In this document: piece by piece, positions 1-64,000 of the stretch | How positions within the stretch are numbered: position 1 is the stretch's first letter | How the letters are laid out: each line of letters opens with the position of its first letter | Sequence record: PP400781 | Source of the DNA: Escherichia phage FL20 | Direction: 5' to 3' (one strand) | Length of the DNA: 64,000 bases | Made by a program: the position numbers and the translations under genes | The notes under the pieces: model-generated | What the model was told of the DNA's origin: nothing | Database searches by the model: none | What the model saw: the letters and a program-made list of their open reading frames with translations, nothing else

Positions 1-58
1 ATATATTATCATGCGGGGAGAAGTTCCCCGCCTAATTTCTCCCAATTCGAGGTGAATA

Positions 59-1624
59 ATGTTTAGTAGATTAAAAATGCTTGCGCGTTGGGCTGATTTT
101 GACAACGACAAATACGAAGAACAAATTAAAGATAAAGCAGAGTCTATCGCCGCACCTAAAAACAATGATGGTGCTACGGAAGTAGAAATTAATGATAATT
201 TACCTGCTAGCGCGTGGAACTCTCTTACCCAGCAATTTTACAGCACCGACCAGAAAATCAGCACAACTAAGCAATTAGTTAACACATATCGCGGTTTGAT
301 GAATAACCATGAAGTCGAAAACGCTGTACAAAATATCGTTAACGATGCGATTGTATTTGAAGAAGGTCATGAAGTTGTTTCATTAAATCTTGAGGCGACT
401 GGCTTTAGTGAATCTGTAAAAGAGCGCATTCATGAAGAATTTAAAGATCTTTTAAACACTATCCAGTTTGATAGGCGCGGTCAGGATATGTTCCGTCGCT
501 GGTATGTCGATTCGCGTATTTTCTTCCATAAAATCATCGGCAAAAATCCAAAAGATGGTATCGTAGAATTACGCCAGCTTGACCCACGTAATCTTGAATA
601 CGTTCGAGAGATCATTACAGAAGACACACCGGAAGGTAAAATTTATAAAGCAACGAAAGAATATTTCATTTACACTGTAGGCAATAGCTCTTATTGCGCA
701 GGTGGTCAAGTATTCTCTCCTAATAGTCGCGTTAAAATCCCGCGTAGTGCTATTACATACGCTCACAGCGGCTTGATGGATTGCGATGATAAATATATCA
801 TTGGTTATTTGCATCGGGCTGTTAAGCCAGCAAACCAGCTTAAATTGTTGGAAGACGCAATGGTCGTTTATCGTATCACGCGTGCACCGGAACGCCGAGT
901 GTTCTTTATTGATACCGGAAACATGAACAACCGCAAGGCTGCACAGCACATGAACTCAGTGGCACAGTCTTTTAAAAACCGCGTTGTTTATGATGCATCG
1001 ACTGGTAAACTTAAAAACCAGCAAGCAAATCTATCAATGACAGAGGACTACTGGTTACAGCGTCGAGATGGTAAAGCAATCACCGACGTTACTACTTTAC
1101 CCGGTGCATCCGGTATGAGTGATATCGATGATATTCGCTACTTTAACCGTAAATTGTATGAAGCGTTGCGTGTACCATTGTCACGCAGTAATCTCTCCGA
1201 TGCTAATATGGTGATCGGTGGTGACGGTTCAGAAATTACTCGCGATGAGTTGGAATTTTCGAAATTCATTAGAACTCTGCAATCACAGTTTTCGGAAGTA
1301 TTGCGCGATCCTCTGAAATATAATCTGATTCTCAAAAATGTAATTACGGAAGACGATTGGGATCGTGAAATAAATAATATCAAGGTGGTTTTCCATCGGG
1401 ACTCTTATTATACAGAAGTTAAAGACGCGGAAATTTTAGAACGTCGAATCGGTCTAATCGAACGTATTACACCTTACATTGGTAAATATTTCTCTAACCA
1501 GACAGTGATGCGTGACATTCTGAAATATACCGATGACCAGATGGACACCGAGAAGAAACAGATCGAAGAAGAAGCGAACGATCCGCGCTTTAAACAAACT
1601 CCCGATGAAATAGAGGATTTTTAA
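59..1624 (+). CDS. 20: portal vertex protein
   Basis: 521 aa; reads colinear with T4 gp20 as recalled (TYRxLMNN, RRWYVDSRIFFHKII, GYLHRAVKPANQLKLLED); first gene of head module. Confidence 0.9.
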   Translation: MFSRLKMLARWADFDNDKYEEQIKDKAESIAAPKNNDGATEVEINDNLPASAWNSLTQQFYSTDQKISTTKQLVNTYRGLMNNHEVENAVQNIVNDAIVFEEGHEVVSLNLEATGFSESVKERIHEEFKDLLNTIQFDRRGQDMFRRWYVDSRIFFHKIIGKNPKDGIVELRQLDPRNLEYVREIITEDTPEGKIYKATKEYFIYTVGNSSYCAGGQVFSPNSRVKIPRSAITYAHSGLMDCDDKYIIGYLHRAVKPANQLKLLEDAMVVYRITRAPERRVFFIDTGNMNNRKAAQHMNSVAQSFKNRVVYDASTGKLKNQQANLSMTEDYWLQRRDGKAITDVTTLPGASGMSDIDDIRYFNRKLYEALRVPLSRSNLSDANMVIGGDGSEITRDELEFSKFIRTLQSQFSEVLRDPLKYNLILKNVITEDDWDREINNIKVVFHRDSYYTEVKDAEILERRIGLIERITPYIGKYFSNQTVMRDILKYTDDQMDTEKKQIEEEANDPRFKQTPDEIEDF

Positions 1625-1858
1625 ATGAAACAATTTATCGAAGCAATTAAAACTCGAGATCTAACGCTGATCGAAAAAGAATTTGATAAGATCATGGAGG
1701 CTAAAAAAGCCCAGATCATAGAATCCCAGCGTGTCGAAATCGCATCCAGTATCATGATCGAAGGTGAAGAAGAAAAAGACCGCGATGATGAAGATATGGA
1801 AGATGAGGACGACGAAGATCACAAAGACGATAAAAAAGACAAAGAAGACGACGAATAA
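1625..1858 (+). CDS. 67: prohead core protein, acidic C-terminus
   Basis: 77 aa, D/E-rich tail; position between 20 and 68 as in T4. Confidence 0.65.
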   Translation: MKQFIEAIKTRDLTLIEKEFDKIMEAKKAQIIESQRVEIASSIMIEGEEEKDRDDEDMEDEDDEDHKDDKKDKEDDE

Positions 1859-1870
1859 TAGGAAGCCAAC

Positions 1871-2278
1871 ATGATTAAAGATTTTACTCCTAAAGCTGAC
1901 TTAGAAACTTTTCTGCCGGAAGCACAGGAAAAATTGGACATGTTGGCTATGTTTGAGTCAGAAGAACTATTGAAAATCGTTGAAGGTATCTCCGAGGATG
2001 AGCCGGAACTGGCGGTAGCAATGCTGTCTATCATCGACGGAATTACTGTAAATGAAGCAATGGTTAAACATGTAAACGCACGCGGGGAAGTTGCACGTAA
2101 GAAAGATCGCAAAACCCGTGAGCGTAATGCTTACATGACTACTGGCCTAAGCAAAGCTAAACGCCGTCAAATTGCCCGTCGTGCTGCAAAAACCAAACGT
2201 GCAAATCCATCTATCGAACGTCATGCGGAACGTAAGCGCAAAAAAGCAATGCGTAAACGTAAGGCGTTAGGATTATAA
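1871..2278 (+). CDS. 68: prohead core protein
   Basis: 135 aa, basic C-terminus; synteny 67-68-21. Confidence 0.65.
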   Translation: MIKDFTPKADLETFLPEAQEKLDMLAMFESEELLKIVEGISEDEPELAVAMLSIIDGITVNEAMVKHVNARGEVARKKDRKTRERNAYMTTGLSKAKRRQIARRAAKTKRANPSIERHAERKRKKAMRKRKALGL

Positions 2279-2289
2279 CAGGAAACAAC

Positions 2290-2985
2290 ATGGAAAAGAA
2301 CGAATTACTGATCGAACAATGGGGCGTTCCTTGTGCTCGCGGTAGTTCGTCATTGCTTGAATCATTTGATGATAAGGCTACAGGAAATCTCTATATTCAA
2401 GGGATTTTCCTGCAAGCCGAAACGGTAAACCGCAATAAACGCTGGTATCCTCGCAGTGTTCTAGAAAATGCGGTTACTAAATACATACATGAACAAGTTG
2501 AGACACATCAAGCTCTAGGCGAACTTAATCACCCAGCAAGAGCAATGCCAGATCCATCCAATGCTTGCATCATAATTGAAAAATTATGGTGGGAAGGTAA
2601 TAACGTGATGGGTAAAGCCCGTGTTATTGAAGGGGATAAAGGCGCAGGTGATAAACTTGCTGCACTGATTCGCGCTGGCTGGATTCCTGGCGTTTCCTCC
2701 CGTGGGTTGGGTCGGTTGAAAGACTCTGGTCGCGGATACAATATTGTACAGGAAGGTTTTGTGTTGACGGTTGGTGTTGATGTTGTATGGGGTCCGAGCG
2801 CACCAGATGCGTGGGTAACTCCGGTGGTTGAGTCAACGGATAGCGATTCTAGCGCGTCAGACGCACCAGAAAGCGATAAAACCGAAAAGGTGACTAACCC
2901 TACAGCCTCACAACAAAACATCGTAGAATCGAATAATAGCGCGTTTATGGCGCTCGCAGAAGCGTTATCTAAACGCTATAAATAA
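2290..2985 (+). CDS. 21: prohead core scaffold protein and protease
   Basis: 231 aa; LGELNHP, GDKLAALIRAGWIPGVSSRGLG, WGPSAPDAWVTP match T4 gp21 as recalled. Confidence 0.9.
   Translation: MEKNELLIEQWGVPCARGSSSLLESFDDKATGNLYIQGIFLQAETVNRNKRWYPRSVLENAVTKYIHEQVETHQALGELNHPARAMPDPSNACIIIEKLWWEGNNVMGKARVIEGDKGAGDKLAALIRAGWIPGVSSRGLGRLKDSGRGYNIVQEGFVLTVGVDVVWGPSAPDAWVTPVVESTDSDSSASDAPESDKTEKVTNPTASQQNIVESNNSAFMALAEALSKRYK
2977..2984 (+). promoter_or_regulatory. T4-type late promoter TATAAATA (gene 22)
   Basis: Exact TATAAATA 33 nt upstream of gene 22 start, overlapping last codons of gene 21. Confidence 0.6.
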
Positions 2986-3016
2986 TAACGTCGTTATCAA
3001 CAAGAAGGTTATAACC

Positions 3017-3811
3017 ATGCTTAAAGAAATGCTGCTCGAAGAAGCAAAACAGATCACCGTAGACGTTGCTCTCGATGACCTGTTTGAATCCGTCGAACTG
3101 TCGCCGGAAGTAAAAGAAAATTTTGGTACTATCTACGCTCAGGCGGTAAAAGCTAATGCTGTTGCTCTGGCAGAAAGCCACATTGAAAAAATCGCCGCTA
3201 AAGCCGATGAACTGGTAGAATCAAAGGTCGAAGAAGCACGCACCGAGATTGAAACCAAACTGTACGAAGATGCAGATAAATTCCTGAATCACTTAGGCGC
3301 TAAATGGCTGGCAGAAAATAAAGAAGCCGTCACCCGTAATATTAAAGCGGATCTGTGCGAATCCCTGATTGGTTCTCTGAAAGATGTTTTCGTTACTCAC
3401 AATGTTGTAGTACCGGAAGAATCTGTAGACGTTGTTGCTGAACTTGACGAAGCACTCAAAGAAGAAAAAGAAAAAACCTCTGAACTCTTTGATGCCAAAC
3501 TGCAACTTGAAAGCGAAATTCGTGGCATGAAGCGCGAACAAGCGATCAATGAAAGCACTCGTGATCTTTCCGATACTCAGAAAGAAAAAGTAACCGCGCT
3601 GATTGAAGGTCTGGAATATAGCGAAACTTTCGATAAGAAATTAACTGCAATTGTCGAAATGGTTGCTAAGAAAGAAGACAAACCAGCGAAGATTGAAGAA
3701 TCACTAAATACTGATGCCGACAAGCTGAATGTTATTGCAGAAGCTGTCGAAGAATCAGAGAAAAAGGCAACTGTAGATTCCGGCGTATCCCGCTACCTGA
3801 ATTTCATCTAA
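3017..3811 (+). CDS. 22: prohead core scaffold protein
   Basis: 264 aa, acidic and helical, synteny 21-22-23. Confidence 0.85.
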   Translation: MLKEMLLEEAKQITVDVALDDLFESVELSPEVKENFGTIYAQAVKANAVALAESHIEKIAAKADELVESKVEEARTEIETKLYEDADKFLNHLGAKWLAENKEAVTRNIKADLCESLIGSLKDVFVTHNVVVPEESVDVVAELDEALKEEKEKTSELFDAKLQLESEIRGMKREQAINESTRDLSDTQKEKVTALIEGLEYSETFDKKLTAIVEMVAKKEDKPAKIEESLNTDADKLNVIAEAVEESEKKATVDSGVSRYLNFI

Positions 3812-3829
3812 TGTAATTCAAATCTACTT

Positions 3830-3837
3830 TATAAATA
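3830..3837 (+). promoter_or_regulatory. T4-type late promoter TATAAATA (gene 23)
   Basis: Exact TATAAATA 34 nt upstream of gene 23 ATG. Confidence 0.7.
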
Positions 3838-3870
3838 CTTTAGGTTAACAACAAACAAGGTTTAAAGAAC

Positions 3871-5469
3871 ATGAAAACTACCAAAGAACTGATGGAAAAA
3901 TGGTCCCCGCTGCTGGAGAACGAAAAACTGCCGGAAATCGCAACTGCGTCTAAGCAGAAACTGGTTGCTAAAATTCTGGAATCTCAGGAAGCGGATTTTG
4001 CTGTAGACCCGATCTATAAGGATGAAAAAGTTGTTGAAGCATTCGGTGGCTTTATCGCAGAAGCCGAAGTTGCTGGCGACCACGGTTATGACGCATCTCA
4101 GATCGCGGCTGGTCAGACTACTGGTGCAATCACTAACGTAGGTCCGGCTGTTATCGGTATGGTTCGCCGTGCTATTCCTAACCTGATCGCATTTGATATT
4201 TGTGGCGTTCAGCCGATGAGCACTCCGACTAGCCAGATCTTTGCAATCCGTTCTGTATACGGTCCAGATCCACTGGCAGGTGGCAATGCTCAGAATGTTC
4301 GTGAAGCATTCCATCCGATGTATGCGCCAGATGCTTTCCATAGCTCTCTTGCTGCTAAAGGTGCATCTGTAGGTTCTCCGACTGGGACTCCGTTTGCTAA
4401 ACTAACTATCAATACTCAGATTGAAGCAGGTGATATTGTACACCACACCTTCGCAGAAACTGGCATTGCATATCTGCAAAACGTTACCGCTGGCGCAGTA
4501 ACCCCGGCCAAATCTGGCAGCGAGTCCGAAGATGAAGTTGTCATGAAGCTGATGGAAGAAGGTAAACTGGCTGAAATCGCTTTCGGTATGGCGACTTCCA
4601 TTGCCGAAATTCAGGAAGGCTTTAACGGTTCCAGCAATAACCCGTGGGCTGAAATGTCAATGCGTATTGACAAACAGGTTGTTGAAGCGAAATCTCGCCA
4701 ACTGAAAGCCCGTTACTCTATCGAAGTTGCGCAGGATCTGCGTGCTGTACACGGTATGGATGCTGACGCTGAACTGAATGCTATCCTGGCTAACGAAGTT
4801 CTGCTGGAAATCAACCGTGAAATCGTTGACGTGATCAACTTTACCGCTCAGGTTGGTAAGACTGGTATGACTCAGACCGTTGGTTCTAAAGCTGGTGTAT
4901 TTGACCTGCAAGACCCGATCGATACTCGCGGTGCTCGTTGGGCTGGTGAATCCTTCAAATCTCTGATCTACCAGATCGACAAAGAAGCTGCTGAAATCGC
5001 TCGTCAGACTGGTCGCGGTGCTGGTAACTTTGTTATCGCTTCCCGTAACGTTGTAAACATTCTGGCTTCTGCTGATCAGGGTATCAGTCTTGCTATGCAG
5101 GGTGCTGCAAAAGGTCTGAACACCGACACCACTAAAGCTGTTTTCGCTGGTGTTCTGGCTGGTAAGTACAAAGTGTTCATCGACCAGTATGCTCGTCAAG
5201 ACTACTTCACCGTAGGTTACAAAGGCGACAACGAAATGGATGCTGGTATCTACTATGCTCCGTATGTTGCTCTGACTCCGCTGCGTGCAACTGACCCGCA
5301 GTCTTTCCACCCGGTTCTGGGCTTCAAGACTCGCTATGGCATCGGCATTAACCCGTTTGCAGACAGCAAATCCCAGGCACCGTCCGCTCGCATCACCTCC
5401 GGTATGTTGAGCAAAGACAGCGTAGGTAAAAACGCATACTTCCGTCGTGTATGGGTTAAGGGTTGCTAA
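3871..5469 (+). CDS. 23: major capsid protein
   Basis: 532 aa; strongly biased codon usage; typical gp23 sequence and position. Confidence 0.95.
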   Translation: MKTTKELMEKWSPLLENEKLPEIATASKQKLVAKILESQEADFAVDPIYKDEKVVEAFGGFIAEAEVAGDHGYDASQIAAGQTTGAITNVGPAVIGMVRRAIPNLIAFDICGVQPMSTPTSQIFAIRSVYGPDPLAGGNAQNVREAFHPMYAPDAFHSSLAAKGASVGSPTGTPFAKLTINTQIEAGDIVHHTFAETGIAYLQNVTAGAVTPAKSGSESEDEVVMKLMEEGKLAEIAFGMATSIAEIQEGFNGSSNNPWAEMSMRIDKQVVEAKSRQLKARYSIEVAQDLRAVHGMDADAELNAILANEVLLEINREIVDVINFTAQVGKTGMTQTVGSKAGVFDLQDPIDTRGARWAGESFKSLIYQIDKEAAEIARQTGRGAGNFVIASRNVVNILASADQGISLAMQGAAKGLNTDTTKAVFAGVLAGKYKVFIDQYARQDYFTVGYKGDNEMDAGIYYAPYVALTPLRATDPQSFHPVLGFKTRYGIGINPFADSKSQAPSARITSGMLSKDSVGKNAYFRRVWVKGC

Positions 5470-5553
5470 TATAAGCCAATTCCTGAAAACTCCGGTCGGG
5501 TGCAATACCCGACTTATCATAAACCTTATGACAGTGTAAAGTGTTAATTCCAA

Positions 5554-5584
5554 AGGGAAGACTCGAAAGGGTCTTCCCTTTTTG
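5554..5584 (+). terminator. rho-independent terminator after gene 23
   Basis: AGGGAAGAC-tcgaa-GTCTTCCCT hairpin followed by TTTTT. Confidence 0.8.
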
Positions 5585-5599
5585 CGTATTATAACCAGT

Positions 5600-5607
5600 T
5601 ATAAATA
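5600..5607 (+). promoter_or_regulatory. T4-type late promoter TATAAATA
   Basis: Exact TATAAATA just downstream of the gene 23 terminator. Confidence 0.45.
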
Positions 5608-5968
5608 AGGTTGCAAGCCTATATTCTATTGGGAGCGAAAATAGATACACACAACAAAGACAGGAAGATGCAGAACATCGGTGGGTTGCTAGCCTAAATC
5701 CGGTGGCTATGATATGTGATTGATTTTGATGCTGGATTTATTAAAACACAACAAACAATTCCACCAATTTTCGTAGTAACTGCATGGCAAAGGGACCAAT
5801 GAATGAAATGAGCGTTCATGTTGATATTGGGTCGGATAGATTTGGTAGATATACAGATCTGGTGTATGCCGACCTTGTTATGACATTCCAGTGTGACGCT
5901 AGCGGTAATTTTTGGTTTTGGTACGCTGTTCCCCGAATTAACCCAAAATTCTCCATAAGGAGGAATGC

Positions 5969-6121
5969 ATGAGTAAGAAAGAAAACAGCTATGTTATGAC
6001 TCGTAAGGAATACAACGAATTGATGTTAGCATTAGCTTATGCAATTATTCGTTCTGATCATGCAATTAATCTGGTAAACAAAGTTAACCGTAGCGTTGAT
6101 AATGTTTCTAGGAAGAAGTAA
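5969..6121 (+). CDS. hypothetical small protein (50 aa)
   Basis: ORF below track cutoff; strong SD AAGGAGG 5 nt upstream of ATG; sits in 23-24 intergenic region where T4 has segD. Confidence 0.4.
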   Translation: MSKKENSYVMTRKEYNELMLALAYAIIRSDHAINLVNKVNRSVDNVSRKK

Positions 6122-6160
6122 GTTTATTTTTGGAATCCTTTGGATTCCTTTTTCTTTTTG

Positions 6161-6168
6161 TATAAATA
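6161..6168 (+). promoter_or_regulatory. T4-type late promoter TATAAATA (gene 24)
   Basis: Exact TATAAATA 38 nt upstream of proposed gene 24 start. Confidence 0.65.
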
Positions 6169-6205
6169 TGATATATCCATTAAGGCAAATACAGGATTCA
6201 TAAAC

Positions 6206-7447
6206 ATGACTCATATTTTTACTGAACTGTTGCGGGAATCTACTTCCTCAGTAGCTAACCAGACAGCGCGACCGCAACTATTATCATTAACTCGCGCGGT
6301 AAACAACCTGATTTTCTCTGATCTGGTAGCAATCCAGCCAACGGATCAACCAGTATCTGCATTGTACGGCCTACGTTATCTTAATCATGATGGTCAGATG
6401 ACTTTCCGAACTGCTGCAACCTACGGTGGCGCGGTTGGTGATCGCACAGAGATTGAAGAGTTTTCAAAAGAAAAATCTTATGACGAAGGCGCACTATTCA
6501 AATCAGGCGATGTTGTATACGAAGTTGTGACCGCTGGTACAGTCGGTGAAGATGCCGCAACTCCAGAAGCTGCGATCTTTAAAGGCGTAATGACAAACAA
6601 AATTCGTTTCTATAGCGATTGTGCATCGGTAGAATACTTTGAAGATAAAAACACCGAAATTGCGTCTACCTCTATGCAGTTTGACAAGTGGCAAGTTAAT
6701 GTAGGTTCTCGTAAACTGAAAACCTCATTCACGACCGAATTGATGCAGGATCTTGAGGCAAGCCAAATCAACTCTGAAAACTCTGTAATTGATCTTCTGG
6801 CGACTGTTGCTTCCGAAGAGATCAACAAAGATATTATTCAGAAGTTGATCACTGTATCATCTCGCTATAAAATTAAAGGGATCACCCCTGATGGCGTACT
6901 TTCTCTCGTTAGCGTTCAGGATGCACCAACACAAGCGCGTGAACTTTACCGCTACGCGTGCGAGATGAGCAATCAAATGTTGCGGACTTCCTCCTTTGCT
7001 GGTACATACGTTTTGGCGTCTTCTCGCGTGGTTGGCCTCCTGCAATCATCCGGTTGGATGGAAGAAACCGACAATGCTCTAAGCGAAGGTCGTCTACGTT
7101 GCGGTCTGGAAGTGTACGCAGACACGACAACACCTTTCGATTATATGCTCGTTGGTTGTAAGCACATGATCGGTGATATGGAGAGTGTAGGTTCTCTGTT
7201 CTACTCCCCATATACAGAAGCCGACGGCGCTGGCGCGTATAAGAGCGTAATTGACCCTAATAGCTTCCAGCATCATGTAGCTATTATGAATCGTTATTCA
7301 CTATCTGTCAACCCATACACATCAAAAGTTGATCAGGAAGAACACCAGGTCATCAAGGGTGACGATTGGGGTAAAATGGCTGGACGTTCAGAAATGTCCT
7401 ACATTTTAGGAATCGAACTGCCACCGCTTGAGATTGACAACGCTTAA
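6206..7447 (+). CDS. 24: capsid vertex protein
   Basis: Start moved to ATG at 6206 (MTHIF, AGGA upstream, downstream of late promoter); gp23 paralog by position. Confidence 0.85.
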   Translation: MTHIFTELLRESTSSVANQTARPQLLSLTRAVNNLIFSDLVAIQPTDQPVSALYGLRYLNHDGQMTFRTAATYGGAVGDRTEIEEFSKEKSYDEGALFKSGDVVYEVVTAGTVGEDAATPEAAIFKGVMTNKIRFYSDCASVEYFEDKNTEIASTSMQFDKWQVNVGSRKLKTSFTTELMQDLEASQINSENSVIDLLATVASEEINKDIIQKLITVSSRYKIKGITPDGVLSLVSVQDAPTQARELYRYACEMSNQMLRTSSFAGTYVLASSRVVGLLQSSGWMEETDNALSEGRLRCGLEVYADTTTPFDYMLVGCKHMIGDMESVGSLFYSPYTEADGAGAYKSVIDPNSFQHHVAIMNRYSLSVNPYTSKVDQEEHQVIKGDDWGKMAGRSEMSYILGIELPPLEIDNA

Positions 7448-8035
7448 CTAAATATCTAACCAAGACAAGTCAGATCCGCCCAAGATTTTTTCGACGGCGG
7501 ATCTATTTTCTTGATGATATAAGTTAAAACATGGTATCCCATGTCTACGGGCAACATAAACAGCAATTCGAGTTCCTCCCGAAACGATTCCATTAACTTC
7601 TTTCGCCCAAAATAACACACAATCTACAGGATCATCAAGTGTCTCACCTAAAACTTGAGCAACATTTCTAGAAAACAGATTTTGCATGTATAACGGTATA
7701 GAACGAGGATTATCATAAACTTGTTCTAATTCATCCATCGCCAGATTTTTTTGTTCTAAGGTTTGCCATGCAATCACATCATGACCGTTATGCTTGTGGT
7801 CATAAAACTTCCAATTTGGAATGAAAATTTTTCTATAATCTGGATCGTAATATTTCATGAAAGCATTGTCCATACCGTAAGCCCCTCCAGAATGCGCTAC
7901 AACGCGATTTTCTGACAATACCCTCCCAATGGTACTAGCCATTATCAAAATGTCGCTAGGCGCTTTTCTAGAGCCTATTAAAGCACATCTACGAAGTGGT
8001 TTTACTCCAAATAGATCTTGTAACTGGTCAAACAT
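7448..8035 (-). CDS. DprA/Smf-like Rossmann (SLOG superfamily) protein
   Basis: 195 aa; ALIGSRKAP and AHSGGAYGMD resemble DprA GSR and SGxAxGxD motifs; C-terminal SGGTRIAVYVARRHGIPCF. Confidence 0.55.
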   Translation of the reverse strand: MFDQLQDLFGVKPLRRCALIGSRKAPSDILIMASTIGRVLSENRVVAHSGGAYGMDNAFMKYYDPDYRKIFIPNWKFYDHKHNGHDVIAWQTLEQKNLAMDELEQVYDNPRSIPLYMQNLFSRNVAQVLGETLDDPVDCVLFWAKEVNGIVSGGTRIAVYVARRHGIPCFNLYHQENRSAVEKILGGSDLSWLDI

Positions 8036-8188
8036 AATATTTCCTCCATAGAAAGCAATATCATACTACAAGTTAATAACAAATACAAGTATCCGCGTAG
8101 CGGAAGCGAGCACAGCGAGCAATAAAAACACTTCCAGTAATTGATTAATAAATGTTCGAAACAAATTTTTATTATTCTATAAGATAAG

Positions 8189-8214
8189 TCTTCGTTTTGA
8201 TCATAATTTAATCA
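8189..8214. repeat. 26-bp direct repeat, copy 1
   Basis: TCTTCGTTTTGATCATAATTTAATCA, identical at 8338-8363. Confidence 0.8.
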
Positions 8215-8337
8215 CACATGTAAAAACTACACAAAAGGATATCGCTTCGCGAACTCCTACGGAGTATAACATTTGTGTTACAATATGTAGTGATTAATAA
8301 TTAACCAAAGATACATTTTCTATGTTCTAAAGATCTT

Positions 8338-8363
8338 TCTTCGTTTTGATCATAATTTAATCA
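8338..8363. repeat. 26-bp direct repeat, copy 2
   Basis: Identical to 8189-8214, 149 bp apart in AT-rich non-coding region. Confidence 0.8.
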
Positions 8364-8416
8364 AACAGTATTAATATTGTGCACATGTAAACTAAAATTA
8401 TGTTAATAACATATAC

Positions 8417-8441
8417 AAAAAAGCCGCCCCGAAGGACGGCT
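8417..8441 (-). terminator. rho-independent terminator (minus strand)
   Basis: Minus-strand hairpin AGCCGTCC-TTCG-GGGCGGCT followed by U-run; just after stop of 8450..8887. Confidence 0.7.
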
Positions 8442-8449
8442 AATGTTAA

Positions 8450-8887
8450 TTATTTGTTGATAACGATCTGATTTCGGCGAATGGTAACATTACTCTTAGA
8501 GATGATCAGATCATCCGGCACTACGTTAGTTTTGTATGGTTGGAAGCGAACAAGCATCTGATTGCGTTTAGACCCTTCCTTAATCTTGATTTCCATCTGG
8601 ATATTGTTGCCTACGTGAGCAACCGCAATTTCACCTTTATTCTCATAGACCCACTTGCTGGTAACGTCTCCAGCAAAAGCCTTAATAACTTGCAATGCTT
8701 CGTCGTATGCGGTAGAGCTGTGAACTTTCAGAAGGCCAGCCGTAGAAAGACGGGAGCAGGTGATCGCCGGAGATTGCCAAACATCAACATTAATTTGCTC
8801 AATCAGAGTAACACCGCCCTGATCAACTGCTTTGAATGCTTCGAACATTGCCTTTTTCATTGCTACGTGGTTTTTACGGAATTTCAT
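8450..8887 (-). CDS. hypothetical protein (145 aa)
   Basis: Intact ORF between gene 24 and hoc; own terminator; no recognisable motif. Confidence 0.5.
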   Translation of the reverse strand: MKFRKNHVAMKKAMFEAFKAVDQGGVTLIEQINVDVWQSPAITCSRLSTAGLLKVHSSTAYDEALQVIKAFAGDVTSKWVYENKGEIAVAHVGNNIQMEIKIKEGSKRNQMLVRFQPYKTNVVPDDLIISKSNVTIRRNQIVINK

Positions 8888-8933
8888 AATTAGTCACCTC
8901 TATTGATTAGTTATTCAGAATATTAATTACAAA

Positions 8934-9209
8934 TCAGGACATTGCCCGTTTGAATGCGTCCATTATAACAGTGTTATTTGGCATGTCAACACGTTTTTGA
9001 ACTTTATTTTTAAATTTTTTGTTGATGTGGTGTTTACGATAAACAACCTTTTCACGGTTGGCGTAAGCCTCTCGTGCATCTTTTACCATCAACCATGCCT
9101 TAGCCGCATCTTGTCCGCTGATCCCGCCAATCTTTTTAGCAATATCAACAAAATTAAGACCGTGGTCTTCGCGTAGCATGTAAACCATTAACGCTGTTTT
9201 CTTGTCCAT
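8934..9209 (-). CDS. hypothetical protein, possible HTH
   Basis: Start placed at internal Met (MDKKTALMV) coupled to stop of upstream ORF; the track ORF extends to 9317. Confidence 0.4.
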   Translation of the reverse strand: MDKKTALMVYMLREDHGLNFVDIAKKIGGISGQDAAKAWLMVKDAREAYANREKVVYRKHHINKKFKNKVQKRVDMPNNTVIMDAFKRAMS

Positions 9210-9406
9210 CACTTCGCCCCATTGACGATTAACAGGATAGTGATCAGCACCGGAAACTGGATCATGATAGTGCCAATAAACCGGATAAACGCATTTTCTG
9301 ACTTCCACACATGACATGCGACTAGCTGATATACCATTGTTGCCACCAAAGCCAGAAAATACATCTCGATTGGTGTTTCTTTGATCAATCGTACAATCTC
9401 ATTCAT
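9209..9406 (-). CDS. small hydrophobic membrane protein (65 aa)
   Basis: Two hydrophobic segments; downstream of sigma70-type promoter at 9533-9560. Confidence 0.4.
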   Translation of the reverse strand: MNEIVRLIKETPIEMYFLALVATMVYQLVACHVWKSENAFIRFIGTIMIQFPVLITILLIVNGAK

Positions 9407-9532
9407 ACTTCACCTCATACATTCATAAACACAACAACGAATAATACAGTAACAGTTATCAACGCCATTTTCAACCCCACATTCATAATATTTTCTTCGC
9501 CTCACTATGACAGTAGCATGTCGATGCGTGCC

Positions 9533-9560
9533 ATTATAGGCATCTAAATCGCTCTGTCAA
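9533..9560 (-). promoter_or_regulatory. sigma70-type early promoter (minus strand)
   Basis: Minus strand reads TTGACA - 16 nt - TATAAT; lies between hoc terminator and 9406 ORF. Confidence 0.55.
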
Positions 9561-9570
9561 GCACAAAAAC

Positions 9571-9596
9571 AAAAAAAGCCACCCCGAAGGATGGCT
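9571..9596 (-). terminator. rho-independent terminator after hoc
   Basis: Minus-strand hairpin AGCCATCC-TTCG-GGGTGGCT followed by 7 U. Confidence 0.75.
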
Positions 9597-9607
9597 GATA
9601 GATTTCA

Positions 9608-10822
9608 TTAAGCAGGATGCGTTTCACGAATGCGTAGAACTCGCTCTAACGTCTCTCGGTCCAGTTTATGTAACTCTTTGGACTGATACATGAAACCATT
9701 GCGAGATTCCATGCAAGTGCAATCACTATATTTTTCTTCCGCTGCCGCGATTGTCTCCAGATCTTTGGCGTACTTGCTGGTAGAATAAACTTCTCGGTCA
9801 CGCCACTCTAACCCAGCCTCATTGAATTTAACAATCTCGTCAAATACCCACCATCCAATGTAGATAAATGAAGTTTTGCGCCACGGGATCGGGTGTACGT
9901 AACGAAACATTTTAACAACTTCCATTGAACATTTTCTACTTGTACTTGTTGCAACTTCTACTGTTTCATCTTCGATCTGTTGATATAGTTTAGCAACACA
10001 CCAGAATTTGGCTGTGTCATCGTAAGTAGCACTCTCTTTGAACAGATGACCGTCTGGAGTGATAGAAAATCCTTCCAGTGCTTCGCCAACCTCACTACCG
10101 ATCAGAGTCGGTGGTATTTGCCCTTCGCGCTGCAAATACCAGTTATATTTGATCGTCAAATTAGGCATACCGCTAGAATCGCCTACAATGTTCTCTGACA
10201 CAACATAATTAAGTAAGATCTCATTACCTAGTGCCACGGTCTTTGATTCCACCACATCCTGATCTACGTTCATTGTTGCCAGCATGATTTTAGTCGATGC
10301 GCTATTGGCTGAATTTTCCGACTCACCCCACACTTTTACAGTATACACGCCGTTTTTATCTGCTGTAAATTCTTTGATTGTAATATTCTGTTTTGTGTCT
10401 ATAACTTCTTCGCCCTTACTCCAACTATAATGTAGTTCATAGTCGTCTGCTGGAGTCTTCCCACCAGAAAATTTTACTGTTGCATGTAATTCTACGTCTT
10501 TTTGTGATGATACGTAGAAATGCGGCGGTTCGGTGATATTTACGATTAATTCCGCTTCTTCCATGAGGAAAACTTCAGATTCTACTGATTCCATCGTATC
10601 GGTATCCTGTACCGTTACTTTATAGCTACCCGCATTTTCACTTGTTGCACCTACTACAGATAGCGTAGCTGTGCTATTTTCATGTGGTTGGTCGTCTTTT
10701 GTCCATGTATATGTCAAATTGCTGGGTAATGGTTCGTCACCCGCTACAGTCGCCGTTAAGGTGAAACCATCTCCAGCAAGAAAACATCTTTTGTCAGATT
10801 TAATTGATACTGTGAAAGTCAT
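9608..10822 (-). CDS. hoc: outer capsid decoration protein Hoc (Ig-like domains)
   Basis: 404 aa; repeated beta-rich Ig-like segments (GSYKVTVQ, GVYTVKVW); position matches T4 hoc. Confidence 0.75.
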   Translation of the reverse strand: MTFTVSIKSDKRCFLAGDGFTLTATVAGDEPLPSNLTYTWTKDDQPHENSTATLSVVGATSENAGSYKVTVQDTDTMESVESEVFLMEEAELIVNITEPPHFYVSSQKDVELHATVKFSGGKTPADDYELHYSWSKGEEVIDTKQNITIKEFTADKNGVYTVKVWGESENSANSASTKIMLATMNVDQDVVESKTVALGNEILLNYVVSENIVGDSSGMPNLTIKYNWYLQREGQIPPTLIGSEVGEALEGFSITPDGHLFKESATYDDTAKFWCVAKLYQQIEDETVEVATSTSRKCSMEVVKMFRYVHPIPWRKTSFIYIGWWVFDEIVKFNEAGLEWRDREVYSTSKYAKDLETIAAAEEKYSDCTCMESRNGFMYQSKELHKLDRETLERVLRIRETHPA

Positions 10823-10888
10823 ATAAAGCCACTCCCATAGAAAATCCGAATTTAATTAATTGAAATAGTTGATTGCCATCAACCAGAT

Positions 10889-10906
10889 AACCATTGCGAG
10901 ATTCCA
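10889..10906. repeat. 18-nt duplicate of hoc 3' sequence
   Basis: AACCATTGCGAGATTCCA identical to 9694-9711 inside hoc; encodes ESRNG in both. Confidence 0.6.
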
Positions 10907-11087
10907 ATACATGAGTATTAGAATAGTGATGCAACGAGGCCGAAATAGTATCGATCTCGTCTGGGTATTTGTTCTGTTTGATGTAATACATTGATTTTGT
11001 TAGACATGTAGTATCCTCTTTTTAATTGCATAACGGAACTACAATTAAAATTATAACAAATATTTCACAACTTTTATCACCCAAAAA

Positions 11088-11813
11088 TTACTTGAGTGTG
11101 TGGAATTGGCTGTGTTTAGTCTCTCGCACCTTGACAGACCCATCGCGTTTGATATAATAGATCAGTGACTTGAGGGTGTCGTGTACATACGCGTGCGGGA
11201 AACGCTCTGGATACTTCTTCCAATCTGGAGTATTAACGATCCAGTCGAAAATCCACCACGGGCAGGAGTAGTAACCACGACCGCCACCGATCAAGCAAAT
11301 GGTCGGACGGAAGCCAGTAAGATCGCAAAATGAATCAGTGTCATGTGCTGGGGAACGATGCTCTGCTTCGTTAGAGAAAATGTTGGCTACCGGAGATTCC
11401 ACTTTAACTTCCGGTGCTTCTTCAACATCCGACTTAACTTCTTCGACCACTGGTTCAACTGCTGGAGATTCTTCTTTTGTTTCTTCAATGACGATCTCAG
11501 GTTCTTTCATTGCTTCAACCAGAGACGGATCAACTTCGTCGAATACCACTTTATCATCTGCGGTGTCTGCTGCCAGAATAAGATCGTTAATACTGGTTCC
11601 TTCTGCCGGAGTTTCTTCTTCCATTTCGGAAGCCAGTTTAGTTAATTCGGTTTCTACGAACTCGATCATGTTCTCTAACGAGAGCGTCTTTTTGACCTTA
11701 ATATCAAATTGTTTTGCGTAGTCAGCTAATTCTGTTTTAGCTGTTTTCTGTGCTTCTTTGTCGTCGGACGCCGCAATAGCGCGGAGTTCTTCGAAATATT
11801 CTTTATCAAACAT
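11088..11813 (-). CDS. inh: acidic protein, Inh-like by synteny (prohead protease inhibitor)
   Basis: 241 aa, E/D-rich; between hoc and segE as T4 inh; sequence identity to Inh not verified. Confidence 0.45.
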   Translation of the reverse strand: MFDKEYFEELRAIAASDDKEAQKTAKTELADYAKQFDIKVKKTLSLENMIEFVETELTKLASEMEEETPAEGTSINDLILAADTADDKVVFDEVDPSLVEAMKEPEIVIEETKEESPAVEPVVEEVKSDVEEAPEVKVESPVANIFSNEAEHRSPAHDTDSFCDLTGFRPTICLIGGGRGYYSCPWWIFDWIVNTPDWKKYPERFPHAYVHDTLKSLIYYIKRDGSVKVRETKHSQFHTLK

Positions 11814-11838
11814 GTTATTCTCCTGATTGGGGTGTTTG

Positions 11839-11846
11839 TATAAATA
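11839..11846 (+). promoter_or_regulatory. T4-type late promoter TATAAATA (segE/uvsW)
   Basis: Exact TATAAATA 39 nt upstream of segE ATG. Confidence 0.55.
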
Positions 11847-11884
11847 TTTGTATACTGTATTTATTGCATACGGAGATTTTTACT

Positions 11885-12616
11885 ATGGCTAAAAGATTTC
11901 ATTATGTTTATGAGATAAAGAATCTTGTAAACGGCAAATTGTATATAGGTAAACATTCTACTAACAATATGCATGATGGATATATGGGGTCTGGTGACCT
12001 TCTTCGTGCTGCATTTGAAAAATATGGCATTGAGAACTTCGAGAAGCGCATATTAAAAATGTTTGATACCGAGCAAGATGCTTACCTATACGAAAAAGAA
12101 CTTGTCACTGTTGACATTGTAAAAGATCCCAATTATTATAATGTAGTTACTGGCGGTCGTTATGACGGAGACCAGGTATACTCAGACTCTGTACGCGCTA
12201 AAATGTCTTCTTCTGCCAAAGAGCGCGTAGAACGTGATATGAAAACTGGAAAACTAAAAAAAGCAATAGTAGGTATGCGAGATAGTGTTTCCGGCAGCAC
12301 ATGGTACAGCGACGGTGTTAAATCTATACGAGTTCGAGATGGAGAAACTCCACCTGACGGATTCATCAAGGGTAATTTACATGTTGGGTGGGACCATATA
12401 GAATGGACGGAGGAACGCAAAGCCGCTAACAGGGAAATGTGTCTAAGACAAGTCCAAAAGGATCGTGAGTCCGGTGCTCTCGCCGAGCGTGTAGCAAGGC
12501 TTAACGATTTTCATACTGGTAGTAAGTGGTATAACAACGGGGTAGTTAATAAGGTCGTGAAACGCGGTGACACCCCTCCTGATGGTTTTGTTCTTGGAAA
12601 ACTTGTTAAAAGGTGA
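11885..12616 (+). CDS. segE: GIY-YIG homing endonuclease
   Basis: YVYEIKNLVNGKLYIGKH GIY-YIG motif; repeated WY..G..PPDGF DNA-binding motifs; T4 segE position. Confidence 0.8.
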   Translation: MAKRFHYVYEIKNLVNGKLYIGKHSTNNMHDGYMGSGDLLRAAFEKYGIENFEKRILKMFDTEQDAYLYEKELVTVDIVKDPNYYNVVTGGRYDGDQVYSDSVRAKMSSSAKERVERDMKTGKLKKAIVGMRDSVSGSTWYSDGVKSIRVRDGETPPDGFIKGNLHVGWDHIEWTEERKAANREMCLRQVQKDRESGALAERVARLNDFHTGSKWYNNGVVNKVVKRGDTPPDGFVLGKLVKR

Positions 12617-12620
12617 TGTG

Positions 12621-14123
12621 ATGCAAGATATTCATGTGCATTTTATGAATTATAGTTTTGTTAAAATTGAATGCTCTGATTCAATATCTATGGAACTACG
12701 AGACTATTTTTCTTTTGAGATTGAAGGTGCAAGATTTAATCCTCGTTATCGCTACGGGCAATGGGATGGGCGAATCCGGCTATTTACCTATGAAAACACT
12801 CTTCCTATCGGACTGATCAAAACTTTGGGTATCTTTGCTAAGAATATGAGCTATTCTGTTTGGATTGATCCCCGTCTTCTGGAAAAGGAGAAAATCACTA
12901 AAGAAGACATTGACAGTTGGATCGGTTCGTTGGCGATATATTCTGGCGCTAATAAGATCACCCCTCACTGGTATCAAAGTGAAGCTGTATTTCAGGGTAT
13001 ACATAATCGTCGTAGAATGTTAGTTTTGCCTACTTCTGCTGGTAAAAGTTTGATTGCTTGTTTATTATCTCGATGGTATCTGGAAAACTACGAGGGAAAG
13101 GTGTTAATCATTGTTCCAACTACTTCTCTTGTTCTCCAGATGCGTGATGACTTCATTGATTATAGGCTATTCCCTTTTGAGGCTATCCATACAATGATGA
13201 GTGGTAGCCAAAAACATCCAGGGGAACGATTGATAACTGTTTCAACTTGGCAATCTGCATGTAAGATGCCTAAAGAGTGGTTCCAGCAATACGGAATGGT
13301 TATTGTCGATGAATGTCACAAAGCAACCGCTAAAAACCTTCAAAATATTGTAAATGATATGACTCATTGCCAATTTAAGATTGGTATGACTGGTTCACCT
13401 CGTGAGGGTAAGTGTAATGCTTTGCAATACGTTGGATTGTTTGGAGATATATCTAGGATCGTAAGTATTGATCGTCTTATGGATGAAGGACAAGTTACAA
13501 AACTGAAAATCAACTGTCTATTCCTAAAATATGCTGATGATGAATGCGCGGCTATTAAGGGGAAAGAATACGCGGAAGAGATCAAATATATAACTTCACA
13601 CGGCAGACGGAATAAGTTTGTGTGTAATTTGGCACTAAAACTCGCTAAGAAGAACGAAAACGTCTTTTTAATGTTTCGCAACACTAAACACGGAAAAATG
13701 ATGTATGAAGCCTTACAGAAGGTACATGATAAGGTTTACTACATTGATGGTGGGGTTAAGACTGCGGAACGAGACGAGTTCAAAAAATTAGCGGAAGGAG
13801 AGACCGGGATCATTTGCGTCGCCTCCTACGGCGTTTTCTCTACTGGCGTTTCTATCAAGAACTTACACCATGTAATTTTCGGTCATCCTGTCAAAGAGTC
13901 TACTATTGTTCGTCAAAGTATTGGTCGTGCATTGCGTAAGCATGGTTCTAAGGATATTGCTTATGTATGGGATATTATTGATTTGTTGGGTATAAAGACA
14001 AAGAGTAAGACCGCTAAGAAGCAATATAGTCATCTCAATTACGCAACTAAGCACGGCATAGAAAGGGTTCGAGTGTACAACGAAGATAAATTCGATTATT
14101 CAACCAAAACAATCGAAATTTAA
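12621..14123 (+). CDS. uvsW: UvsW DNA/RNA helicase (SF2)
   Basis: Walker A PTSAGKS, DECH box (VIVDECHKA), motif VI; start set at MQDIH after segE stop. Confidence 0.9.
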   Translation: MQDIHVHFMNYSFVKIECSDSISMELRDYFSFEIEGARFNPRYRYGQWDGRIRLFTYENTLPIGLIKTLGIFAKNMSYSVWIDPRLLEKEKITKEDIDSWIGSLAIYSGANKITPHWYQSEAVFQGIHNRRRMLVLPTSAGKSLIACLLSRWYLENYEGKVLIIVPTTSLVLQMRDDFIDYRLFPFEAIHTMMSGSQKHPGERLITVSTWQSACKMPKEWFQQYGMVIVDECHKATAKNLQNIVNDMTHCQFKIGMTGSPREGKCNALQYVGLFGDISRIVSIDRLMDEGQVTKLKINCLFLKYADDECAAIKGKEYAEEIKYITSHGRRNKFVCNLALKLAKKNENVFLMFRNTKHGKMMYEALQKVHDKVYYIDGGVKTAERDEFKKLAEGETGIICVASYGVFSTGVSIKNLHHVIFGHPVKESTIVRQSIGRALRKHGSKDIAYVWDIIDLLGIKTKSKTAKKQYSHLNYATKHGIERVRVYNEDKFDYSTKTIEI

Positions 14124-14128
14124 TAAAT

Positions 14129-14152
14129 AGGGGCTGTATGCCCCTTATTTTT
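14129..14152 (+). terminator. rho-independent terminator after uvsW
   Basis: AGGGGC-tgtat-GCCCCT hairpin plus TATTTTT. Confidence 0.7.
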
Positions 14153-14165
14153 ACGGAGATTAAAA

Positions 14166-14402
14166 ATGATTAGTTTTAAACGATTCTTAGCCGAGGCGGT
14201 TATTGATGGTTTCATGAATAAAATCTATTCTTGTAATACTATGGAAGGTTTGGACGAGCTTGAAAAATATTATGAAAAGCGCAAGAAAGAGACCGATCTC
14301 AAACCGTCAGATGATATCTCTATTCGTGATGCAATCGCAGGTCGAAGAAAACAGTTAGAGAGTGAAAATGAGCCGGAAGAGGAGCCGGAAGAGGATTTTT
14401 AA
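14166..14402 (+). CDS. uvsW.1: UvsW.1-like small protein
   Basis: 78 aa ORF directly after uvsW, acidic C-terminus; synteny. Confidence 0.55.
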   Translation: MISFKRFLAEAVIDGFMNKIYSCNTMEGLDELEKYYEKRKKETDLKPSDDISIRDAIAGRRKQLESENEPEEEPEEDF

Positions 14403-14407
14403 GATAT

Positions 14408-14432
14408 AAAAAAGCCCCATCATTGATGGGGC
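14408..14432 (-). terminator. rho-independent terminator (minus strand, uvsY transcript)
   Basis: Palindrome GCCCCATCAttgATGGGGC followed by 6 U on minus strand. Confidence 0.65.
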
Positions 14433-14465
14433 AAAATAAACCAATTAAAATCGGTTATCAACAAA

Positions 14466-14642
14466 TTACATTAACAGCATTGTTTGCTCTACGAGTTGTT
14501 CTTGTTCTTCGCCGTTCGCATCTTCACTAATCGAACGTTCTGTTACTAGCTGTAAGCAGTAGCCAGTGTGAACAACGCCGTTTTCTGTCTGGACGGATAA
14601 CGCATCCTCGACAGGTTGTTTACAACAAATACAGATTTTCAT
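14466..14642 (-). CDS. small Cys-rich protein (58 aa), uvsY.-2-like position
   Basis: MKICICCKQP...HTGYC; ORF below track cutoff; downstream of uvsY. Confidence 0.45.
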   Translation of the reverse strand: MKICICCKQPVEDALSVQTENGVVHTGYCLQLVTERSISEDANGEEQEQLVEQTMLLM

Positions 14643-14663
14643 AAAAATTCCTCCTGCATGTAT

Positions 14664-15071
14664 TTAGCGACCAGATTCCAGCATACGCAATTCTATAGCA
14701 TTCTTGATCGCAAAGCCACGAGATTTAACGATATCAAGTGCGCGACCAGCAAAATCCATTACCATCTGGTAATATGCAATTTTCGTATCAAGTGGTAAGA
14801 TCTCGTCGTCTGCTGCCATGACAACTTTCAATTCTGATTTCTCATATTCAGCACGACACCAGTCATCACTACGGTTAGTGTAAAAATCAAGACGATTTTT
14901 CATAGCCTTTTTCTTTTTAGCCTCAAGAGCAATCGTCTCTCTTTTCGCCTCGCTGTAAATCCTTAACCACTTTGAGTATACTACCGGATTATTCAGCGCC
15001 TCCCATTGCAACTTAGTCGCATCGATCTTCATGTCAGCTTCTAATTGTTCTTTCAAATCGTTTAGGTCCAT
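14664..15071 (-). CDS. uvsY: UvsY recombination mediator
   Basis: 135 aa; length and position as T4 UvsY. Confidence 0.85.
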   Translation of the reverse strand: MDLNDLKEQLEADMKIDATKLQWEALNNPVVYSKWLRIYSEAKRETIALEAKKKKAMKNRLDFYTNRSDDWCRAEYEKSELKVVMAADDEILPLDTKIAYYQMVMDFAGRALDIVKSRGFAIKNAIELRMLESGR

Positions 15072-15118
15072 AATATCCCCTTATTCACACTAAGACCTAT
15101 ATCATATCACACACAAAA

Positions 15119-15505
15119 TCACTTTGCAAGTCTTATGCGTAGTTGTTCAAGATCATCTGGGTTATCTATTACTGAAAAGTAGATTGATACTATGATTGAG
15201 TTATCGTCGTACTGCGGAGTTACTTCTACTGTCAGGTTTCGGACCCGTGGTTCATAGTTTCGGATCGCCTCATTGATGTTTTTTGATAAGGTGTCCACTG
15301 TCAGTGGGTTCATGTTCTCAAACAGTGATTTATTGAGATCGCATCCAAACAGTGGATCAAATGGACGAGATCCCTTGCGAGTAGTCACGATCAGTAGAAT
15401 AGAATCCTTAACCGCTTTAATCCCTATGTTCTTTTTAACGTCGTTATTCCACGATCTGGATATATTGAGATCCAAATCAGTATACATCTGATTAATAGTT
15501 GCCAT
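15119..15505 (-). CDS. 25: baseplate wedge protein gp25
   Basis: TTRKGSRPFDP.FGCDL and FSVIDNPDD match T4 gp25; start set at MATIN. Confidence 0.9.
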   Translation of the reverse strand: MATINQMYTDLDLNISRSWNNDVKKNIGIKAVKDSILLIVTTRKGSRPFDPLFGCDLNKSLFENMNPLTVDTLSKNINEAIRNYEPRVRNLTVEVTPQYDDNSIIVSIYFSVIDNPDDLEQLRIRLAK

Positions 15506-15513
15506 GTTATACC

Positions 15514-16143
15514 TCAAAGAATTTTAAGGAAACTGGATAGACCTGATAATGAATATACACCAGATTCCCCGCATTCGCACTTGATCGGTACTGCCAGCGT
15601 GATTTGATTTCTTGTTAGCTCGTCGATCACTTCTTCCACTTTATCCGTGGTAAGCATATCCAGCACGCGGTCAAAGTCCTGTGCGTTCAGGTCGTCTATA
15701 TTGAATTGCTGATCTCCGATCACGATATATTCGATACATGCAATTACCATCTGCATAATATCAACATCTTCTGTAAACTTAGGTTGACGAAACTTGATTT
15801 TTACTTGTCCTAAGTCCAGAATATACGGTTCAACTTCTGGTATCTGTGTGCGTGAAACATCAAGAGAATATACTTTCTCTTTATTGCATACACCACATAC
15901 CCAAGTAGCATCAATTTTCATCTTATTGAGGCTGTGACACCATAAGAGAAGAAAAATATATTCTGCTTCGCATTTCTCTAGCTCTAATGCATTGATCCCC
16001 GTACATTCATGTATGATCTCTATAACAACCTCTGACAGCTTGCCAGTCTCTTTTGCTGCTACCAGTTTTTGAAATTCGCCGAAGGTGAAAGCACGGGCGT
16101 GTATCAACTTTTCGCCTAATTGGATCTTGAAAAAGTATTGCAT
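15514..16143 (-). CDS. 26: baseplate hub protein gp26
   Basis: 209 aa; synteny 25-26 divergent from 51. Confidence 0.8.
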   Translation of the reverse strand: MQYFFKIQLGEKLIHARAFTFGEFQKLVAAKETGKLSEVVIEIIHECTGINALELEKCEAEYIFLLLWCHSLNKMKIDATWVCGVCNKEKVYSLDVSRTQIPEVEPYILDLGQVKIKFRQPKFTEDVDIMQMVIACIEYIVIGDQQFNIDDLNAQDFDRVLDMLTTDKVEEVIDELTRNQITLAVPIKCECGESGVYSLSGLSSFLKIL

Positions 16144-16185
16144 AATAAAACACCCTTTATAAACACATAGAATTATTTAGTATTT

Positions 16186-16193
16186 TATAAATA
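16186..16193 (+). promoter_or_regulatory. T4-type late promoter TATAAATA (gene 51)
   Basis: Exact TATAAATA 21 nt upstream of gene 51 ATG. Confidence 0.65.
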
Positions 16194-16213
16194 CCCGAAA
16201 GGGGGATTATACC

Positions 16214-16984
16214 ATGAATATTATCCGAATAAAACTGCCGGAAGGTGTGCAGAGATTTAAACCATTCACGGTAAAAGATTATAGAGATTTCCTTCTGGTG
16301 TCAACTGAAATTAAGATGAATCCAGAAGAAGAACAAACGATTCTGGATGAGCTATTAGAAGAAATATATCCAGACGTAGATCCGGCATTTCGTGAATATA
16401 TTTTCCTGAATGTCTTTACTAGTTCAATTGGTAAAACTAAGATACCGCTTTGTTTTACTTGCCCGACTTGCAACAAAGAAAGAAAAATGTTGCTTAACTT
16501 ACAGGTTGAAGCATTAAAACCAATCGTTCTAGAAGCCGCAGGGCTTAAAATAACTTTCCGGTATGTTAAACCATCAACCGACTATGCAAAAACGTTTCTG
16601 GATGCGATAGAGCGTGTATCCGATGGTATTAATGATTATCTATGGACTGAATTACCGGAAGACGTTAGAGAACAGGTTATCGATTCAATCTCATTTGCTG
16701 AATTTGAAGAAGTTGTTAAGCAGATGCACACAATCAAGATCGAACAAAAGATATCTTGTTGTGAAAGTCATGACCTGAAATACATAGGTCTTCTTCCATT
16801 GTTCAAATTGTTGTTGAATCCAGATGAGTTATTCATCTTTTATCGAATAAACCATCTATTGGCAAAATCAAATTATTCTATCAGTGATCTTATGGACATG
16901 TTACCCGTCGAGAGAAACATTGCACTGACACTGGTCGAGAAAGACGTAAAAGAGGCAAACAATGCAAAGAACGGGGTTTCCTAA
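16214..16984 (+). CDS. 51: baseplate hub assembly protein gp51
   Basis: 256 aa; synteny. Confidence 0.8.
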   Translation: MNIIRIKLPEGVQRFKPFTVKDYRDFLLVSTEIKMNPEEEQTILDELLEEIYPDVDPAFREYIFLNVFTSSIGKTKIPLCFTCPTCNKERKMLLNLQVEALKPIVLEAAGLKITFRYVKPSTDYAKTFLDAIERVSDGINDYLWTELPEDVREQVIDSISFAEFEEVVKQMHTIKIEQKISCCESHDLKYIGLLPLFKLLLNPDELFIFYRINHLLAKSNYSISDLMDMLPVERNIALTLVEKDVKEANNAKNGVS

Positions 16985-18071
16985 TGTCTCAATAAAACTT
17001 TATCAGGATTATGAGGCATTTCTAAATCATCGCTTTATAGAATTGGGTGCTACCTTTGTTACAATGACTCTGCGTGATTCGATTCGTGGAGTGAACGAAG
17101 GATTGTTGCAATTCTATGATAATAAGGCGATGCATACAAAATTAAACGGGAGAGAGATCATTCAGATTTCGCTATCCACTGCTAATACAGATGAAGTGTT
17201 TAACCGAATCTATGGGATCTCTCATAGTAATGTAACAATTGACCAAAAATCTGACAACATTTTAACATTCCAGTTAAAGAGCTATCACGAAACATTAAAC
17301 CTTAAATTTTCTCGCTCATTGACAAATAACGCGGTTAATAACGTAACTAGCATGATTGATGCTATCTATAAGGAAGTTCCTTTATGGAAACCTACTATAA
17401 AGGGTGATAACGTTGTTATTCCTCGTTGTCCGTGGGTTAGTACCATAAATGACTATATGGATTTTGTGAGGGCATACGGGCAAAGCGTAGAAACCGAGTC
17501 TTTCGTGTATTGCTGGGAAGATTTTGATGGTATAACGATCGCTGGACACGATACAATATTAAAAAATGAGCCAATACCAGCTATAATCTGTGAGCCTAGA
17601 CTCATGGGGCAGTTTATTGATATGTCGCCTAATCTGATGGTTTTTAATTTCGAGTGGCAGACTAAGAGTAATGCTAAAGTTAAAAATTCATTTAGCAATG
17701 TGACATACACAACTATTGATTTTGTTACTAAGCAGTATAATAAAATTGTTGTTGGTAATGGGGATAATATTGCACACTTTGCTCATGGTGGCGCTTATGG
17801 TAATTTAACTTATAAGAATGCGTTTTTGGAAGGTTCTAAACTTGCCACAATAGAACAATATGATTCATATGCTACCGCCGTGTGTCACGGTAATTTTTCG
17901 TTGCGCCCCGGTATGGTTATTCGATTCTTTGATGAGAAGCAACAAGCACGCAATGATTTTATTGTTGACGAAGTTGTGCATGAAATTAGCCGAGAGCAAT
18001 CATTAACTCACCTGTATATGATCGGTAACAGCGAAGAATTGCAGGAAGTCAAATTTGAAGGTAAGATATAA
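16962..18071 (+). CDS. 27: baseplate hub protein gp27
   Basis: N-terminus similar to T4 gp27 (RDS..G.NEGMLQFYDSK..HTK..G.EIIQIS). Confidence 0.9.
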   Translation: MQRTGFPNVSIKLYQDYEAFLNHRFIELGATFVTMTLRDSIRGVNEGLLQFYDNKAMHTKLNGREIIQISLSTANTDEVFNRIYGISHSNVTIDQKSDNILTFQLKSYHETLNLKFSRSLTNNAVNNVTSMIDAIYKEVPLWKPTIKGDNVVIPRCPWVSTINDYMDFVRAYGQSVETESFVYCWEDFDGITIAGHDTILKNEPIPAIICEPRLMGQFIDMSPNLMVFNFEWQTKSNAKVKNSFSNVTYTTIDFVTKQYNKIVVGNGDNIAHFAHGGAYGNLTYKNAFLEGSKLATIEQYDSYATAVCHGNFSLRPGMVIRFFDEKQQARNDFIVDEVVHEISREQSLTHLYMIGNSEELQEVKFEGKI

Positions 18072-18589
18072 TGACAGAAACTAAACCTATGTTAAAATTT
18101 GTTGTTCCTGTAAAAAAATTAGAGATAAACGGGAAACATATCAAGATCCCAAAAATGGGGATTAAGCAACATCGATTATTAAAAGATGTTCGTAGCTGTG
18201 ATGAAACATTAAAGATTCTTCTTGATTCAATCTGTCCTGGGTTAAACGCTGCCGAGTCTGAATTGGTTATGCTTAACCTTTGTGCGTTTAATGGTAAGTG
18301 TCTGGAAGAAAAAGATGGTCTTAAGCTGTCTGATGTGTATATTTGTACAGAGACTGAATTTACTTTAAATGGTAAAGTCTTTAAATTTAAAAATCCAATG
18401 TATACTTCTGACCCCATTATCGATGACGCTGATTTCTTGAGTCATCATTATCACGATCCTAGTGTAGACTTCCATGATTTCCCAGCTTTTATTATGGATT
18501 GGGCTACAGGATTAAGAAAAACTATTGCACTGGATACACCGGAAGGTACTATCTATGGTGGAATTAACATATTGGATCGCCTATCATGA
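18071..18589 (+). CDS. 28: baseplate hub distal subunit gp28
   Basis: 172 aa; coupled to 27 and 29. Confidence 0.8.
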   Translation: MTETKPMLKFVVPVKKLEINGKHIKIPKMGIKQHRLLKDVRSCDETLKILLDSICPGLNAAESELVMLNLCAFNGKCLEEKDGLKLSDVYICTETEFTLNGKVFKFKNPMYTSDPIIDDADFLSHHYHDPSVDFHDFPAFIMDWATGLRKTIALDTPEGTIYGGINILDRLS

Positions 18590-20319
18590 ATGACGCATTA
18601 ACATCATTTCGCGGGATGCGCAAGGAAGCGGAAGAAAACCCGATTGATAAACTTAACAAATTAGATAAACTTGATTCTATTGATAATTTGCAAGCCGCTA
18701 CCGAATTGGTGGCGGAGACAGTAGAACAAAAATCTAATGAAGTTGTTGGTGCGGTAGAGGATAACACCGCAGCCAATGAATTGACGGCAGAGAATACCCA
18801 ATCTACCGCTGGTAATACCCAAAAAACTTATGAAGAATTGCAAAAACTCAATAATTTCTCTTCTCAGATGAACGAGAAATTACGTGGTTTTGGTGTTATG
18901 ATGGAACGTAGATTTGGTGTTGTCAGTAAAATGGCTAGCGGTATTGGTGCGATTGAAGAAGCACTGAAAAAACCGGAACAACCGCAAACAATGCCATCAC
19001 CTCAGCCAGTTTTGCCTACTGTACCGGAACAGCCTAATAATGACAACTATCAAGGTCTTCCAAAGAAAAAACCAGATGTTGAGGAACGGAAGAAAAAGAA
19101 CGCCACAGATAAGCGTAATGCCGATTCTATGGAAAATCTTCTTAAAGTTGTTCGTGGAGGATTTAAAGAAACCATAGGTATCTCCAATAAGGTCTTAGGG
19201 ATGTTATTTAAGATCACCTTGACCGCTATGGCAGAAGCCGCAAAATGGGGCGCTATTTTGATGGGTATTGTTTTTGCCATCGACACCCTTATGATTCATT
19301 TCAGATATTGGAGTGATTTATTCGAAACAAAATTCGATGAATTTATGGATAAGGCCGGAGAATGGGCTGGTCCTATTAGTGATATTTTAACTACTGTTCG
19401 TCAGGTTCGAGATTATTGGTCTAAAGGCGAATATGGAGAGTTAATTAAATCTCTTGTTATGGGTATTGGTGATGCATTCTATAAAACCTTTATCCAACTT
19501 GATCGAATTATCACTACTGGTATTGCTAAAATTCTTCGCATGATCCCCGGTATGGGTGATTATGCCGATAAGTTAGAATACGGTGCTTTAAAGTCTGCTG
19601 TCGCTAAAGGCTATAAGCCAAATGAAAGAGAACTTGAATTAATGGATAAGGTCGAGTCTGAACACGAAGAAGACAAATATGGAGAGCGCACAGGATGGAC
19701 AGGAAAAGCCCGTGATATTGGCGAGGTCATAGGCGAATCTATTAAAGATAAATTTAATGAAGGTCTTGTTAGTCTGGGCTGGAGAGATCAAAAGGATGTT
19801 GACGCAGAGAAACGACAAGAAGAATTAAAACGCGGGGAATACAAGTCTGTTTCTGCTGAACAACGATCTGCTAGTCGTAAACTTAAAATTAAAAGTGAGG
19901 GAGCGATCAATAATATTAATGAAGTTATGGAGAATTTGAGCGGTGACTATGACAAAGAAAGAATGGAAGAGTTGAAAAAGGATATTGATGTTTACCGTGA
20001 GCAAGTTCAAGATCCTACATTAGTTGAAAGTGATCGTTCTCAGTTAGAGCGTCTTATTGAAAAATTTGATGAGATGTATGCTGATAAAACTAAGGGTGTG
20101 GTTCCAACTAATCCTGTTCCTGCAACTGAAACGGAAACAGCAAAACAAGCGGAACGTACTGAACAAATGCAGAAACAAGCTGCAATCCAGCAACAAACGA
20201 CAAATCAGACCTCAAACGTAAATAATACACAAATTGTAACAAACAATAGAACTATTAAACAGGGTGCACCAACAACTAGAATTGATGCTCCCGGTACAAT
20301 TAATATGGGGAACTTTTAA
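18586..20319 (+). CDS. 29: baseplate hub protein / tail length determinator gp29
   Basis: 577 aa; synteny 28-29-48. Confidence 0.85.
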   Translation: MNDALTSFRGMRKEAEENPIDKLNKLDKLDSIDNLQAATELVAETVEQKSNEVVGAVEDNTAANELTAENTQSTAGNTQKTYEELQKLNNFSSQMNEKLRGFGVMMERRFGVVSKMASGIGAIEEALKKPEQPQTMPSPQPVLPTVPEQPNNDNYQGLPKKKPDVEERKKKNATDKRNADSMENLLKVVRGGFKETIGISNKVLGMLFKITLTAMAEAAKWGAILMGIVFAIDTLMIHFRYWSDLFETKFDEFMDKAGEWAGPISDILTTVRQVRDYWSKGEYGELIKSLVMGIGDAFYKTFIQLDRIITTGIAKILRMIPGMGDYADKLEYGALKSAVAKGYKPNERELELMDKVESEHEEDKYGERTGWTGKARDIGEVIGESIKDKFNEGLVSLGWRDQKDVDAEKRQEELKRGEYKSVSAEQRSASRKLKIKSEGAINNINEVMENLSGDYDKERMEELKKDIDVYREQVQDPTLVESDRSQLERLIEKFDEMYADKTKGVVPTNPVPATETETAKQAERTEQMQKQAAIQQQTTNQTSNVNNTQIVTNNRTIKQGAPTTRIDAPGTINMGNF

Positions 20320-21377
20320 TGAAAATTAGTGTTATCAATGATGCCGTTGATAGCTTTAAAGCGGGGGTTAAAACCTCCGCTGGTTTTACCTCAAAAAATA
20401 AAGGAAAAACATTAACCGCTCAATTCCCCGCTGAACGTGCTAGCGGTAATGATGCTAGCGGTTATTATATCAACGACTTATATAATAATGGTCTGTTATT
20501 CACTGCATACGATTATACATCTCGTACTACTGGTTCGTTGCGTGATTTCAGGAAAAAGAAAAATGTTGCTAGCGGTTTTGGCGGTAGCGTTAATATCGCT
20601 GGTTTTGATTTAAATTTGGGTGGGAGAAATGCTGCATTTGACCGAGAGGCAATTGCTAATATTCTTCTTCCTCGTAGTCAATCTGACGTTGACGCTGCTA
20701 GCCATAAGTTTAATGATGTTGGTGAATCTGTCATTTCTCGCGGTGGTGGTACTTTAGGCGGTGCTCTTTCTAATATGGCATCTACTGCCGTTTTTGGTGG
20801 TATCGAAAGTATTACTGGTGGATACCTTGCCGATCACGGTGAACAGATTTATAATACTGCGCGAAGCATGTATGCTGGTGCTGACGCACGAACTAAAAAC
20901 TACGTATGGCATCTAACCCCACGTAGTATTGAAGACCTTCGCAATATTTTGATCATATACGAAACGTTTTTAGAGTTGTCTTATGGGTCTAGTGGTATTT
21001 CCAGCACCGCAAAAGAATTAAAAGCGGAAGTTGATGCGTGGTATAAAAATACACTATTGAGAAAATCCACCCCAGAGGAAGCGAAGAGAAATGATACTCT
21101 GTTTGAAGGGATCACCGATTTTCTATCAAACGCAATTACTGTATCTAACCCGACAATATGGATGATCTCTAACTTCGGCAAGCGTACATCGTTTGAAGGG
21201 CGTAGCGATGCATTTGGTCCCGCTCAGATCTCAAGTGTACGTCTGGACAAGTCGCCTGATGGTAAGTTTAATGGCCTTGCTATTTCTCCTAACTTGCCTA
21301 GTACATTTGTTCTGGAAGTATCATTTAGAGAGATCTTGACACTTTCCCGTGGTACTATATTTGGGAGTGTGGTATAA
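20319..21377 (+). CDS. 48: baseplate tail tube cap gp48
   Basis: 352 aa; synteny. Confidence 0.85.
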   Translation: MKISVINDAVDSFKAGVKTSAGFTSKNKGKTLTAQFPAERASGNDASGYYINDLYNNGLLFTAYDYTSRTTGSLRDFRKKKNVASGFGGSVNIAGFDLNLGGRNAAFDREAIANILLPRSQSDVDAASHKFNDVGESVISRGGGTLGGALSNMASTAVFGGIESITGGYLADHGEQIYNTARSMYAGADARTKNYVWHLTPRSIEDLRNILIIYETFLELSYGSSGISSTAKELKAEVDAWYKNTLLRKSTPEEAKRNDTLFEGITDFLSNAITVSNPTIWMISNFGKRTSFEGRSDAFGPAQISSVRLDKSPDGKFNGLAISPNLPSTFVLEVSFREILTLSRGTIFGSVV

Positions 21378-22309
21378 TGTTTGATTTAAATGATTTTAAC
21401 GAACAAGCCGCTAACCTTGACTTTCAGCGATCTAACTTATTCAGCGTGGCATTTGCCACCACTCCAAGTAATAAGACACAAGCGATCCTAGAAAGTATGG
21501 GCGGTGCGGTATATGATATTATACCAAATGCATTAAATGACTATTTCGGGATTACTCGTGGTGATTATACTGACGCATTAACAAATCTTGCTGTACAGGG
21601 TGTTAGGCGTGCTGTTGATTCATCCGGTGTCAAAAAGTATCTTTTAGGTGCAATGTCATCCCGCGTAGTTCAATCTCTTCTGGGGCAATTTGATGTTGGT
21701 ACATATGCGCTTGACTGGTTCAATATGGCATATAAGACAAGCGGTCTTCTGGTGTATGCTGTTAAGGTTCCAGAAAACAGATTGAATTATGAAATGGACC
21801 GTAACCACAATGCGCCAAACATTCGAATTACCGGACGTGATTTTGATCCGCTTGTATTGAGCTTTAGAATGGACTCTAGCGCATCAAACTATAGAGCAAT
21901 GCAGGATTGGGTTAACTCAGTAGAAGACCCCGTTACAGGGCTTCGTGCGCTTCCTGTTGACGTTGAAGCAGATATTCAGGTTAACTTACATAACCGAATG
22001 GGAGTTCCTCACACGATCATGATGTTTAATGGTTGTGTTCCTGTTGGTGTGAGTGCACCGGAATTAACCTATGAAAATAACAACGAAATTACAACATTCG
22101 ATGTTACTTTTGCGTATAGGACTATGCAAACTGGTGCTGTAGGAGAGCAAGCCGCGCGAGAATGGATTGAGGATAAGGCAATAAACGCAATAACAAACAC
22201 TTTCGGCAATAATTTACTTGATAGTGGGTTATCTGCTGCTGGTAATGCTTTATCGCGTCTAAATGGCGTTGGTGGACGTGTGGTGAATACTGTCACTAAC
22301 TGGTTCTGA
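21377..22309 (+). CDS. 54: baseplate tail tube initiator gp54
   Basis: 310 aa; synteny. Confidence 0.85.
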   Translation: MFDLNDFNEQAANLDFQRSNLFSVAFATTPSNKTQAILESMGGAVYDIIPNALNDYFGITRGDYTDALTNLAVQGVRRAVDSSGVKKYLLGAMSSRVVQSLLGQFDVGTYALDWFNMAYKTSGLLVYAVKVPENRLNYEMDRNHNAPNIRITGRDFDPLVLSFRMDSSASNYRAMQDWVNSVEDPVTGLRALPVDVEADIQVNLHNRMGVPHTIMMFNGCVPVGVSAPELTYENNNEITTFDVTFAYRTMQTGAVGEQAAREWIEDKAINAITNTFGNNLLDSGLSAAGNALSRLNGVGGRVVNTVTNWF

Positions 22310-22316
22310 TAAACGA

Positions 22317-22347
22317 AAGGCGGGGATAATCCCCGCCTTTTTATTTT
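22317..22347 (+). terminator. rho-independent terminator after gene 54
   Basis: AAGGCGGGGAtaaTCCCCGCCTT hairpin plus TTTTATTTT; lies between convergent genes. Confidence 0.75.
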
Positions 22348-22826
22348 GCTAAATCATTGCAATATTTTAGTGCCTTAGTTTGAAATTCTGCGCTGTTAAG
22401 TTCTTCATAACGGTCATAATCACCGTTTAATGCTGCCTTTCTTGCTTCTTGCTCTATCTGCATGTCAGACATGATAATACAGCGATCCCGTGCTTTCATC
22501 TTCTCAAGTTGTATAGACTCTTCTTTCTGCTTGCGCAATTCTTCTTGACGCTTCTTTTCTTCTCGTGCTTTCTCTTCCCGCGCTTCTTTGATTGCATCCT
22601 TGAACATCTGCGTTTGTGGTGCTAAACCAACTTTAACTCGATCTACGTCTCGACGTTCCATTTTAGAAATAAAGCATGATTCGATCTGATCATCACTTGC
22701 ATATGCTGTTTTACATTCACGAAGCAAGAAAACCGGATCTGATTTAGCATTCATCATAGCTTCCATGTTGGCACAACCAGTAAGCATGAATGCAGCCGCA
22801 AGACCAATCAGTTTAATCATTTTCAT
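22341..22826 (-). CDS. lipoprotein with coiled-coil segment
   Basis: Signal peptide with lipobox LTGC; charged repeat KEAREEKAREEKKRQEELRKQKEE. Confidence 0.6.
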   Translation of the reverse strand: MKMIKLIGLAAAFMLTGCANMEAMMNAKSDPVFLLRECKTAYASDDQIESCFISKMERRDVDRVKVGLAPQTQMFKDAIKEAREEKAREEKKRQEELRKQKEESIQLEKMKARDRCIIMSDMQIEQEARKAALNGDYDRYEELNSAEFQTKALKYCNDLAK

Positions 22827-23647
22827 TTAGTCACCTCACCGAAAATTGTAAATTGTCTACGATTCTCATCGCCGAAAGATTCTACTACGTCGTTTACCTT
22901 GACGCAAGTCCCGCGCGGTAAAATTACTTCACATTCGCAAGGATTCCATGCAATTGACCCAACAACAAAACCTTTATGATCTTTTACGTCAATTACCCAT
23001 GATACATTACAAGAATGTTGCATCTTTCCGGTCATTGATTCATATCGATTCTCACAATAAAGGCTAGTGCTGTTTGATAGCCATCCTCCAAAGATGATCG
23101 GTGTCATGCTGGTAGATACAAAGTTTTTAAAGGTAAACTCCTTATATTCAATGATACGCTCTATTGTCTGAATGTCAAGATGTTGACCGCGATAAAGAGT
23201 ACCGTTTAACTTTTCGGTTTTATCCATGACGCAATCCATCAAATCGACAATCTCTGATATCTCATCGGTCATGTCTTCTTCCCCTAAGAGAGCACCATTT
23301 ACCCATTCGTATTGTTCAGATACATAATCACAGATTGCATTATATTCTGCTGGTGTTATGTTGTTATGTTTGTAATGTTTGAATACATTATCTCCAAAGT
23401 CTTCGGAGTGTACTTCATACATCACATTAATGATTTTCTTGACAAATCCATAATCTTGTGTCTCACGCTCAAGGAAGCGGATAACCTTCACATAATCATC
23501 AAAGTTAATCTGATCACTGATCATCTCAGTGATCATGTAACCATTAATCCCCTCAATGTCATATGTTTCGATGTAATTATCCATACGTTCCATCATTGAT
23601 TCGCGTGATTCTTCTGAAATACGAAAATCCTGTAATTTCTTGAACAT
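22823..23647 (-). CDS. ADP-ribosyltransferase, Alt/Mod-like (short paralog)
   Basis: R-S-E triad: LYRGQ, FVSTS, CECEVILPRG; same motif order as adjacent alt. Confidence 0.7.
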   Translation of the reverse strand: MFKKLQDFRISEESRESMMERMDNYIETYDIEGINGYMITEMISDQINFDDYVKVIRFLERETQDYGFVKKIINVMYEVHSEDFGDNVFKHYKHNNITPAEYNAICDYVSEQYEWVNGALLGEEDMTDEISEIVDLMDCVMDKTEKLNGTLYRGQHLDIQTIERIIEYKEFTFKNFVSTSMTPIIFGGWLSNSTSLYCENRYESMTGKMQHSCNVSWVIDVKDHKGFVVGSIAWNPCECEVILPRGTCVKVNDVVESFGDENRRQFTIFGEVTK

Positions 23648-23725
23648 TTTAAGCCTCCCATATAACAGAAAACGGGGCTAGTATAAAACTAGTCCCCGTT
23701 TGAGTCAACCATTATTTCTTAAAAA

Positions 23726-25777
23726 TTACATTTTAAATTTATCTGGCATTGCGTCTACAGATACCAGATCAGCGATAAGCTGACGTAGAGTTGCCTTATC
23801 TGCTTTCTTACGTTCGGTTTTAGCTTCGGTAATAAAGCTGGAGAAAGACAGGTCAGAAGCAGGTTTAATAACACCTTCACGGATGAATGCATCACCGTCC
23901 GCGATCATCTCGCCAGATTCTTGTAATGCTGCCAGTTCATTTTTGTTCATAATATGTGCCTCAATGTAATAAGTTTCTTGTGAATCCGTCGATGCCGTAG
24001 CACGAGTTACCGTATCAAAGGATAACACAACACCGCGAGGAAGTAAAATCTCGCATTCTTTGTAAGCAAATGCTTTGTTACCTACTGGCAAGACAGGGAT
24101 GTTTTCCGCGCCAGCAATGGAGAAAGCAACATTAGCGCCACCTTCACCACGAGAGCCAGCCATAGAATCAACACCAGCAACGGCACTAGCCACGTTTGCA
24201 TTCCAGCCGCCAAAAATGTTAGGTGCAAGGGAAGTGCTCACATAGTTTTTAAAGTAAAACGCTTTTTGCTTACGTGCAGTTTCCCACATTTGCGACCGGA
24301 AGTCCATACCACGATACAGAATAGTACCCGGATCAAGTTTAACTCCATAGTTGGAGAAGGCATTATCCAGTGCATCACACATCTTGACCAATTCTTCTGG
24401 ATCTGCGATGCCTTCAAACTCTTCCAGCTTACGGTCGGTTAGGAAGTTGTTCATATTGATGTATGCTGCATCGGCATATTCGCTCAACACAAAACCTTCC
24501 GCGCCCGGCAGATCAAGATCAATATCTGCCATCATTTCACCCATGTTGCTAGCAATTGCTTCAAACATACCGGAAGCAACATTACGTAGGGCATCGGTTT
24601 TAATCTGGGTGATGTGACTACGCAGCATTTCAGCTTTTACATCTGCTGGCATAGACTGGTCTACTCGATCCATTGCCAGGGCGGTGATCTTGTTTTCGAA
24701 TACTTCCTCGCTCATGATTTCTTTTAAGCGTTTGATTGATGCTGCGATAACTTCCGCAGACAATGGATCATATTGATCCTGAACTTTTACCAGTTCGCTT
24801 ACTGCGTATTTTGCATCGGCTTCGCTTTCAAAAATAGTACGCATGAAACCATAGCGAGTGATAATATCACTTGTCCAGTCATTCAGAGAACGAGCGGTTG
24901 AACGTTCTAAGGCTTGACGGTCAATCAGAGTATTAAACTGTTTCTTAGGTTCTGCTTCGGTGATATCTTCTTCCGGTTTAAGATTAATTTTTTCTGGATG
25001 ATTCACATAGTCGCTGTTATAGGTCGCTTGAGTTTTCAGCATTTCTTCTTTAGTCAAACGAGATTTAGCCGCTACGCGTTGTTCTGCTTCCGCGTTTCGT
25101 TCTTCTTCTGACACAAGACTAGCCGCATATGCCTCATCTTTAGTCAGAGATTCACCAGTAGCCTTAGATACCCAGCGATCACCTAAATCACTTTCTACTT
25201 TAGTGAACAAGGATTCATCAAGTTTAATCCCTTTAATCTTATCAATCGCCATCCCGCGACGCTTGACAACAACTAAAGCGATCTTTTTGCTGGTCATTAC
25301 TTCCTGCTGGAATACTTCAAACTTCGGTGTACGACGCACCAAACGCTCTATAACGCGCTTAACCAGTTCGGTCTTACCTTTCATGCGGGATACGTTAAAA
25401 CGGAACATAACAGCGTCTAATTGCGCTTTACGGGCTGTTTCCATAACCACATCAAAAGCACTTGACATAACTGCAATCGGGTTATCGCCTAGACCATTTT
25501 TAAGCTGTACAATACGACCGCTTTTGTTCATTTCGCACAGTACAACATGTGCGGTCTTGTCACCCATACGAATGATTTTAGGTGTTTTGTTGGTGAAGTT
25601 ACAAAGACGGACAATCACATCTTTATCGCGTGTCTGTACTGCAAAAAGCTGTTTAGGATTCTGCTTAGGCTTTAAGCACTGTACCGGGGCAATACTACCA
25701 AAGTTTTCTTCCTCTTCCGTCAACAGCCATTTCTCGAAAGATTCAATCATTAGATCGTCGATTTCTAAGTTAAACAT
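23726..25777 (-). CDS. alt: ADP-ribosyltransferase Alt
   Basis: 683 aa; R-S-E triad ILYRGMDF, YVSTSLAP, ECEILLPRG in C-terminal domain; position after gene 54. Confidence 0.85.
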   Translation of the reverse strand: MFNLEIDDLMIESFEKWLLTEEEENFGSIAPVQCLKPKQNPKQLFAVQTRDKDVIVRLCNFTNKTPKIIRMGDKTAHVVLCEMNKSGRIVQLKNGLGDNPIAVMSSAFDVVMETARKAQLDAVMFRFNVSRMKGKTELVKRVIERLVRRTPKFEVFQQEVMTSKKIALVVVKRRGMAIDKIKGIKLDESLFTKVESDLGDRWVSKATGESLTKDEAYAASLVSEEERNAEAEQRVAAKSRLTKEEMLKTQATYNSDYVNHPEKINLKPEEDITEAEPKKQFNTLIDRQALERSTARSLNDWTSDIITRYGFMRTIFESEADAKYAVSELVKVQDQYDPLSAEVIAASIKRLKEIMSEEVFENKITALAMDRVDQSMPADVKAEMLRSHITQIKTDALRNVASGMFEAIASNMGEMMADIDLDLPGAEGFVLSEYADAAYINMNNFLTDRKLEEFEGIADPEELVKMCDALDNAFSNYGVKLDPGTILYRGMDFRSQMWETARKQKAFYFKNYVSTSLAPNIFGGWNANVASAVAGVDSMAGSRGEGGANVAFSIAGAENIPVLPVGNKAFAYKECEILLPRGVVLSFDTVTRATASTDSQETYYIEAHIMNKNELAALQESGEMIADGDAFIREGVIKPASDLSFSSFITEAKTERKKADKATLRQLIADLVSVDAMPDKFKM

Positions 25778-25845
25778 TTTATATCCTCTAGTTGATAACC
25801 TATAAACCTATATTTATGAAAACGGGGCTTAACGCCCCCTTTTTA

Positions 25846-26058
25846 TTATAATGCACCATCGAGCAATTGCTCTAAGGTGTATCCTGAATAGTCTTTTTCA
25901 ATCAGGATATATTTTCCTACTCGTTTAATACAACCGCGCATTTCAACGTATTCTGCGTAGTTGATGGTGCGAGTTGTTCCATCTTCCAGTAATGCAGTAC
26001 CGATTTCGTTAATGCGGTCATAAGTTACGTCGGTAATGATGATTTCGATGTTAGCCAT
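25846..26058 (-). CDS. hypothetical small protein (70 aa)
   Basis: ORF directly downstream of PeSL cassette; starts MANIE like 28183..28434. Confidence 0.45.
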   Translation of the reverse strand: MANIEIIITDVTYDRINEIGTALLEDGTTRTINYAEYVEMRGCIKRVGKYILIEKDYSGYTLEQLLDGAL

Positions 26059-26123
26059 TTGATACTCCTTAGTAGTTCGTTTCGGTATGAGTGTATTATG
26101 ATATACACCATCTGTTATGTCAA
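26059..26123 (-). promoter_or_regulatory. PeSL-like early promoter cassette
   Basis: Minus strand: TTGACA, 17-nt spacer, CATAAT, conserved leader, AGGAGT RBS, ATG. Confidence 0.65.
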
Positions 26124-26129
26124 CAACTT

Positions 26130-26309
26130 TTAGAACATTTTTGAAATTAATTCTGCTTTGATTTCGCAGAGAACATCTAAAGATTTCTCGTCACCCGCTT
26201 TTGCTGCTTCTGCTTGCATTTTTGAAATGGCTTCAATGTCAGTGCAATTATAAGCCGCTTGAACTTTAGCTATTGCGATGATTGCCGATTCGATGGTTAA
26301 GTGTTTCAT
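26130..26309 (-). CDS. hypothetical small protein (59 aa)
   Basis: ORF with AGGAGAATC RBS downstream of PeSL. Confidence 0.4.
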   Translation of the reverse strand: MKHLTIESAIIAIAKVQAAYNCTDIEAISKMQAEAAKAGDEKSLDVLCEIKAELISKMF

Positions 26310-26371
26310 GTTTGATTCTCCTTTCGTTTCGGTATGTGTGCATTATAGGGGATCACCGATCCCCCTGTCAA
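26310..26371 (-). promoter_or_regulatory. PeSL-like early promoter cassette
   Basis: TTGACA / 18-nt palindromic spacer GGGGGATCGGTGATCCCC / TATAAT / leader / RBS. Confidence 0.7.
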
Positions 26372-26378
26372 CAATTTT

Positions 26379-26897
26379 TTAGTTATTTTTTAATTGCTCA
26401 TCTTGCAATAGGGCAATCACATGCTGGCGATGTTCTTCCGATTGAGGCACACCGAAAAAGTTTGTTTTGTAGAAATACTCTAATCGGTCTTCTCGTGTGC
26501 TCTCTTCCATCATGATCGCGGGTAGTCCGAGATTTCGGAAACGTCGCTTTTCTGCTGGCGTAAAATCACTGTAATACAACATAGAATCATCATTACAAGC
26601 AATGCTAAACTCATCCTTCATAAAGGAGAATATTGCGTTTAAACGCTGTTTACCGTCCACGATTTCGATCTCATAGCGAGAGCCATCATCAATCTTAGCC
26701 ATTGCGATAGCACCAACCGGAAAATCATTAATCAGGTTTTCGATAAACATACGTTTGTTTTCGGTGTCCCATACTAAAGGACGCTGATAATCTGGGTTCA
26801 TGTTGATATAGCCATCTTCTAACCATGCATCATAAACAGAGATGACAAAGTTTTTAGTATTGGTATAGTAACGGCGTTTAGGCGTTAAACGGTTCAT
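26379..26897 (-). CDS. DUF262 (ParB/GmrSD N-terminal-like) domain protein
   Basis: DYQRPLVW and IVDGKQRL match DUF262 QR and DGQQR motifs; start at MNRL coupled 1 nt after upstream stop with AGGAG RBS. Confidence 0.65.
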   Translation of the reverse strand: MNRLTPKRRYYTNTKNFVISVYDAWLEDGYINMNPDYQRPLVWDTENKRMFIENLINDFPVGAIAMAKIDDGSRYEIEIVDGKQRLNAIFSFMKDEFSIACNDDSMLYYSDFTPAEKRRFRNLGLPAIMMEESTREDRLEYFYKTNFFGVPQSEEHRQHVIALLQDEQLKNN

Positions 26898-26898
26898 G

Positions 26899-27231
26899 TT
26901 ATAGTCTCCTGAATGGATCATCACGTAAATCAATATCTTTTAAGAACTCATCCCATGAATGCCGGATATTGTTCTTAATTCTCCAGATAAGCGCAGGGAT
27001 TGAACGCTCTCCCATCTGGAAGTATGGATCATATGATCCGTATGCCCAATATGCTACTACAATTCCACAATCAGCGCAATAGTATTCTATTTCACTTGCT
27101 GGCGACCAAAGTCCATCAATATGATCGGTGATCTTGCTTTCGATGTTATGGCTATGACAATCAGGGCAACGGATGCAATGACCTTGTTTATCGTAATTTG
27201 ACGTTAGCGAATACTTAAACAATCTCATCAT
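26899..27231 (-). CDS. Cys/His-rich zinc-ribbon-like protein
   Basis: CIRCPDCHSH ... CADCG paired CxxC motifs; overlaps neighbours by 4 nt. Confidence 0.5.
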   Translation of the reverse strand: MMRLFKYSLTSNYDKQGHCIRCPDCHSHNIESKITDHIDGLWSPASEIEYYCADCGIVVAYWAYGSYDPYFQMGERSIPALIWRIKNNIRHSWDEFLKDIDLRDDPFRRL

Positions 27232-27944
27232 AGATCCTTATTTGCTTCAAATACTGCCTTTGCGAATCCTCGCGGGGTAAGTGACCTGATAGTCTTTGTT
27301 TTCGTTCCTTTCCCGCCTAGCTTAGAATGCTGTTTACTGTACCCTTTATTAATCTGCAAAGGTTTCTTTTCTGGCATTATAAAGCCTTGTCCGGTCCATA
27401 AGCAAGTCTTTTTTGGGTACATATCACGGGCGGCAATATACTCAGGAAACGTAGGATGCTTATCATCTTCCGGCAAATAACCGCCATATTCCCACGGATG
27501 GAACATATAATCAGGCTTACGCCACATGCTAGAGATAACGCTTACAGGATTCTCTATCATGTAGGGAACTCCTAGCCATTCACCCAAATAAGCGGTTATT
27601 TTAGCTGCCCTTACATCATGAACTTGAATCAATGGTCCTTGTTCTAGTTTCTTTCGTTCAAAGTGCGCAGCGCCACTAACAGCTAAATTGGTGCACGGTG
27701 GGAATGCAAAGATAATATCCGGTTTCCCCCATTCAAGGTCCATTGCTCTTTCCAGCCAATTCAAATCAATCCAGGTGTTTACATAGGTAATGTTTTGATG
27801 TTCAAATCGGGTATTATATTTTTTGTATGTACCGTGGTCGCCATCATCAGCATTAAAGCAGATCACCTTATGACCTGCTTTAGCCCATTCTAGCCCCATT
27901 ATCCCCGATCCGTCAAAGTTGCAGAATATTAATTTTTGTTTCAT
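27228..27944 (-). CDS. C5-cytosine methyltransferase-like protein (short)
   Basis: FCNFDGSG (motif I-like), FAFPPCTNLAVSG (PC motif IV-like), YMIENP (ENV motif VI-like); only 238 aa, no clear target-recognition domain. Confidence 0.45.
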   Translation of the reverse strand: MKQKLIFCNFDGSGIMGLEWAKAGHKVICFNADDGDHGTYKKYNTRFEHQNITYVNTWIDLNWLERAMDLEWGKPDIIFAFPPCTNLAVSGAAHFERKKLEQGPLIQVHDVRAAKITAYLGEWLGVPYMIENPVSVISSMWRKPDYMFHPWEYGGYLPEDDKHPTFPEYIAARDMYPKKTCLWTGQGFIMPEKKPLQINKGYSKQHSKLGGKGTKTKTIRSLTPRGFAKAVFEANKDL

Positions 27945-28186
27945 ATACGACCCTTTAACCCAGCACAGATTTTAGTCGGTTCTTTACCGTGCCACATTAA
28001 GTAAAGTCCGTTAATGCGACCTTGTTTTGTGTGTGATTCTTTTCTGATCTTCTTATAGTGTCGTGCTTCCTCAACCGATTGTTTAGAATACCAATCATAA
28101 AGGAAGAGGAACAAAGGCCAGCCATTAGCGACCTTAATACAGTTATTCAAAAATTCCTTATTTCGTTTAATTAATTTTCTTTTCAC
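27941..28186 (-). CDS. hypothetical small basic protein (81 aa)
   Basis: Translationally coupled within the 28434-to-26379 operon. Confidence 0.45.
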   Translation of the reverse strand: MKRKLIKRNKEFLNNCIKVANGWPLFLFLYDWYSKQSVEEARHYKKIRKESHTKQGRINGLYLMWHGKEPTKICAGLKGRI

Positions 28187-28434
28187 GCTGCCCCCATTGG
28201 TTTGATAGTAACAGAATCTAAAAGACCTTTGTTAGCCAGTTCGCGGCAAGTTTTCAGATCCGCAACTTCCCAGCCAGCCGCAATCAGGTTATCAATCAGG
28301 CTGTTAGCAACTTCTTCGCTCATGAAAGAGCACTGTTTGCCGATGGTGTAGCGCACACGCTGTAATTTCAGTTTACGGAAGCCTTTAACGTTCAGGTCTT
28401 TAGCGATTTTCTTTGCGGTTTCGATGTTAGCCAT
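28183..28434 (-). CDS. hypothetical small protein (83 aa)
   Basis: First gene after PeSL; N-terminus MANIE shared with 25846..26058. Confidence 0.5.
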   Translation of the reverse strand: MANIETAKKIAKDLNVKGFRKLKLQRVRYTIGKQCSFMSEEVANSLIDNLIAAGWEVADLKTCRELANKGLLDSVTIKPMGAA

Positions 28435-28503
28435 TGTTTGATTCTCCTAAGTGGTATCTCGTCTTGATGGTTGTATTGTAGGGGAGTTATCCTCCCCTGT
28501 CAA
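28435..28503 (-). promoter_or_regulatory. PeSL-like early promoter cassette
   Basis: TTGACA / palindromic spacer GGGGAGGATAACTCCCC / TACAAT / leader / AGGAGAATC RBS. Confidence 0.7.
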
Positions 28504-28550
28504 CACTTTTTATAAAATTATTTGTTAATTTCTGGTGCGTTGCTAGGATA

Positions 28551-28685
28551 TTAACCTTCTTTAACTCCGAGGTATTTCGCAACCATCCCTACAATCTTCT
28601 GTGCTACTACAATGTCAAATTTCAGATAATCTTCGCCGTGGGTTTCAATGATATATGCTTCACATGCTGCTTTAGTCTCGAACAT
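28551..28685 (-). CDS. truncated paralog of 31801..31968 (44 aa)
   Basis: MFETKAACEAYIIETHGEDYLKFDIVVAQKI; TAA replaces TAC, shortening it by 12 codons relative to the paralog. Confidence 0.45.
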   Translation of the reverse strand: MFETKAACEAYIIETHGEDYLKFDIVVAQKIVGMVAKYLGVKEG

Positions 28686-28747
28686 TTTTATTCTCCTATT
28701 TCGTTTCGTTATGTGTGTATTATAGGGGATCTCCCGATCCCCGTCAA
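28686..28747 (-). promoter_or_regulatory. PeSL-like early promoter cassette
   Basis: TTGACG / palindromic 17-nt spacer with two GATC / TATAAT / leader / RBS. Confidence 0.65.
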
Positions 28748-28761
28748 CAACTTTTTTAAAA

Positions 28762-29043
28762 TTATTCGTGATTAGTTTCGATGTTGTGCATTTTGCACCA
28801 GTTCAGCCAATCACCCAGATCCTGATAGTTAATTCTTTTATCTGCTGCCATCGTTTTTGTCTTGATACCCATATGTGCGTTATGAGTAAGCATTTTTACA
28901 GTGAACTCAATTTTATCACCTTTAGCTTTAACATCAACCAGTTTGGTCCACTGGCTACCAGCTCCGCGAATGTTCATACCAACGATGTTTCCGATGTATG
29001 CTTCTTTGTTTTTCAGGATTTCGGTTGCTTTGATGAATTTCAT
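28762..29043 (-). CDS. hypothetical small protein (93 aa)
   Basis: ORF downstream of PeSL. Confidence 0.5.
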   Translation of the reverse strand: MKFIKATEILKNKEAYIGNIVGMNIRGAGSQWTKLVDVKAKGDKIEFTVKMLTHNAHMGIKTKTMAADKRINYQDLGDWLNWCKMHNIETNHE

Positions 29044-29105
29044 TTTTGATTCTCCAGTTCGTTTCGGTATGTGTGTATTATGCTATGTTCTTACTTTGGT
29101 GTCAA
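29044..29105 (-). promoter_or_regulatory. PeSL-like early promoter cassette
   Basis: TTGACA / 17 nt / CATAAT / conserved leader ACACACATACCGAAACGAA / RBS. Confidence 0.65.
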
Positions 29106-29113
29106 CAACTTTT

Positions 29114-29383
29114 TTAGATATTTTCAGAAATAAATTTTAAAACTTGACGTAAATGTTTCTCATCTTTGATAGTCGCCGGAAGTTCTTCTTTTACTTCCTG
29201 TGCAAGATAGATATTTCCGTTCCAAGTGAAAGATCCGTCTTCGTTTACGCGATAGCTGAACATCCACTCGCAATCATTTTCGATTTCATATACACACAGA
29301 AGGGTGTAATCGTTAAAGCTATTGATTTCAAGGTCGAAGCCGTGACGTTTTGCAAAGTTGGTAGTGGTTTTAGTCAGCGCCAT
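29114..29383 (-). CDS. hypothetical small protein (89 aa)
   Basis: ORF downstream of PeSL. Confidence 0.5.
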   Translation of the reverse strand: MALTKTTTNFAKRHGFDLEINSFNDYTLLCVYEIENDCEWMFSYRVNEDGSFTWNGNIYLAQEVKEELPATIKDEKHLRQVLKFISENI

Positions 29384-29452
29384 TGTTTGATTCTCCTAAG
29401 TGGTATCTCGTTTCGATGGGTGTATTATGCTATAGGCGTGATCTGGTGTCAA
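29384..29452 (-). promoter_or_regulatory. PeSL-like early promoter cassette
   Basis: TTGACA / 17 nt / CATAAT / leader variant shared with cassette at 28435. Confidence 0.65.
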
Positions 29453-29476
29453 CAACTTTTTTAAAATTTTATGCAA

Positions 29477-29502
29477 TAAAAAAGCCGACACTAAGGTCGG
29501 CT
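29477..29502 (-). terminator. rho-independent terminator (minus strand)
   Basis: Minus-strand hairpin AGCCGACCttagTGTCGGCT followed by 7 U. Confidence 0.65.
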
Positions 29503-29509
29503 AATAAAA

Positions 29510-29818
29510 TCATTTAGACAAATAATCATTCAGTGCAATCCGGTTGGCGTATGCTGGTGTTACGTCAATCGCAATCACTTTAACGCGTGCTTTCTTGCGA
29601 CCTGGGTTTTCTCGTAACCAGTGCTCATGACCGTGAACATTTTTATACTGCGATGCTTCTTCGAAGGTACGGATCGGACCTGGATAATCTGCGTAAAGGA
29701 TCTCTAGGTCTTCGGTGATGTAAAAATATACATCATAATTACTGTTCTCTAGTTTAAGCAGAGACTTTCGGAACATTGGGAGATTTTCGCGGGTAAATTC
29801 AAAGATATTATCTTTCAT
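29510..29818 (-). CDS. small protein, HxHW family member A
   Basis: YDVYFYITEDLEILYADY ... HGHEHW ... VKVIAIDV; paralog of B-G. Confidence 0.55.
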   Translation of the reverse strand: MKDNIFEFTRENLPMFRKSLLKLENSNYDVYFYITEDLEILYADYPGPIRTFEEASQYKNVHGHEHWLRENPGRKKARVKVIAIDVTPAYANRIALNDYLSK

Positions 29819-29871
29819 AGTATTATCCTCAATAGTTGGATGAAAAGGGGTGGGGCTTAACGCCCCGTATA

Positions 29872-30159
29872 TTAAAACAGTCCTTCCTGTACACCGTAGT
29901 AGAGTTCATCGCTGATAATTTCATTAATGCGACGGTGTGCATATTCCTGATTTGCGAAGTTATCAGCAAGTTCTACTTTAGTTTCGCCGTCATGAGTCCA
30001 TTTAGTGATAACTTTACCATCTGCAAATTTGAAGTTGAACTCTTTAGCTACCGCATCGCGTACCAGACGTGCGAACTTGTTGTTACGGATTGCATTATCG
30101 GTTTCGTGTGCAGCGTGAGCGAATTTGTTAACTTTCAGAGTGATAGTAATGTATGCCAT
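29872..30159 (-). CDS. hypothetical small protein (95 aa)
   Basis: ORF downstream of PeSL. Confidence 0.5.
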   Translation of the reverse strand: MAYITITLKVNKFAHAAHETDNAIRNNKFARLVRDAVAKEFNFKFADGKVITKWTHDGETKVELADNFANQEYAHRRINEIISDELYYGVQEGLF

Positions 30160-30234
30160 AATTTGATTCTCCTAGTTAGAAAGTGTATCTCGTTTCGATG
30201 GGGATATTATGCTATACACCCGATCTTATGTCAA
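30160..30234 (-). promoter_or_regulatory. PeSL-like early promoter cassette
   Basis: TTGACA / 17 nt / CATAAT / leader / AGGAGAATC RBS. Confidence 0.65.
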
Positions 30235-30240
30235 CACTTT

Positions 30241-30519
30241 TTATAAAATAATTTTTTGATATTTTTCTATGATGTTTGTGTAGGTCACGTCAACCGCTAG
30301 CACCGTTGCTTCGAATCCACCGTTTAACCAATGGCTATGATCATGATCGTGAAAGAAACCTAGACCAGTACGAAGACCTTCTTTATATTCGGCGCGTACA
30401 TTTAGATCATCATCGATAAACAGATAAAACCATGAATTTTTACTAGGATTGATGATACAACCTTTCAGATTAGGGAGAATATCACGACTAAGAATAAACT
30501 TATCACCTACTTTGAGCAT
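30241..30519 (-). CDS. small protein, HxHW family member B
   Basis: WFYLFIDDDLNVRAEY ... HDHDHSHW ... ATVLAVDV; start at MLKVG. Confidence 0.55.
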   Translation of the reverse strand: MLKVGDKFILSRDILPNLKGCIINPSKNSWFYLFIDDDLNVRAEYKEGLRTGLGFFHDHDHSHWLNGGFEATVLAVDVTYTNIIEKYQKIIL

Positions 30520-30533
30520 AATATTTTCCTCAC

Positions 30534-30842
30534 TTATAAAGTTTGACCGTTGTTTTTCGCGTAATGCTGAATGCGTGCTTGATCTGCTTCCGCTGGTGAT
30601 AGATTCCATGCAACCACTACAACTTCTGACGCATCGTCATCCGTTTTTGATACCCAATGATTGTGATTCATACAGTTATTTGCTATCGAGTGAGAAAATG
30701 ATTGCGTCACTGGAGACGTATAATCATAGTAACGGATTTTCAGATTTTCATCAACGTACAAGTAGATCGTATACGGCTTATATTCAGTAACCAGTAACAG
30801 ACAGTTACGCAATTCTGGGAAAATCTTTTTAGTTAATTTCAT
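30534..30842 (-). CDS. small protein, HxHW family member C
   Basis: YTIYLYVDENLKIRYYDY ... NHNHW ... VVVVAWNL; start at MKLTKK. Confidence 0.5.
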   Translation of the reverse strand: MKLTKKIFPELRNCLLLVTEYKPYTIYLYVDENLKIRYYDYTSPVTQSFSHSIANNCMNHNHWVSKTDDDASEVVVVAWNLSPAEADQARIQHYAKNNGQTL

Positions 30843-30843
30843 T

Positions 30844-31062
30844 TTATAATCCTCGGTCGCGGCTATAGTACACGGTACGCCATACAATTTCATGTTTCGT
30901 GTCGCTCCAGCACACGATCTCATTTACTCTTAAATCTTTGTTATCAACAAAAGATGAACATTGTGACGCTTCTTTCATCATTTTATCTGCTGTTTTCTCA
31001 TCAAATACAGCACAGATTTCTTTATACACTCGATAATCTTTGAATTGACTCTGAATACCCAT
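30844..31062 (-). CDS. hypothetical small protein, tandem paralog 1
   Basis: FKDYRVYKEICAVFDEKTADKMMKEASQCSSF resembles the next ORF. Confidence 0.4.
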   Translation of the reverse strand: MGIQSQFKDYRVYKEICAVFDEKTADKMMKEASQCSSFVDNKDLRVNEIVCWSDTKHEIVWRTVYYSRDRGL

Positions 31063-31279
31063 AATTAACACCATTCCAACCAATTGTTTTTGAGAAAACG
31101 TTTATCCACTGTTGAGTGTAGCATGTTTCTTTCCATGATACAATACGAGTAGAATAATGGTTTTTGTTTCCAGAAAAGGACGGGCATTTTGATGCATCTT
31201 CCATCATCTTTTCGGCGAACTCTGGTGCGTATACTCGCAGGATCTGTTGATATGCTTTGTATTCTTTAAATTTGCTCAT
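31022..31279 (-). CDS. hypothetical small protein, tandem paralog 2
   Basis: FKEYKAYQQILRVYAPEFAEKMMEDASKCPSF resembles the previous ORF; 3' end overlaps it. Confidence 0.4.
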   Translation of the reverse strand: MSKFKEYKAYQQILRVYAPEFAEKMMEDASKCPSFSGNKNHYSTRIVSWKETCYTQQWINVFSKTIGWNGVNYGYSESIQRLSSV

Positions 31280-31544
31280 AATCATTCACTACCTTATCAG
31301 CTTCTTTTGTTGTTTTTACATCAACTGCGATAACTCGTAAAGGTTCGTCATGGTTCCACCAGTGGTCATGAATATCAGCTTGTGATTTATCACAAAAGGA
31401 ATCACGAATATCATTTTTACATTTATAGCTAATGTGACCGTCATAGTCAACATAAAGGTAATTATCGAAAATCGGCGTTTTTAAGATCATACCGAAAAAT
31501 CTTTCTTTGTGTGTCTTATCCAGTGTTGCAGTAATTCGCATCAT
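31266..31544 (-). CDS. small protein, HxHW family member D
   Basis: NYLYVDYDGHISYKC ... HDHWWNH ... LRVIAVDV. Confidence 0.55.
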   Translation of the reverse strand: MMRITATLDKTHKERFFGMILKTPIFDNYLYVDYDGHISYKCKNDIRDSFCDKSQADIHDHWWNHDEPLRVIAVDVKTTKEADKVVNDYEQI

Positions 31545-31556
31545 AATATATTCCTC

Positions 31557-31736
31557 TTAGAAAGGGATGGTCATTTCTTGAGCTTGTACATTCTCGTTAG
31601 GATTAAACTTCATCCAGCCGATATTGTCTACCAGCATATGCACATTTTTATCATATCCTACGTGGGTAGTCAATACTGTATGTGCTTTACCTTCAATGAT
31701 GAGTTCCATGTACTTCTGAACTTCGATAGCTTTCAT
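31557..31736 (-). CDS. hypothetical small protein (59 aa)
   Basis: ORF below track cutoff, immediately downstream of PeSL. Confidence 0.4.
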   Translation of the reverse strand: MKAIEVQKYMELIIEGKAHTVLTTHVGYDKNVHMLVDNIGWMKFNPNENVQAQEMTIPF

Positions 31737-31797
31737 TTTGATTCTCCGTTTGTTGTCTTGATGGGAGTATCTTACTACTCCCTTTAATCATTGTCAA
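31737..31797 (-). promoter_or_regulatory. PeSL-like early promoter cassette
   Basis: TTGACA / 17 nt / TAAGAT with hairpin GGGAGTAgtaagaTACTCCC overlapping -10. Confidence 0.6.
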
Positions 31798-31800
31798 CTA

Positions 31801-31968
31801 TTATTTGTTAATTTCCGGTGCGTTGCTCGGATAGTAACCTTCTTTAACACCTAGATATTTTGCAACCATTCCGGTGATCTTCTGTGCTACTACGATATCG
31901 AATTTCAGGTAGTCTTCACCGTGGTTTGCTACAATGTATGCTTCGCATTCTGCTTTAGTCTCGAACAT
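31801..31968 (-). CDS. hypothetical small protein (56 aa), full-length paralog of 28551..28685
   Basis: MFETKAECEAYIVANHGEDYLKFDIVVAQKITGMVAKYLGVKEGYYPSNAPEINK. Confidence 0.5.
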   Translation of the reverse strand: MFETKAECEAYIVANHGEDYLKFDIVVAQKITGMVAKYLGVKEGYYPSNAPEINK

Positions 31969-32031
31969 TTTTGATTCTCCTATATCTCGTTGGTATGTGT
32001 GCATTATAGGGGATCACCGATCCCCTGTCAA
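31969..32031 (-). promoter_or_regulatory. PeSL-like early promoter cassette
   Basis: TTGACA / GGGGATCGGTGATCCCC / TATAAT / leader / RBS. Confidence 0.7.
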
Positions 32032-32038
32032 CAACTTT

Positions 32039-32341
32039 TTATTCTTCGTCTTTATCTTTATATGCGTATTTCATAAATTTGTCTGCTACTTCGTCCGCGT
32101 TTTCAGGTTCTACATCTGACGCTAGGACAACAGCTAGTTCGGTTTTGTCGTTTCCATCATACCAATGATTATGAGTGTCTTTTTCTTCGATATAAAACGA
32201 ATCATTTGGAGTTGGGCGACAATATACGTCTAAATTCCCATCGATATAAAAGATCCAATCCGAATACAAAATGATTGTTTTAGCCAGATTTTTATTGTCT
32301 CTTACAAAAGGTTCCGCGACAAATAGCTTAGTTTGTTCCAT
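32039..32341 (-). CDS. small protein, HxHW family member E
   Basis: WIFYIDGNLDVYCR ... HNHWYDG ... ELAVVLASDV; start at MEQTK. Confidence 0.55.
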   Translation of the reverse strand: MEQTKLFVAEPFVRDNKNLAKTIILYSDWIFYIDGNLDVYCRPTPNDSFYIEEKDTHNHWYDGNDKTELAVVLASDVEPENADEVADKFMKYAYKDKDEE

Positions 32342-32357
32342 AGTAATTTCCTCAAAA

Positions 32358-32549
32358 TTATACAGCTTCGTAAACTTCCCAATGTCCAACACCAGCACGC
32401 TTAACGAAAAGGTTTTCTTTGATGTTATTCATAAACGTCTGGATGGATTTAATGCGGTTGGAAGGTTTCCAGTCTTCGTTGGCATTGCGGCGATACATCA
32501 TAACATTACCAGTTCGCTTATATTCAGCAACCATTTTAAGACCACACAT
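32358..32549 (-). CDS. hypothetical small protein (63 aa)
   Basis: ORF downstream of a variant cassette. Confidence 0.4.
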   Translation of the reverse strand: MCGLKMVAEYKRTGNVMMYRRNANEDWKPSNRIKSIQTFMNNIKENLFVKRAGVGHWEVYEAV

Positions 32550-32627
32550 AATATTATCCTCAATTTGTGGGAGAGTATTACCCTCCCGATTATTGTTATA
32601 CTACATTACGCAAAATGGCGTGTCAAT
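32550..32627 (-). promoter_or_regulatory. variant early promoter with leader stem-loop
   Basis: TTGACA / spacer / TATAAC, then hairpin GGGAGggtaatactCTCCC in leader, RBS GAGGATAA. Confidence 0.5.
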
Positions 32628-32926
32628 GCTTCTTTTGCTGTTCCGCTAAGATTCTCGATCTCTCCTGGCATAACATCAACCGCAAGAACTTCTACAACAT
32701 CCTCTGATCCTAACCAGTGAGTATGACCTTTGTAGAACTTGATAACCAGACTACCTTCCTCATCCCATTTAACGCTATCGCTAGCCCACCACACATCACC
32801 GTCGATAAAGTTGATGTAAAGCACACTACGCCACATTGAATCGGTTACTTTCAATATTGCGCCTTTCATCTCTTCCACGGTGTGGTCTTCCATTTTGAAG
32901 ACCTCGCCTACTTGAACTTTTGCCAT
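32606..32926 (-). CDS. small protein, HxHW family member F
   Basis: VLYINFIDGDVWWASD ... HTHWLGSED ... VEVLAVDV; start at MAKVQ. Confidence 0.55.
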   Translation of the reverse strand: MAKVQVGEVFKMEDHTVEEMKGAILKVTDSMWRSVLYINFIDGDVWWASDSVKWDEEGSLVIKFYKGHTHWLGSEDVVEVLAVDVMPGEIENLSGTAKEALTRHFA

Positions 32927-32927
32927 G

Positions 32928-33194
32928 TTACATGCTCCGAATATGTTTAGCTGCATCTTCCAGTTCGTCGATAGTGACACTGTGTGCCAGTAAGTGTACT
33001 GGTTGTGGTTCTTCACCTTCCATAGTATTGATCAGATGACCGTTTCCTGGGTGGAATGTATCGTTGCCGTTCCAAATAGCATACACATCATCTTCTGTTA
33101 CGTAGATAATAAGTCCAATCGGTGATTCTGGTAATTGAAAAATTTTACCCACTGCATCTTTGCGATTGTCTACGATATCTTTTACTGTCTTCAT
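32928..33194 (-). CDS. small protein, divergent HxHW-family-like member G
   Basis: GLIIYVTEDDVYAIW ... HPGNGH ... HLLAHSVTID; weaker motif match. Confidence 0.4.
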   Translation of the reverse strand: MKTVKDIVDNRKDAVGKIFQLPESPIGLIIYVTEDDVYAIWNGNDTFHPGNGHLINTMEGEEPQPVHLLAHSVTIDELEDAAKHIRSM

Positions 33195-33213
33195 TTAGTT
33201 ACCTCTCGTTAAA

Positions 33214-33393
33214 TTACATCACAATCACGCCAGCCGTAGAAAGTTGATGTTTCAACTGAGCATTTTCTGCTACCGTCAAATCAATGATTTCTTGTGACGC
33301 TGCAATCATATAACCATTGGTGATATTGTTTTGCATCAGTTCAATGGTTTCTTCGTTGTAGCGGATTTTAGCGATGATTTCGTTGAAGTTCAT
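33214..33393 (-). CDS. hypothetical small protein (59 aa)
   Basis: Start at MNFNEII just downstream of PeSL RBS. Confidence 0.4.
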   Translation of the reverse strand: MNFNEIIAKIRYNEETIELMQNNITNGYMIAASQEIIDLTVAENAQLKHQLSTAGVIVM

Positions 33394-33456
33394 TTTTGAT
33401 TCTCCTAGTTCGTTTCGGTATGTGTGTATTATAGGGGATCGGTGATCCCCTGTCAA
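33394..33456 (-). promoter_or_regulatory. PeSL-like early promoter cassette
   Basis: TTGACA / GGGGATCACCGATCCCC / TATAAT / leader / RBS. Confidence 0.7.
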
Positions 33457-33469
33457 CAACTTTTCTGAA

Positions 33470-33946
33470 TTATTTTTCTTGATGCTCGCGCTCGTACTTT
33501 TCGAAATAAAATTCTACTGGCTGGTCATGAATTGACAGCAAGCCAAAGCGTTTAGCCGCTCGCAATCCCATATTGCGCTGAATGTACTTCTGGAAGTTCT
33601 CGCGTATACACTTACGCCAGTATTCTAAGCCCATACAGCTTTTATAAAGATTGCATTGCACACACGCCGGATTCATGTTATCAAGTATATCATGCTCCGG
33701 TTTATGCATTCCTACAACCTTATACTTCCACGATCCATCATCATTACGGGCAATTCGTCCATTTTCATCATAGACTACCTTTGAGCGTCGCAATACTGGT
33801 TTGATGTGGTCTGCGTGCCAGCGATCCCCTAGTTCCTCGCCACAATAGGCGCAACGTCCACCATATTTCATTTTCAGGATCTGGCGTTGCTCTTTCTTTG
33901 ACAATTTTTTAGGTTTAGGGGCTTTCGCCCCTTCATTATCACACAT
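33470..33946 (-). CDS. HNH endonuclease
   Basis: CAYCGEEL...WHADHIKP...ACVQCN HNH zinc-finger motif; overlaps ligase 3' end by 8 nt. Confidence 0.75.
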   Translation of the reverse strand: MCDNEGAKAPKPKKLSKKEQRQILKMKYGGRCAYCGEELGDRWHADHIKPVLRRSKVVYDENGRIARNDDGSWKYKVVGMHKPEHDILDNMNPACVQCNLYKSCMGLEYWRKCIRENFQKYIQRNMGLRAAKRFGLLSIHDQPVEFYFEKYEREHQEK

Positions 33947-35441
33947 CGAATACCTCTTTTACTGTATTTGCAGTGGTCTTGTCGTAGCGAATACGTTTGA
34001 TGATTGGGAGAAATAAAGAGAACTCCGGTTCATCTTCTTTACGTGATTTGCTGCGGATATACCCGTTGCATGTCATCTCAATGACTTTTCCAATCAGGTT
34101 ATGACGGTCAGACCATAACATTTCTCTGTCAAGTTCATTTCGACGGTCAAACGGAATCACACGTTCAATACCATCATCGCCTTTTTCGGTTGTGGTGTCG
34201 GTCAATCCCGATCCGGTGTTAGTCATCATTCGTCCGCACGCACTACGGACAGTAAAACCTCCTACCTTATTAGGATCTTTACTATGCGGATATACATCAA
34301 CAATTTCCGCGTCGAAGTCAATCACTTCTTTAAATTTAACCTGATCTTTACTGCGACGATCTTCAAATACACCATGTAAATTTTTAAGGATAATACCTTC
34401 TAAGCCCATGTTTACATAGCGATGATATACTTCGCGAGCTTCATCGATATTGTTAACTACAGTATTTTCGATTATCTGAACACGAGGATCGTTAAGTTCT
34501 TCAACAATCTGTTTTAGTTCTTCGAATCGATCTTTATATTGCTTCGTTGCTTTCTCGTTTCCGTAATACACATCACGGTCGATAACATCCCAGACAGTGT
34601 AAACAATACATTGGGCTTCTTCTTTTGGAATAGTTCCTTTCAGTGATTTGTTGAGGATACCATTTCCGGTCTGACGGTCTGCAACAACGGATTCTTTTAC
34701 TGCTTCCGCTACTGGCGTTAATGGCATTTCCTCTTCTTCAAATATCCATGACAGAGTACCATCATAAACGCTTTCAACGAAGTTCTGCGCTGGTGTTTGC
34801 GAAAGGGTAGGCATATATACCAATTCGCCATCTAGAACAATTCCACGGCCTCGTAGACGCTCTAAAACCGCAAACAAATCATCAAGTCCCTGATAGGTAT
34901 TACCTGAGCGGGTATAGATTGCTAATGTTTCCCCGTCAATATCAGCCATACCACGAGCGCCATCGCTTTTAAGTTGTGCATACGCCGGATACTTGATATT
35001 AGCAATAGTCTTATCAGAACATGACGATGCAAGGTGACACGGTTGCTGGGGGATCAGTTTCTTCCATACCTTGTTTGCAGTGGTAGCGGAACAACCACAT
35101 TCCAGATCACGATTCAGAACCATCATTGCAACTTTAGCATCATCTTCTGACAAGCAAGTCAGAGTATCGGTAACTAGCTGTAATGCTGCGTTACCAGTTA
35201 CTTGACGCGTGGCAAGTTTATTTTTAAAGACCTGTAATGCACCGGATAAAGACAATACAGACGAATAGCGAGATGGTTTATCGTATTTCTTTACGCCAAA
35301 CGTAACCTGTTTGCAATATGCCAGATAAAAGCATTCTTTCAGTGTTTCATTGCTTGCAGATTCTTTCAGGATCTTTTCTTTCAGCGATGTTTTGTCGGTC
35401 GCTGCAAGCTGGTTAATGATATTAAGAATTGACATTTTCAC
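33939..35441 (-). CDS. 30: ATP-dependent DNA ligase
   Basis: Adenylation motif AQLKSDGARG (KxDG), C-terminal FKEVIDFDAEIV; colinear with T4 gp30 as recalled. Confidence 0.9.
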   Translation of the reverse strand: MKMSILNIINQLAATDKTSLKEKILKESASNETLKECFYLAYCKQVTFGVKKYDKPSRYSSVLSLSGALQVFKNKLATRQVTGNAALQLVTDTLTCLSEDDAKVAMMVLNRDLECGCSATTANKVWKKLIPQQPCHLASSCSDKTIANIKYPAYAQLKSDGARGMADIDGETLAIYTRSGNTYQGLDDLFAVLERLRGRGIVLDGELVYMPTLSQTPAQNFVESVYDGTLSWIFEEEEMPLTPVAEAVKESVVADRQTGNGILNKSLKGTIPKEEAQCIVYTVWDVIDRDVYYGNEKATKQYKDRFEELKQIVEELNDPRVQIIENTVVNNIDEAREVYHRYVNMGLEGIILKNLHGVFEDRRSKDQVKFKEVIDFDAEIVDVYPHSKDPNKVGGFTVRSACGRMMTNTGSGLTDTTTEKGDDGIERVIPFDRRNELDREMLWSDRHNLIGKVIEMTCNGYIRSKSRKEDEPEFSLFLPIIKRIRYDKTTANTVKEVFDV

Positions 35442-35901
35442 CTCGTTTTGTTAAACGTTCACGAATATCATTGAGGATACTACAAAATTCCGATTCAGTC
35501 AATATAGTCTTTAACGGATCAGTTCCACCTATGCTATGACGCAATTTCTTATTTCCGGTAGAGAGTAATGCTTTACAAAATTCTGGGTTATTCCGTGCCA
35601 TCGTAACAAATGCCAGATGTACCAGTCTGTAATAATGCTCACTCATTCGATGAATAGGGCGACCCTGAAAATATAACATGTGATTCTCAATCTTTTCAGT
35701 TCTTCCGGTTCTTTTTGCTTTGCCACCGTGCATCAAAAAGATTTCTCTTTGTCTCTGAGGGTTCTTAAATCTTAGCCCCTGTAAAAATCCTTCTGTGCTG
35801 TTAATATCGCAACCAAATAGACGGAATGGTCTTTTATTGAAGTTACTCAATTCACCCGATGGATAAGGTCCACCCGCATAGATATCAATTTCAGAAGTCA
35901 T
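35422..35901 (-). CDS. NADAR (YbiA-like) domain protein
   Basis: IYAGGPYPSGELSNF...STEGFLQGLRF resembles YbiA/NADAR N-terminal core; sits in the 30.x position. Confidence 0.6.
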   Translation of the reverse strand: MTSEIDIYAGGPYPSGELSNFNKRPFRLFGCDINSTEGFLQGLRFKNPQRQREIFLMHGGKAKRTGRTEKIENHMLYFQGRPIHRMSEHYYRLVHLAFVTMARNNPEFCKALLSTGNKKLRHSIGGTDPLKTILTESEFCSILNDIRERLTKRGENVNS

Positions 35902-36055
35902 TGAAACTAATCTCGCTAATCATAGAGAACGGATCATAATCGTCATGAGGAATATCGATAGTAATCGAATGAGGATTTACCCATACACCAAACTGGTCTT
36001 CTTCGGCGAATACTTCGGTATGGATTTCGTGGATGTTTACATTCATAGTTTTCAT
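35891..36055 (-). CDS. hypothetical small protein (54 aa)
   Basis: ORF below track cutoff; stop overlaps NADAR start (ATGACTTCTGA). Confidence 0.35.
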   Translation of the reverse strand: MKTMNVNIHEIHTEVFAEEDQFGVWVNPHSITIDIPHDDYDPFSMISEISFNDF

Positions 36056-36137
36056 AATAAAATTCCTTAATAATCAATAACTTACAAAATCATATAGCCA
36101 AAATATAGGCGGGATTATTACCCGCCGTTTAAAATCA

Positions 36138-36461
36138 TTAACCGTAAACTACCACAATATTCTGTTTGTGTGTTACAGTCCATTTCAGGTCGATCTCTTC
36201 TTCCTTCTTAACGCCGTTAATAACGTCTGGATGAGGAACTTTATTAAGTTTCCCATGAGGAAGCAACACAGTCTTGCCCAGCAATTCTTTATCAACGTTA
36301 TCGCCGATATCAATAATCTTACCGACTAAAGGAATCTCTCCCATAGTTCGTTTTTGCTCGATGATAATACCAAAATCGCTCTTTACTTCGGTCCCTGCGC
36401 TTTCCGCTTTAGCTTCAATGATCACATAGTCACCAAGTGCTTTAGGAGTTTTAACGGTCAT
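36138..36461 (-). CDS. 31: co-chaperonin for GroEL (GroES-like) gp31
   Basis: 107 aa; GroES-like beta pattern, position before cd. Confidence 0.75.
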   Translation of the reverse strand: MTVKTPKALGDYVIIEAKAESAGTEVKSDFGIIIEQKRTMGEIPLVGKIIDIGDNVDKELLGKTVLLPHGKLNKVPHPDVINGVKKEEEIDLKWTVTHKQNIVVVYG

Positions 36462-36497
36462 AATTTTCTTACCTCTTCAATTCATCTCAATAATAAA

Positions 36498-37116
36498 TTA
36501 TTTATATTTCGCGACCTTTGGATTTCGCCGCAGACCGGAATGTATTTGCGCTATACAACAATAAGAAACATTAAACATATCAGCTATAATTTGCTTCTTA
36601 ACTTTTCCTTTAAGCCGCATTATTTCTTCGACTTGCGCATTTGTCAGTTTTGCCCGTGAGTGGTTTTCACCGACATTGTTATTGAGTCCAGTTATAAATG
36701 AATGTCTCATATTTTCTAGTAAGGTTACTATTTCTAGATTCCACACAAAATTGCAGGTTTTTACACCATTGATGTGATTAACCTCAAGTCCGGTAAACGT
36801 CTCCTAGAAATGCATTTGCTACAAGTCGATGTATCTTTTCGGCTTTAACTGAGATTTTACCATTGTCTTTTTGTTTTGACAATGTTGAATAATAATATCC
36901 ATATCGGTCTAAAATTGGTTTTATTATTTTACCAGCACGTTTTTGTTGTACGAGCTTAATATTACCGGGAGAAACTTCTCTATAAAATTCGATACTTCGG
37001 TCAATAGATCTCAATCTACCATAATTAGAGATTTCATACCACGGATAACCTACAGCTTGTCTCCATTCTTCCGGCGCTGGTAATATGATATTATCATCTT
37101 TTGTTTCCATTGTCAA
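36498..37116 (-). pseudogene. frameshifted NUMOD4-HNH homing endonuclease
   Basis: Upstream ORF has NUMOD4 (GYPWYEISNYGRLRS) and IHRLVANAF; HNH core EVNHINGVKTCNFVWNLEIVT...ENHSRAKLT continues in another frame. Confidence 0.6.
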
Positions 37117-37439
37117 CTGCCACCGTACATTTCGACGATCTGCGCTGGAGTCAGCCCGTCTACATTAATCAGACTATCAAGCCCAAAACTACGAAAACCT
37201 TCAACTGCAATTTCATATACTGGCAAAGATGTTTCTGATTCTTTACGCGGTTTTTCAACATTCGGAACTAACCACTTTTCGTATGTTTCGAAAGGCATCA
37301 GTGCCGGATCTCTCGTGGCGATCATCTCGCGGACAGTACCATCTTTCTTAGTAAACTGCAAAGAGTGAGTACCGACCGAAAACATTTTCTTTAGTGCTTC
37401 ACGAAGTGCGATATTATCAATTTGTTCAGTCATTATCAA
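37113..37439 (-). CDS. hypothetical protein (108 aa)
   Basis: ORF coupled between cd and the endonuclease remnant. Confidence 0.5.
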   Translation of the reverse strand: MIMTEQIDNIALREALKKMFSVGTHSLQFTKKDGTVREMIATRDPALMPFETYEKWLVPNVEKPRKESETSLPVYEIAVEGFRSFGLDSLINVDGLTPAQIVEMYGGS

Positions 37440-37932
37440 TACCCTTCAAATCAGTCAATAATGCTTTTGGAATACGCGTGATCGTAATATCTGCATTATT
37501 CAGAATATCAGCCCAATCACGCCCACCATTTCGATCATATGTGTCGCAATAGTATAGATGTTTAATTCCACTGTTTGCAATTGCTTTAGCGCAATCTGGA
37601 CATGGTGAAGCAGTACACCACATACTAGCCCCTTCAATCGATACACCGCTACGGGCAGCAAACAAAATAGCATTTAATTCAGCGTGGATCTCGTTTTTCT
37701 GTGACCATGCACTATGTTCTGGTCGTTTTTCTGGGATCATTTTGCCGTCATCATCCAGCCAGCCGTTTTTATGTGCATGACAGCTACAATTTACTTGCCC
37801 TGCTGGAGTTCCGTTAAATCCAGTAGAAATGATTCGCCCGTCTTTTTCGATCAGTGCGCCTACCTTCCACGAAACACATTTAGAGTTCTTTGCGATCAGA
37901 TAGGCGATCTGCATGTAAGTTTGTGACAACAT
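37426..37932 (-). CDS. cd: dCMP deaminase
   Basis: Zinc-binding HAELNAI and PCPDCAKAI motifs; colinear with T4 Cd. Confidence 0.9.
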   Translation of the reverse strand: MLSQTYMQIAYLIAKNSKCVSWKVGALIEKDGRIISTGFNGTPAGQVNCSCHAHKNGWLDDDGKMIPEKRPEHSAWSQKNEIHAELNAILFAARSGVSIEGASMWCTASPCPDCAKAIANSGIKHLYYCDTYDRNGGRDWADILNNADITITRIPKALLTDLKGIDND

Positions 37933-37953
37933 AATATAATCCTCACATATTAA

Positions 37954-38157
37954 TTAACCGTATACGCGAAAGTATTCTACTGATCCGTCGCTATACTGTT
38001 TTACATTGAATGTATTCACACCACGGTCATTGCTCATAATGACATACACACTTCGACGCTCGTCCACAAACGGGTTAACTGGTGCTGGTTCAATCTCAAC
38101 ATTAAAACCACGTTTAGCAAGTGCTTCGCCTAATTGCTTGAGTTTATCGGTAAACAT
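37954..38157 (-). CDS. hypothetical small protein (67 aa)
   Basis: ORF between cd and pseT. Confidence 0.45.
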   Translation of the reverse strand: MFTDKLKQLGEALAKRGFNVEIEPAPVNPFVDERRSVYVIMSNDRGVNTFNVKQYSDGSVEYFRVYG

Positions 38158-39035
38158 TAAAAGTCTCCGTAGTTAACCTGAAAACATTCTACGCCAATTG
38201 AGCGGTACATGTCAACCACTTGATCACGGTCATCTACCGCCAAAACAACATGATAACGTGGTGCAATTTCAGAGAAGAAAATCTCTTTCTTTACTTCATG
38301 GTCTGGACGTCGATCATTAGTTTCACGCTGGAAGTGATCGCTAGGTTCAATACCATGTTCACGCAGCCATTGCAGAGTATCTTCTTCGCAAACATCCTCA
38401 CGCCCTGAGCATGTAATGATACGATAACCATTATCACGATACAGTTTAAGCATTTCGATCACTTGCGGACGCGGTTTATCTTCTTTGACCTTTGTCCAGT
38501 CAAACGGATGACGACCGCCCTTATCCGCTAATGTCCCATCAATATCAAAGATCACTGCCTTTGGCAGCATGGTATTCGGTTTGTATACTTCTTGACCCAT
38601 ATATTCCTGCATCAGATAAAATTGGTTACGCAAATGAGAAAGTGGAATTGCTTTCTCGCCTCGATAGAAATTACGTTTCTTTAGTGTCTCAAATGATTCA
38701 TTGAACACTTGTTCAGTATACACCGCGTTAAATTCTTTTGCAAGTTCTTTGTAGAATACACGATGTTTTTCTTTCAGGTTAGTATCAGAGATAATGATAC
38801 TCAATCCGCGTGATAGAGTCTCACGAGCAATCATTCTCTGAATAGACTCTACCAGCTTTTCTTTTTCCTTAGTATACTTGTATTTCAAATGTGAGTCAAC
38901 ACCAAACAACATAAGACGAAGATCATCGCGATTCACATTACGATAATTACTAAACCGTTTACATGTTTCCATAGCCCATGTAGTTTTACCGGACCCAGAA
39001 CAACCAACGGTTAAAATCACTTCACATTTCGGCAT
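38157..39035 (-). CDS. pseT: polynucleotide 5'-kinase / 3'-phosphatase
   Basis: P-loop GCSGSGKTT and HAD motif DIDGTL; start set at MPKCEVIL overlapping upstream stop. Confidence 0.9.
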   Translation of the reverse strand: MPKCEVILTVGCSGSGKTTWAMETCKRFSNYRNVNRDDLRLMLFGVDSHLKYKYTKEKEKLVESIQRMIARETLSRGLSIIISDTNLKEKHRVFYKELAKEFNAVYTEQVFNESFETLKKRNFYRGEKAIPLSHLRNQFYLMQEYMGQEVYKPNTMLPKAVIFDIDGTLADKGGRHPFDWTKVKEDKPRPQVIEMLKLYRDNGYRIITCSGREDVCEEDTLQWLREHGIEPSDHFQRETNDRRPDHEVKKEIFFSEIAPRYHVVLAVDDRDQVVDMYRSIGVECFQVNYGDF

Positions 39036-39487
39036 TATTTCTCCTTCGGTTTGCACCGTTCCTCATTAAGTTCTTTTCGATAATAACACATGATCAACTT
39101 ACTTTCAAGTGTATATCTCTTAATATCCGCAAGCCAGACTCTGAATTTTTGGGAGTCCTCCCACGACATAGAAACTCTAGGTTTACCGTCTATTGTATCC
39201 ACTTTCAGGTCAATGTCAACTTTTTCTATTGGTGCTGGTAGTGGAGGATGTAATTTCGGTTCCTGTGAATAATGGTCCATTGTACACGAAGAAAGAGCAA
39301 ATACAATAGGCACAGCGAAGACATGGATTATGGCGGTCTGAAAATTCTTATGTGCTTCCTTAAACAACCAGTGTATCACGAAAATTGAAAACACCATCAG
39401 GATAATAATGCTTGCACCTATCCCCAGATAATCAACCAGATTAAAATTGCTTATCTGCTCTTGCGTAGGCAATATTTCTATGCTCAT
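39035..39487 (-). CDS. putative o-spanin-like lipoprotein
   Basis: Hydrophobic N-terminus with lipobox-like ALSSC, proline-rich linker; coupled to upstream TM protein; T4 spanin position. Confidence 0.45.
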   Translation of the reverse strand: MSIEILPTQEQISNFNLVDYLGIGASIIILMVFSIFVIHWLFKEAHKNFQTAIIHVFAVPIVFALSSCTMDHYSQEPKLHPPLPAPIEKVDIDLKVDTIDGKPRVSMSWEDSQKFRVWLADIKRYTLESKLIMCYYRKELNEERCKPKEK

Positions 39488-39807
39488 TTAGTAGCCTCCT
39501 TTAATTCTTCGGTAAACTCCTTAAATGAATCATTAAGCTGTTTCTCTACCAACTTGGGTTTTTGTGCTACTACATAGCCTCGTGTAGCGTCTTTCATTGC
39601 TTTGTTTTGTTCTTCTGCAAACTTAGTTCTTATTCCGTACATCTCCTTTTGTAGTGAGTCTACGACCTTCATCTTTTCATCTGTCTTTTTCTTATACTCT
39701 GTAAATTCCTGATTTAATCGGTCCACCTCCTTTTTATTTTCCCACCACATATTGCCACCTACCCCCAGCAACACAGATATGATAACAATGTATATCAGCT
39801 TTGACAT
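39484..39807 (-). CDS. putative i-spanin (N-terminal TM, coiled coil)
   Basis: Start at MSKLIYIVIISVLLGVGG TM helix then charged helical region; 4-nt overlap with next gene. Confidence 0.55.
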   Translation of the reverse strand: MSKLIYIVIISVLLGVGGNMWWENKKEVDRLNQEFTEYKKKTDEKMKVVDSLQKEMYGIRTKFAEEQNKAMKDATRGYVVAQKPKLVEKQLNDSFKEFTEELKEATK

Positions 39808-39821
39808 ATTACCCCCAACGA

Positions 39822-39845
39822 CAAAAGGCGGGGAACTAGCCCCGC
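39822..39845 (-). terminator. putative terminator after rnlA (minus strand)
   Basis: Hairpin GCGGGGCtagtTCCCCGC followed by short U-run. Confidence 0.45.
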
Positions 39846-39851
39846 TTATTA

Positions 39852-41021
39852 TTACCAATCAATCTTATCAGCCGGAATCAGTTTCTTATAATTCCGTAGA
39901 TAGTAAGTTTTCATTGAAGCCAGAATACGGTCATAATCAAGACCATCAAATGCAATCATCAGACACATGAAAATATATGATTGTGCATCACCATGTTTAC
40001 GTGATTCGATAGTCGCATTGGATGCATATGTCTTTCTGTCTTCTCCCGCGTGTGCGTTATAAAATTCTGTTGCTGTCGTAAAGGCATTGCGAAGAATGGA
40101 CCTGAATGCTTCCTCGAATAGCTCAATTCGTTCCAGTGCTTCCGGTTCTCCTTCATATGCAGCACGCAAATCATCGGTTTCGCTTTCTACGACATAGTAG
40201 ATCAGGTTATTAGGAAACATAGATGTGTTTTTAATGTTATGCACACCAATATACCATTCACTCTTCACCTTGAACATTTGACCGTCTTTAGTGCGTGCAA
40301 CAATTCCTTCGATACCTTCTGCGGTCCGAACTTCATCAAGAATATTGCTAAAACGCGCTGAATCAACCTGTAACGCATTTACCAGATGAGGACGTAGGAT
40401 TGCGTCAGCAAATAGCATTTGATGCGGTACGTACTCTCCTGTGACGTTATGGCGTACATTCAGAAGTGTTAGCGACGGTTCAGAATATTCTACAACAATT
40501 CGGTTGCTGGGTGCTGTATATTCAAAGTTGAAAGTATAATCAGACCCAATATCAGCAATCTTAGCGCGTAGATCCGCATACTTCTCTGAATACAGAAGAC
40601 CGTTTGCTCTCTCTGCCTGGCTTGAGTACAAGGCCGCTTTAGACTTCAACTGAACATAGCCGTTATCAATGTAGGTGCTTACTAGACTACCGTCCATTTT
40701 GTCCATGACCATTTCCACATCTTCCGACTTAAAGCGAGCGCGATCATTCTCGCCTAAATTAAAAAACTTCTCCATAGGACGAGATGCAATGCGGACCGGA
40801 CGACCTTTATCGTCAATTTCAAACATGATCCCGCGACACTCTAACGCATCTGGTTTATTCCACATTTCCGGTTTGCTCAAGTACAGATAACTAAAAATGC
40901 GCATACGGGTTTGCATCGCCGTAATTTCATCTTTGTAATAGAACGTATCAGATCCGTCACATAGTGCCATCAGATTTTTGAACAATGCTAAAACTTTTTT
41001 GTTGTTTTCTTTTGTTGACAT
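39852..41021 (-). CDS. rnlA: RNA ligase 1
   Basis: ALECRGIMFE and ligase KxDG motif MDKMDGSL; colinear with T4 Rnl1; start may be slightly internal. Confidence 0.85.
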   Translation of the reverse strand: MSTKENNKKVLALFKNLMALCDGSDTFYYKDEITAMQTRMRIFSYLYLSKPEMWNKPDALECRGIMFEIDDKGRPVRIASRPMEKFFNLGENDRARFKSEDVEMVMDKMDGSLVSTYIDNGYVQLKSKAALYSSQAERANGLLYSEKYADLRAKIADIGSDYTFNFEYTAPSNRIVVEYSEPSLTLLNVRHNVTGEYVPHQMLFADAILRPHLVNALQVDSARFSNILDEVRTAEGIEGIVARTKDGQMFKVKSEWYIGVHNIKNTSMFPNNLIYYVVESETDDLRAAYEGEPEALERIELFEEAFRSILRNAFTTATEFYNAHAGEDRKTYASNATIESRKHGDAQSYIFMCLMIAFDGLDYDRILASMKTYYLRNYKKLIPADKIDW

Positions 41022-41418
41022 AATTTGTGTTCCATTCTGGTTTAAATTTGGTGATCAAAACAGGTTCTTCGATATCGGCAGTGCTTATAATATCCTTACC
41101 CGTTGGATTCTCGATGTACAACTCAAAGCACTGTCGGTAATAGAATGTTACTGTCTTACCTTCCTCTAGCGCCTTATGAATATTCTTACTCTTGCGAGTA
41201 TCCGCTGTTGGTGTTTGTCTGTTAATGCTAGTCCGGTAATAATTGATCCGCTTTCTGAGATTGACAGTCTGACCAATGTATACCAGTTCATCATCAACAA
41301 CAATAGCGTAAAGAACATTTAAACGGTTCTTCTGAGGCGGCAGAATCACATCACCATCTTTACACTCTAAACATGAATATTTAACGAATCCATAGTTTTC
41401 TATTAGCTCATTAATCAT
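40957..41418 (-). CDS. denA: GIY-YIG nuclease, endonuclease II-like
   Basis: LYAIVVDDELVYIGQT...R..NYY GIY-YIG-like motif; position between rnlA and nrdB as T4 denA. Confidence 0.6.
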   Translation of the reverse strand: MINELIENYGFVKYSCLECKDGDVILPPQKNRLNVLYAIVVDDELVYIGQTVNLRKRINYYRTSINRQTPTADTRKSKNIHKALEEGKTVTFYYRQCFELYIENPTGKDIISTADIEEPVLITKFKPEWNTNYVNKRKQQKSFSIVQKSDGTM

Positions 41419-41434
41419 TATCCTTTCCTCACGT

Positions 41435-41461
41435 CACAACAAAGGCGGGATTTCTCCCGCC
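41435..41461 (-). terminator. putative terminator (minus strand)
   Basis: Hairpin GGCGGGAGaaaTCCCGCC followed by TTTGTTGT. Confidence 0.4.
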
Positions 41462-41468
41462 CACCTTA

Positions 41469-41867
41469 TTAACTTTCCAGAATATCGCGAGCTTCGTTAC
41501 GCTCCTTGATGATTTTCAGGACAAATTCCAGTTTTTCTTTGTTCAGTGTTCCGTTTTCCATTGCTTCTTTGACGGTAAACACTCCGCCACCTTGCCCGTA
41601 TACAGTGACAGTGATTTCACCTAACATCGTGGTATGAAAACCGCCAATTTTCGGTGATTCGAAAGAAACAATTACCTCGCGAACAGTATTACCGTCGTTG
41701 ATTTCTGAGAGGGTAATGTCGTTTTTGTAGGCGGTTGCTTTAACCATACGGATCAGCATAGTCTGATCTGGGGAGATGGTCATTTTGTCCATTGCATGTT
41801 GCAATGCAGCGTAACCGAAAACTTTAACGAAGTCCAGAACATCTTTGCGAGTTTGAAATTTAATCAT
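41469..41867 (-). CDS. hypothetical protein (132 aa)
   Basis: ORF immediately downstream of PeSL. Confidence 0.5.
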   Translation of the reverse strand: MIKFQTRKDVLDFVKVFGYAALQHAMDKMTISPDQTMLIRMVKATAYKNDITLSEINDGNTVREVIVSFESPKIGGFHTTMLGEITVTVYGQGGGVFTVKEAMENGTLNKEKLEFVLKIIKERNEARDILES

Positions 41868-41929
41868 CTTGGTACTCCTTAGTTGTTTTGGTGTGGGAGT
41901 ATCTTACTACTCCCGTGATATGCTGTCAA
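41868..41929 (-). promoter_or_regulatory. PeSL-like early promoter cassette
   Basis: TTGACA / 17 nt / TAAGAT with GGGAGTAgtaagaTACTCCC hairpin / RBS. Confidence 0.6.
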
Positions 41930-41937
41930 CTGCTTTT

Positions 41938-42087
41938 TTATGCAACCGCAAACATCAACATTTGAACATTCTTGGCTGTCTGGCTTTCAAAGTTCTGACA
42001 TTCTTTGATAATGTCCTCTACTTTCTCGCCGGAGATCTCCGCGTAAGTTTCGATTGCCATTTTCAGTACCGAGTCAAAGTTGTTCAT
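41938..42087 (-). CDS. hypothetical small protein (49 aa)
   Basis: ORF below track cutoff, downstream of PeSL. Confidence 0.35.
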   Translation of the reverse strand: MNNFDSVLKMAIETYAEISGEKVEDIIKECQNFESQTAKNVQMLMFAVA

Positions 42088-42154
42088 TTGATTCTCCTTA
42101 AAGTTTATTTCGTTTCGATGGGGGTATATTAATACCCCCGTTATTCAGTGTCAA
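42088..42154 (-). promoter_or_regulatory. PeSL-like early promoter cassette
   Basis: TTGACA / spacer / TAATAT with palindrome GGGGGTATtaatATACCCCC. Confidence 0.6.
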
Positions 42155-42373
42155 CTACTTTTTAATGACAATTTCGAATTTTGCTACCTTGCGTCCTCGT
42201 TTATTGAAAGCAACCCACGGACGGTTTTCAATATAGAACAATTCTTCGCCAATAATGAATACTGGCTGATTGTAAAGGCGACCCATCAGGTCACGCTGGC
42301 GAATGGTAGTAGATTCGTATACTTCGCCTACTACAAAGTGTTTGCTGATAGAGTCGGTGCAAGTAAATTTCAT
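42155..42373 (-). CDS. hypothetical small protein (72 aa)
   Basis: ORF downstream of PeSL. Confidence 0.45.
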   Translation of the reverse strand: MKFTCTDSISKHFVVGEVYESTTIRQRDLMGRLYNQPVFIIGEELFYIENRPWVAFNKRGRKVAKFEIVIKK

Positions 42374-42435
42374 TTTGATTCTCCTTTGTTTCGTTTCGAT
42401 GGGAGTATCTTACTACCCCCGTTATTCAGTGTCAA
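42374..42435 (-). promoter_or_regulatory. PeSL-like early promoter cassette
   Basis: TTGACA / 17 nt / TAAGAT / leader CGAAACGAAACAAAGGAGAATC. Confidence 0.6.
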
Positions 42436-42442
42436 CTACTTT

Positions 42443-42661
42443 TTACTTGTTGTATTCATTCCACCATTTGGTGAGCTTATCAATTATTTTTGTGTTTCTA
42501 TCCAACTTCTCCCACCGTTTTCTAGGGTTTATCAACCGGAATAGGTAAGGTGTACTTGTTAAGTGAACTCGGTCAATGTAGTGATTGATGTACTGTTTTT
42601 CGATTCTAAGTTTCATCTTTTTACGATGAAAATATGCAATGACTTGTTCTTCTGTTTCCAT
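42443..42661 (-). CDS. hypothetical small protein (72 aa)
   Basis: Start at METEEQ after GGAGGAAC RBS. Confidence 0.45.
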   Translation of the reverse strand: METEEQVIAYFHRKKMKLRIEKQYINHYIDRVHLTSTPYLFRLINPRKRWEKLDRNTKIIDKLTKWWNEYNK

Positions 42662-42712
42662 ATGTTCCTCCGTTTCGATGTGTATTATGCTATGGCAAGA
42701 TCCTATTGTCAA
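42662..42712 (-). promoter_or_regulatory. PeSL-like early promoter cassette (short form)
   Basis: TTGACA / 17 nt / CATAAT / short leader. Confidence 0.55.
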
Positions 42713-42759
42713 CACCCAATAACAAAAAAGTCGCCACTATGGGCGACTTTGAACAAACA

Positions 42760-43236
42760 TTAATCATGACCGTGATTTGCAATATCCGCTCGCGTCTTAT
42801 CTTTGTGATTTCCTACGTCAAAGACACGATAACCATTTTCACGCAAAACTTTAATCACTTCTGGGTTATCCTCAAAGACTCCGACAACTTCATCTTTATC
42901 AAAGGATTTAATTACCTCTAATTTGATGTGATAGTCTTTACGGGAATCGGTACGGCCTCTCATAAAGATTTTATCAAAACACACCCCGTTAGAAATTAAC
43001 CAATCAATTGTTTCCATGTAAGCATGTGAACTTCGTCCGGTGAGGATGTAAATCAAATGCCCGTTGTCGGAAAGAGCATTAATAACACGAATTACATCGT
43101 AAATGGGGGAATCTCCCCCACATGCCTTGTTATATTCGATCCATGACTCGACTTTATCAAGATTTTCGGTTGGCATCTTTGCTAGTCGATGTGTTGGATC
43201 TGTGATCGTAAAATCTAAATCGACAAAATATATCAT
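42760..43236 (-). CDS. HAD-superfamily phosphatase-like protein
   Basis: N-terminal FVDLDFTI (DxDxT) motif, later ILTGRSS and GxFEDN. Confidence 0.5.
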   Translation of the reverse strand: MIYFVDLDFTITDPTHRLAKMPTENLDKVESWIEYNKACGGDSPIYDVIRVINALSDNGHLIYILTGRSSHAYMETIDWLISNGVCFDKIFMRGRTDSRKDYHIKLEVIKSFDKDEVVGVFEDNPEVIKVLRENGYRVFDVGNHKDKTRADIANHGHD

Positions 43237-44393
43237 AGATATTTCCCGAATCGGTTGTAGTCATCGTCTGTTAAATCGGTATTAACCTGAGATACCAGAT
43301 ACATAATCTCTACTTCCTGCGCTGCATTCTGTACTTCGTCAGAGTTCAACCATTTACGCATCCACGGTAACGGATGACGACGAACACTAAACGGGCTTTT
43401 CAGTCCGGCAGCACGCATACGGGAATCTGCCAGGTATTCTACATAGGTTTTCAGAATTTCCGGTGACAGGTTAGGAATTGCCCCCATTGCGAATAGGTGG
43501 TCTACCCATTCTTTTTCTTGCTCGACAACATCCAGAAAGATTTTCGTTGCTTCGCCTTCAAGTTCTTCCGCAATCTGTTTCCACTCATCACCATCAACCC
43601 CCGTTTGCCATTGACGAATAATGTATTGTGTGCCTTTTAAGTGAAGTTGTTCATCACGCGCAATAAATTTCATGATCTTCGCGTTACCTTCCAGTAAACC
43701 ACGTTCGGCAAAGCTGAAAGTACATGCAAAGGACACATAAAAACGAATTGCTTCCAGTGCATTGACGCAGTGTGCACACAGATAAATCGAAGCCATCAGA
43801 TCTCGTTTTGTATCTTCAAAAAATCTTCTTGCATCATCTAATGCTGTCTGGTCGTCTCGTTCTTCCCAATAGCGGAGATCTTCTTTTGCATTCTCATACT
43901 TACGAATCCAATAAAGAACATCATCATAATATTTCCCGATAGATTCCGCTCGCTTCATGATAGCAGGGTTATCGATGATCTGGTCGAACTCACTAGCCGG
44001 ATCAATGAAACAGTTACGCATAATGTGTGTATAGCTTCGGCTATGAATCGTTTCGCTGAATGTCCATGTTTGCAACCATGTATCGAGAGTTGGATCAGAT
44101 ACAATTGGACCAAATGCTGCGGACGGTGCGCGACCTTGAATAGAATCAAGTAATGTCTGATACTTCAAGTTTTCAGTAAAGAAACGTTTTTCAACATCGC
44201 CCATATTCAGATACTGAATGCGGTCGGTTGCAAGTGAAATTTCTTCGGGGCGCCAAAAAAATGACAATTGCTTTTCGATCAGTTCTTCAAATACTTGATG
44301 ACGCTGAATATCATAGCGAGCGATACCCAACCCACTACCCAGAAACATTGGTTCGTTCATAATATCAACATGTTCGCGGTTAAATACGCTCAT
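43233..44393 (-). CDS. nrdB: ribonucleotide reductase small subunit
   Basis: 386 aa; di-iron ligand pattern; no intron seen in this copy. Confidence 0.9.
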   Translation of the reverse strand: MSVFNREHVDIMNEPMFLGSGLGIARYDIQRHQVFEELIEKQLSFFWRPEEISLATDRIQYLNMGDVEKRFFTENLKYQTLLDSIQGRAPSAAFGPIVSDPTLDTWLQTWTFSETIHSRSYTHIMRNCFIDPASEFDQIIDNPAIMKRAESIGKYYDDVLYWIRKYENAKEDLRYWEERDDQTALDDARRFFEDTKRDLMASIYLCAHCVNALEAIRFYVSFACTFSFAERGLLEGNAKIMKFIARDEQLHLKGTQYIIRQWQTGVDGDEWKQIAEELEGEATKIFLDVVEQEKEWVDHLFAMGAIPNLSPEILKTYVEYLADSRMRAAGLKSPFSVRRHPLPWMRKWLNSDEVQNAAQEVEIMYLVSQVNTDLTDDDYNRFGKYL

Positions 44394-44740
44394 TAATTCA
44401 CCTCACTATCACTTTTTAACACAAAAGATCTTAGTATTTCTGTTTACTTCGCTATCCTGCTGCAATTCCTGCACAGCTTCAAAACAATTTTGATGTGATG
44501 AAAACTCTACGCTGGTAACAGTTCCTTTATTATATGATCCTACGCTAACGGAAAGCAATAACCATACAGTAGCCATTATCCGACAACCTCAAAACATTTA
44601 TCATCAGGAAGAATCGCCCATTCTACACCATATTCATCCTCGACGTAGTCAAGTCCCATCATGTCGAGCATCATATTCATCACCAACAACAAAGCTATCA
44701 GCTAGTTCAAAATCTACAGCAACACATTTTAATTTGGTCA

Positions 44741-44801
44741 TAATAAAATCCTCACTTGTTTTTGATGGTTGTATTATAGCGGGGATTTCTCCCCGCGTCA
44801 A
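44741..44801 (-). promoter_or_regulatory. PeSL-like early promoter cassette
   Basis: TTGACG / palindromic spacer GCGGGGAGAAATCCCCGC / TATAAT. Confidence 0.6.
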
Positions 44802-44809
44802 CACTTATT

Positions 44810-47053
44810 TTACAGCTTGCAAGATGAGCACTCGCTAGCGTCTTCCGTACCATCTGCACCGTCGCGAACGTTCGCATAATACAGGGTTTTCAGACCGTAA
44901 TGTTGAGCGAACAACATATCATCTAACACATCAGCAATATCGACTTTACCAGTCTTATAAGTGCTTGGATCATAGGATGTATTGGAACTAATCGCCTGAT
45001 CTACAAACTTCTGCATGATCGCTGCCAGTGTCAGATAGGGCTTGTTACCTTTCTTGATCAGTGTCCAAAGCAGGTCAATAACATCAGCATTATTCTCTAC
45101 GTTCGGAATAACCTGATTAAATTGCCCTTCTTTCGATCCTTTAACCGATACAATCCCGCGAGGTGGTTCAATACCGTTTGTGCTGTTAGACACCTGAGAA
45201 GATGACTCACAAGGCATCAGCGCCGAAAGCGTACTGTTACGAATGCCATATTTTTTCAGGTCTTCGCGCAGTTCTTCCCAATCCATCTCATACACCGGAT
45301 CAACCAGTTCATCTACTGTCTTTTTGTACCAGTCGATAGGCAGTTCACCGCGACCATAACGTGTTTCATGCATCAGTTCGCAAGCACCCTTCTCTTTAGC
45401 CAGTTGCACACTAGCCTTAATCAGAGCATATTGCAAGCGTTCAAACGTTTTATGCGTAAACTCGCTAGCGTCTTCATATGTGAAGAAATTATCTGCTAGA
45501 TATGATGCAAAGTTAGTCACACCAACACCCAGAGAGCGACGTTTTTTGGCTGTCAGAGCTTGTTCTACAGGATAATCCTGATAATCTAACAGGTTGTCCA
45601 GTGCACGCACCATAACCATAGCAATGCGTTCTACTTCTTCCATATTTTCGATATCAAAGTTTCCTAAAACATATGCTGCCAAAGTACATAGGCTGATCTC
45701 TGAATCATCACGACCCATCGGTTTTGTAGGCAGAGCAATTTCACAACACAGGTTAGATTGTTTAATCGGTGCTACATTACGAATAAACGCCCCGTGATTG
45801 TTCATGTTGTCTGTGAACGTTGGGTAGATTCGACCAGTGTTAAAACGTTCAATTGCCACCGCTAAAAACAGGTCTTCGGCTTTAACACGAGTTTTACGAA
45901 CACTCGGATCTTTTTCCAGTTTTTCGTAAAGTTGGCGGAAACCTTCCTCGTCTCGGAAGTACAGATCCCACAACAAGCCACCCGCAACATCTGGACTAAA
46001 CAGAGTAATGTAATCCCGTTTAAGGAATCGCTCTACCATCAGGTTATTAATCTGTACGCCGTAGTCAAGATGGCGAATGCGGTTATCTTCCACGCCCTTA
46101 TTGTTCTTTAACACAATCAGACTTTCAAACTCTAAATGCCACATTGGGTAATAGAGTGTCGCTGCCCCGCCACGAATACCGCCTTGTGAGCATGACTTAA
46201 CGGCAGTCTGAAAATGTTTCCAGAATGGGATAACTCCAGTATGACGAACTTCACCATGCCCGATCTTAGATCCTTCCGCGCGAATCATGCCAGCGTTGAT
46301 ACCGATACCAGCACGCTTGCTAATATACTTGATGATTGCATTTGCGGTTTCATTAATACCCTGCAATGAGTCATCACTTTCAATCACCACACACGAACTA
46401 AATTGGCGTGTTGGGGTACGCACACCTGCCATAATCGGAGTAGGCAGAGAGATTTGCTTATTCGCAACCGCATTATAAAAATCAATCACATGTTCAAGTC
46501 GATTTTCTGTCTCTTCTTGATGCAAGCACATACCGATCAGCATATACGCAAATTGCGGTGTTTCGATGATTTTCTTAGTGCTGCGATCTTGAACAAGATA
46601 TTTCTCTTTTAACTGCATCGCACCAGCATAGGTCATTTTAAAATCAAGTTTATGGTCGATGAATTTCTCCAGATATTCCACTTCTTCACGGGAATACTTT
46701 TGCAGAATTTCGCGATCATATTTTCCGGTTGCAATATTACGCTCAATATGGCTGTAAAAATCAATCGGTTGGAATTGACCGTATACTGATTTGCGAAGCG
46801 CGAACATTGCAAGGTTACTTGCTACATATTGATAATCGGGTGTTTCTACAGTAATGTTATCTGCTGCGACCTTAATCAATACTTTCTGGATATCGTTGGT
46901 AGACATACCTTCTGTCAGAAGTGGTTCAACCATATCAAACAATTCATATGGATCAACGTTATGACCTTCGGCTGCCGCTTCCAGAATTTTCATTACTTTT
47001 TCTTTTTCAAAAGGAACAGTCAGACCGGAAGACTTAACAACATTTTTAATCAT
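44810..47053 (-). CDS. nrdA: ribonucleotide reductase large subunit
   Basis: 747 aa; N-terminal ATP-cone, catalytic NLCCEI, C-terminal CSSC; class Ia. Confidence 0.95.
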   Translation of the reverse strand: MIKNVVKSSGLTVPFEKEKVMKILEAAAEGHNVDPYELFDMVEPLLTEGMSTNDIQKVLIKVAADNITVETPDYQYVASNLAMFALRKSVYGQFQPIDFYSHIERNIATGKYDREILQKYSREEVEYLEKFIDHKLDFKMTYAGAMQLKEKYLVQDRSTKKIIETPQFAYMLIGMCLHQEETENRLEHVIDFYNAVANKQISLPTPIMAGVRTPTRQFSSCVVIESDDSLQGINETANAIIKYISKRAGIGINAGMIRAEGSKIGHGEVRHTGVIPFWKHFQTAVKSCSQGGIRGGAATLYYPMWHLEFESLIVLKNNKGVEDNRIRHLDYGVQINNLMVERFLKRDYITLFSPDVAGGLLWDLYFRDEEGFRQLYEKLEKDPSVRKTRVKAEDLFLAVAIERFNTGRIYPTFTDNMNNHGAFIRNVAPIKQSNLCCEIALPTKPMGRDDSEISLCTLAAYVLGNFDIENMEEVERIAMVMVRALDNLLDYQDYPVEQALTAKKRRSLGVGVTNFASYLADNFFTYEDASEFTHKTFERLQYALIKASVQLAKEKGACELMHETRYGRGELPIDWYKKTVDELVDPVYEMDWEELREDLKKYGIRNSTLSALMPCESSSQVSNSTNGIEPPRGIVSVKGSKEGQFNQVIPNVENNADVIDLLWTLIKKGNKPYLTLAAIMQKFVDQAISSNTSYDPSTYKTGKVDIADVLDDMLFAQHYGLKTLYYANVRDGADGTEDASECSSCKL

Positions 47054-47121
47054 ATTACCTCACTTCATATTTTAGCAGGAACAAGTTTATCCTCCATATT
47101 GGGGGCTTTCGCCCCCTTTGT

Positions 47122-48354
47122 TTATACTGCCATTTGAGCGGTGATTGCTGGATGGCTTTGATAGTTGTGAATTTTAAAGTCTTTCGGAGTCTTTGTCAAT
47201 ACCTCATCTAAAGATTTAAATTCCGGCAACTCAATCGTTGGTTTATCAAACGGAACACGGCTTAACTGTTCCATAACTTGATCAAAATGGTTTTTGTAAA
47301 TGTGAGTATCTCCACCAGAGAAAATCAGTTCTCCTACCTCAAGATCACACATTTTCGCTATGATGTGAGTTAACAGCGCATAGCTGGCGACGTTAAAGGG
47401 CAAGCCTAAAAAGCTGTCTACGCTTCTCTGAAACCACATACAAGACAGTTTACCTTCATTGACGTAGAATTGCACGAAAGGATGACATACACCCAATACA
47501 GCATTATGTGTTCCTTGTACGTTCCATGAGTCAATAATGATCCGGCGATCCGTTGGATTGTTTTTAATTTGTTCAATCACGTTTTGTAACTGGTCTTCCC
47601 AAATCTTCTGGCGATAGACATATTCTTCATCGTCTTTAGTGCTCGATGTGTCTACGTCCATACTAGCAAAGATCGTGGTATCTGGTGCTAAAATATCCCC
47701 ACCCAGATAATCACTATCAAGCAGATAACCGAAATAACCATCATCTACCCATTCCTGGAATCCCCACAAGCAATATGCATCATTAACAAAATTAGATTGA
47801 GTCTTCCAGTGGTCTGCTACTAAGAATAGATTATACTCAGAATCAAACTCTTCATAACGCATACCACGCCAGATAGCACATAAACGGTCTTCTGTTTCAT
47901 TGGTTGGCGTAAAGTCTTCTACCCACGGGTGCTTAAATGTATGTGCATATTTGCTCTTAACGCGCTTAATTTTGATTTCACCGTGTGGATGAATCGGTTT
48001 GCGTCGCCATGCCATACCATACATATTGCCGACATTATAACCATTGAATCGCAAAGGATTCTTTTCTTTCATATCAAGACAGTTGCCGCGCCAAATGTCG
48101 AAGGCTTCTTCGTCAAACTTACCGCGTGTAATTTCCTGTAAGCGACGGCGGTCAAGTGATCCCTCCATAAACCATAGCAATTCACCAATTACAGAGGCTG
48201 TAGCCATCTTTTTAGTGGTCAGTAAGGGGAAACCCTTGCTTAAGTCAATTCGCATTTCTGCACCGAATTTAGAGAGCGTACCTATCCCCGTTCGGTCTTC
48301 ACGAGGCCAGCCATTATCAAGAACATCACGCAACAGTTTCAAATATTCTTTCAT
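47122..48354 (-). CDS. td: thymidylate synthase with ~125-aa insertion
   Basis: ThyA motifs CHPFVQFYV, GKLSC, QRSVDSFLGLPFN, ASYALL; extra residues between the YGxxWR and DQL..V..IKNNPTDRRII regions. Confidence 0.85.
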   Translation of the reverse strand: MKEYLKLLRDVLDNGWPREDRTGIGTLSKFGAEMRIDLSKGFPLLTTKKMATASVIGELLWFMEGSLDRRRLQEITRGKFDEEAFDIWRGNCLDMKEKNPLRFNGYNVGNMYGMAWRRKPIHPHGEIKIKRVKSKYAHTFKHPWVEDFTPTNETEDRLCAIWRGMRYEEFDSEYNLFLVADHWKTQSNFVNDAYCLWGFQEWVDDGYFGYLLDSDYLGGDILAPDTTIFASMDVDTSSTKDDEEYVYRQKIWEDQLQNVIEQIKNNPTDRRIIIDSWNVQGTHNAVLGVCHPFVQFYVNEGKLSCMWFQRSVDSFLGLPFNVASYALLTHIIAKMCDLEVGELIFSGGDTHIYKNHFDQVMEQLSRVPFDKPTIELPEFKSLDEVLTKTPKDFKIHNYQSHPAITAQMAV

Positions 48355-48622
48355 CCCACATCACCTTTTTCTTATTGATTGCTTTCTTACGCAGTTTTGC
48401 TACTGTCTCGTCAATATCGATAAAGACAACGCCACGGTCGAATACAGTAGCAGGTCTTGAGATATCGCTATTTTCTTGCACAGGAAGCCATGATGCGCTC
48501 GCTTCATCATAGAGATATTGTAAACCGTAATAATCTACGGCTACTGCGTAGTTTTCACTGGTAGCCGTCCATAATTGAATAATACCGACTTTCATTATTG
48601 TTCCCGTCCGCAATGTAAGCAC
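48326..48622 (-). CDS. hypothetical protein (98 aa)
   Basis: ORF between frd and td. Confidence 0.4.
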   Translation of the reverse strand: MLTLRTGTIMKVGIIQLWTATSENYAVAVDYYGLQYLYDEASASWLPVQENSDISRPATVFDRGVVFIDIDETVAKLRKKAINKKKVMWDERIFETVA

Positions 48623-48688
48623 CGACTACCAGCAAACATTAAAGATTCACCACAATGTTTGCACTCATAATCTGTCAGAATTTTCATG

Positions 48689-49270
48689 TTACGCCTTCTT
48701 ACGTTCTAAAATTTGTTCGCTGATCAGGTAATTATCAAGGAAGTAATTATGTTCTTCTTTGGTTACAAAGTCAAAATACAATTCCTGAATCATTTCCTTA
48801 GATATACCAACATCATATTCAAATGGATCGTTGATCCCTGAACGTTGAACATACGTTAACACAATACGGTCCGCAAAGTCAACTGCTTTTTCAATCAGGG
48901 AAGGTCCACCAATAACGCTTACCAAACCTTGCAATTTCTCTATGACTTCTAATAATTCCTTCAATCCACCATCATTAGTAATCGCGGTATACACATCAGG
49001 TTGTTCGCCGTTTTTTGCTGTCGGTGCTGGCTTACTGGTATCGGTACTAACAACCACATTCACACGACCTTCCAGTGCTTTAGGAAGACTTTCAAAGGTA
49101 TTGCGTCCCATTACAACCGCCGCAAGATCAACATCTCCCATAGTGCGCATTTTAAAGTTTTCCATGTCCTTTTTGATTGGACGACCCCACGGTAAACCGC
49201 CTTTAAAACCAAAAGACCAATTTTCATCCGACATTTTAGTGTCACCAATCGCAAATACACATTGAATCAT
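48689..49270 (-). CDS. frd: dihydrofolate reductase
   Basis: 193 aa; GLPWGRP motif; T4 frd position. Confidence 0.85.
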   Translation of the reverse strand: MIQCVFAIGDTKMSDENWSFGFKGGLPWGRPIKKDMENFKMRTMGDVDLAAVVMGRNTFESLPKALEGRVNVVVSTDTSKPAPTAKNGEQPDVYTAITNDGGLKELLEVIEKLQGLVSVIGGPSLIEKAVDFADRIVLTYVQRSGINDPFEYDVGISKEMIQELYFDFVTKEEHNYFLDNYLISEQILERKKA

Positions 49271-49285
49271 AATATAAATCTCCTA

Positions 49286-49615
49286 TCAAACCAGCTTGAG
49301 ATAGTTTTCGTTAACGTTTTCTTCTGTGATCTCGGTTTTAAACTCATTACCAACATCAGGAGAAACATAATAGCGTTCGGAATAATCACGCCACATTTTC
49401 AGTAGGCTGACACCAACATTAACACCATTTTCCCAGAAACGGAAGATAATTTTATTTGCGGTGTAGCGGTAATCGCTTTGAATCAAGCTGCCATCACCGC
49501 GACGTGATTCATAAACCGTAATACATTCACGGTTAGCGGCTTTAAGACATTCTTCAATAGTGCCGCATGAGATAATTTCGGTTGAGTCGTTTACGATTTG
49601 TTCTACAGTCCACAT
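49286..49615 (-). CDS. hypothetical protein (109 aa)
   Basis: ORF downstream of PeSL; frd.x position. Confidence 0.5.
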   Translation of the reverse strand: MWTVEQIVNDSTEIISCGTIEECLKAANRECITVYESRRGDGSLIQSDYRYTANKIIFRFWENGVNVGVSLLKMWRDYSERYYVSPDVGNEFKTEITEENVNENYLKLV

Positions 49616-49674
49616 AATATAATCCTCTCTTTGTTTCGATGTGTGTATTATACATTACCACATCAGCATGTCAA
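49616..49674 (-). promoter_or_regulatory. PeSL-like early promoter cassette
   Basis: TTGACA / 16 nt / TATAAT / leader CACACATCGAAACAAAGAGAGGATT. Confidence 0.6.
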
Positions 49675-49701
49675 CACCTTTTTCATAAAATTTTAGTCAA
49701 T

Positions 49702-49726
49702 AAAAAAGCCTCCCCGAAGGAAGGCT
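49702..49726 (-). terminator. rho-independent terminator after gene 32
   Basis: Minus-strand hairpin AGCCTTCC-TTCG-GGGAGGCT followed by 6 U. Confidence 0.7.
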
Positions 49727-49736
49727 TTAAAATTCA

Positions 49737-50738
49737 TTACATCCCTAACAGAGCGTCAAGATCATCCAGATCAGAAGCGGAGGAAGTACCGCCACCCAGA
49801 TCCAGCGATGCCATCAGGTCATCAGCGGAAGAATCTAACGCCGTGCTAGCTGCGTTAATACCAACTACAGTGCTAGCTGCGTTAATACCAACTACAGTGC
49901 TAGCTGCGTTAATACCAGAATCGAATGCATTCATCTGTGCGTCAAAATCGTCAAGCTGGCTGTTAATCGCTGCCGCAGCACTGGAAGCCGCAGCACCAGC
50001 TACCATAGAAACGCCCATAGTTTTCTTAAATTTTGTTTCCAGTTCATCGAACGGTTTAAACTGGCTAGGCGCTACAATCTCACTCAGATCAACCATGTTT
50101 TCCATCAGATATTTCTGATATGCTTCGTCTTCAATTTTCGGAAGCTGTGATTGCTGCATGAAACGAGAATCATCATAGTTCTGGTGTTTATCAACCTTCT
50201 TAGCTTTCAGGAGGAAGTTAGCACCAGAGAACACACAAGTTACATCGACCGGAACTTCGCCCATATCGGTATTCACGTTCACCATTGCAACGATCTTATC
50301 ATAAATTTTCTGACCGAAGCGGAATTTGAATACCTTACCTTCATTTTCTGGTGCTTGAGGATCTTTCAGTACCAGAATATTTGCGTAGTAAGACGCTTTA
50401 CGCTTAATCAGTTGCCATTCGGTTTTATCGGTATTGTACAGGTCTTTTTCGTTAATATATTTGCACACAGGGCAAGAATCAAAATCACCGTGGGTGCTGG
50501 AGCAGTTTTCCCAATACCATTTGCCATTAACTTTGAAGGAATGGTTTACCAGTTTCACAATCGGCAGACCGTCTTCTGTCTTAGACGGCAGGAAGCGAAT
50601 CAGGGCTTCACCGTTACCTGCTGCATCAGTCTTAATCTTCCACTCTTTTGGATCTTCTTTGGAGAAACCGTTGCCACCTTTCAGTGCGGCCAGTTGAGCT
50701 TGCAGTTTGGAGCTATCTTGACGACGAAACATGTTCAT
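49737..50738 (-). CDS. 32: single-stranded DNA-binding protein gp32
   Basis: N-terminal KxKx-like basic region, [13 protein letters not shown], zinc ligands [16 protein letters not shown]; acidic C-terminal domain. Confidence 0.9.
49843..49916. repeat. 27-bp tandem repeat (about 2.7 copies) in gene 32 C-terminal domain
   Basis: GTGCTAGCTGCGTTAATACCAACTACA repeated; encodes GINAASTVV x2-3. Confidence 0.85.
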
Positions 50739-50798
50739 AATTATACCTCTTTATACATTAACTATTGATTAATTTACGTTTTATACTATATCAGATAC

Positions 50799-51395
50799 TT
50801 AATTGCTTGTCAATACTTTATCAATTATATCTAACAGTTTTGGCTTTCTATTTTCAAATTCTAACATCTCTTCGGGAGAAATGTCAACTACTTCTGTTTT
50901 GTTGAAAAAGTTTGGGTCTATAGCATCAGCAACAAAGTTTCTCGCAAGTGCTGCCGCTTTCTCATGAACATATATTCCCAAATATATCAACTTCTTTCTT
51001 TCGACCTGAATATTGGCAACATATTTACCATCTCGTTTATAAAGACTAACACCGATATATTCAGACGATCGACCTTTCTGTTTACCCATATTTCTTGAGT
51101 TTTGTTGCTCGTTCGCATCTCTCAAGTTTTCAATCCGATTATCTGTTATAATTCGGTTAACATGGTCAACGTATTTTGGCATGTATCCATGATGCATAAA
51201 GAAAATTATTCTATGCTCTTTATGATGTTTACCATCGATACACACCAATCTGTATCCATGACTAGGATTAACTCCACCCGCTCTAGATCCGACTTTATGC
51301 TTTCTGTTTGTCGATATCTTGCGAATCAGCTTACCGTTATCATATTTAAAGAGTTCATGACAACGAGCATACAATTCAGGATCATATGTTTTCAC
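50799..51395 (-). CDS. HNH homing endonuclease with AP2 DNA-binding domain
   Basis: HNH core GYRLVCIDGKHHKEHR...VDHVNRIITDNRIENLR; AP2-like YIGVSLYKRDGKYVANIQ; between 32 and 59 where T4 carries segG. Confidence 0.8.
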   Translation of the reverse strand: MKTYDPELYARCHELFKYDNGKLIRKISTNRKHKVGSRAGGVNPSHGYRLVCIDGKHHKEHRIIFFMHHGYMPKYVDHVNRIITDNRIENLRDANEQQNSRNMGKQKGRSSEYIGVSLYKRDGKYVANIQVERKKLIYLGIYVHEKAAALARNFVADAIDPNFFNKTEVVDISPEEMLEFENRKPKLLDIIDKVLTSN

Positions 51396-52059
51396 CTTTT
51401 AACCTCGATATTTCTTTACACTCTTTAACTACTTTAACAAATAATGCTCTTGCTTTTGCGGCGTCAATAACAAGTAGTTTCTTGTACGCCTTCATTTTAA
51501 CACTATAAGTTTGCCAAATCAAGTCTTTGGCTACCTTGTCGTGTTCGTCGATTATATTTAGAAAGCTATCTAACAACATAAACGACTCAAACGATATAAT
51601 CCGATTTTGCAGTAGTTTAAAGATACCGCTAGTTTCGGTTGCGGGATTATATGTAATTAGCTCTTTAAGAGTAACCCCGCGTTTCTCTGAGAAGTATACA
51701 AGACTTTTAATGTCATCGTCAAATCTTGTTGCTGCATCTGTTATCTTTCCTATGTATTCCATATAAAAGCCGTATGCGTCAACATCAGTGATTTCACCTA
51801 CCCATGCATCGGTATTAGCTACCAGATTGCTTAGGAATAGGAAGTATAATTCTCTTAGATTGTACTTTTCCGCTAATTTTGCGAAATAATACTTATCTCT
51901 GCGTTTATTGAATGCGGCATCAGATAACCGCATCCTCCAATTATATTTTACGCAATCATAACGCCCGTTCATATGAGCTTTCATCATGCAATATAACATA
52001 TACACAGATTTAGCATTAATTCGCATATCTGGATCTGGAGGAAGACGGTTTCTGATCAT
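51382..52059 (-). CDS. 59: helicase loader gp59
   Basis: GKSVY.LY...HMNG.YD..KYNW.MR.SDAA..KRRDKY.F.KL similar to T4 gp59. Confidence 0.9.
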   Translation of the reverse strand: MIRNRLPPDPDMRINAKSVYMLYCMMKAHMNGRYDCVKYNWRMRLSDAAFNKRRDKYYFAKLAEKYNLRELYFLFLSNLVANTDAWVGEITDVDAYGFYMEYIGKITDAATRFDDDIKSLVYFSEKRGVTLKELITYNPATETSGIFKLLQNRIISFESFMLLDSFLNIIDEHDKVAKDLIWQTYSVKMKAYKKLLVIDAAKARALFVKVVKECKEISRLKGENI

Positions 52060-52068
52060 ACATACCCC

Positions 52069-52338
52069 TTAAATATCGAGAGTGTTGGTCGGTTCGTCGA
52101 TCACTCCCTTCCTGAGCGTTCTATTTACTATACATTCTTGTGTGATCTTGTCAATAATGGACACCGGAATATATTTCTGATAGTGACCATATTCTATAGA
52201 GTTTTCCTCTACAAACTGAGTTGTCGCTTCAAGATAAGTCAATCCCTCTTCAACAACCAGTTTTTCGATTGCAAGACCGTTTGCTGTTTTATTCGCGGCT
52301 TTTACCGCATGTTCATTAAGCATTGAACACCCGATCAT
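52069..52338 (-). CDS. 33: late transcription accessory protein gp33
   Basis: YLEATT.F.EENSI similar to T4 gp33; synteny 59-33-dsbA. Confidence 0.7.
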   Translation of the reverse strand: MIGCSMLNEHAVKAANKTANGLAIEKLVVEEGLTYLEATTQFVEENSIEYGHYQKYIPVSIIDKITQECIVNRTLRKGVIDEPTNTLDI

Positions 52339-52591
52339 AGAGTTCTACTGCTTCATCGCGTTCTGCTTCGAAGGTTTCGCGCTGTTGCTGGTGATACAGT
52401 TTAAACAGAATGCCCCACATTTTACCATCTACGCCTAATTCTTCTTTAGCACGCTGTTTGATCTCTTTGATCTTATCGCCATATGCTTCTTGAATGGTTT
52501 TCTGATCACTGGCTTCTTTAATCAGTTGTGCCAGGGTATTTCCGTGCACTGCTTCGTCAAATACTACTTTTTCTTTTTTCTGTTCAGTCAT
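52316..52591 (-). CDS. dsbA: dsDNA-binding protein DsbA
   Basis: FDEA.HG..LA..IKEASD, ELGVDGKM, FEAE..E.VELYD.VF match T4 DsbA. Confidence 0.75.
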   Translation of the reverse strand: MTEQKKEKVVFDEAVHGNTLAQLIKEASDQKTIQEAYGDKIKEIKQRAKEELGVDGKMWGILFKLYHQQQRETFEAERDEAVELYDRVFNA

Positions 52592-52595
52592 AATA

Positions 52596-53192
52596 TTAAC
52601 CCTCTTTCGTCATTAATTGAAAACCACGTTCAGCTTTTGAAATTTCGCTAGGACTTAAATCGTCACCAACATATTCTAGCATCATTTCTCGGATAATGTC
52701 AAGTGCTTTTTCATCACCTGATTTTAACTCGAACTCAAGTTCATAGTGAGCATCTCCCATGACTTCGCCGACTTTGCAATAATAGAAAGTGTCTTTGCAC
52801 ATTTCCACTATAGCACCCTCAAGGTCAAGTGTCAATGACTTGAGGTATGTCATTACTTGCAACAAAGGAACTATAAGGTCGGAGTTTACGCCTAGACTAT
52901 CAACATAGTGATAGAAATCATCCATTGTTGAAAAAGTAATTTCTTCTCGGTTGAATAGTCCAGATTCACCATCACCTATTTTGATCATGATCAATGATCT
53001 ATTAACGTCAAGTCGAGCATAAATTCCTTTTCGACGCAGTGCATGATCTTCGGTATCATAATAAAATTCGTGTTTTAGAGTGTTAGCATGATCTACGATA
53101 TTGTACCCGTCATACATTGCCGCCCACAAATCACAGATGGTTTCGACGCCAATTTGTGAGTGTACATAGTATTTTAATTCAAGTTCTTTCAT
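52596..53192 (-). CDS. CYTH-like (triphosphate tunnel metalloenzyme family) protein
   Basis: N-terminal ELELKYYV (ExExK), YYDTEDHALRRKGIYARLD, C-terminal HYELEFELK; not present between dsbA and rnh in T4. Confidence 0.55.
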   Translation of the reverse strand: MKELELKYYVHSQIGVETICDLWAAMYDGYNIVDHANTLKHEFYYDTEDHALRRKGIYARLDVNRSLIMIKIGDGESGLFNREEITFSTMDDFYHYVDSLGVNSDLIVPLLQVMTYLKSLTLDLEGAIVEMCKDTFYYCKVGEVMGDAHYELEFELKSGDEKALDIIREMMLEYVGDDLSPSEISKAERGFQLMTKEG

Positions 53193-53202
53193 GTGTCAAC
53201 CC

Positions 53203-54150
53203 TTAGAACTCACCAATTTTCTGTAACATTTTAACTAACGCATTTGTTACAAAATAGTTATAAATTTTACCGCGTGGTGCTGGTTTAGATTTTTCCCATG
53301 CTAACAAAATTTCATATTCGATGTTATCGGGAATAAATTCAAAATCAATAAGTTCGCGGTTTTCGTCAAAGCGTCGTGCTTCTTCCTCTGTCATCAAAGA
53401 CTTTGGATCTTCGGCATCGAAAATTTGCTCTAACCATTTGGTTGCAATTGGTTTAGCTCGTTCTCCTTCCAGTCGTGAGATAATGAAATCACTACGGCAC
53501 TTGATCGAAGCTACACCGTCTTTTGCGTCACCCTTAACACATTTTACCATAAGGTCTTTGTAAGGGCTACCATATTTGCATTTCTTCCATGCTTTCTGTA
53601 CTGGCGCCCACTGTTTCACATTTTTGTATTTGTGCAACTGTGTGTAGTCACCATCGCCGGAGTTGATTAGCACCTGGCGACCTTCTACAGAAAACTTTTT
53701 AGTTAATACAGCGATTATGTCATCTGCTTCAACTTTGTCAACCTTAATAACGTGATAAGGCATGTTCTCTTTAAACTCTTCGGTGATCTTATTGATCGCA
53801 GCAAAGATCATCTCCCAATCACGCGGATCTGCGTCTCGTTTTTCCTTACGGTTGCGTTTATAGTAAGGGGCGATATCACGTCGCCAGTAACCTTTGCTTG
53901 AATCAAAAGCAAGTACCGTAATAGGGTATTGCTCTTTGAATTTTGTCATATTATAACGCATGGTGTCAAGAATAAGATGACGGATCATGCCTTCATTAAT
54001 AGGATCTTCCGGTTTAAAGGTATGCGAGATAGTGGCAATCATAAGCTGCGACATATCAATCAAATGCACACCTTCCGGTAGTTTATCTTCTGGATCATCG
54101 AAGAAATCATTAAGTGTAGCGGTCGTTTTTGTAAACGGGTTATACGTCAT
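53203..54150 (-). CDS. rnh: RNase H (5'-3' exonuclease, FEN family)
   Basis: GYWRRD, MPY.V...DK.EADD.IAVL.KKFS.EG, SGDGD.TQLHKY.NVKQW, PRGKIY.YFV match T4 RNase H. Confidence 0.9.
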   Translation of the reverse strand: MTYNPFTKTTATLNDFFDDPEDKLPEGVHLIDMSQLMIATISHTFKPEDPINEGMIRHLILDTMRYNMTKFKEQYPITVLAFDSSKGYWRRDIAPYYKRNRKEKRDADPRDWEMIFAAINKITEEFKENMPYHVIKVDKVEADDIIAVLTKKFSVEGRQVLINSGDGDYTQLHKYKNVKQWAPVQKAWKKCKYGSPYKDLMVKCVKGDAKDGVASIKCRSDFIISRLEGERAKPIATKWLEQIFDAEDPKSLMTEEEARRFDENRELIDFEFIPDNIEYEILLAWEKSKPAPRGKIYNYFVTNALVKMLQKIGEF

Positions 54151-54152
54151 AA

Positions 54153-54338
54153 TTAAGTTCTCTCCACTCTCACAACAACATATTCTTCAAACGAGTTAGA
54201 TACTTCACGGTCATACCCGTATTTCTCCATAACTCGCAGAATTGCATTGTTTAATTCGGCACGGAAATAATTGTAATCCTTATCAGGGATTCTGTCAACT
54301 ACCCATTTTGCACCTTCTGACAAATCAACTTTAACCAT
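54153..54338 (-). CDS. hypothetical small protein (61 aa)
   Basis: ORF coupled upstream of rnh. Confidence 0.4.
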   Translation of the reverse strand: MVKVDLSEGAKWVVDRIPDKDYNYFRAELNNAILRVMEKYGYDREVSNSFEEYVVVRVERT

Positions 54339-54344
54339 AATATA

Positions 54345-54910
54345 TCATCCTCTTTTTGGAAAATTTAAATAAGCATACTCGCCAACTCTTTCATGTGCTG
54401 CACGGTCATAAGCCTTAGCCGCCTCAACTTCTGTCTCAAAGTATCCTAGATGTATATTCTTTCGATTGATAACAATATACGCCTTCCACGGCTTTTTCTT
54501 GCTTGTTGATAATGATACACCTTTATATTTGCTATGACAAGCCTTTTTCTTTGAGACGTTAAACTGATTTTGCTGTTCTGTTGCTTCTCTCATGTTTGAC
54601 GGTCTATTGTTAGTTTTGTCTTGGTCTATGTGATCTATTAGTTCAACCTGAGTACCATACTCTAAAAACCAGACAACTCTATGTACAAATAGATTAAGTT
54701 TATGACCATTGTTATAAAATGTAAAGTATAAATATCCTTCTTTATGGAGACGTTACCCTTACCACATCACCTTTTTTGTATCTGGACCCTTCTTTTCGGA
54801 ATCCAGCAGCTACAGAATCCTTTAAATGGTATAATATTCCATCAACATGATAAAATCTACCTTTTATCGCTTTCTGTGTCTCGATATCCCAAAATTTTGT
54901 TTTTGCCACA
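54345..54910 (-). pseudogene. degraded HNH-AP2 homing endonuclease (paralog of 50799..51395)
   Basis: AP2 part intact from internal Met (YKGVSL...KPWKAYIVINRKNIHLGYF); HNH motif HRVVW...IDHIDQDKTNNRPSN in frame but without start; N-terminal part in another frame. Confidence 0.55.
54727..54734 (+). promoter_or_regulatory. T4-type late promoter TATAAATA
   Basis: Exact TATAAATA 227 nt upstream of gene 34, inside the endonuclease remnant. Confidence 0.35.
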
Positions 54911-54960
54911 ACAACACCTCACACAATAAATAATTTCATATTATAACAGGAGACCCAATA

Positions 54961-57900
54961 ATGGCAGATTTTTCTCAACATTTCAAGGCCACATTTGGCT
55001 TTGACGCTGGTAATGAAAAGGTCGTCAATGTAGCATACGCAGATAAAAACACATCAACGGATGCGGTCAACGTTGAATTTTTCAATTACCATAATGGTAT
55101 TACTCAGTATGACACAACTCGCGGTTATGATCAATACGGAACTACAATCTATCAAAACCGTCCATATTATGCAAAAGAAGATATCACAAAGCCAGCAGGT
55201 GATTTTGACCCGACTAAATGGCAAGCACTGCGCACGGACCCACGTTGGGATTATGTTGCAGCCACTTCCGGTGATACTCCTTTAAAGTCTGGTGATTATA
55301 TCGCAGCAGATGGTCAATTTGCAAACTTGACTTTCTCTATGCCAACTAAACCAGCAGAGGGAGACACTATAACAGTAAAAGATATCGGTGGCAAGTGTGG
55401 TGTTAACGAATTATCGTTCTTGAGTTCAGGACACGAGTTTTACCATAACGGTAATGTGTATAACCGAAAATGGTATTGCACTACCCCGTATGCAATGAAC
55501 TATTTCATCTTTGTTCGGAATCGTTGGCATGTTTATCAGACGGGAACAGAGCCGCGCGGTGTGTACGCACAGCCAGCGATTGATGCTATTCAAATGCAGA
55601 ATGGTGATCAGGTATTTCGTCGTAGTTCGTTGGGTAATATTACCTTAGTGCTTCCTAAGTTTGCCAACAATGGCGACATGATCCAGACTACAGACCTTGA
55701 CGGATTAACCGCAACCAACCACGTTACGGTTAAAGTTCATGAGCACGCAGAAGAACAATCAATTGGCACGTCCGGTCTAAAAGAGATTATCGGTAAGCGT
55801 AGCGGTCATGGTGTATTCATCTTTGACAAGACGGAAAACTTATGGCGTTTGTGGGATGATGATCAGTCTGTTCGTCTTAACCCGATCATCAATGACACTC
55901 GCTTGCAACCTAATAGCTATGTTGCTGTATTTGGTGGTCGTGATGTTACTCTGACGCTGCCGACCAATGTCGAGCCGGGTGATCGTATTCAAGTTTCTAT
56001 GCAGTATATGCACGGAAACCAGACTTGCCGAATCATTACCTCAGAAGAGGATACAAAAATCCTTATGCAGAAAAACATGGTTCAGTTTCCTAAGCGTAGC
56101 GAGTACCCATTCAATGGGACCGATACATGGACTGGAGTGTCTGAATTGTCTTTCAACGCTGCAAATGATTATGTACCTTATCTGGAGTTCTCTTATTCAG
56201 AAGGTGATGATGGTAAGAAATACTGGTTGGTGGCACATGCTCACCCGATTGTAGAACGAGTAGATCCGACTCGTAAAGATCGTGTTGGTGTAATTGCACT
56301 GGCTACCCAGGATGAAACAAACAAAAACCATGAAGATAATCCTAGCGACGAAGTTGCGGTGACTCCAAAGGTTCTGGCTAACAAAACAGCCAACGAAACT
56401 CGACGCGGTATTGCTCGCATTGCGACTCAAGCGGAAACGCATCAAGATACTGGTTCCAACTTCCTGGATGATGTTATCGTTACGCCTAAAAAGTTAAATG
56501 ACTGTGTTGCTACCGAAGCCCGTCGTGGTGTGATGGAAATTGCAACCCAGCACGAAACCAATGAAGGTTTAGACGATACCCGCGCTATTACTCCTAAGAA
56601 ATTAGAAGAACGTCGCGCTTCCGAAGATCTCGCTGGTATTGCTGAAATTGTTCAGGTTGGCGGTAGTGCTGCCGCTCGACGTGGCGAAGCTGGTACAGGG
56701 ATCTATAACATCAACGACCATGCTAAAATTGTTACGCCACAAAACATCAACGAAGTCAAGGCGACCGAAACTTCCCGTGGTGTTGGCTATCTGGCAACTG
56801 ACGCGGAAGTGCAAGGGGCTACAGAATCAACCCCGCAAGATGCTTTACTAATCACGACTCGCACGCTAACGAAACGTACTGCTACCGAATCTCGCACTGG
56901 TATCGCTGAAATTGCAACTCAGGAAGAAACAAACTTAGGTCAAAGTGATAACCATATCATCACGCCTAAAAAGCTGCATACTCGCCGCGCAACGGAAACT
57001 TTACACGGTTTAGCAGAAATTGCAACTCAGTCGGAATTTGACGCAGGTCTTGACGATGCTCGCATTTCTACCCCATTGAAGATTAAAACCTTCTTTGAGA
57101 ATGCACAGCGTTTGAAAGTAGATCCGACTCAGGGGCTTAACCTTACTGGTGATTTGTGGCAAGGTATCATGATCAGCGGTCTGGATGCAACCGAAGACAC
57201 AAAAGGTGTCTCTAAAGTTGCTACTACTCAGCTTACGGATGCTGGTCAAGATGATACTACAATCATCACTCCTAAAAAGCTGCAAGGCAAAAAGGCCACC
57301 GAAGGTAAAGAAGGTATTATCCGAGTTGGTACTCAAGCCGAAACCGTGGCTGGTATTATGGACAATGTAGCAATTTCTCCGAAGAACTTCAAATATGTTG
57401 TTCAGACAGAGGATACATGGAAAGCAACCGAAGCGCGTCGTGGATTCTTGAAAGTTGCTACTCAGGAAAACTGTTTTGTTGGTGATAATCTGCAAGGTTC
57501 TACTCAAGAACTAGGAAACTACCAGCATGACGGAATTGCTGTTACCCCTAAAGGATTAAACTACGCACTTGCTAATTTCTTACCTAAGATGGCAACCGCT
57601 CAGAATAGTTTGAAATTGGGTAACGTAGAGGCCGCTAAATGGGCGCGTAGAGACGTTGACCAGACCATTGAGAGCAATTACACGTTTAATAAAAAAGTTA
57701 ACGTGAAGGGCGATTTAGAGTGCTTAAAATCTGGTTCCTTTGAAACTCTGTCTGTGACTAAGAACTCAACCGATGATCCGAGTAATGGTCATCTGGTGTT
57801 GGGTGAGCGTGGAGTTGACGGTCACACCGGAATTACTCTGCATGGCACAACCGCATCGGAAGGCATGGAAAACTCATGGTCTATTATCGTTGGTGGCACT

Positions 57901-58701
57901 GGAACATCTCAAGTTGTTGATAGTAATGCTATCGCTTTCGGTAAAATCAATGATGGTGGAGTCGTCGAGCATTACGCCTTTGCTATGGAACACAATGGCG
58001 ACGCGACAGCATATAGAGACTTTATTGCAGGTCGTAACCTGTATGCGAAACAAGGCGGTTTATACATTGTTGACCAGTCTAATCCGGCAATGACTCGTTC
58101 CCCAGATGGTATGCTGAATATCGGTCACGGTGGAAGTGTTAACATCAAGGCAGGTCATCAAACGTTAACTACAGAGATCGCCGGACAGAAATATCAGATC
58201 GTCCACGCAGGAAACGCAGACGAAGTTCTTAACCGTCAGTTTGTTAAGAATGCTGGCGATACAATGGTCGGTAAGCTGACTATGGATAATGCGCCTATTG
58301 TTTCTGTTAAGCATGAAGCTAGCGCGGCAACCGCTCCGGCAATCAGCAACATCGGTTTCTGGAATATGCGCGTTACTACCCAGAACATCAAAGAAACTTA
58401 TCCAGAGAAGAAAAACGGTACTCTGATGCAATGGGGTACTGACGCGGACGGGCTTACCCAGCTTTGGTCCCCCGATGGTACTCATAAACATTATATCCGT
58501 TCCGGTACTGGTGGTCAATGGACCGCATGGGGTGAAATTTACACCAAACAGAATAAGCCTACCGCTCAGGAAATCGGGGCAGTAGTTGCAGAAGGTGGTT
58601 TAATGAACTCTATGACGGTTCGTGACTGGATCAAAGTTGGTAATGTTAAAATCATCGCCAATAATCTGACTCGTACCGTAGACTTTATCTGGGAAGACTA
58701 A
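54961..58701 (+). CDS. 34: long tail fibre proximal subunit gp34
   Basis: 1246 aa; about nine ~36-aa repeats of type ATExRRGIAEIATQxET; position after rnh. Confidence 0.9.
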   Translation: MADFSQHFKATFGFDAGNEKVVNVAYADKNTSTDAVNVEFFNYHNGITQYDTTRGYDQYGTTIYQNRPYYAKEDITKPAGDFDPTKWQALRTDPRWDYVAATSGDTPLKSGDYIAADGQFANLTFSMPTKPAEGDTITVKDIGGKCGVNELSFLSSGHEFYHNGNVYNRKWYCTTPYAMNYFIFVRNRWHVYQTGTEPRGVYAQPAIDAIQMQNGDQVFRRSSLGNITLVLPKFANNGDMIQTTDLDGLTATNHVTVKVHEHAEEQSIGTSGLKEIIGKRSGHGVFIFDKTENLWRLWDDDQSVRLNPIINDTRLQPNSYVAVFGGRDVTLTLPTNVEPGDRIQVSMQYMHGNQTCRIITSEEDTKILMQKNMVQFPKRSEYPFNGTDTWTGVSELSFNAANDYVPYLEFSYSEGDDGKKYWLVAHAHPIVERVDPTRKDRVGVIALATQDETNKNHEDNPSDEVAVTPKVLANKTANETRRGIARIATQAETHQDTGSNFLDDVIVTPKKLNDCVATEARRGVMEIATQHETNEGLDDTRAITPKKLEERRASEDLAGIAEIVQVGGSAAARRGEAGTGIYNINDHAKIVTPQNINEVKATETSRGVGYLATDAEVQGATESTPQDALLITTRTLTKRTATESRTGIAEIATQEETNLGQSDNHIITPKKLHTRRATETLHGLAEIATQSEFDAGLDDARISTPLKIKTFFENAQRLKVDPTQGLNLTGDLWQGIMISGLDATEDTKGVSKVATTQLTDAGQDDTTIITPKKLQGKKATEGKEGIIRVGTQAETVAGIMDNVAISPKNFKYVVQTEDTWKATEARRGFLKVATQENCFVGDNLQGSTQELGNYQHDGIAVTPKGLNYALANFLPKMATAQNSLKLGNVEAAKWARRDVDQTIESNYTFNKKVNVKGDLECLKSGSFETLSVTKNSTDDPSNGHLVLGERGVDGHTGITLHGTTASEGMENSWSIIVGGTGTSQVVDSNAIAFGKINDGGVVEHYAFAMEHNGDATAYRDFIAGRNLYAKQGGLYIVDQSNPAMTRSPDGMLNIGHGGSVNIKAGHQTLTTEIAGQKYQIVHAGNADEVLNRQFVKNAGDTMVGKLTMDNAPIVSVKHEASAATAPAISNIGFWNMRVTTQNIKETYPEKKNGTLMQWGTDADGLTQLWSPDGTHKHYIRSGTGGQWTAWGEIYTKQNKPTAQEIGAVVAEGGLMNSMTVRDWIKVGNVKIIANNLTRTVDFIWED

Positions 58702-58735
58702 TTAAAGGGGGCGAAAGCCCCCCTATGGGGTTATT

Positions 58736-59875
58736 ATGACACAAGAGATAGAATTACGCAACACTGGAATTAGGTTTGCGCATTTCGACGAAGACTCTGC
58801 GACATTTACCAACATTTCAGAAAATAACTCTGTGATGTATAAGCTGGAAGTGCGCGGATCTAATGCGGATTCTACCAAACCAGCAAGAATTAGATTTAAT
58901 GGAGTGGAGATCGTCGGGACTGGCTATGAGACTGGCCTAAACTTTAAAGTTTTTACTCCAACTGGACAATTGCACGAAGAAAAGGTATTCTATGGTCGTG
59001 GTGCTGTATTGGGAATGCGTGATTATCTTTATTTGCTAAAAGGCGACTATATCATTGCGATGGCAACGCATGGAGAATTGTTTGCAGATCCGATAAGTGA
59101 TGATATATTTTCTAAGCTGGGATCTGTATCATTCCCGAATCACATTTTGTTACAGCAAATGCCTCGTGTATCCTATGCAGCAATTTATTCGACTAAAATG
59201 GGCAAAATTGTGTGCGAAGGGATGCAAGCAACGCACGGAGAAGGTCAAGATTCGTCTATACAGATCGAGAAAGTTTATGATACTATAGACGATCTTGCAA
59301 TAACAGGAACACCACAACGATTTTTAGATTATCCGGTTGAATATGTTAGCGAAGATGCCGAACATTTCGAGCTAATACAATGGCCTCATGATGAGATCAG
59401 CGCACCACTTGAATATTTTAACATAAAGGCAGGTGACAAACTATCAATATCCTTTGAATTGTTCCGTGATAGTGCCGCAGCCGCAGCCAACGTAACAGCG
59501 CGTTTCTATCACAACTACTTCACCGATGGACAATATCAAACTGGTGTTCGATACAATGCCAGCAAAAAAGACCAATGGGAAAAGTTTGAAGCCGTCTATA
59601 CCGTACCGGAAGGAGTTGATAGTGTTGCCACTGGTTGTATCAGATATCCAACCAACTCAAATGAAGGTATTGTTAAAATTAGAAACATACTAATAACGCC
59701 GATCAGTGGAGTCGTCAAAACTACTGGTCCGACTTCATTTGGTGTTAATGGTGTTAGAACAACTCATATTCAGGATAACGGTGATTTTACTAACCCTGTA
59801 ATGAGTCTTCTTAAACTGCCTAGAGATAATAAACACATCACATCCAACAACTTTAAAGAGTTCGATGTTGATTAA
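58736..59875 (+). CDS. 35: long tail fibre hinge connector gp35
   Basis: 379 aa; synteny 34-35-36. Confidence 0.75.
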   Translation: MTQEIELRNTGIRFAHFDEDSATFTNISENNSVMYKLEVRGSNADSTKPARIRFNGVEIVGTGYETGLNFKVFTPTGQLHEEKVFYGRGAVLGMRDYLYLLKGDYIIAMATHGELFADPISDDIFSKLGSVSFPNHILLQQMPRVSYAAIYSTKMGKIVCEGMQATHGEGQDSSIQIEKVYDTIDDLAITGTPQRFLDYPVEYVSEDAEHFELIQWPHDEISAPLEYFNIKAGDKLSISFELFRDSAAAAANVTARFYHNYFTDGQYQTGVRYNASKKDQWEKFEAVYTVPEGVDSVATGCIRYPTNSNEGIVKIRNILITPISGVVKTTGPTSFGVNGVRTTHIQDNGDFTNPVMSLLKLPRDNKHITSNNFKEFDVD

Positions 59876-59886
59876 CATTTTTAACA

Positions 59887-59917
59887 AGCCGATCCTCGGG
59901 GTCGGCTTTATTTTTAT
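59887..59917 (+). terminator. rho-independent terminator after gene 35
   Basis: AGCCGACCccgaGGATCGGCT hairpin followed by TTATTTTTAT. Confidence 0.7.
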
Positions 59918-60036
59918 ACAGTTGGTTAAAACATAACCAAAACGAAGAAAGATCTTTAGAATAATAGAAAATTTGTTTCGGTTAAAAAATAGTCAGTGCC
60001 TACGGCACGTCGCGAAGCGATATTTTGTTAACATTC

Positions 60037-60044
60037 TATAAATA
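60037..60044 (+). promoter_or_regulatory. T4-type late promoter TATAAATA (gene 36)
   Basis: Exact TATAAATA 34 nt upstream of gene 36 ATG. Confidence 0.65.
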
Positions 60045-60077
60045 CTCGGAACTATAACTAATTTTTGAGGTTACTTT

Positions 60078-61568
60078 ATGGCAGATTTGAAACATGGATC
60101 TACTGTAGGCGGATCTCCCATTTGGACGCAAGGAAACTTGACGATCCAGCCAGCGGGGGATCAGCTTTTCTACAAAGGTCATAAAATCTATACCGCTTTT
60201 GATAAACCTTCGGCTGCCGATTTTGATGCTGTTAGTGCTAAAGACGGTGGCACATTTCAAAAGCAAGTTCATTTCGAGGAAGGTTTAAGCGTAGGTAGCG
60301 CATCGGCTGGAGAAACCAAAAAGAACGGGATCTTTAAAGGAAATAGTGATGCGGCTAACTTTGATGGTGTAAGTTGGGGTTTGCATTCGTGGAAATCTAT
60401 TGGTTTTGTTAATGCTCGTGATGATGTTATCATGGCTTATATTGACACTACCACAGGTGATTTTAAAACTAAAGGGACTATCGAAGGGACAACCATTAAA
60501 GACACAGGTCAACGCGTCTATAGCCCTGTTAATAAACCAACGAATAATGATTTAGATTTGGTGTCTCGTCGCGGTGATACCCTCACAGGAACATATAATT
60601 TAAACACGGTCACTGTTAAACTATCGGTTGATTCGAAATTAATTGCAAGGGAACGTGATTTAATTAATTTTGATGCGACTAAGATCTATTATGGTAACGT
60701 TCTTGATACGTTGGTCTTCCGAAGTAAAGATGAGCCTACCATTTTTGTTAATGGCAGAGAAGGTCGTTTTTATCACACCAACAATAAACCAACTAAAGCC
60801 GATGTTGGGCTAGGCAATGTCACCAATGATGCACAGGTTAAACGTGCTGGTGACATTATGGAAGGTAACTTGCAAGCGCCTAGAATGTTGGCGACAAACG
60901 ATCCTGCTGGTCCTAATGAATTGGTTCGTTTGAGCTACTTTGAGAGAAAATCAATGGTAGCAAATCCAACCATCATTGGAAACGTTGATTGGAACACTCT
61001 TATTAATCGCGGTATCTATCGTGTGGAAAATGCTGGGTCAGGTACTAATAAACCGTCTGATAGCTATTATAACGGCGTTTTGATGGTATATCGCCCAGAA
61101 GATGCGGTCGGTACTCGTCGAATTGTTCAGGTGTATTATCCTGAATCTATTGACCATCCGATGTGCTGGCGTTCGTGTTCTAATGAATCATGGACTGCAT
61201 GGAACTATGTAGATCACCGTAAATTGGCTGATATTCGCTATGTTAACGTAACTGGCGATACCATGACAGGACCGTTAACTGTTCCGGCTGCAAACGGTGT
61301 TAGAACAGCTAGAGGTGCATATAATGGTGATAACTACTATGCTGGACTTAATAGCTTAAATGGTACAGCAATGATTCATCGTGTTAGCGATATTAAAGCG
61401 CACGAGAAACTAGGAATCACACATGATTCTAAAATTATTTTCGTTAAATCTCGTGGCAATACTCAGGACACCGATACCTTTGAATTATACCACGAAGGAC
61501 ATAAACCAACTCCTGATGAGGTTGGCGCGGTTCCGCTCAATGCGGTAATTGATTTTGGTACTTTCTAA
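60078..61568 (+). CDS. 36: long tail fibre distal connector gp36 (extended form)
   Basis: N-terminus MADLKHGSTVGGSPIWTQGN..PAGD..YKGHKIY matches T4 gp36; 496 aa, much longer than T4 gp36. Confidence 0.75.
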   Translation: MADLKHGSTVGGSPIWTQGNLTIQPAGDQLFYKGHKIYTAFDKPSAADFDAVSAKDGGTFQKQVHFEEGLSVGSASAGETKKNGIFKGNSDAANFDGVSWGLHSWKSIGFVNARDDVIMAYIDTTTGDFKTKGTIEGTTIKDTGQRVYSPVNKPTNNDLDLVSRRGDTLTGTYNLNTVTVKLSVDSKLIARERDLINFDATKIYYGNVLDTLVFRSKDEPTIFVNGREGRFYHTNNKPTKADVGLGNVTNDAQVKRAGDIMEGNLQAPRMLATNDPAGPNELVRLSYFERKSMVANPTIIGNVDWNTLINRGIYRVENAGSGTNKPSDSYYNGVLMVYRPEDAVGTRRIVQVYYPESIDHPMCWRSCSNESWTAWNYVDHRKLADIRYVNVTGDTMTGPLTVPAANGVRTARGAYNGDNYYAGLNSLNGTAMIHRVSDIKAHEKLGITHDSKIIFVKSRGNTQDTDTFELYHEGHKPTPDEVGAVPLNAVIDFGTF

Positions 61569-61572
61569 TATT

Positions 61573-61596
61573 AGCGGGGATTCTCCCCGCTTTTCT
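61573..61596 (+). terminator. terminator-like hairpin after gene 36
   Basis: AGCGGGGAttcTCCCCGCT followed by TTTTCT. Confidence 0.55.
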
Positions 61597-61636
61597 AAAT
61601 AATATTATTCTAATAACCGTTTAAGGATTTTATAAA

Positions 61637-64000
61637 ATGGCAGATTTAAACAGAATCCAGTTTAAACGCACTAGCGCAGCCGGACGTAAACCGGATGCTG
61701 GTACGATGAATCCGGGAGAGTTGGCAATTAACTTAGCAGACCAATATCTGCTTACAAAAAATGATGATGGGCAAATTGTTAATTTAAGCTGCCCTCCTGT
61801 TTATGATAAAGGCTTTAATGTAAACGGTCGTGTTGTTGTAGATGACCTTGTGTGGAGTAATACCGCAAACTATTTCGATGATCCGACCGCACGAAATCTT
61901 GATAAATTTGGGGCGTTTCGTACTAATGATATGGATGGTCATCTAGCATTGGCTTTGCATATTCCCCATCCTAGCGGTATAAATCATGCTCGTGGGTTGG
62001 ATTTTACTTATGGTTCTAACGTTGTTCCTACTGTAAAAACCTATGGTTATAACGCTGATGGTGTATTGGCATATTCATATCGCATGTATCACGAAGGTGA
62101 TAAGCCTAGTCCGTCAGAATTGAATGTGTACAGCAAACAAGAAGTAGATCGGATGTTCCAGAAGACCATCAACTTTGGTGTAGAAACTGGTTGGTTTAAA
62201 ATTGCTACCGCCTTTATTCCGCAAAATTATGGACGTAGCTTGAAAATTAGATTGATTGGTGGAAATGGGTGGAACGTAGGACAAACTGGACAATGTAATA
62301 TTATTGAACTTGTTATAAGGACTAGCAACGGTTCGCCTAAAGGAATTAACTTTGTTGCGTATCATCATGTTTCTGGTTACGAAAATCAATTTTGTGCCAT
62401 TAATACAGGTGATGACACTTATGATATCTATGCATATTACTTCGAATTTACTAATATGGTAATGGCCGAATATCAAGCGTCCAGCGATGTTAATTTAACT
62501 GTACTTGATCGACCTGAATATGTAGGCGATAAACCTGTAGCTGACCATATCTATGATGCATATACAATACACTCCTTTAACAGTTTCAGTAACCGTGGAA
62601 CGTTAAATTTTGCTGGAAACCATCAAGGCCAATATGACATTGAGCATTTGAACGAACAACAAACAAATGCTAAGAAAATGTTGCGTCGCTTCCGTAGTTC
62701 TGCTCCTGCCACTATCTGGCACGAAAGTGTTGATGACCAAAATTATCGTCTTGCTACTGGATATACCGATGTAACCCAACAATTATTGCTTTCGGCTGTA
62801 ACCGGTTTGCATATTCGTAGATTGACCATCGATGGTGGCTTAGGTTCCGGTTCTAATGCTGGTATTGATATTCGTCGAGGACCAAACGAAGCAAGCCATT
62901 TTAATTTTATGGATTATCGCACTGGTCAAGATGTTCGTAATGGTTGGTTTGGTTTTGGTGATTTGACGACCAAAGATTTTATTTGGTGGAACGATAACGG
63001 TCAAAACTCGATAAACTTGATTGAAAACGGTGAATTACATATTACTGGCGGTAAAGGCCAGAAAATTGTAATGAATAGCGAAGTTGCATTATCTGAAAAT
63101 GCTCGTTTGGCTGTTAAAGGTGGCAATTATGGCTTAATTTTTAGAAATGATGGTACTGGTTTCCATATACTGACTACCGATTTAAAAGATTCTTTTGGTA
63201 ATTGGAATAATCGTAGACCATTCAGCTATGATTTTGCGGACGGTGGATTATATTTAGGTGGCACTGAAACCGCTCGGTGTTTGCATCTGGGAATTGATGG
63301 TAGCACTCGTCTTGAAGACAACCTGTTCTTTAAAGCTGGTTCTCGTCAGTCTATGGACTATATGGAACTCGTCCATTGGGGGGCAAGCAATACAGGTCGA
63401 AATAACGTTTTAAGTCTTCGTGACTCAAAAGGATTTTTCGCAGAATTTGAACGATTGGGTGATAATACCATTAAAAACACCTTCTTCGGAAGATTTAAAG
63501 TCAATGGTGATTCTAACGCTATTACCATTAATGCTCCTACTGATTCTGATGCTGTTTATGTGAAAGGTACTTGTAACGATGTAGATAACTGGTATATCGG
63601 TAAAGGTGGTGCTGGTAATGGATTAGTTTTTTGTAGTTATAGGTCTAATGCGGCTGTTCATCTCACAGATAATGGTGAGGTTTTATTAGCCCCACAAAAC
63701 ACCGCAATTGTTAACATAAATCGCGACCGTATACACATCAACGGAACACAGTGGGTGGCACACCAGTCAGGCGGCTGGGGTGACCAATGGGGATTAGAAG
63801 CGCCGATATTTGTCGATTATAATTATGTTTCACCGGACTGTTATTATCCGATTATCAAAGGAAGAAGTTTAATCACCAATCAAGGGTATACAACTGCCGT
63901 CGATTTTGGTATGCGTCGTACCCCTAACAATTGGGGACAAGCAATTATTCGTGTTGGATCTGCGGAGAACTCGCCAGCGGCTGGTCATCCTCAAGCTGTA
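61637..64000 (+). CDS. 37: long tail fibre distal subunit gp37 (partial, continues past window end)
   Basis: N-terminus MADLNRIQFKRTSAAGRKPDAGTMNPGELAINL matches T4 gp37; first ~150 codons read without a stop, remainder not translated codon by codon. Confidence 0.8.
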   Translation, partial: MADLNRIQFKRTSAAGRKPDAGTMNPGELAINLADQYLLTKNDDGQIVNLSCPPVYDKGFNVNGRVVVDDLVWSNTANYFDDPTARNLDKFGAFRTNDMDGHLALALHIPHPSGINHARGLDFTYGSNVVPTVKTYGYNADGVLAYSYRMYHEGDKPSPSELNVYSKQEVDRMFQKTINFGVETGWFKIATAFIPQNYGRSLKIRLIGGNGWNVGQTGQCNIIELVIRTSNGSPKGINFVAYHHVSGYENQFCAINTGDDTYDIYAYYFEFTNMVMAEYQASSDVNLTVLDRPEYVGDKPVADHIYDAYTIHSFNSFSNRGTLNFAGNHQGQYDIEHLNEQQTNAKKMLRRFRSSAPATIWHESVDDQNYRLATGYTDVTQQLLLSAVTGLHIRRLTIDGGLGSGSNAGIDIRRGPNEASHFNFMDYRTGQDVRNGWFGFGDLTTKDFIWWNDNGQNSINLIENGELHITGGKGQKIVMNSEVALSENARLAVKGGNYGLIFRNDGTGFHILTTDLKDSFGNWNNRRPFSYDFADGGLYLGGTETARCLHLGIDGSTRLEDNLFFKAGSRQSMDYMELVHWGASNTGRNNVLSLRDSKGFFAEFERLGDNTIKNTFFGRFKVNGDSNAITINAPTDSDAVYVKGTCNDVDNWYIGKGGAGNGLVFCSYRSNAAVHLTDNGEVLLAPQNTAIVNINRDRIHINGTQWVAHQSGGWGDQWGLEAPIFVDYNYVSPDCYYPIIKGRSLITNQGYTTAVDFGMRRTPNNWGQAIIRVGSAENSPAAGHPQAV

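Follow-up and report, generated by a model that had tools for sequence, protein, structure and literature searches.

PeSL (promoter-early stem-loop) elements are intergenic motifs in which the upstream stop codon is followed by an AT-rich stretch and then by sigma-70 promoter boxes, a stem-loop, a Shine-Dalgarno sequence and a start codon (PMC2839356). Together with ORFans they make up cassettes in T4-type phages, for which insertion, deletion and mini-circles have been described (Arbiol, Comeau et al., 2010, PMC2839356; Comeau et al., 2014, PMC4122927). In RB49, a mini-circle with ORFans 191-194 was detected (PMC2839356), and PeSL206/205 showed a promoter activity of about 13,000 Miller units (Arbiol et al., 2010, PMC2839356). 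So far as a text search of this published PeSL work showed, ORF191 and ORF205 are not mentioned there as paralogs; the term "paralog" gave no match and the sole match to "duplicat" was "duplicate cultures". A literature search by RB49 locus tags, protein accessions and PHROG identifier likewise found no paper.

The DNA analyzed here, a stretch of 64 kb (the window), is that of a Krischvirus, one of the RB49-like E. coli phages of the T4 type, and its positions 28000-32500 find matches in 58 Krischvirus records with a top identity of 97.9%. It carries an intact ORF205-type gene and, 3.2 kb away, a truncated paralog of the ORF191 type, of which the original prediction had said that it arose by a recent duplication and was starting to decay or being trimmed. 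We consider it likely that the duplication is instead old, preceding the sampled genus, and that a recent stop codon in the ORF191 copy has produced a nascent pseudogene.

Two paralogous genes in PeSL-bounded cassettes

A tblastn search of the 64-kb window with the product of the longer gene returned exactly two copies, the gene itself (31968..31804, 100%) and 28685..28521, which translates as MFETKAACEAYIIETHGEDYLKFDIVVAQKIVGMVAKYLGVKEG*YPSNAPEINK (E 3e-30). At the DNA level, 28517..28756 and 31800..32040 align over 242 nt with 84.7% identity (E 2e-71 for the 64-kb window), a likeness far above chance, and the predicted paralogy of the two genes is borne out by both searches. The shared DNA comprises the upstream promoter and stem-loop and the entire 55-codon frame, and stops 1-2 nt beyond the original stop codon. 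The VGMVAK... and YLGVK peptides are common to both copies, and the EGYYPSNAPEINK tail contains copy-specific residues. Fixed differences between the ORF191 and ORF205 types are A7/E7, IIET/IVAN and V32/T32, and these could reflect sub-functionalisation.

The long copy (31801..31968, minus strand) counts 168 nt with its stop codon and encodes 55 aa, one fewer than the 56 aa first stated, and its protein is 98% identical to that of its RB49 ortholog, ORF205 (RB49p205, NP_891776). A longer ATG-initiated frame, 31801..32004, was dismissed as a mechanical artefact that reads through the promoter. The short copy (28551..28685, minus strand) has 44 codons and a premature ochre stop and is the ortholog of RB49 ORF191 (RB49p191, NP_891762). 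The counterparts of the two genes in JSE are EpJSE_00198 and EpJSE_00210, and those in phi1 are again ORF191 and ORF205. For annotation purposes, the short ORF is better labelled a truncated ORF191 ortholog than a new 44-aa gene.

Both products belong to phrog_8009, a family annotated as of unknown function. Its 55-position profile is matched by residues 1-55 of the long copy over positions 1-55 (E 1.4e-38) and by the short copy over positions 1-44 of 55 only (E 7.2e-29); it is the sole meaningful PHROG match, with phrog_485 weak at E 0.006-0.19. No Pfam match was obtained for either copy, and a protein search yielded seven clusters, none of them named, of which P0004 and P0007 are chimeric or misassembled products. 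Nor did structure searches give a functional lead: Foldseek found nothing in the PDB (best E 2.0), and its matches in BFVD were limited to the GEC-3S ortholog and a 61-aa protein of Henu8 that is itself uncharacterised. Given the strong sigma-70 early promoter, the small size and the spread among unrelated enterobacterial phages, we suggest with low confidence that the protein may be a host-directed early accessory protein.

That both copies lie behind PeSL cassettes was also predicted correctly, as each was found to have an AT-rich stretch, two promoter boxes (-35 and -10) with a stem-loop between them, a Shine-Dalgarno sequence and an ATG. The PeSL preceding the short copy (28686..28760, minus strand) has an AT-rich stretch and a TTGACG-17-TATAAT promoter at 28747..28719 (-35 28747..28742, -10 28724..28719; 11/12 hexamer matches). 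The one preceding the long copy, which corresponds to PeSL206/205 (31969..32038, minus strand), has TTGACA-17-TATAAT at 32031..32003 (-35 32031..32026, -10 32008..32003) and matches all 12 hexamer positions. In both of them a GGGGATC/GATCCCC stem of 7-8 bp sits between the boxes, with predicted energies of -14.3 (short copy) and -13.5 kcal/mol (long copy) for 41-nt segments (z about -2.5), and AGGAG precedes the ATG by 6-7 nt. Downstream of the short copy, a further PeSL (28435..28517, minus strand) bounds the ORF191 cassette and is the predicted promoter of the ORF190 ortholog (28183..28434); it has TTGACA-17-TACAAT (28503..28475) with a 7-bp core stem in the spacer, and its 43-nt segment has a folding energy of -19.4 kcal/mol. 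The long copy is adjoined by the promoter of the ORF204 ortholog (31737..31800, minus strand; TTGACA-17-TAAGAT at 31797..31769). Here, reading of the sequence reveals an inverted repeat, GGGAGTA/TACTCCC, over the -10 box, of which folding captured only 5 pairs since the folded segment ended at 31765. The two copies therefore resemble the published PeSL and ORFan cassettes in being PeSL-bounded, and the duplicated unit runs from the start of the PeSL to the stop of the ORF.

Age of the duplication

A duplication of recent date, followed by incipient decay of one copy, would fit with copies that are 85% identical, promoters included, and with the interruption of one of them. We nevertheless regard this reading as highly improbable, given that each copy occupies a fixed, syntenic site throughout the genus. 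The gene orders ORF190|191|193 and ORF204|205|206 are kept in RB49, Phi1, JSE and nine further genomes; two copies are present in 51 of the 58 public Krischvirus records, and every one of the 58 has kept at least one. The degree of divergence points in the same direction. The paralogs in the window differ at 26/168 nt (pS about 0.57, pN 0.047), and across genomes paralogs are 16-28 nt apart (mean 23.8; pS 0.53-0.61, pN about 0.05), whereas orthologs from different genomes differ by a mean of only 3.3 nt (ORF191) or 4.5 nt (ORF205), with almost no synonymous divergence. Moreover, paralog-specific substitutions are common to the orthologs in all genomes aligned.

The shared synteny, and a divergence between paralogs that far exceeds that between orthologs, thus place the duplication before the sampled Krischvirus members, and purifying selection has maintained both copies from then on. 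The claim of a recent duplication does not hold; the paralog pair is an old, conserved feature of Krischvirus.

The premature stop and the lost tail

Codon alignment confirms that the short copy has TAA (28551-28553) where the long copy has TAC (31834-31836), and that homology does not end there: it reaches the original stop at 28518-28520, as had been predicted. Over the 10 codons after the premature stop and the original stop itself, only two differences exist between the copies, CCT/CCG and CCA/CCG, both synonymous. The untranslated remnant (28518..28550, minus strand), consisting of codons 46-55 (YPSNAPEINK) and the ancestral TAA, has the same sequence as the ORF191 tail of Phi1 and FL04, whose complete ORF191 genes are one base, the stop mutation, apart from the window copy over 168 nt. 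Maintenance of this tail by gene conversion from the long copy was considered and rejected as unnecessary, because the tail equals that of the orthologs and has the ORF191-type synonymous states (CCT, CCA).

The mutation is a single C>A transversion on the coding strand (plus-strand G>T at 28551) that turns Tyr45 (TAC) into TAA. All relatives have G at this plus-strand position, and TAC is present in 13/13 aligned ORF191-type genes. The repaired 55-aa protein is encoded at full length and 100% identity in 44 public records, and the reading frame is likewise intact in the other nine records with an ORF191-type gene, so that the frame of the short copy is disrupted relative to all 53. The TAA allele occurs in none of these 53 records, a 61-nt probe centred on the stop matched no record at 100%, and an exact-sequence look-up of the 44-aa product in a gene-position collection gave no match. 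On the strength of its absence from 53/53 records, we judge the nonsense mutation to be recent and private to this genome, and homology would extend beyond the stop because there has been no time for other changes.

As a difference of one base that no other record shares, the stop could also be an artefact of sequencing, assembly or laboratory passage, the natural phage having an intact 55-codon gene. An automatic scan found 16 private positions in 7517, to which two sites recognized by eye, 28689 and 31962, were added for codon analysis; the scan had missed both because genomes without ORF191 were aligned to the paralog instead. The first is a private coding-strand C>A in the spacer between Shine-Dalgarno and ATG of the short copy, and the second a private plus-strand C that changes CAG to GAG, giving Q3E in the long copy and thereby the residue that ORF191-type genes have at this site. 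In these respects, and in the stop at codon 45, the ORF191 and ORF205 orthologs of the window are unlike those of RB49, phi1 and JSE. Plus-strand G>T is frequent among the private differences (28551, 28689, 28834, 28963 and 32180) and could reflect oxidative library damage. However, 11 of the 15 private changes within genes fall in third codon positions and 8/15 are synonymous, as is characteristic of genuine substitutions that have come through selection; neighbouring genes show no frameshifts, and the gene has been shown to be dispensable in nature. The stop seems to be a genuine substitution and not a random error, and we hold an artefact to be unlikely.

The mutation deletes 11 residues, among them the invariant YYPSNA block. 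The longer motif KEGYYPSNA is unchanged in homologs of 72-80% identity, YYPSNA is invariant also in distantly related siphoviruses, and across 31 copies codons 46-55 show synonymous variation only. The KEGYYPSNA block is found in the product of the long copy and is missing from that of the short copy, which ends at G44, with the block still encoded after the stop. In the best AlphaFold model, which is of moderate confidence (mean pLDDT 81.9), residues 44-47 form a beta-strand paired with residues 28-31; the four other models had a pLDDT of 48-59. With the YYPSNA block gone, which even homologs of 72-80% identity keep unchanged, the protein of 44 aa is probably defective and would most likely lack stability or activity.

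These features also bear on whether the 44-aa form might be a functional, selected variant with, for instance, a changed or dominant-negative activity. The promoter, the Shine-Dalgarno sequence and the first 44 codons, including three predicted helices and the first strand, are all intact, which speaks in favour of such a variant. Yet no homolog shows a change in the block that was removed, the allele has been seen only once, and neither a search of 5.8 billion proteins nor the exact-match look-up gave a 44-aa homolog, which makes this reading very improbable. For the same reason, "being trimmed" is not supported as a description of the short copy, since no part of the family is better conserved than the residues that were removed.

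It could further be speculated that translation continues past the stop, by read-through or by suppression through, for instance, a tyrosine-inserting ochre suppressor tRNA of host or phage, and that the tail is conserved because the 55-aa protein is still made. A suppressor of this kind would exactly reverse TAC to TAA, and the frame downstream of the stop is intact. Against this, the 64-kb window has no tRNA gene and hence no phage-borne suppressor there, the stop lies in a UAA-U context, a termination signal that ranks with the most efficient ones in E. coli, and the intact tail, being identical to that of Phi1 and FL04, is fully explained by a young mutation. We consider the likelihood of read-through to be negligible.

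Dispensability of either copy and the proposed history

Natural isolates have lost one or the other copy. The ORF191 cassette is absent from five public records (Brandy, JK32, UPWr_E1 and MIZ4/5), and in Brandy, JK32 and UPWr_E1 a single 84-nt spacer parts ORF190 from ORF193. Cognac and FL04 are without ORF193-ORF205, and ORF206 is joined to the ORF191-type gene by a crossover inside the PeSL. Such a crossover is a prediction of the published PeSL model, and judging from the position of the junction we attribute the loss of ORF193-205 to PeSL recombination. From these isolates it follows that either copy is individually dispensable. The intact and strongly promoted ORF205 probably covers the function of ORF191, redundancy being assumed here.

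Our preferred history, an old duplication followed by a recent stop, would then run as follows. The PeSL and ORF cassette would have been duplicated once within the hyperplastic region, prior to the divergence of the sampled Krischvirus members, and the cassette boundaries suggest that this likely took place by PeSL-to-PeSL recombination and reinsertion of a mini-circle, processes that have been described for this very region. Purifying selection then kept both copies, with occasional short gene-conversion patches between them, as mosaic sites show. Later, and in the line leading to the present genome alone, one C>A transversion changed Tyr45 of the ORF191 copy to ochre TAA, and the loss may have been borne because ORF191, absent as it is from natural isolates, is individually dispensable and its paralog probably stands in for it. 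The event itself is unremarkable, in that one strain has lost a gene that is dispensable and has a backup.

A somewhat wider alternative holds that the 44-aa fragment is either a selected variant or one state in an ongoing exchange between PeSL-flanked paralogs. In such an exchange, short conversion patches would copy alleles between the two genes, and disabling alleles could be mended by the partner copy or passed on to it. The ORF191-type Glu3 in the long copy of the window and the conversion mosaics between copies in PTE-Eco09, LF73P4 and Brandy are in line with exchange, and we assign this alternative a very small probability.

With an old duplication and a recent stop as the likely course of events, the locus resembles other nascent pseudogenes, that is, nonsense alleles in redundant paralogs, in having one disabling substitution in an otherwise unchanged gene, an intact paralog and a dispensable locus. 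It is too young for a signature of relaxed selection: apart from the stop there is no further change within the short-copy coding sequence, and the divergence is too small for such a test.

By itself the case carries little weight. We contend that it shows, cleanly and datably, how gene loss begins in a hyperplastic region of a phage, since a single base has changed without secondary decay, the paralog nearby is intact and sister genomes have natural deletions of either cassette, and that it adds comparative support to the published model of PeSL recombination.

The paralog pair and its setting

Searching the window with the product of the long ORF (31801..31968, minus strand) by tblastn returned exactly two copies, 31968..31804 and 28685..28521, the latter (short ORF 28551..28685, minus strand) reading ...GVKEG*YPSNAPEINK. 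A DNA alignment of 28517..28756 with 31800..32040 is 242 nt long and 84.7% identical (E 2e-71), establishing the paralogy put forward in the original prediction. As had been noticed, TAA in the short copy (28551-28553) lies opposite TAC in the long copy (31834-31836), and homology does not end there: ten more codons follow, up to the original termination codon at 28518-28520, and just two differences, both synonymous, occur among them. Both copies lie behind a sigma-70 promoter of near-consensus sequence whose spacer holds a G/C stem-loop of 7-8 bp, with AGGAG and then ATG following, a layout that fits the promoter-early stem-loop (PeSL) as defined by Arbiol et al. (2010; PMC2839356) and bears out the proposed PeSL cassettes. 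The observation is confirmed on all points of importance; the long ORF, counted as 56 aa, encodes 55 aa.

The surrounding 4.5 kb has matches in 58 phage records, all of them Krischvirus (RB49-like T4-type coliphages), the closest being 97.9% identical, which indicates that the window represents a distinct isolate. The genes of this ORFan-rich hyperplastic region lie on the minus strand, with a DNA methyltransferase on one side and HNH endonuclease/DNA ligase genes on the other. Seven paralogous ORFan genes of ~90-105 aa are located on the minus strand at 29510-33194 (29510-29818, 30241-30519, 30534-30854, 31266-31544, 32039-32347, 32606-32926 and 32928-33194), sharing the motifs 'YLYID.DL ... 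H.HW ... VLAVDV.P' at 23-29% pairwise identity and without a Pfam match. They occupy much of the 3.2 kb separating the two copies and extend past the long copy; the hyperplastic region is therefore made largely of one expanded ORFan family. Two overlapping minus-strand ORFs, 31022-31285 and 30844-31083 (ORF202/201 positions), are apparent tandem paralogs judging from their translations, both with F(K)(E/D)Y..Y..I..V......KMM.(E/D)AS.C.SF; in several relatives their annotation differs or one gene is missing.

Age of the duplication and exchange between copies

The window's two genes, members of the family phrog_8009, are orthologs of RB49 ORF191 (short) and ORF205 (long), each of which has a 168-nt CDS annotation in genomes such as RB49, Phi1, JSE and Delraymugoa. 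Two copies are present in 51 of the 58 records, and a marker map of twelve fetched genomes shows the gene orders ORF190|191-type|ORF193 and ORF204|205-type|ORF206 to be kept. Orthologs of each type have paralog-specific residues in common (A7/E7, IIET/IVAN, V32/T32). The duplication had been called recent, which is not borne out by these syntenic copies nor by paralogs that differ at 16-28 nt (mean 23.8) vs means of 3.3 (ORF191) and 4.5 (ORF205) among orthologs; it is old. With pS at 0.53-0.57 and pN near 0.05, the paralogs have diverged over a long time, both of them under purifying selection. Homology runs from the PeSL to the ORF's stop codon, which makes the PeSL+ORF cassette the duplicated unit; mini-circle excision and reinsertion, consistent with these boundaries, may have been the route.

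Outside the T4-type, unrelated Escherichia and Salmonella phages of 45-56 kb carry homologs of 48-90% identity as single copies. Single-copy homologs of 51 aa, ending ...KEGYYPSNAY, are those of MT768060 (vB_EcoS_swi2), MZ489634 (Salmonella phage D10), MH791412 (SeSz-2), KX987158 (Sasha) and IMG/VR loci L003 and L004. The two-copy state is thus a Krischvirus feature, and the small gene has moved between phage lineages infecting enterobacteria.

Several copies are mosaic. ORF191 of PTE-Eco09 (fetched locus L014, 1522-1760) has a 205-type leader and is 205-type at nt 7, 20 and 24. In ORF205, 191-type states are found at nt 69, 72 and 75 in LF73P4, PTE-Eco09 and Brandy, and additionally at nt 51, 57 and 60 in the latter two. 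These are short gene-conversion mosaics of the two types. Brandy retains its ORF205 mosaic although its ORF191 copy is now lost. In the window's long copy, a private CAG>GAG change at 31962 (Q3E) equals the ORF191 state and may have arisen by point mutation or by conversion over a very short tract.

A private stop and what it removes

Among 14 aligned ORF191-type genes, only the window has A at nt 135, and its short copy differs from those of Phi1 and FL04 by one base over 168 nt, the base creating the stop. None of the 58 records gave a 100% match to a 61-nt probe with the stop at its centre, and the 44-aa product has no entry in the gene-position collection. The repaired 55-aa sequence has a 100% identical full-length product in 44 records (tblastn), and the remaining nine records with an ORF191-type copy are intact as well, including RB49 with I13V, five with H16Y and TAC-TAT at codons 45-46, and the conversion mosaic of PTE-Eco09. 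The nonsense mutation is thus private and very recent. Less probably, it is a single-base error in the sequence. Window-private substitutions amount to 16 of 7517 positions (about 0.2%), and 11 of the 15 within genes fall at third codon positions, eight being synonymous, which argues for real substitutions rather than random errors. Plus-strand G>T is over-represented among the private differences (28551, 28689, 28834, 28963, 32180); that at 28689, coding-strand C>A, lies between the Shine-Dalgarno and ATG of the short copy.

All variation in codons 46-55 among 31 Krischvirus copies is synonymous (four sites, one with three states), and the longest stretch without variation, even when homologs of 72-80% identity are included, is K42-A50 (KEGYYPSNA). 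The best AlphaFold model (mean pLDDT 81.9; the remaining four were poor) places residues 44-47 in a beta-strand adjoining strand 28-31, with disorder only at 50-55. The 44-aa product would accordingly be expected to be destabilised or inactive. Pfam, PHROG, protein and Foldseek searches and the literature assigned no function to the ORF191/ORF205 protein.

Natural deletions of either cassette

One cassette or the other is missing from some natural genomes, and none of the 58 records lacks both. A single 84-nt spacer separates ORF190 and ORF193 in Brandy, JK32 and UPWr_E1, MIZ4/5 have a larger deletion, and one IMG/VR contig is also without the ORF191 copy. In Cognac and FL04 the entire 3.2 kb from ORF193 to ORF205 is gone and ORF206 is joined to the ORF191-type gene. 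Compared with window 28434-32039, their junctions pass from 205-type into 191-type sequence at different points, within the stem-loop of the PeSL in FL04 (L020, 3435-3767) and between leader and ATG in Cognac (L018, 4629-4956), positions reported as crossover sites of RB49 mini-circles (PMC2839356). The two deletions are independent and differ in crossover point; the paralog/PeSL pair thus acts as a natural deletion substrate. The nonsense-bearing ORF191 gene is dispensable, and its loss is tolerated.

Both the gene pair and the PeSL system have been annotated or published before, and novelty is limited to the allele. The feature is real and was correctly observed: an old, conserved PeSL-flanked paralog pair in which one member, a dispensable gene, bears a nonsense mutation that is private and very recent.

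What the first reader, a model, noticed from the sequence alone, without database searches (positions are those of the whole stretch)
35422..35901. NADAR (YbiA-like) protein beside DNA ligase: candidate reverser of DNA ADP-ribosylation
The 159-aa ORF overlapping the ligase start resembles the NADAR/YbiA core (YPSGELSNF, STEGFLQGLRF). NADAR enzymes have been reported to remove ADP-ribose from guanine in DNA, which would counter DarT-type defence. Sitting next to ligase and the Alt ADP-ribosyltransferases links it to DNA repair and ADP-ribose metabolism.
Basis: partly seen in the sequence, partly recalled or inferred. Interest (0 to 1): 0.55.

Follow-up and report, generated by a model that had tools for sequence, protein, structure and literature searches.

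The report
Phage AdfN (gp30.3) anti-DarT enzyme

Summary
The 159-aa ORF at 35422..35901 (minus strand) is real, and both quoted motifs are present. It matches Pfam PF08010 (phage protein gp30.3) at E=6.5e-38. It is 38% identical over its full length to T4 gp30.3 and sits in the syntenic gp31-to-ligase early-gene block of a Krischvirus (RB49-like) coliphage.

T4 gp30.3 has been characterised experimentally as AdfN, a guanine-ADP-ribose DNA glycohydrolase that lets T-even phages escape DarTG1 (Nat Commun 2025; Toxins 2024; HIDEN-SEQ 2025).

The window protein keeps the catalytic Glu (E37), the phage-clade His (H122) and the C-terminal helix. It is under purifying selection (dN/dS about 0.1).

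One difference stands out. The phosphate-binding Lys (T4 K43) is Arg44 here. This variant is rare (7 of 279 family domains) and is shared with Acinetobacter T4-like phages. An engineered K-to-R change in the antitoxin DarG1 kept in vitro activity but lost in vivo rescue.

Adjacency to ligase is lineage synteny, not a conserved linkage. The two ADP-ribosyltransferase genes end about 9.6 and 11.8 kb away.

Verdict: correct interpretation, already known kind, low novelty.

The parts
35422..35901 (-). adfN / gene 30.3 ortholog: 159-aa single-domain phage NADAR, a predicted guanine-N2-ADP-ribose DNA glycohydrolase
35791..35793 (-). Codon GAA for Glu37, equivalent to the catalytic E36 of T4 AdfN (E88 in E. 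coli C7 DarG1)
   Evidence: Pairwise alignment. Glu in 271 of 279 family domains. Aligned to the YbiA Glu by hhalign. Mutational data in PMC11825919.
35770..35772 (-). Codon AGA for Arg44, at the position of the phosphate-binding Lys (T4 K43, DarG1 K95): a rare natural K-to-R variant
   Evidence: Lys in 267 and Arg in 7 of 279 domains. E-R-H triad in 6 of 81 viral loci. K95R data in PMC11543638.
35536..35538 (-). Codon CAT for His122, the last-strand residue that defines phage (gp30.3) NADARs; it is Glu in YbiA and Asp in DarG1
   Evidence: His in 265 of 279 domains and in 79 of 81 aligned stretches from the viral loci. Clade definition from PMC11125620 and PMC11543638.
35431..35496 (-). C-terminal alpha-helix (residues 136-157), corresponding to the helix missing in the inactive RB69 allele
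   Evidence: DSSP on the model gives a helix at 136-157. The T4 alignment runs to the end of T4 gp30.3. The truncation phenotype is described in PMC11825919.
35891..36055 (-). Upstream 54-aa ORF of unknown function whose stop overlaps the adfN start by 11 nt (ATGACTTCTGA); probably co-transcribed and translationally coupled
   Evidence: phrog_15277 E=5e-41. The same ORF order is kept in L084.
33939..35441 (-). ATP-dependent DNA ligase (gene 30 ortholog). Its Shine-Dalgarno sequence (GAGG) and ATG lie inside the last codons of adfN. This is context, not a functional partner.
   Evidence: Adjacency is not conserved across the family.
36108..36126 (-). Terminator-like GC hairpin followed by a T-run, between gene 31 and the ORF54-adfN-ligase block
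   Evidence: Consensus scan. RNA fold -12.7 kcal/mol, z=-2.06. Sequence. Function is inferred only.

Best explanation
The ORF is the Krischvirus ortholog of T4 gene 30.3 (adfN). It encodes a minimal, core-only NADAR-fold enzyme made early in infection. The ORF54-adfN-ligase overlaps suggest it is translationally coupled within that block.

By analogy with T4 AdfN, it hydrolyses the N-glycosidic bond between ADP-ribose and the N2 of guanine in phage DNA that the host DarT1 toxin has modified. This restores an intact base and allows replication to proceed on hosts carrying DarTG1.

Glu37 and His122 would position and activate the distal ribose. Arg44 would replace the usual Lys in binding the ADP-ribose phosphates.

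What is shown here: homology, fold, conservation of the Glu and His residues and of the C-terminal helix, and purifying selection. What is inferred from T4: enzymatic activity, guanine specificity and protection from DarTG1. The reaction leaves no strand break, so no ligase step is required. The neighbouring ligase is a synteny feature.
For: PF08010 scores 130 bits and phrog_652 gives E=9e-45.

The protein is 38% identical to T4 gp30.3 over its full length, E=6e-30. The gene lies in the same ligase-to-gene-31 early-gene block as T4 30.3, in the same orientation, although T4 has several further small genes in that interval.

Glu37 and His122 are conserved and the C-terminal helix is present. 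dN/dS is about 0.1.

The literature supports the function for T4. T4 gp30.3/AdfN removes G-ADPr in vitro, is necessary and sufficient for DarTG1 resistance in T-even infection, and E36A, K43A and C-terminal truncation all impair it (PMC11825919). Independent in vitro activity is reported in PMC11125620. Transposon insertions in adfN are lost on DarTG1 hosts. K95R in the antitoxin DarG1 keeps in vitro hydrolysis (PMC11543638).
Against: No experiment exists for this ortholog or for any Krischvirus phage; two literature searches returned nothing.

The phosphate-binding Lys is Arg44. The engineered K95R version of E. coli C7 DarG1 failed to rescue cells from DarT1 despite its in vitro activity.

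Identity to T4 AdfN is only 38%.

T4 AdfN works fully only during T-even infection, apparently needing an unidentified phage factor. Whether that factor exists in Krischvirus is unknown.

The generic NADAR Pfam and NCBIfam profiles are sub-threshold.
Confidence: 0.75

Rival explanations
1. It is an AdfN-type NADAR whose Lys-to-Arg change has shifted or weakened its function. For example, it may be tuned to a different toxin family (other DarT1 variants or pierisin/ScARP-like ADP-ribosyltransferases) or to a different substrate such as ADP-ribosylated RNA guanosine. Alternatively it may be catalytically competent in vitro but poorly protective against the E. coli C7 DarTG1.
For: Arg44 replaces a Lys that is present in 267 of 279 family domains. 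The Arg form is retained across Krischvirus and Acinetobacter T4-like phages and is under purifying selection, so it is not a recent defect. K95R in DarG1 separates in vitro activity from in vivo rescue. All NADAR families also remove G-ADPr from RNA, according to the introduction of PMC12945103.
Against: Arg is a conservative replacement that can still bind phosphate. In a rough NJ tree the Arg-bearing proteins are the nearest sampled neighbours of T4 AdfN. Nothing else in the active-site columns differs.
Confidence: 0.15
2. It acts on soluble small molecules rather than on DNA. Candidates are a YbiA-like N-glycosidase acting on riboflavin-pathway intermediates, or a hydrolase of free ADP-ribose-derived nucleotides or signals produced by host immunity, as Iyer and Aravind proposed for phage NADARs in general.
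For: The structural match to YbiA is the best one. [quoted passage not shown] Close bacterial relatives of this clade are fused to an NT5C 5'-deoxynucleotidase domain and sit beside a PRK-family kinase in Bacteroidales chromosomes, which looks like a nucleotide-metabolism context, with no ADP-ribosyltransferase (Pfam ART) hit among the called neighbours.
Against: The direct T4 ortholog acts on DNA in vitro and its loss gives a DarTG1-specific phenotype. The protein has the phage-clade His, not the YbiA Glu.
Confidence: 0.07
3. It reverses or edits modifications made by the phage's own ADP-ribosyltransferases (the Alt-like proteins encoded 9.6-11.8 kb away), so it would regulate ADP-ribosylation of host proteins rather than counter a defence system.
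For: Two PF03496 ART genes lie in the same early region. PMC9503650 notes that NADARs are co-expressed with ARTs as early genes in T4-like phages.
Against: The NADAR activities described in the papers read here are N-glycosidase reactions: removal of ADP-ribose from nucleic-acid bases (G, and C for some families), plus YbiA's action on riboflavin-pathway intermediates. None of those passages reports removal of ADP-ribose from proteins. The gene is not adjacent to the ARTs, and the T4 phenotype is explained by DarT1.
Confidence: 0.03

Closest known systems
T4 AdfN (gp30.3, NP_049816; Pfam PF08010 Phage_30_3)
   Same: Same Pfam family and the same core-only NADAR fold. Both are about 150-160 aa. 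The catalytic Glu, the clade-defining His and the C-terminal helix are all conserved. Both lie in the early-gene block between gene 31 and DNA ligase, in the same orientation.
   Different: Only 38% identical. Arg44 replaces Lys43. It abuts ligase directly, whereas T4 has genes 30.1 and 30.2 in between. There is no equivalent of T4's internal out-of-frame ORF 30.3' of at least 40 aa. It has 7 extra C-terminal residues. It is untested experimentally.
DarG1 NADAR antitoxins of DarTG1 (E. coli C7, Geobacter/Trichlorobacter lovleyi; PDB 8bat)
   Different: The antitoxins carry N-terminal extensions that form a DNA-binding channel and have Asp in the last strand. They are encoded next to their toxin. 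The phage protein is an orphan, has His at that position and lacks the extensions.
E. coli YbiA (PDB 2b3w; Pfam PF08719 NADAR)
   Different: YbiA has Glu in the last strand. It is a chromosomal gene beside dinG, in what PMC11125620 describes as a LexA-controlled operon. Its described role is as an N-glycosidase in riboflavin metabolism. Sequence similarity is sub-threshold (PF08719 15.6 bits; profile E=0.034).
AdfN(Bas32) and AdfN(Bas60), NADARs of T5-like and Vequintavirinae phages
   Same: They are phage-encoded orphan NADARs that neutralise DarT1.
   Different: They are independent acquisitions from other NADAR branches. They work without phage infection, unlike T4 AdfN. They are not PF08010-type.
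T4 AdfM (Tk.4), a macrodomain anti-DarTG2 factor
   Same: Same strategy: an orphan antitoxin-like hydrolase, inferred to strip ADP-ribose from phage DNA.
   Different: Unrelated macrodomain fold. It targets thymidine-ADPr made by DarT2.

Membership tests
Phage NADAR / AdfN clade (Pfam PF08010 Phage_30_3) | Profile match above the curated gathering score over the whole domain | tested here: met
   130.1 bits against a 36-bit cutoff, E=6.5e-38, profile positions 2-138 of 138. phrog_652 E=9e-45.
Phage NADAR / AdfN clade (Pfam PF08010 Phage_30_3) | Histidine in the last beta-strand (Glu in YbiA, Asp in DarG1) | tested here: met
   His122 (codon 35536-35538). His in 265 of 279 family domains. Definition from PMC11125620 and PMC11543638.
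Phage NADAR / AdfN clade (Pfam PF08010 Phage_30_3) | Catalytic glutamate equivalent to T4 E36 | tested here: met
   Glu37 in the EGFLQG motif.
Phage NADAR / AdfN clade (Pfam PF08010 Phage_30_3) | Phosphate-binding lysine equivalent to T4 K43 / DarG1 K95 | tested here: not met
   Arg44 instead of Lys; 267 Lys against 7 Arg in 279 domains. The change is conservative, and K95R in DarG1 keeps in vitro activity but loses in vivo rescue. This lowers certainty about full activity. It does not affect family membership, which rests on homology.
Phage NADAR / AdfN clade (Pfam PF08010 Phage_30_3) | Intact C-terminal helix (lost in the inactive RB69 allele) | tested here: met
   Predicted helix at residues 136-157. 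The alignment reaches the last residue of T4 gp30.3.
Phage NADAR / AdfN clade (Pfam PF08010 Phage_30_3) | Removes ADP-ribose from guanine in DNA and protects the phage from DarTG1 | not testable with these tools
   Shown only for T4 AdfN. No paper on Krischvirus/RB49 and DarTG was found.
NADAR superfamily (Pfam PF08719; YbiA fold) | Sequence profile match above the gathering score | tested here: not met
   PF08719 scores 15.6 bits against a 35.1-bit cutoff, E=0.02. The NCBIfam NADAR anti-phage model gives E=0.016, 14.3 bits against a 240-bit cutoff. The family profile against PDB sequences hits only YbiA, at E=0.034. hhalign against YbiA gives E=3e-5, probability 73%.
NADAR superfamily (Pfam PF08719; YbiA fold) | YbiA fold: helical core flanked by two small beta-sheets | tested here: met
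DarTG1 toxin-antitoxin system (DarG1 antitoxin) | Encoded in an operon with a DarT1 ADP-ribosyltransferase toxin | tested here: not met
   The neighbours are a 54-aa ORF, DNA ligase and an HNH endonuclease. PADLOC gave no hit. It is an orphan antitoxin-like gene, as described for AdfN.

The most novel reading that the evidence does not exclude
The Arg44 form may define a functionally distinct AdfN sub-type. It is shared by Krischvirus coliphages and two groups of Acinetobacter T4-like phages and is kept under purifying selection. One possibility is that it shows a natural Lys-to-Arg active site can give full in vivo protection, unlike engineered K95R in DarG1, which would imply compensating context. 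Another is that it has shifted specificity towards other guanine- or base-ADP-ribosylating toxins or towards RNA substrates.
Probability: 0.2. Interest if true: 0.4.

Novelty: already known. Interest (0 to 1): 0.15.

Why it matters
The result allows a specific functional name, anti-DarT factor AdfN (a NADAR DNA ADP-ribosylglycohydrolase), for a gene labelled 'hypothetical protein' in every Krischvirus record whose annotation was displayed. It also predicts that these phages resist DarTG1, which matters for choosing therapeutic phages and for predicting host range. The only non-routine point is the natural Lys-to-Arg substitution at a residue whose engineered K-to-R version uncoupled in vitro activity from in vivo rescue in DarG1. 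That makes this ortholog a convenient natural test case for what the residue does.

Tried and rejected
(1) A direct match to the generic NADAR models (PF08719 and NCBIfam NF053876) is sub-threshold. Membership in the superfamily therefore had to be settled by structure and by profile comparison.

(2) phmmer against PDB sequences gave a top hit to a D-alanine carrier-protein ligase (7vhv, E=7e-4). I rejected it as spurious. It disappears with the family profile, and no adenylating enzyme scored significantly in either structural search.

(3) PADLOC defence models gave no hit.

(4) I tested for a functional link to DNA ligase or DNA repair and rejected it. Ligase is adjacent in 2 of 81 viral loci and within 4 kb in 8 of 81. 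T4 has two genes in between. The predicted chemistry leaves no nick.

(5) A link to the Alt-like ARTs by adjacency is rejected, because they are 9.6-11.8 kb away.

(6) Literature searches for RB49 or Krischvirus together with DarTG returned nothing. No supplementary files of the AdfN paper are held as text. The Toxins 2024 supplement lists only T4, KpV477 and RL38J1 as phage NADARs.

(7) I tested for a single all-Arg clade and it is only partly supported. A rough NJ tree without bootstrap puts 11 of the 12 Arg-bearing proteins in one 12-leaf clade together with T4 (Lys), but as three separate all-Arg subclades.

(8) No convincing sigma-70-type promoter was found directly upstream of ORF54 or adfN.

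Full report
**Observation.** A 159-aa ORF with an ATG start lies at 35422..35901 on the minus strand. The 3' end of the ORF overlaps the start of a DNA ligase gene (33939..35441; PF01068 E=2.8e-22, phrog_114 E=2.9e-141). The ligase Shine-Dalgarno sequence (GAGG) and its ATG lie within the last codons of the ORF. The ORF's own ATG overlaps the stop of an upstream 54-aa ORF by 11 nt. A terminator-like hairpin separates this block from gene 31.

**Source genome.** The window comes from a Krischvirus (RB49-like) T-even coliphage. It is 98% identical in DNA to vB_EcoM_G37-3 and KFS-EC. An identical protein is encoded by phage MIZ6. Every record whose annotation was displayed for this gene calls it a hypothetical protein.

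**What it is.**
- The protein matches Pfam PF08010 (Phage_30_3) at 130 bits against a 36-bit cutoff, E=6.5e-38, over the entire model. It matches phrog_652 at E=9e-45.
- Aligned directly to T4 gp30.3 (taken from NC_000866), it is 38% identical end to end, E=6e-30.
- The genomic block (rnlA, spanins, pseT, cd, gene 31, ORF54, 30.3, ligase) has the same gene order as T4 and as a 68%-identical metagenomic relative.
- The generic NADAR models are only sub-threshold: PF08719 scores 15.6 against 35.1 bits, the NCBIfam NADAR anti-phage model gives E=0.016, and a family profile against PDB sequences hits only YbiA at E=0.034.
- Structure settles the question. An AlphaFold2 model built from a 24-sequence alignment is confident (pLDDT 89.4, pTM 0.84).
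- Its only meaningful matches in the PDB are the three solved NADARs, E. coli YbiA (2b3w), Phytophthora nicotianae NADAR with ADP-ribose (8bau) and Geobacter lovleyi DarG1 NADAR (8bat).
- hhalign of the family profile against YbiA gives E=3e-5 over 139 columns.

**What is already known.**
- T4 gp30.3 was identified bioinformatically as a phage NADAR.
- It was shown in vitro to remove ADP-ribose from guanine (PMC11125620).
- It was then shown genetically and biochemically to be AdfN, the factor that lets T-even phages replicate on DarTG1 hosts by removing DarT1-installed ADP-ribose from phage DNA (PMC11825919).
- In that work E36A and K43A impaired rescue. Removing the last 15 residues, as in the natural RB69 allele, reduced activity. 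The protein did not bind DarT1.
- Oddly, the protein worked fully only during T-even infection.
- A transposon screen independently found that 30.3/adfN is dispensable on K-12 but that insertions in it are lost on DarTG1 hosts (bioRxiv 10.1101/2025.11.20.689424).
- The phage clade is defined by a His in the last strand, where YbiA has Glu and DarG1 has Asp.

**Residue-level check.**
- Glu37 (codon 35791-35793) aligns with T4 E36 and is Glu in 271 of 279 family domains.
- His122 (35536-35538) is the clade-defining His, present in 265 of 279 domains.
- The C-terminal helix is present, predicted at residues 136-157.
- The exception is the phosphate-binding Lys. T4 K43 (DarG1 K95) is Arg44 here (codon AGA, 35770-35772). 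The family has Lys in 267 and Arg in only 7 of 279 domains.
- Among 81 viral-contig hits the triad is E-K-H in 71 and E-R-H in 6.
- The Arg-bearing proteins come from Krischvirus coliphages, Acinetobacter phage Acj61 and the Kimel/Octan/Meroveus/Apostate group of Acinetobacter phages (39 records).
- In a rough NJ tree, 11 of the 12 Arg-bearing proteins fall in one 12-leaf clade whose only Lys member is T4 AdfN. There is no bootstrap support, so I treat this only as a hint.
- The gene is under purifying selection. dN/dS is about 0.10 against the 68%-identical relative, although dS is near saturation. Against two closer Krischvirus genomes there are 9:1 and 19:3 synonymous:nonsynonymous differences. 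The Arg form is therefore maintained rather than decaying.
- This matters because engineered K95R in E. coli C7 DarG1 kept guanine-ADPr hydrolysis in vitro but no longer rescued cells from DarT1 (PMC11543638).

**Mechanism.**
- The most likely reading (about 0.75) is a functional AdfN. It would be an early, core-only NADAR that hydrolyses the ribose-C1''-to-guanine-N2 bond on DarT1-modified phage DNA, restoring the base and allowing replication.
- Homology, fold, the Glu and His residues, the helix and selection are shown here. Activity, guanine specificity and DarTG1 protection are inferred from T4.
- The main rival (about 0.15) is that the Arg substitution marks altered efficiency or specificity.
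- Two minor rivals remain. One is a soluble-substrate role, as Iyer and Aravind proposed for phage NADARs in general. It is hinted at by the Bacteroidales fusions of this domain to an NT5C deoxynucleotidase beside a PRK-family kinase.
- The other is reversal of the phage's own ART modifications.

**Context claims.**
- Adjacency to ligase is not informative. Ligase is directly adjacent only in the two Krischvirus loci of 81 and lies within 4 kb in 8 of 81.
- T4 has 30.1 and 30.2 between the two genes.
- The predicted reaction creates no nick that would need sealing.
- Two PF03496 ADP-ribosyltransferase ORFs do exist (23726..25777 and 22823..23647), but their ends are 9.6 and 11.8 kb away.

**Verdict.** However, it restates what has been published for T4 gp30.3/AdfN between 2023 and 2025. 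I found no published test of a Krischvirus ortholog, so this member is uncharacterised. The only unusual feature is the natural Lys-to-Arg active-site variant. Novelty: already known kind. Interest: low.

Noticed in passing
L085:6001-6969, L086:2827-3795, L087:1610-2578 (proteins P0009-P0122): Most of the top hits to the gp30.3 profile are roughly 322-aa two-domain proteins from Bacteroidales (named as Muribaculaceae or Prevotellaceae where a source gives a name). They combine an AdfN-type NADAR domain (PF08010) with an NT5C 5'-deoxynucleotidase domain (PF06941). They sit on contigs of up to 596 kb, directly downstream of a 557-aa PRK-family kinase and upstream of a penicillin-binding protein. 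No called neighbour has an ADP-ribosyltransferase (Pfam ART) hit. This suggests a nucleotide-metabolism role for part of this clade. I did not see it discussed in the passages I read of the AdfN and NADAR papers.
   Followed up: partly
window 36498-37116 (-), insertion near 36797: A NUMOD4/HNH homing endonuclease that is a single 203-aa gene in phage KFS-EC is split here into 110-aa and 82-aa ORFs. The cause is a 1-nt insertion in a T-run (GACGTTTACC here, GACGTTACC in KFS-EC). It is either a pseudogenised mobile endonuclease or a homopolymer sequencing error.
   Followed up: yes
window 26379-26933 (-): A 184-aa phage ORF carries a GmrSD_N (DUF262) domain (PF03235, E=7e-20), the N-terminal domain of type IV restriction enzymes that target modified DNA. 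This is unexpected in a phage early region, and it lies between the Alt-like gene and ligase.
   Followed up: no
window 22823-23647 (-) and 23726-25777 (-): Two tandem ADP-ribosyltransferase genes match PF03496: a 274-aa one (E=2.6e-15) and a 683-aa Alt-like one (E=2.2e-9). About 8 kb of mostly small ORFs separates them from ligase, whereas T4 has only alt.1 between alt and gene 30.
   Followed up: partly
window 33470-33946 (-): An HNH endonuclease (phrog_2118, E=8e-55) overlaps the ligase stop by 8 nt. Several related Krischvirus genomes cover only 85% of the 33400-37500 region, in 2-3 pieces. That could reflect presence or absence of such mobile endonuclease genes, but I did not check which segment is missing.
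   Followed up: no
window 35422-35901 compared with T4 (L002:6403-6630): T4 annotates an internal out-of-frame ORF, 30.3', inside 30.3. No ORF of 40 aa or more lies inside the window gene on either strand.
   Followed up: partly
literature (PMC11125620, methods): The Toxins 2024 paper describes its T4 gp30.3 construct as 'residues 1-208', yet the annotated T4 protein NP_049816 is 152 aa. This may count vector-encoded tag residues or may be an error. It does not affect the conclusions here.
   Followed up: no

Follow-up and report, generated by a model that had tools for sequence, protein, structure and literature searches.

Two short open reading frames (ORFs) lie side by side on the minus strand of the genome of Escherichia phage FL20 (record PP400781; 164,765 bp). 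The question they raise is whether they are genes in their own right or the halves of one endonuclease gene and, if the latter, whether the break belongs to the phage, to the deposited sequence or to some programmed mode of expression. The window analysed here is a stretch of 64,000 nucleotides of this genome. The initial annotation had read the pair as a NUMOD4-HNH endonuclease split by a frameshift, located between gene 31 and cd. Both ORFs were found where it had placed them, on the minus strand, and gene 31 is indeed one neighbour; the other is gene 31.1, which ends with its stop codon 2 nt ahead of the ATG of the endonuclease, and cd is one gene further upstream. All of these genes are on the minus strand and the order of transcription is cd, 31.1, the two ORFs, gene 31 and a hairpin, with the DNA ligase gene further downstream:

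37932-37426, minus strand: cd (dCMP deaminase)
37113..37433, minus strand: gene 31.1 (WYL_2 fold; PF10902 at 1.3e-9, phrog_1086 and the annotation of relatives)
37110 (ATG) to 36786-36784 (TGA), minus strand: N-terminal fragment ORF of 108 codons, NUMOD4 and the start of HNH_3, then YRT
36498..36803, minus strand: C-terminal reading frame, HNH catalytic core (EVNHING...NLEIVT...ENMRH) and C-terminal region
36499..36506, minus strand: late-promoter-like motif TATAAATA, matching the T4-type late-promoter consensus
36138..36461, minus strand: gene 31 (GroES-like co-chaperonin; Cpn10 at 0.0067, below the cut-off, and the annotations of relatives)
36126-36108, minus strand: terminator-like hairpin after gene 31

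The N-terminal ORF was listed as 36784..37116 with a TTG start; relatives start at the ATG at 37110, and the 108-aa fragment read from there is exactly XAO15385.1, a GenBank "hypothetical protein" of FL20. NUMOD4 (PF07463), which the initial annotation had recognised in this ORF, matches aa 14-77 at 47.6 bits against a cut-off of 23.4 (E = 1.9e-12). The fragment then runs into the beginning of HNH_3 (IHRLVANAF) and finishes with 3 aberrant residues (YRT), so that its C-terminal end reads IHRLVANAFLGDVYRT before the stop. A stop directly after IHRLVANAF had been described; the stop is there, but 7 codons later. The second frame is open from 36803 (a TAG occupies 36806-36804) to the TAA at 36500-36498. 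Its translation begins ETFTGLEVNHINGVKTCNFVWNLEIVT, also written as ETFTGLEVNHINGVKTCNFVWNLEIVTLLENMRH. As had been noted, the HNH core lies in this other frame and reaches upstream of the start of the 82-aa ORF; the C-terminal piece alone matches HNH_3 (PF13392) at profile positions 18-46 with 25.5 bits against 24.8 (E = 1e-5). Two shorter products lie within the frame, namely the 82-aa ORF itself (36498..36746), which starts at an internal GTG at 36746 corresponding to residue 123 of the joined protein, and a 70-aa GenBank product, which starts at the ATG at 36710 (residue 134) and is exactly XAO15384.1, again a "hypothetical protein" of FL20.

The two frames overlap by 17 nt (36803-36787), within which a +1 shift is required to get from the first to the second, and removal of one T yields a joined protein of 203 aa. 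When searched against the window by tblastn, aa 1-105 matched 37110-36796 and aa 106-203 matched 36794-36501, both at 100% identity; the two matches abut, with exactly one nucleotide skipped (nt 36795). On the joined protein the HNH_3 match extends across the frameshift to profile positions 2-46 of 46, at 34.7 bits against 24.8. Moreover, the match to the HNH endonuclease family phrog_59 extends over aa 10-196 (5.6e-35), and the two pieces correspond to consecutive stretches of it, positions 133-202 for the N-terminal and 221-273 for the C-terminal piece. Searching with the joined protein by tblastn returned 1041 phage records, in 372 of which at least 80% of the query is covered at a single place; the examples listed align aa 13-199 as a single uninterrupted piece, under genes annotated as HNH (homing) endonucleases. 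The tblastn and phrog_59 matches, and the I-HmuI match described below, all span the join, and the contiguous homology that a split gene should show was therefore found. Taken together, these matches indicate, far beyond chance, that both minus-strand frames are one split NUMOD4-HNH endonuclease gene. The tblastn search of the window with the joined protein gave no paralogue below E 0.29 besides the gene itself, and a search of NCBIfam did not find a family for it.

It had also been remarked that the 82-aa piece could be mistaken for rIII on length and position. This identification was rejected: the piece lies upstream of gene 31, rIII of T4 being downstream of that gene, and phrog_59 (4.9e-9) is the one PHROG family that it matches at E ≤ 0.01.

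I-HmuI, the HNH nicking endonuclease of Bacillus phage SPO1 (PDB 1u3e), was the only solved structure retrieved by sequence for the joined protein; it matches aa 50-159 (E = 0.0014), across the break. In this alignment H112, N124 and N133 of the joined protein fall on H75, N87 and N96 of I-HmuI, followed by H136, and the catalytic His (general base) and Asn residues thus appear to be present in the joined protein. The frame break, at codon 105/106, is upstream of every catalytic residue, and the first start codon of the second frame (GTG at 36746) falls after His112. Neither piece should therefore be able to act as a nuclease, because the break precedes all the catalytic residues and the restarts come after H112. 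The order of an N-terminal DNA-binding region followed by the HNH core is shared with I-HmuI, as is the catalytic His/Asn alignment. However, similarity between the two is low, and I-HmuI is encoded inside a group I intron whereas the gene in the window is free-standing between genes. No match to the C-terminal DNA-binding domain of I-HmuI was found in the window protein by a Pfam search of its last 63 aa, and the same search (E up to 10) gave no credible helix-turn-helix family in this C-terminal stretch (best E 0.076). Single-sequence AlphaFold2 prediction of an intact orthologue gave an unusable model (mean pLDDT 36.5, pTM 0.23).

Sister copies locate the lesion. A megablast search with 36400-37200 matched 57 Krischvirus records, only 11 of which contained the whole region; these 11 carrier records represent nine phages (PHB13, E26, ELT4, ECD7, KFS-EC, pEJ01, G2494, phiS and G37-3), whose copies are 96-99% identical to the window in DNA. 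In a multiple alignment, the window reads GTTTAC where all nine sister phages that carry the gene read GTTAC; in wider context, the window has GACGTTTACCGG and all nine relatives have GACGTTACCGG:

36795..36797, minus strand: TTT run with one extra T, from the DNA alignment with sister copies (column 36797)

An uninterrupted ORF of 612 nt (203 aa) is present in 8/9 sister phages and is named "HNH homing endonuclease" in several, and the HNH_3 domain, which in the window is not contained in any single translatable ORF, is so contained in these eight orthologues. The copies of ECD7 (HNH_2, ASJ80305.1), E26 (QHB48812.1), KFS-EC and PHB13 are at the same locus, 203 aa long, 97-98% identical in protein and uninterrupted, whereas the FL20 copy has the extra T and three private amino-acid changes. 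In the ninth phage, G37-3, the gene has an independent break at codon 117, where a 1-nt deletion has shortened A5 to A4 (window equivalent 36762). In a protein cluster formed at 90%, whose commonest sequence was seen on 52 contigs, all members listed are 203 aa long with the exception of the FL20 and G37-3 fragments. Pattern scans for the TT and TTT alleles in IMG/VR and metagenome contigs did not find a second copy with the extra T; the IMG/VR scan gave one match, of 39 nt, with the TT allele, on a 164,706-bp contig, and the metagenome contigs gave none. The lesion is unique to this record, because the scans returned no other sequence with the extra T.

Of the three options that the initial annotation had left, a pseudogene, a sequencing error and a frameshift-dependent gene, the first came out as the most likely. 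We consider that the FL20 copy is very probably a genuine, recently inactivated pseudogene. The extra T at 36795-36797 would shift the frame at codon 105/106, leaving a NUMOD4 fragment without a catalytic residue and a catalytic core without a start codon of its own ahead of His112; such inactivation would be the expected decay of a homing endonuclease once empty sites to invade run out. The substitutions private to FL20 bear on this reading. The gene itself has 0 synonymous and 3 non-synonymous (K55Q, Y121F and R139I), and its neighbours 31.1 and 31 together have 4 and 0, respectively (Fisher's exact test on this table, by hand, p = 0.029, on seven substitutions only). Among the intact copies, that of phiS has diverged furthest; of its codon differences from the consensus, 16 are synonymous and 2 non-synonymous, and it is because of this ratio that the intact gene seems to be under purifying selection. 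The private substitutions of FL20 look like relaxed selection and would fit a copy that is already drifting.

A sequencing or assembly artefact would mean that the phage has GTTAC and an intact 203-aa endonuclease, and that the T exists only in the deposited consensus. The lesion is a single-base homopolymer difference unique to this record, in a gene otherwise 98% identical in protein to intact copies, and the two 1-nt deletions of G37-3, in homopolymer-like contexts, could be errors too. However, the private changes, all non-synonymous in the gene (3) and all synonymous in its flanks, fit a gene free of selection. Moreover, consensus indel errors are uncommon in Illumina data in runs of 2-3 nt, and the run in question goes just from 2 to 3 nt. 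FL20, described as a Krischvirus in a study that also includes its sister phage FL15, was sequenced with Illumina MiSeq 2x250 reads and assembled de novo with CLC (PMC12032242). A sequencing error is thus possible, less likely than a pseudogene and on the whole unlikely, and we infer that the extra T is real in the phage.

Frameshift-dependent expression would instead have ribosomes move by +1 somewhere in 36803-36787, with ACU-UGA and the rare CGG codon as possible places, to give a full-length and possibly attenuated endonuclease. The product of a +1 shift at ACU UGA, GDVYRTEVNHING, would be as long as the intact GDVTGLEVNHING and differ from it in only three residues, and there is an AGGAG upstream of the shift region. 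However, this AGGAG is 11 nt from the ACU codon and is simply the conserved LGD codons, found in all copies; the stimulator of prfB lies about 3 nt from its shift site. A slippery site had been suggested as a check, and inspection of 36803-36787 found none, neither a prfB-like CUU-UGA-C nor an X-XXY-YYZ motif. Furthermore, the protein is in one frame in eight orthologues and the frameshift is not conserved. Because these eight close orthologues are single-frame and no slippery site was found, a frameshift-dependent gene is, on sequence grounds, essentially excluded, and we regard this route to the full-length protein as very improbable.

The fragments might also work separately, with the 108-aa NUMOD4 piece serving as a nuclease-free DNA-binding protein (for instance one that protects or regulates 31.1-31) and with loss of the nuclease having been selected. 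Both known lesions, at codon 105 in FL20 and at codon 117 in G37-3, spare the NUMOD4 ORF and fall at the entry to the HNH core. However, two events carry little statistical weight, and both are in short homopolymer runs, which are natural hot spots for indels. The private K55Q sits inside the NUMOD4 fragment itself, and an RNA structure that might mask the start codon of the endonuclease was not apparent, the fold of 37170-37070 being no more stable than that of shuffled sequence (z = 0.21). Selection for separate fragments is therefore scarcely credible. That the element has been tamed rather than killed, with NUMOD4 persisting as a sequence-specific DNA-binder or with +1 shifting at ACU-UGA yielding traces of endonuclease, is very unlikely.

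The pseudogene reading places a once intact gene at a site that most relatives leave empty. In endonuclease-less Krischvirus genomes (RB49, Phi1, FL15 and others) gene 31 directly follows 31.1. Of the 59 Krischvirus records with gene 31, 11 (from 9 phages) have the endonuclease gene at this junction and 48 lack it. Close relatives are thus polymorphic for its presence at a single fixed site. Alignments with RB49, FL15, UPWr_E1 and JK32 delimited the insertion:

36505..37125, minus strand: inserted segment of 621 bp (620 bp in intact relatives)

Its boundaries are ambiguous by a shared 2 nt, TA. Without the endonuclease, the junction reads GTCGAAATTTA|TAAATAATTC, and in carriers the two junctions read GTCGAAAT[T/G]TA|CGGTGGCAGTTGACAATGG ... 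GTCGCGAAATA|TAAATAATTT. Because of the insertion 31.1 ends differently, its last codons changing from IYK* to [I/M]YGGS*, and the endonuclease ORF terminates on the original YK* codons of 31.1. From these alignments and the domain matches, the gene can be classed as a free-standing homing endonuclease gene of the NUMOD4-HNH type, similar to I-HmuI, which a minority of RB49-like (Krischvirus) coliphages possess.

The insertion is accompanied by a change in the neighbouring sequence:

36246..36495, minus strand: divergent tract, the spacer between 31.1 and 31 together with nt 33-216 of gene 31, from comparison with endonuclease-less phages

Over this tract carriers are 98-99% identical among themselves and about 20% different from endonuclease-less phages. 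The contrast is sharpest with FL15, which has no copy and matches the window at 99-100% identity over kilobases on each side but at only 82-88% in 36200-36490. Within gene 31 there are 38 differences between the two, all within nt 33-216, against a background of <1%; they correspond to 27 synonymous and 5 non-synonymous codons. The intergenic 31.1-31 region differs as well, including a 5-nt indel. Gene 31 is at least 97.8% identical to that of the window in 11/59 Krischvirus records, which are exactly the 11 carriers, and 87-94% identical in the 48 endonuclease-less records; the endonuclease gene and the gene 31 haplotype are therefore in perfect linkage in 59 records.

The linked tract is presumed to be the co-conversion tract of a homing event, with which its linkage is consistent, short of proof. 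According to this scheme, the intact protein would bind DNA, presumably through NUMOD4 and the C-terminal region, and would presumably nick or cut endonuclease-less genomes near the 31.1/31 junction; repair from a carrier genome would then transfer the gene and, along with it, about 250 bp of the adjoining gene 31 sequence. Both the cleavage position and the homing of the enzyme we infer from sequence comparison. The position of the tract suggests that the recognition site is either where 31.1 meets 31 or within the 5′ portion of gene 31, and it also suggests that the gene 31 haplotype of carriers is the resistant version. If the endonuclease gene spreads, the co-chaperonin variant would therefore spread too. 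This endonuclease-linked haplotype differs from RB49/FL15 by D29S, F30M, D54E, N55T and L72M (window residue first), at gene 31 codons 29, 30, 54, 55 and 72 (36246-36429, minus strand).

Two phages without the endonuclease gene have mosaic versions of gene 31 (window equivalent 36138-36500). In UPWr_E1, gene 31 is of carrier type at nt 1-56 and after nt 124 and of RB49 type between, and in JK32 the type switches near nt 170. These mosaics look like the outcome of recombination or partial conversion, or like vestiges of an endonuclease gene lost in the past.

Similar elements are well known from T-even-type phages, in which inactivated homing endonuclease genes are commonplace. The Mob-type HNH endonucleases of T4 (e.g. 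MobE) are free-standing and intergenic and show co-conversion of flanking markers. The gene described here resembles them as an intergenic free-standing HNH gene with a presence/absence polymorphism and a linked divergent tract, a likeness drawn by description. Eddy and Gold are said to have found in 1991 that I-TevIII of the T4 nrdB intron is defective and that it is intact in RB3. This would be a parallel case of an HNH-family gene that is dead in one T-even phage while a close relative has kept it intact, i.e. in the decay phase of the homing cycle; however, the lesion in I-TevIII is reportedly a deletion inside an intron ORF, whereas that in FL20 is a 1-nt insertion in a free-standing gene. 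A full-text literature search for a described Krischvirus HNH homing endonuclease gave a single paper that, judging by title and abstract, offers a general genome characterisation. The gene is already known in kind, being annotated as an HNH homing endonuclease in ECD7, E26 and ELT4. What is added here is small and will not surprise a specialist, namely the exact lesion, the FL20/FL15/ECD7 trio and the gene 31 tract that predicts a target.

For annotation, XAO15385.1 and XAO15384.1 are best treated as the halves of one HNH homing endonuclease pseudogene, and not as genes or as rIII. FL20 (broken), FL15 (empty) and ECD7/E26 (intact) form a natural near-isogenic set for homing tests in RB49-like phages, in which the target of an uncharacterised enzyme is predicted by the endonuclease-linked tract. 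The locus would also illustrate the cycle by which homing endonucleases invade, become fixed and decay.

Several further observations concern the neighbouring sequence. The late-promoter-like motif TATAAATA, whose promoter role we assume from what is known of T4, occurs once on the minus strand of the window, 38 nt ahead of the ATG of gene 31. It shares sequence with the final codons and stop (KYK*) of the endonuclease gene or, in endonuclease-less phages, with the end of 31.1 (YK*). G37-3 has a second 1-nt deletion, of one T (window equivalent 36504), at the 3′ end of the gene; it changes TATAAATA to ATAAAATA, and gene 31 thereby loses the late-promoter-like motif in front of it. Within the inserted DNA, at 37116-37088 on the minus strand, there is a match to a sigma-70-like promoter (TTGACA, 17 nt, TAATAT with a TG extension; 10/12). 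It overlaps the start codon of the endonuclease, and transcripts from it would start inside the ORF and run toward gene 31. This match may be due to chance, there being 13 such matches in the region against 7.0 ± 2.9 in shuffles.

Several GenBank records (those of PHB13, ELT4, FL15 and UPWr_E1) give gene 31.1 the label 'tail fiber(s) protein'. This is probably a propagated misannotation, because 31.1 matches WYL_2 and phrog_1086, a family of unknown function. In ELT4 a 16-nt deletion lies within 31.1 (window equivalent 37313-37328), and the gene is annotated there as two ORFs.

Lastly, two short stretches of the window stand apart from all four phages compared, even from FL15, which elsewhere is nearly identical. 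One, at 38000-38100 in a cd.2-like 67-aa ORF (37954-38157), is 84% identical to all four, and the other, at 34100-34200 in the DNA ligase gene, is 91-93% identical to them. Both appear to be local mosaic patches specific to the window.

What the first reader, a model, noticed from the sequence alone, without database searches (positions are those of the whole stretch)
47122..48354. Thymidylate synthase with a ~125-aa in-frame insertion
The td ORF is 410 aa. E. coli ThyA is 264 aa and T4 Td is 286 aa, as I recall. All core ThyA motifs are present, but ~125 extra residues sit between the YGxxWR region and the DQL..V..IKNNPTDRRII helix, where the variable small domain lies. The insert has no stop codons and no intein-like boundary residues, so it looks like an expanded domain rather than an intron or intein.
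Basis: partly seen in the sequence, partly recalled or inferred. Interest (0 to 1): 0.5.

Follow-up and report, generated by a model that had tools for sequence, protein, structure and literature searches.

The report
Endonuclease relic inside phage thymidylate synthase
The thymidylate synthase of this RB49-like phage carries a 136-residue extra domain that is a stripped-down, apparently inactive descendant of a homing-endonuclease-like protein inserted in frame into the enzyme; longer, intact-looking versions in jumbo phages still seem to move between genes without any intron or intein.

Summary
A 410-aa ThyA ORF lies on the minus strand (47122-48354). It has one discrete 136-aa block (residues 118-253) between YGMAWR and DQLQNV, where 95 ordinary ThyAs have 5-34 residues. 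The window is an RB49-like Krischvirus, and all 58 matching phage records carry the insert. It is not an intron or an intein: it is translated, folds on its own (pLDDT 92.7) and is under purifying selection (dN/dS 0.11, core 0.08). It belongs to a family of ThyA inserts (127-268 aa) in T4-like and jumbo phages. The long members match phage 'HNH endonuclease' PHROGs (E=6.6e-40). Their free-standing relatives sit inside or beside split polymerase, RNR and thyA genes. Long inserts keep the family's invariant residues and DNA-binding modules, and they differ between near-identical phages as a cassette centred on the insert. The RB49 form has lost both DNA-binding modules and the invariant polar residues, and it is very acidic (pI 4.05). 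Best reading: a fixed, nuclease-dead relic of an in-frame, unspliced homing-type element inside an active enzyme. I found no published description. Its present function, and any nuclease activity of the long forms, are untested.

The parts
47122..48354 (-). td / thyA ORF, 410 aa plus stop
   Evidence: ORF list. Pfam PF00303 E=1.1e-84. 99.1% nt identity to Krischvirus RB49, present in 58 phage records.
48004..48354 (-). ThyA core, N-terminal part (residues 1-117, ends with YGMAWR)
   Evidence: Aligns to E. coli ThyA 1-82 and onward. Alignment A1. Coordinates checked.
47596..48003 (-). In-frame insert, residues 118-253 (136 aa): the endonuclease-family relic
   Evidence: Single block in A1. Folds alone with pLDDT 92.7, pTM 0.85. 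dN/dS 0.108. Homologous to long ThyA inserts and to free-standing phage proteins. GC 0.409, the same as the window's 0.405.
47965..48000 (-). Ascending beta strand of the stalk (residues 119-130, KPIHPHGEIKIK). The stalk/linker 118-140 is basic (7 K+R, 1 D+E).
   Evidence: DSSP on the AF2 models: E119-130 and E3-13 of the insert model. Charge.
47647..47898 (-). Globular knob (about residues 153-236): helices 153-169, 181-193 and 199-204, strands 210-213 and 228-231. It corresponds to the 'W..M..RCY ... ELDKD..GN..Y...TC.F....N' module of the free-standing family.
   Evidence: AF2. Alignment to free-standing proteins. Net charge -13 and pI 4.05 for the module.
47710..47724 (-). LLDSD (residues 211-215), the degenerate counterpart of the family-invariant E-L-D-K-D
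   Evidence: The invariant Lys is S/C/C/Q/C/L in the six RB49-clade proteins but K in 11/11 long Td inserts and 16/16 free-standing proteins.
47596..47622 (-). Descending beta strand of the stalk (residues 245-253, YVYRQKIWE), returning to the ThyA DQ helix
   Evidence: DSSP E245-253. Conserved '(V/Y)(V/Y)RP.I..DQ' in all insert-bearing ThyAs.
47125..47595 (-). ThyA core, C-terminal part (residues 254-410), with DRR (269-271), catalytic C290 (VCHPF, 47476-47490), FNVASY (N321) and DTHIY (H351, Y353)
   Evidence: Aligns to E. coli ThyA 110-264. Invariant columns. Coordinates.
47365..47595 (-). Recombination-mosaic patch directly downstream of the insert (residues 254-330)
   Evidence: Against JSE and KFS-EC this patch has dN 0.21 and saturated dS, while the N-core and insert are nearly identical.

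Best explanation
The gene encodes a working dUMP-methylating thymidylate synthase. Its surface beta-hairpin between YG..WR and DQ has been split by a foreign protein module, which is translated with the enzyme and stays in it. SHOWN: the insert is one block. It folds on its own as a two-stranded stalk carrying a helical/beta knob, and it is under purifying selection. It is homologous to longer inserts (up to 268 aa) at the same site in ThyAs of other T4-like and jumbo phages. Those long inserts are homologous to a large family of small phage proteins that sit in or beside conserved replication and nucleotide-metabolism genes, in the manner of homing endonuclease genes. Long inserts keep the family's invariant residues and flanking DNA-binding modules. 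They are strongly constrained, are younger than the thyA sequence around them, and differ between otherwise similar phages of one genus as a cassette centred on the insert. The RB49-type insert has lost both flanking modules and the invariant polar residues, keeps only the hydrophobic core, has become strongly acidic, and is fixed in Krischvirus. INFERRED: an endonuclease-like gene entered thyA in frame, at a site where the enzyme tolerates a protruding domain, and spread by homing-type gene conversion without needing an intron or intein. In the RB49 lineage it then decayed into a nuclease-dead, non-DNA-binding knob. I think it persists for three reasons. Only a precise deletion would restore a working enzyme. 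The interrupted allele lacks the target site of related endonucleases. The strong constraint (dN/dS about 0.1) and the acidification suggest the knob has been co-opted, most likely as a protein-contact surface; I put that at roughly even odds. What the knob does today is not known.
For: One block at one site. The site is bimodal, 5-34 versus 127-268 residues. AF2: whole protein pLDDT 93.6, pTM 0.91, with strands 119-130 and 245-253 flanking the knob; insert alone pLDDT 92.7, pTM 0.85. Purifying selection: insert dN/dS 0.108 versus core 0.078 at dS about 0.8. An exhaustive phmmer of the insert against 1.84 billion representatives finds only long ThyAs as real hits. Long inserts match phrog_2081 'HNH endonuclease' at E=6.6e-40, and also phrog_374, 953, 3377 and 8790. 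The insert profile finds free-standing proteins of 190-308 aa, and the alignment is continuous from free-standing proteins to the RB49 insert. tblastn gives 1440 phage records, nearly all free-standing genes. Examples lie next to a normal thyA in Vibrio phage K408, between the primase and polymerase genes in D391, between DNA-polymerase fragments in Bacillus phage BSP15, between nrdB fragments in Staphylococcus phage 184DA, and after the ICP1 polymerase gene. BSP15_120 is the module plus two I-HmuI NUMOD-like domains (E=3.3e-19), and its C-terminus aligns to 1U3E. Invariant residues are kept in long inserts and lost in the RB49 clade; module pI is 4.05 versus 6-9. BFVD structural matches are long ThyAs first, then small phage proteins, several annotated as homing endonucleases. 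Cassette exchange: Alcyoneusvirus Muenster (309-aa ThyA) versus KP13-7 (517 aa). Flanking genes are 92-100% identical; thyA nt identity is 98% at codons 1-30, falls to 52-60% through the centre and returns to about 80%. Three thyA states occupy one Asteriusvirus locus. For KP13-7 versus UE-S1, insert dS is 0.54 versus 1.74 and 1.10 in the flanking core, and the nuclease-like module has dN/dS 0.078. P0106's core groups with insert-less ThyAs in 66% of bootstraps.
Confidence: 0.7

Rival explanations
1. Co-opted functional domain. Whatever its origin, the RB49 knob now has a host-beneficial job and is kept for that reason. Examples would be docking Td to a basic partner in the T4-type dNTP-synthesis/replication complex, or acting as an acidic DNA-mimic surface. 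This overlaps the best explanation and differs only in why the insert persists.
For: dN/dS is 0.108, close to the core's 0.078. The module shifted directionally to net charge -13 and pI 4.05, while relatives lie at pI 6-9. The motif LWGFQE(W/F/Y)VD is conserved in most Td inserts but is not a feature of the free-standing proteins. The insert is fixed in 58 Krischvirus records. Confident rigid placement on a stalk is implied by whole-protein pTM 0.91.
Against: There is no partner, no assay and no structural match that suggests a function. Constraint could reflect only the need to fold without harming the enzyme. A 4-aa indel (SEYN) is polymorphic inside the knob.
Confidence: 0.35
2. The RB49-type insert is still an active homing endonuclease embedded in Td.
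For: The fold of the nuclease-like module is retained. Two family-invariant Asn positions are Asp in the window, which could still bind metal. A recombination breakpoint sits at the insert's 3' edge in Krischvirus.
Against: The invariant Lys, Arg, Tyr and Cys are replaced in all six RB49-clade proteins, and the D-K-D triad varies freely among them (LDSD, LDCD, LSCD, LTQK, LSCK, LSLV). Both DNA-binding modules are absent, and the knob is strongly acidic. There is no presence/absence polymorphism in 58 records. Synonymous divergence of the insert is not lower than that of the N-terminal core against P0002.
Confidence: 0.05
3. The insert is a home-grown expansion of ThyA's own variable region, unrelated to mobile elements.
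For: ThyA is known to tolerate length variation around this region (own knowledge: L. casei small domain, eukaryotic insert 1). Insert-less phage ThyAs already vary from 5 to 34 residues here, and Muenster has 39.
Against: Lengths are bimodal with no intermediates between 34 and 127 residues. There is clear homology to free-standing proteins that have no ThyA part, and these are far more widespread (1440 phage records). The long inserts have a multi-module architecture like that of the free-standing proteins.
Confidence: 0.07
4. The insert is removed before the mature enzyme forms, as an intein, a group I intron or another splicing element.
For: T4 td famously carries a group I intron (own knowledge), and phage nucleotide-metabolism genes are hot spots for introns and inteins.
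Against: Rfam finds no intron even at E<=1. Pfam finds no Hint, intein or LAGLIDADG domain. The junctions are WR|RKPIH and KIWE|DQL, which are not C/S...HN|C/S/T. The frame is open and under protein-level purifying selection. AF2 builds a continuous beta-ribbon from the core into the insert.
Confidence: 0.02

Closest known systems
ShiLan domain: an in-frame, unspliced insertion in mycobacteriophage DNA methylase genes that hides an HNH endonuclease (Arsenault, Gosselin & Gogarten 2025, PMC11855218)
   Same: It is a homing-type element that interrupts a phage enzyme gene, with no stop codons in the host frame and no intron or intein features. It is predicted to stay in the host protein as a protruding structure. 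Its distribution among related phages is disjoint.
   Different: In ShiLan the endonuclease is encoded OUT of frame, and the in-frame product is a simple hairpin. Here the host-frame translation itself is the endonuclease-like protein, and the other frames have 6 and 19 stops. The host gene here is thyA, and the window's copy is a fixed, degenerate relic.
Intein-embedded homing endonucleases (for example PI-SceI-type)
   Same: They are in-frame insertions of an endonuclease at a conserved site of a conserved enzyme. They spread by gene conversion, and the endonuclease often decays after fixation (own knowledge).
   Different: There is no Hint splicing domain and no splice-junction residues (sequence). 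The insert is predicted to remain in the mature enzyme on a beta stalk.
Free-standing and intron-located phage homing endonucleases with I-HmuI-type NUMOD-like or AP2 DNA-binding modules (PDB 1U3E I-HmuI; the PHROG 2081/374/953/3377 'HNH endonuclease' families)
   Same: The long ThyA inserts share the N-terminal beta module, the central 'W..M..RCY...ELDKD..GN..Y..TC.F...N' module and a C-terminal module that resembles the NUMOD-like domains by eye but gave no Pfam match. Members sit in or beside polymerase, RNR, primase and thyA genes.
   Different: Those proteins are separate polypeptides. The central module is not recognised by Pfam HNH models, and its catalytic nature is unproven. The window's insert keeps only the scaffold of that module.
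I-TevI and the group I intron of phage T4 td
   Same: The host gene and the ecological logic are the same: a homing element parasitising phage thymidylate synthase.
   Different: It is a different endonuclease family (GIY-YIG), sits at a different site in td, is removed by RNA splicing and is expressed from its own ORF (own knowledge; reviewed in PMC2988022). No intron is present here.
Length-variant ThyAs: the L. casei 50-residue small-domain insert and the eukaryotic inserts of human TS
   Same: They show that this face of ThyA tolerates extra residues without loss of activity.
   Different: They are much smaller and lineage-intrinsic, with no relation to mobile-element proteins. The L. casei insert lies upstream of YG..WR (own knowledge, not tested here). 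PDB chain lengths are 316 versus 264 aa.
CapR of the Vibrio cholerae PLE satellite: a domesticated homing-endonuclease domain (PMC8096241)
   Same: It is a precedent for a homing-endonuclease-derived domain that has lost nuclease function and is retained for another role.
   Different: It belongs to a different family (CapR/T5orf172), is a separate protein and has a demonstrated function as a DNA-binding repressor.

Membership tests
Thymidylate synthase ThyA (PF00303) | Whole-protein match to the family model above the curated cutoff | tested here: met
   284.2 bits against a cutoff of 24.3, in two stretches split by the insert. phrog_160 E=9.3e-101. E. coli ThyA E=1.4e-68.
Thymidylate synthase ThyA (PF00303) | Catalytic Cys (CHP), the dUMP-phosphate arginines (R21, RR, R166 equivalent), the Asn that selects dUMP over dCMP, and the His/Tyr of D.H.Y | tested here: met
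   R21, R270/R271, C290-H291, R310, S311, D313, N321, H351 and Y353 are invariant columns in alignment A1. Motif positions checked. The mapping to E. coli numbering is from my own knowledge.
Thymidylate synthase ThyA (PF00303) | Enzymatic conversion of dUMP to dTMP | not testable with these tools
   Needs an enzyme assay or complementation of a thyA mutant.
Inteins | Hint splicing domain; N-terminal Cys/Ser; C-terminal His-Asn followed by Cys/Ser/Thr | tested here: not met
   No Hint, intein or LAGLIDADG Pfam hit at E<=1. The junctions read WR|RKPIH and KIWE|DQL.
Group I / group II introns | Match to a ribozyme covariance model; interruption of the reading frame | tested here: not met
   Rfam scan of 44000-52000 at E<=1 gives no intron family. 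The frame is open and selected at the protein level.
Phage endonuclease-like family (PHROG 2081/374/953/3377; free-standing or intron-located genes) | Sequence homology of the central module | tested here: met
   The window insert alone reaches only E=0.5 to phrog_2081. It is linked by phmmer to long ThyA inserts (E down to 1.8e-10), which hit phrog_2081 at 6.6e-40. The alignment is continuous, and BFVD structural matches agree. The homology is therefore transitive.
Phage endonuclease-like family (PHROG 2081/374/953/3377; free-standing or intron-located genes) | Family-invariant polar residues (R, Y, Y, E-L-D-K-D, G-N, Y, C, N) | tested here: not met
   The window has E, F, Y, LLDSD, GG, L, T, D at these positions. 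Lys, Arg, Tyr and Cys are lost in all six RB49-clade proteins but kept in long Td inserts.
Phage endonuclease-like family (PHROG 2081/374/953/3377; free-standing or intron-located genes) | Accessory DNA-binding modules (N-terminal beta module; C-terminal AP2 or I-HmuI NUMOD-like/HTH) | tested here: not met
   Both are absent from the window's insert. The N-terminal beta module and a C-terminal module of unassigned type are present in the 517-546-aa ThyAs, and AP2 or NUMOD-like domains are present in free-standing members.
Phage endonuclease-like family (PHROG 2081/374/953/3377; free-standing or intron-located genes) | Site-specific DNA cleavage and homing | not testable with these tools
   Indirect evidence only: gene positions and cassette-like exchange of long-insert thyA alleles.
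HNH / beta-beta-alpha-metal nuclease superfamily | Recognisable HNH motif or fold | tested here: inconclusive
ShiLan-type hidden out-of-frame endonuclease insertions | Endonuclease ORF in an alternative frame of the insert | tested here: not met
   The other two frames on the coding strand have 6 and 19 stops inside the insert. No ORF of 100 aa or more in another frame lies within it.

The most novel reading that the evidence does not exclude
The long ThyA inserts (for example Klebsiella phage KP13-7/phiKp_21, Escherichia phages UE-S1 and ph0011, and the metagenomic P0106) are active homing endonucleases that work while permanently embedded, in frame and unspliced, in a functional dimeric enzyme. 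That would be a further lifestyle for homing endonuclease genes beside free-standing, intron-borne and intein-borne. The RB49/Krischvirus Td insert would be the fossil left after such an element became fixed and was co-opted.
Probability: 0.35. Interest if true: 0.8.

Novelty: new variant of a known kind. Interest (0 to 1): 0.62.

Why it matters
Homing endonuclease genes are thought to survive inside essential genes only if they can remove themselves, as an intron or intein, or if they sit between genes. Here an endonuclease-family protein is simply read through as part of thymidylate synthase, parked on a stalk at a tolerant surface hairpin. If the long forms are active, a splicing device is not required for this kind of selfish element, and an enzyme can acquire a new domain in a single step. 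The series from 268 down to 127 residues, ending in the fixed, acidic, signature-less RB49 knob, lays out the path from selfish element to permanent protein domain within one gene family. It is directly testable with cultured E. coli and Klebsiella phages. On the practical side, genome annotation currently labels these genes plain 'thymidylate synthase' or 'hypothetical protein' and misses the embedded element.

Tried and rejected
(1) Insert alone against Pfam, PDB sequences and the word-indexed 5.8-billion protein set: nothing.
(2) NCBIfam on long inserts: nothing.
(3) Exhaustive phmmer hits P0121, P0122 and P0130: rejected as low-complexity tandem-repeat artefacts after reading the sequences.
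(4) Intron and intein readings: rejected.
(5) Hidden out-of-frame ORF, as in ShiLan: rejected.
(7) 'Bacterial' origin of P0023 (labelled a Culicoidibacterales MAG): rejected, because the contig carries T4-type Rnl1, Rnl2 and DHFR genes.
(8) I first read the low synonymous divergence of the insert in Krischvirus as insert-specific. Segment analysis showed it is instead a highly divergent mosaic patch in residues 254-330 of some phages.
(9) Strict monophyly of the insert-bearing ThyAs: not supported (1.5% of bootstraps), but 30 of 32 do cluster.
(10) The search for related loci with the insert alignment failed because the alignment is too diverse. With single inserts it found only two Krischvirus-like viral contigs and no bacterial or archaeal genome hit, but that search is pattern-limited.
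(11) Literature: five searches and several papers found no description of the Td insert. The original RB49 genome paper is not held.
Full report
OBSERVATION. The window is an RB49-like Krischvirus. The 1233-nt segment is 99.1% identical to Krischvirus RB49, and 58 phage records carry it over at least 80% of its length. The ORF at 47122..48354 is real and 410 aa long, but it lies on the minus strand. It sits in a T4-type run of nrdA (44810-47053), td, frd (48689-49270) and gene 32 (49737-50738). Pfam Thymidylat_synt matches in two stretches at 284 bits. phmmer against PDB sequences aligns residues 1-82 with E. coli ThyA 1-82, and residues 254-410 with E. coli 110-264, T4 Td 120-286 and L. casei TS 162-316.

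A multiple alignment with 21 other long ThyAs and three ordinary ones puts all the extra length in a single block between YGMAWR (112-117) and DQLQNV (254-259). That is 136 residues, at window 47596-48003. In a set of 127 ThyAs this site is sharply bimodal: 95 proteins have 5-34 residues there and 32 have 127-268. The td frame is open through the insert, while the other two frames on that strand have 6 and 19 stops. The catalytic and substrate-binding residues are invariant alignment columns.

NOT AN INTRON OR INTEIN, AND NOT DECAYING. Rfam at E<=1 finds no intron model in 44000-52000. Pfam finds no Hint, intein or LAGLIDADG domain. The junctions (WR|RKPIH, KIWE|DQL) lack intein residues. AlphaFold2 with a 25-sequence alignment gives pLDDT 93.6 and pTM 0.91 for the whole protein. 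Long strands 119-130 and 245-253 flank a helical/beta knob. I read these as a two-stranded stalk, but I could not inspect coordinates. The insert modelled alone gives pLDDT 92.7 and pTM 0.85. Against the most divergent Krischvirus-like allele (P0002, from a metagenomic contig with the same gene order), Nei-Gojobori dN/dS is 0.108 for the insert (dS 0.77) and 0.078 for the core. The insert's GC content (0.409) equals the window's (0.405).

WHAT THE INSERT IS. On its own the RB49 insert has no Pfam, PDB-sequence or word-index match, and only a faint hit to phrog_2081 'HNH endonuclease' (E=0.5). An exhaustive phmmer search of 1.84 billion representative proteins returns 13 hits. The real ones are all long ThyAs; three others are low-complexity repeat proteins. 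A whole-protein search shows a family of ThyAs of 401-613 aa with homologous inserts of graded length at the same site.

The long inserts (about 245-268 aa) have three parts. The first is an upstream beta-rich module ('G.Y.V.GK...V.F.DTGSY....IKD...PS.EGVGY.G'). The second is the central module shared with RB49. The third is a downstream module ('LNGGG.GFK.Y...G..FYS...LQ..RG'). These long inserts hit phrog_2081 at E=6.6e-40, and also phrog_374, 953, 3377 and 8790. Pfam and NCBIfam do not recognise them.

A profile of the inserts retrieves free-standing proteins of 190-308 aa. tblastn finds relatives in 1440 phage records, almost all of them separate genes annotated HNH endonuclease, DNA-binding protein or hypothetical. 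Their positions are those of homing endonuclease genes:
- directly upstream of a normal-length thyA and frd in Vibrio phage K408;
- between the primase and DNA polymerase genes in Vibrio phage D391;
- between fragments of a split DNA polymerase gene in Bacillus phage BSP15;
- between fragments of the RNR small-subunit gene in Staphylococcus phage 184DA;
- just after the DNA polymerase gene in ICP1.

BSP15_120 consists of the shared module followed by two I-HmuI NUMOD-like domains (PF22083, E=3.3e-19), and its C-terminus aligns to the I-HmuI structure 1U3E. The shared module therefore sits where I-HmuI has its nuclease domain (the I-HmuI layout is from my own knowledge). Other members end in an AP2 domain. 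The shortest member, at 174 aa, is just the beta module plus the shared module. Foldseek against viral models matches the RB49 insert first to other long ThyAs. It then matches small phage proteins, several of them named HNH, HTH or I-HmuI-like homing endonucleases.

RB49 FORM VERSUS LONG FORMS. In 16 free-standing proteins the residues W, R, Y, Y, F, W, E-L-D-K-D, G-N, Y, C, F and N are invariant or nearly so. The 11 long Td inserts keep almost all of them. The six RB49-clade proteins keep only the hydrophobic ones (W, F, L, G, F). The Lys is S/C/C/Q/C/L, the Arg is E/D/F/W/L or a gap, Tyr becomes L or I, and Cys becomes T or A. The D-K-D triad varies freely among them (alignment). The RB49 form also lacks both flanking modules. 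The module's net charge in the window is -13 (pI 4.05), against pI 6-9 for long inserts and for most free-standing proteins (range 4.9-9.2). The stalk is basic. So the window's insert is a folded scaffold of the module that has lost the family's signature and is an unlikely DNA binder.

ARE THE LONG FORMS MOBILE? All insert-bearing ThyAs whose context I read are in phage genomes: a 308-kb jumbo contig for P0106, and a T4-like contig mislabelled as a bacterial MAG for P0023. In an NJ tree of 269 core columns, 30 of the 32 insert-bearers form one pure clade, though with weak support (38% of bootstraps). Core and insert distances correlate (Mantel r=0.37; 8 of 2000 permutations reach it). P0106 nests among insert-less T4-type ThyAs in 66% of bootstraps, and monophyly of all 32 is recovered in only 1.5%.

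Two comparisons are more telling. The first is within the genus Alcyoneusvirus. Klebsiella phage Muenster has a 309-aa ThyA with 39 residues at the site, and KP13-7 has the 517-aa form with the insert at residues 118-362. Neighbouring genes are 92-100% identical at the protein level. thyA nucleotide identity is 98% over codons 1-30 and 77-82% over codons 31-90. It drops to 52-60% from codon 91 through the insert to codon 423, then returns to about 80%. The second is within Asteriusvirus, where the same locus holds an insert-less thyA (CMSTMSU), a 517-aa form (UE-S1) and a 546-aa form with a different insert (ph0011). DNA homology breaks around the insert in each pair.

Between KP13-7 and UE-S1, which belong to different genera, insert dS is 0.54 against 1.74 and 1.10 in the flanking thyA core. 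The insert is therefore younger than the gene around it. Its nuclease-like module has dN/dS 0.078. These are the marks that homing with co-conversion would leave, although ordinary phage recombination is not excluded. In Krischvirus itself the insert is fixed. A very divergent mosaic patch begins exactly at its 3' edge in JSE, KFS-EC and, in shorter form, GoldenSnicker.

MECHANISM. Shown: an active-looking ThyA with a foreign, folded, selected domain on a stalk; homology of that domain to an endonuclease-like mobile gene family; loss of that family's signature in RB49; and cassette-like behaviour of the long forms. Inferred: an endonuclease-like gene inserted in frame at a tolerant hairpin and spread by gene conversion. 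It became fixed in the RB49 lineage and was trimmed to a nuclease-dead acidic knob. That knob persists because only a precise deletion would restore the enzyme, because the interrupted allele lacks the target site, and possibly because it has been co-opted.

COMPARISON AND NOVELTY. The nearest published case I found is the ShiLan domain, an unspliced in-frame insertion in a phage methylase. There, however, the HNH endonuclease is read in another frame (PMC11855218). Inteins share the in-frame logic but splice themselves out. I-TevI shares the host gene but is intron-borne. CapR is a precedent for a domesticated endonuclease domain. None of the literature searches or papers read mentions the Td insert. 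I rate this a new variant of a known kind: interesting mainly for the family it reveals, and moderate for the window's own degenerate copy.

Noticed in passing
window 47365-47595 (-), Td residues 254-330: The td gene is a recombination mosaic within Krischvirus. In JSE and KFS-EC (and over a shorter stretch in GoldenSnicker) the segment starting exactly at the insert's 3' edge is a very divergent allele (dN 0.21, dS saturated) that resembles the P0003-P0005 clade. The N-terminal core and the insert are nearly identical across these phages.
   Followed up: partly
window 47830-47841 (-), Td residues 172-175: A 4-residue indel (SEYN) inside the insert is polymorphic. It is present in the window, RB49 and KFS-EC, and absent in JSE, Phi1, GoldenSnicker and P0002. 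It lies in the loop where the free-standing family has its 'RCY......Y' segment.
   Followed up: partly
window 50799-51395 (-): A free-standing HNH_3 + AP2 endonuclease ORF (198 aa; Pfam 2.2e-11 and 7.4e-05) lies just upstream of gene 32. The homologous gene, between gene 59 and gene 32, is present in metagenomic relative L004 but absent from L005, so it shows presence/absence polymorphism.
   Followed up: partly
window about 49770-49870 (-), C-terminus of gp32 (ORF 49737-50738): The gp32 C-terminal region contains a near-perfect tandem peptide repeat ([25 protein letters not shown]), visible in the translation.
   Followed up: no
window 48326-48622 (-): A small ORF overlaps the td start codon region. 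It is annotated as an 89-aa hypothetical protein in RB49, JSE and Phi1, and is conserved in all Krischvirus records examined. Its function is unknown.
   Followed up: no
L004 3476-4693 and L005 2716-3738 (metagenomic Krischvirus-like contigs): Between gene 32 and frd these relatives carry a 340-405-aa gene with CapR-homology domains. That domain type is linked to T5orf172-family homing endonucleases in ICP1. The window has only a 109-aa ORF in that interval.
   Followed up: no
L018 1501-2428 (Escherichia phage CMSTMSU thyA): The insert-less thyA of CMSTMSU is annotated as two overlapping CDS (153 + 162 aa). That implies a frameshift or sequencing error in a record flagged UNVERIFIED_ORG.
   Followed up: no
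window 49696-49770 (-): A sub-threshold Rfam match to the sRNA STnc100 (28 bits against a gathering score of 47, E=0.004), mostly in the short gap between gene 32 and the downstream 109-aa ORF and overlapping the last codons of gene 32. It is probably chance.
   Followed up: no
Td inserts, window 47743-47769 (-), residues 196-204: The motif LWGFQE(W/F/Y)VD(S/D)GY is nearly invariant across most ThyA inserts, from RB49 to the jumbo phages. It is not a conserved feature of the free-standing relatives, which hints at a role specific to life inside ThyA.
   Followed up: no
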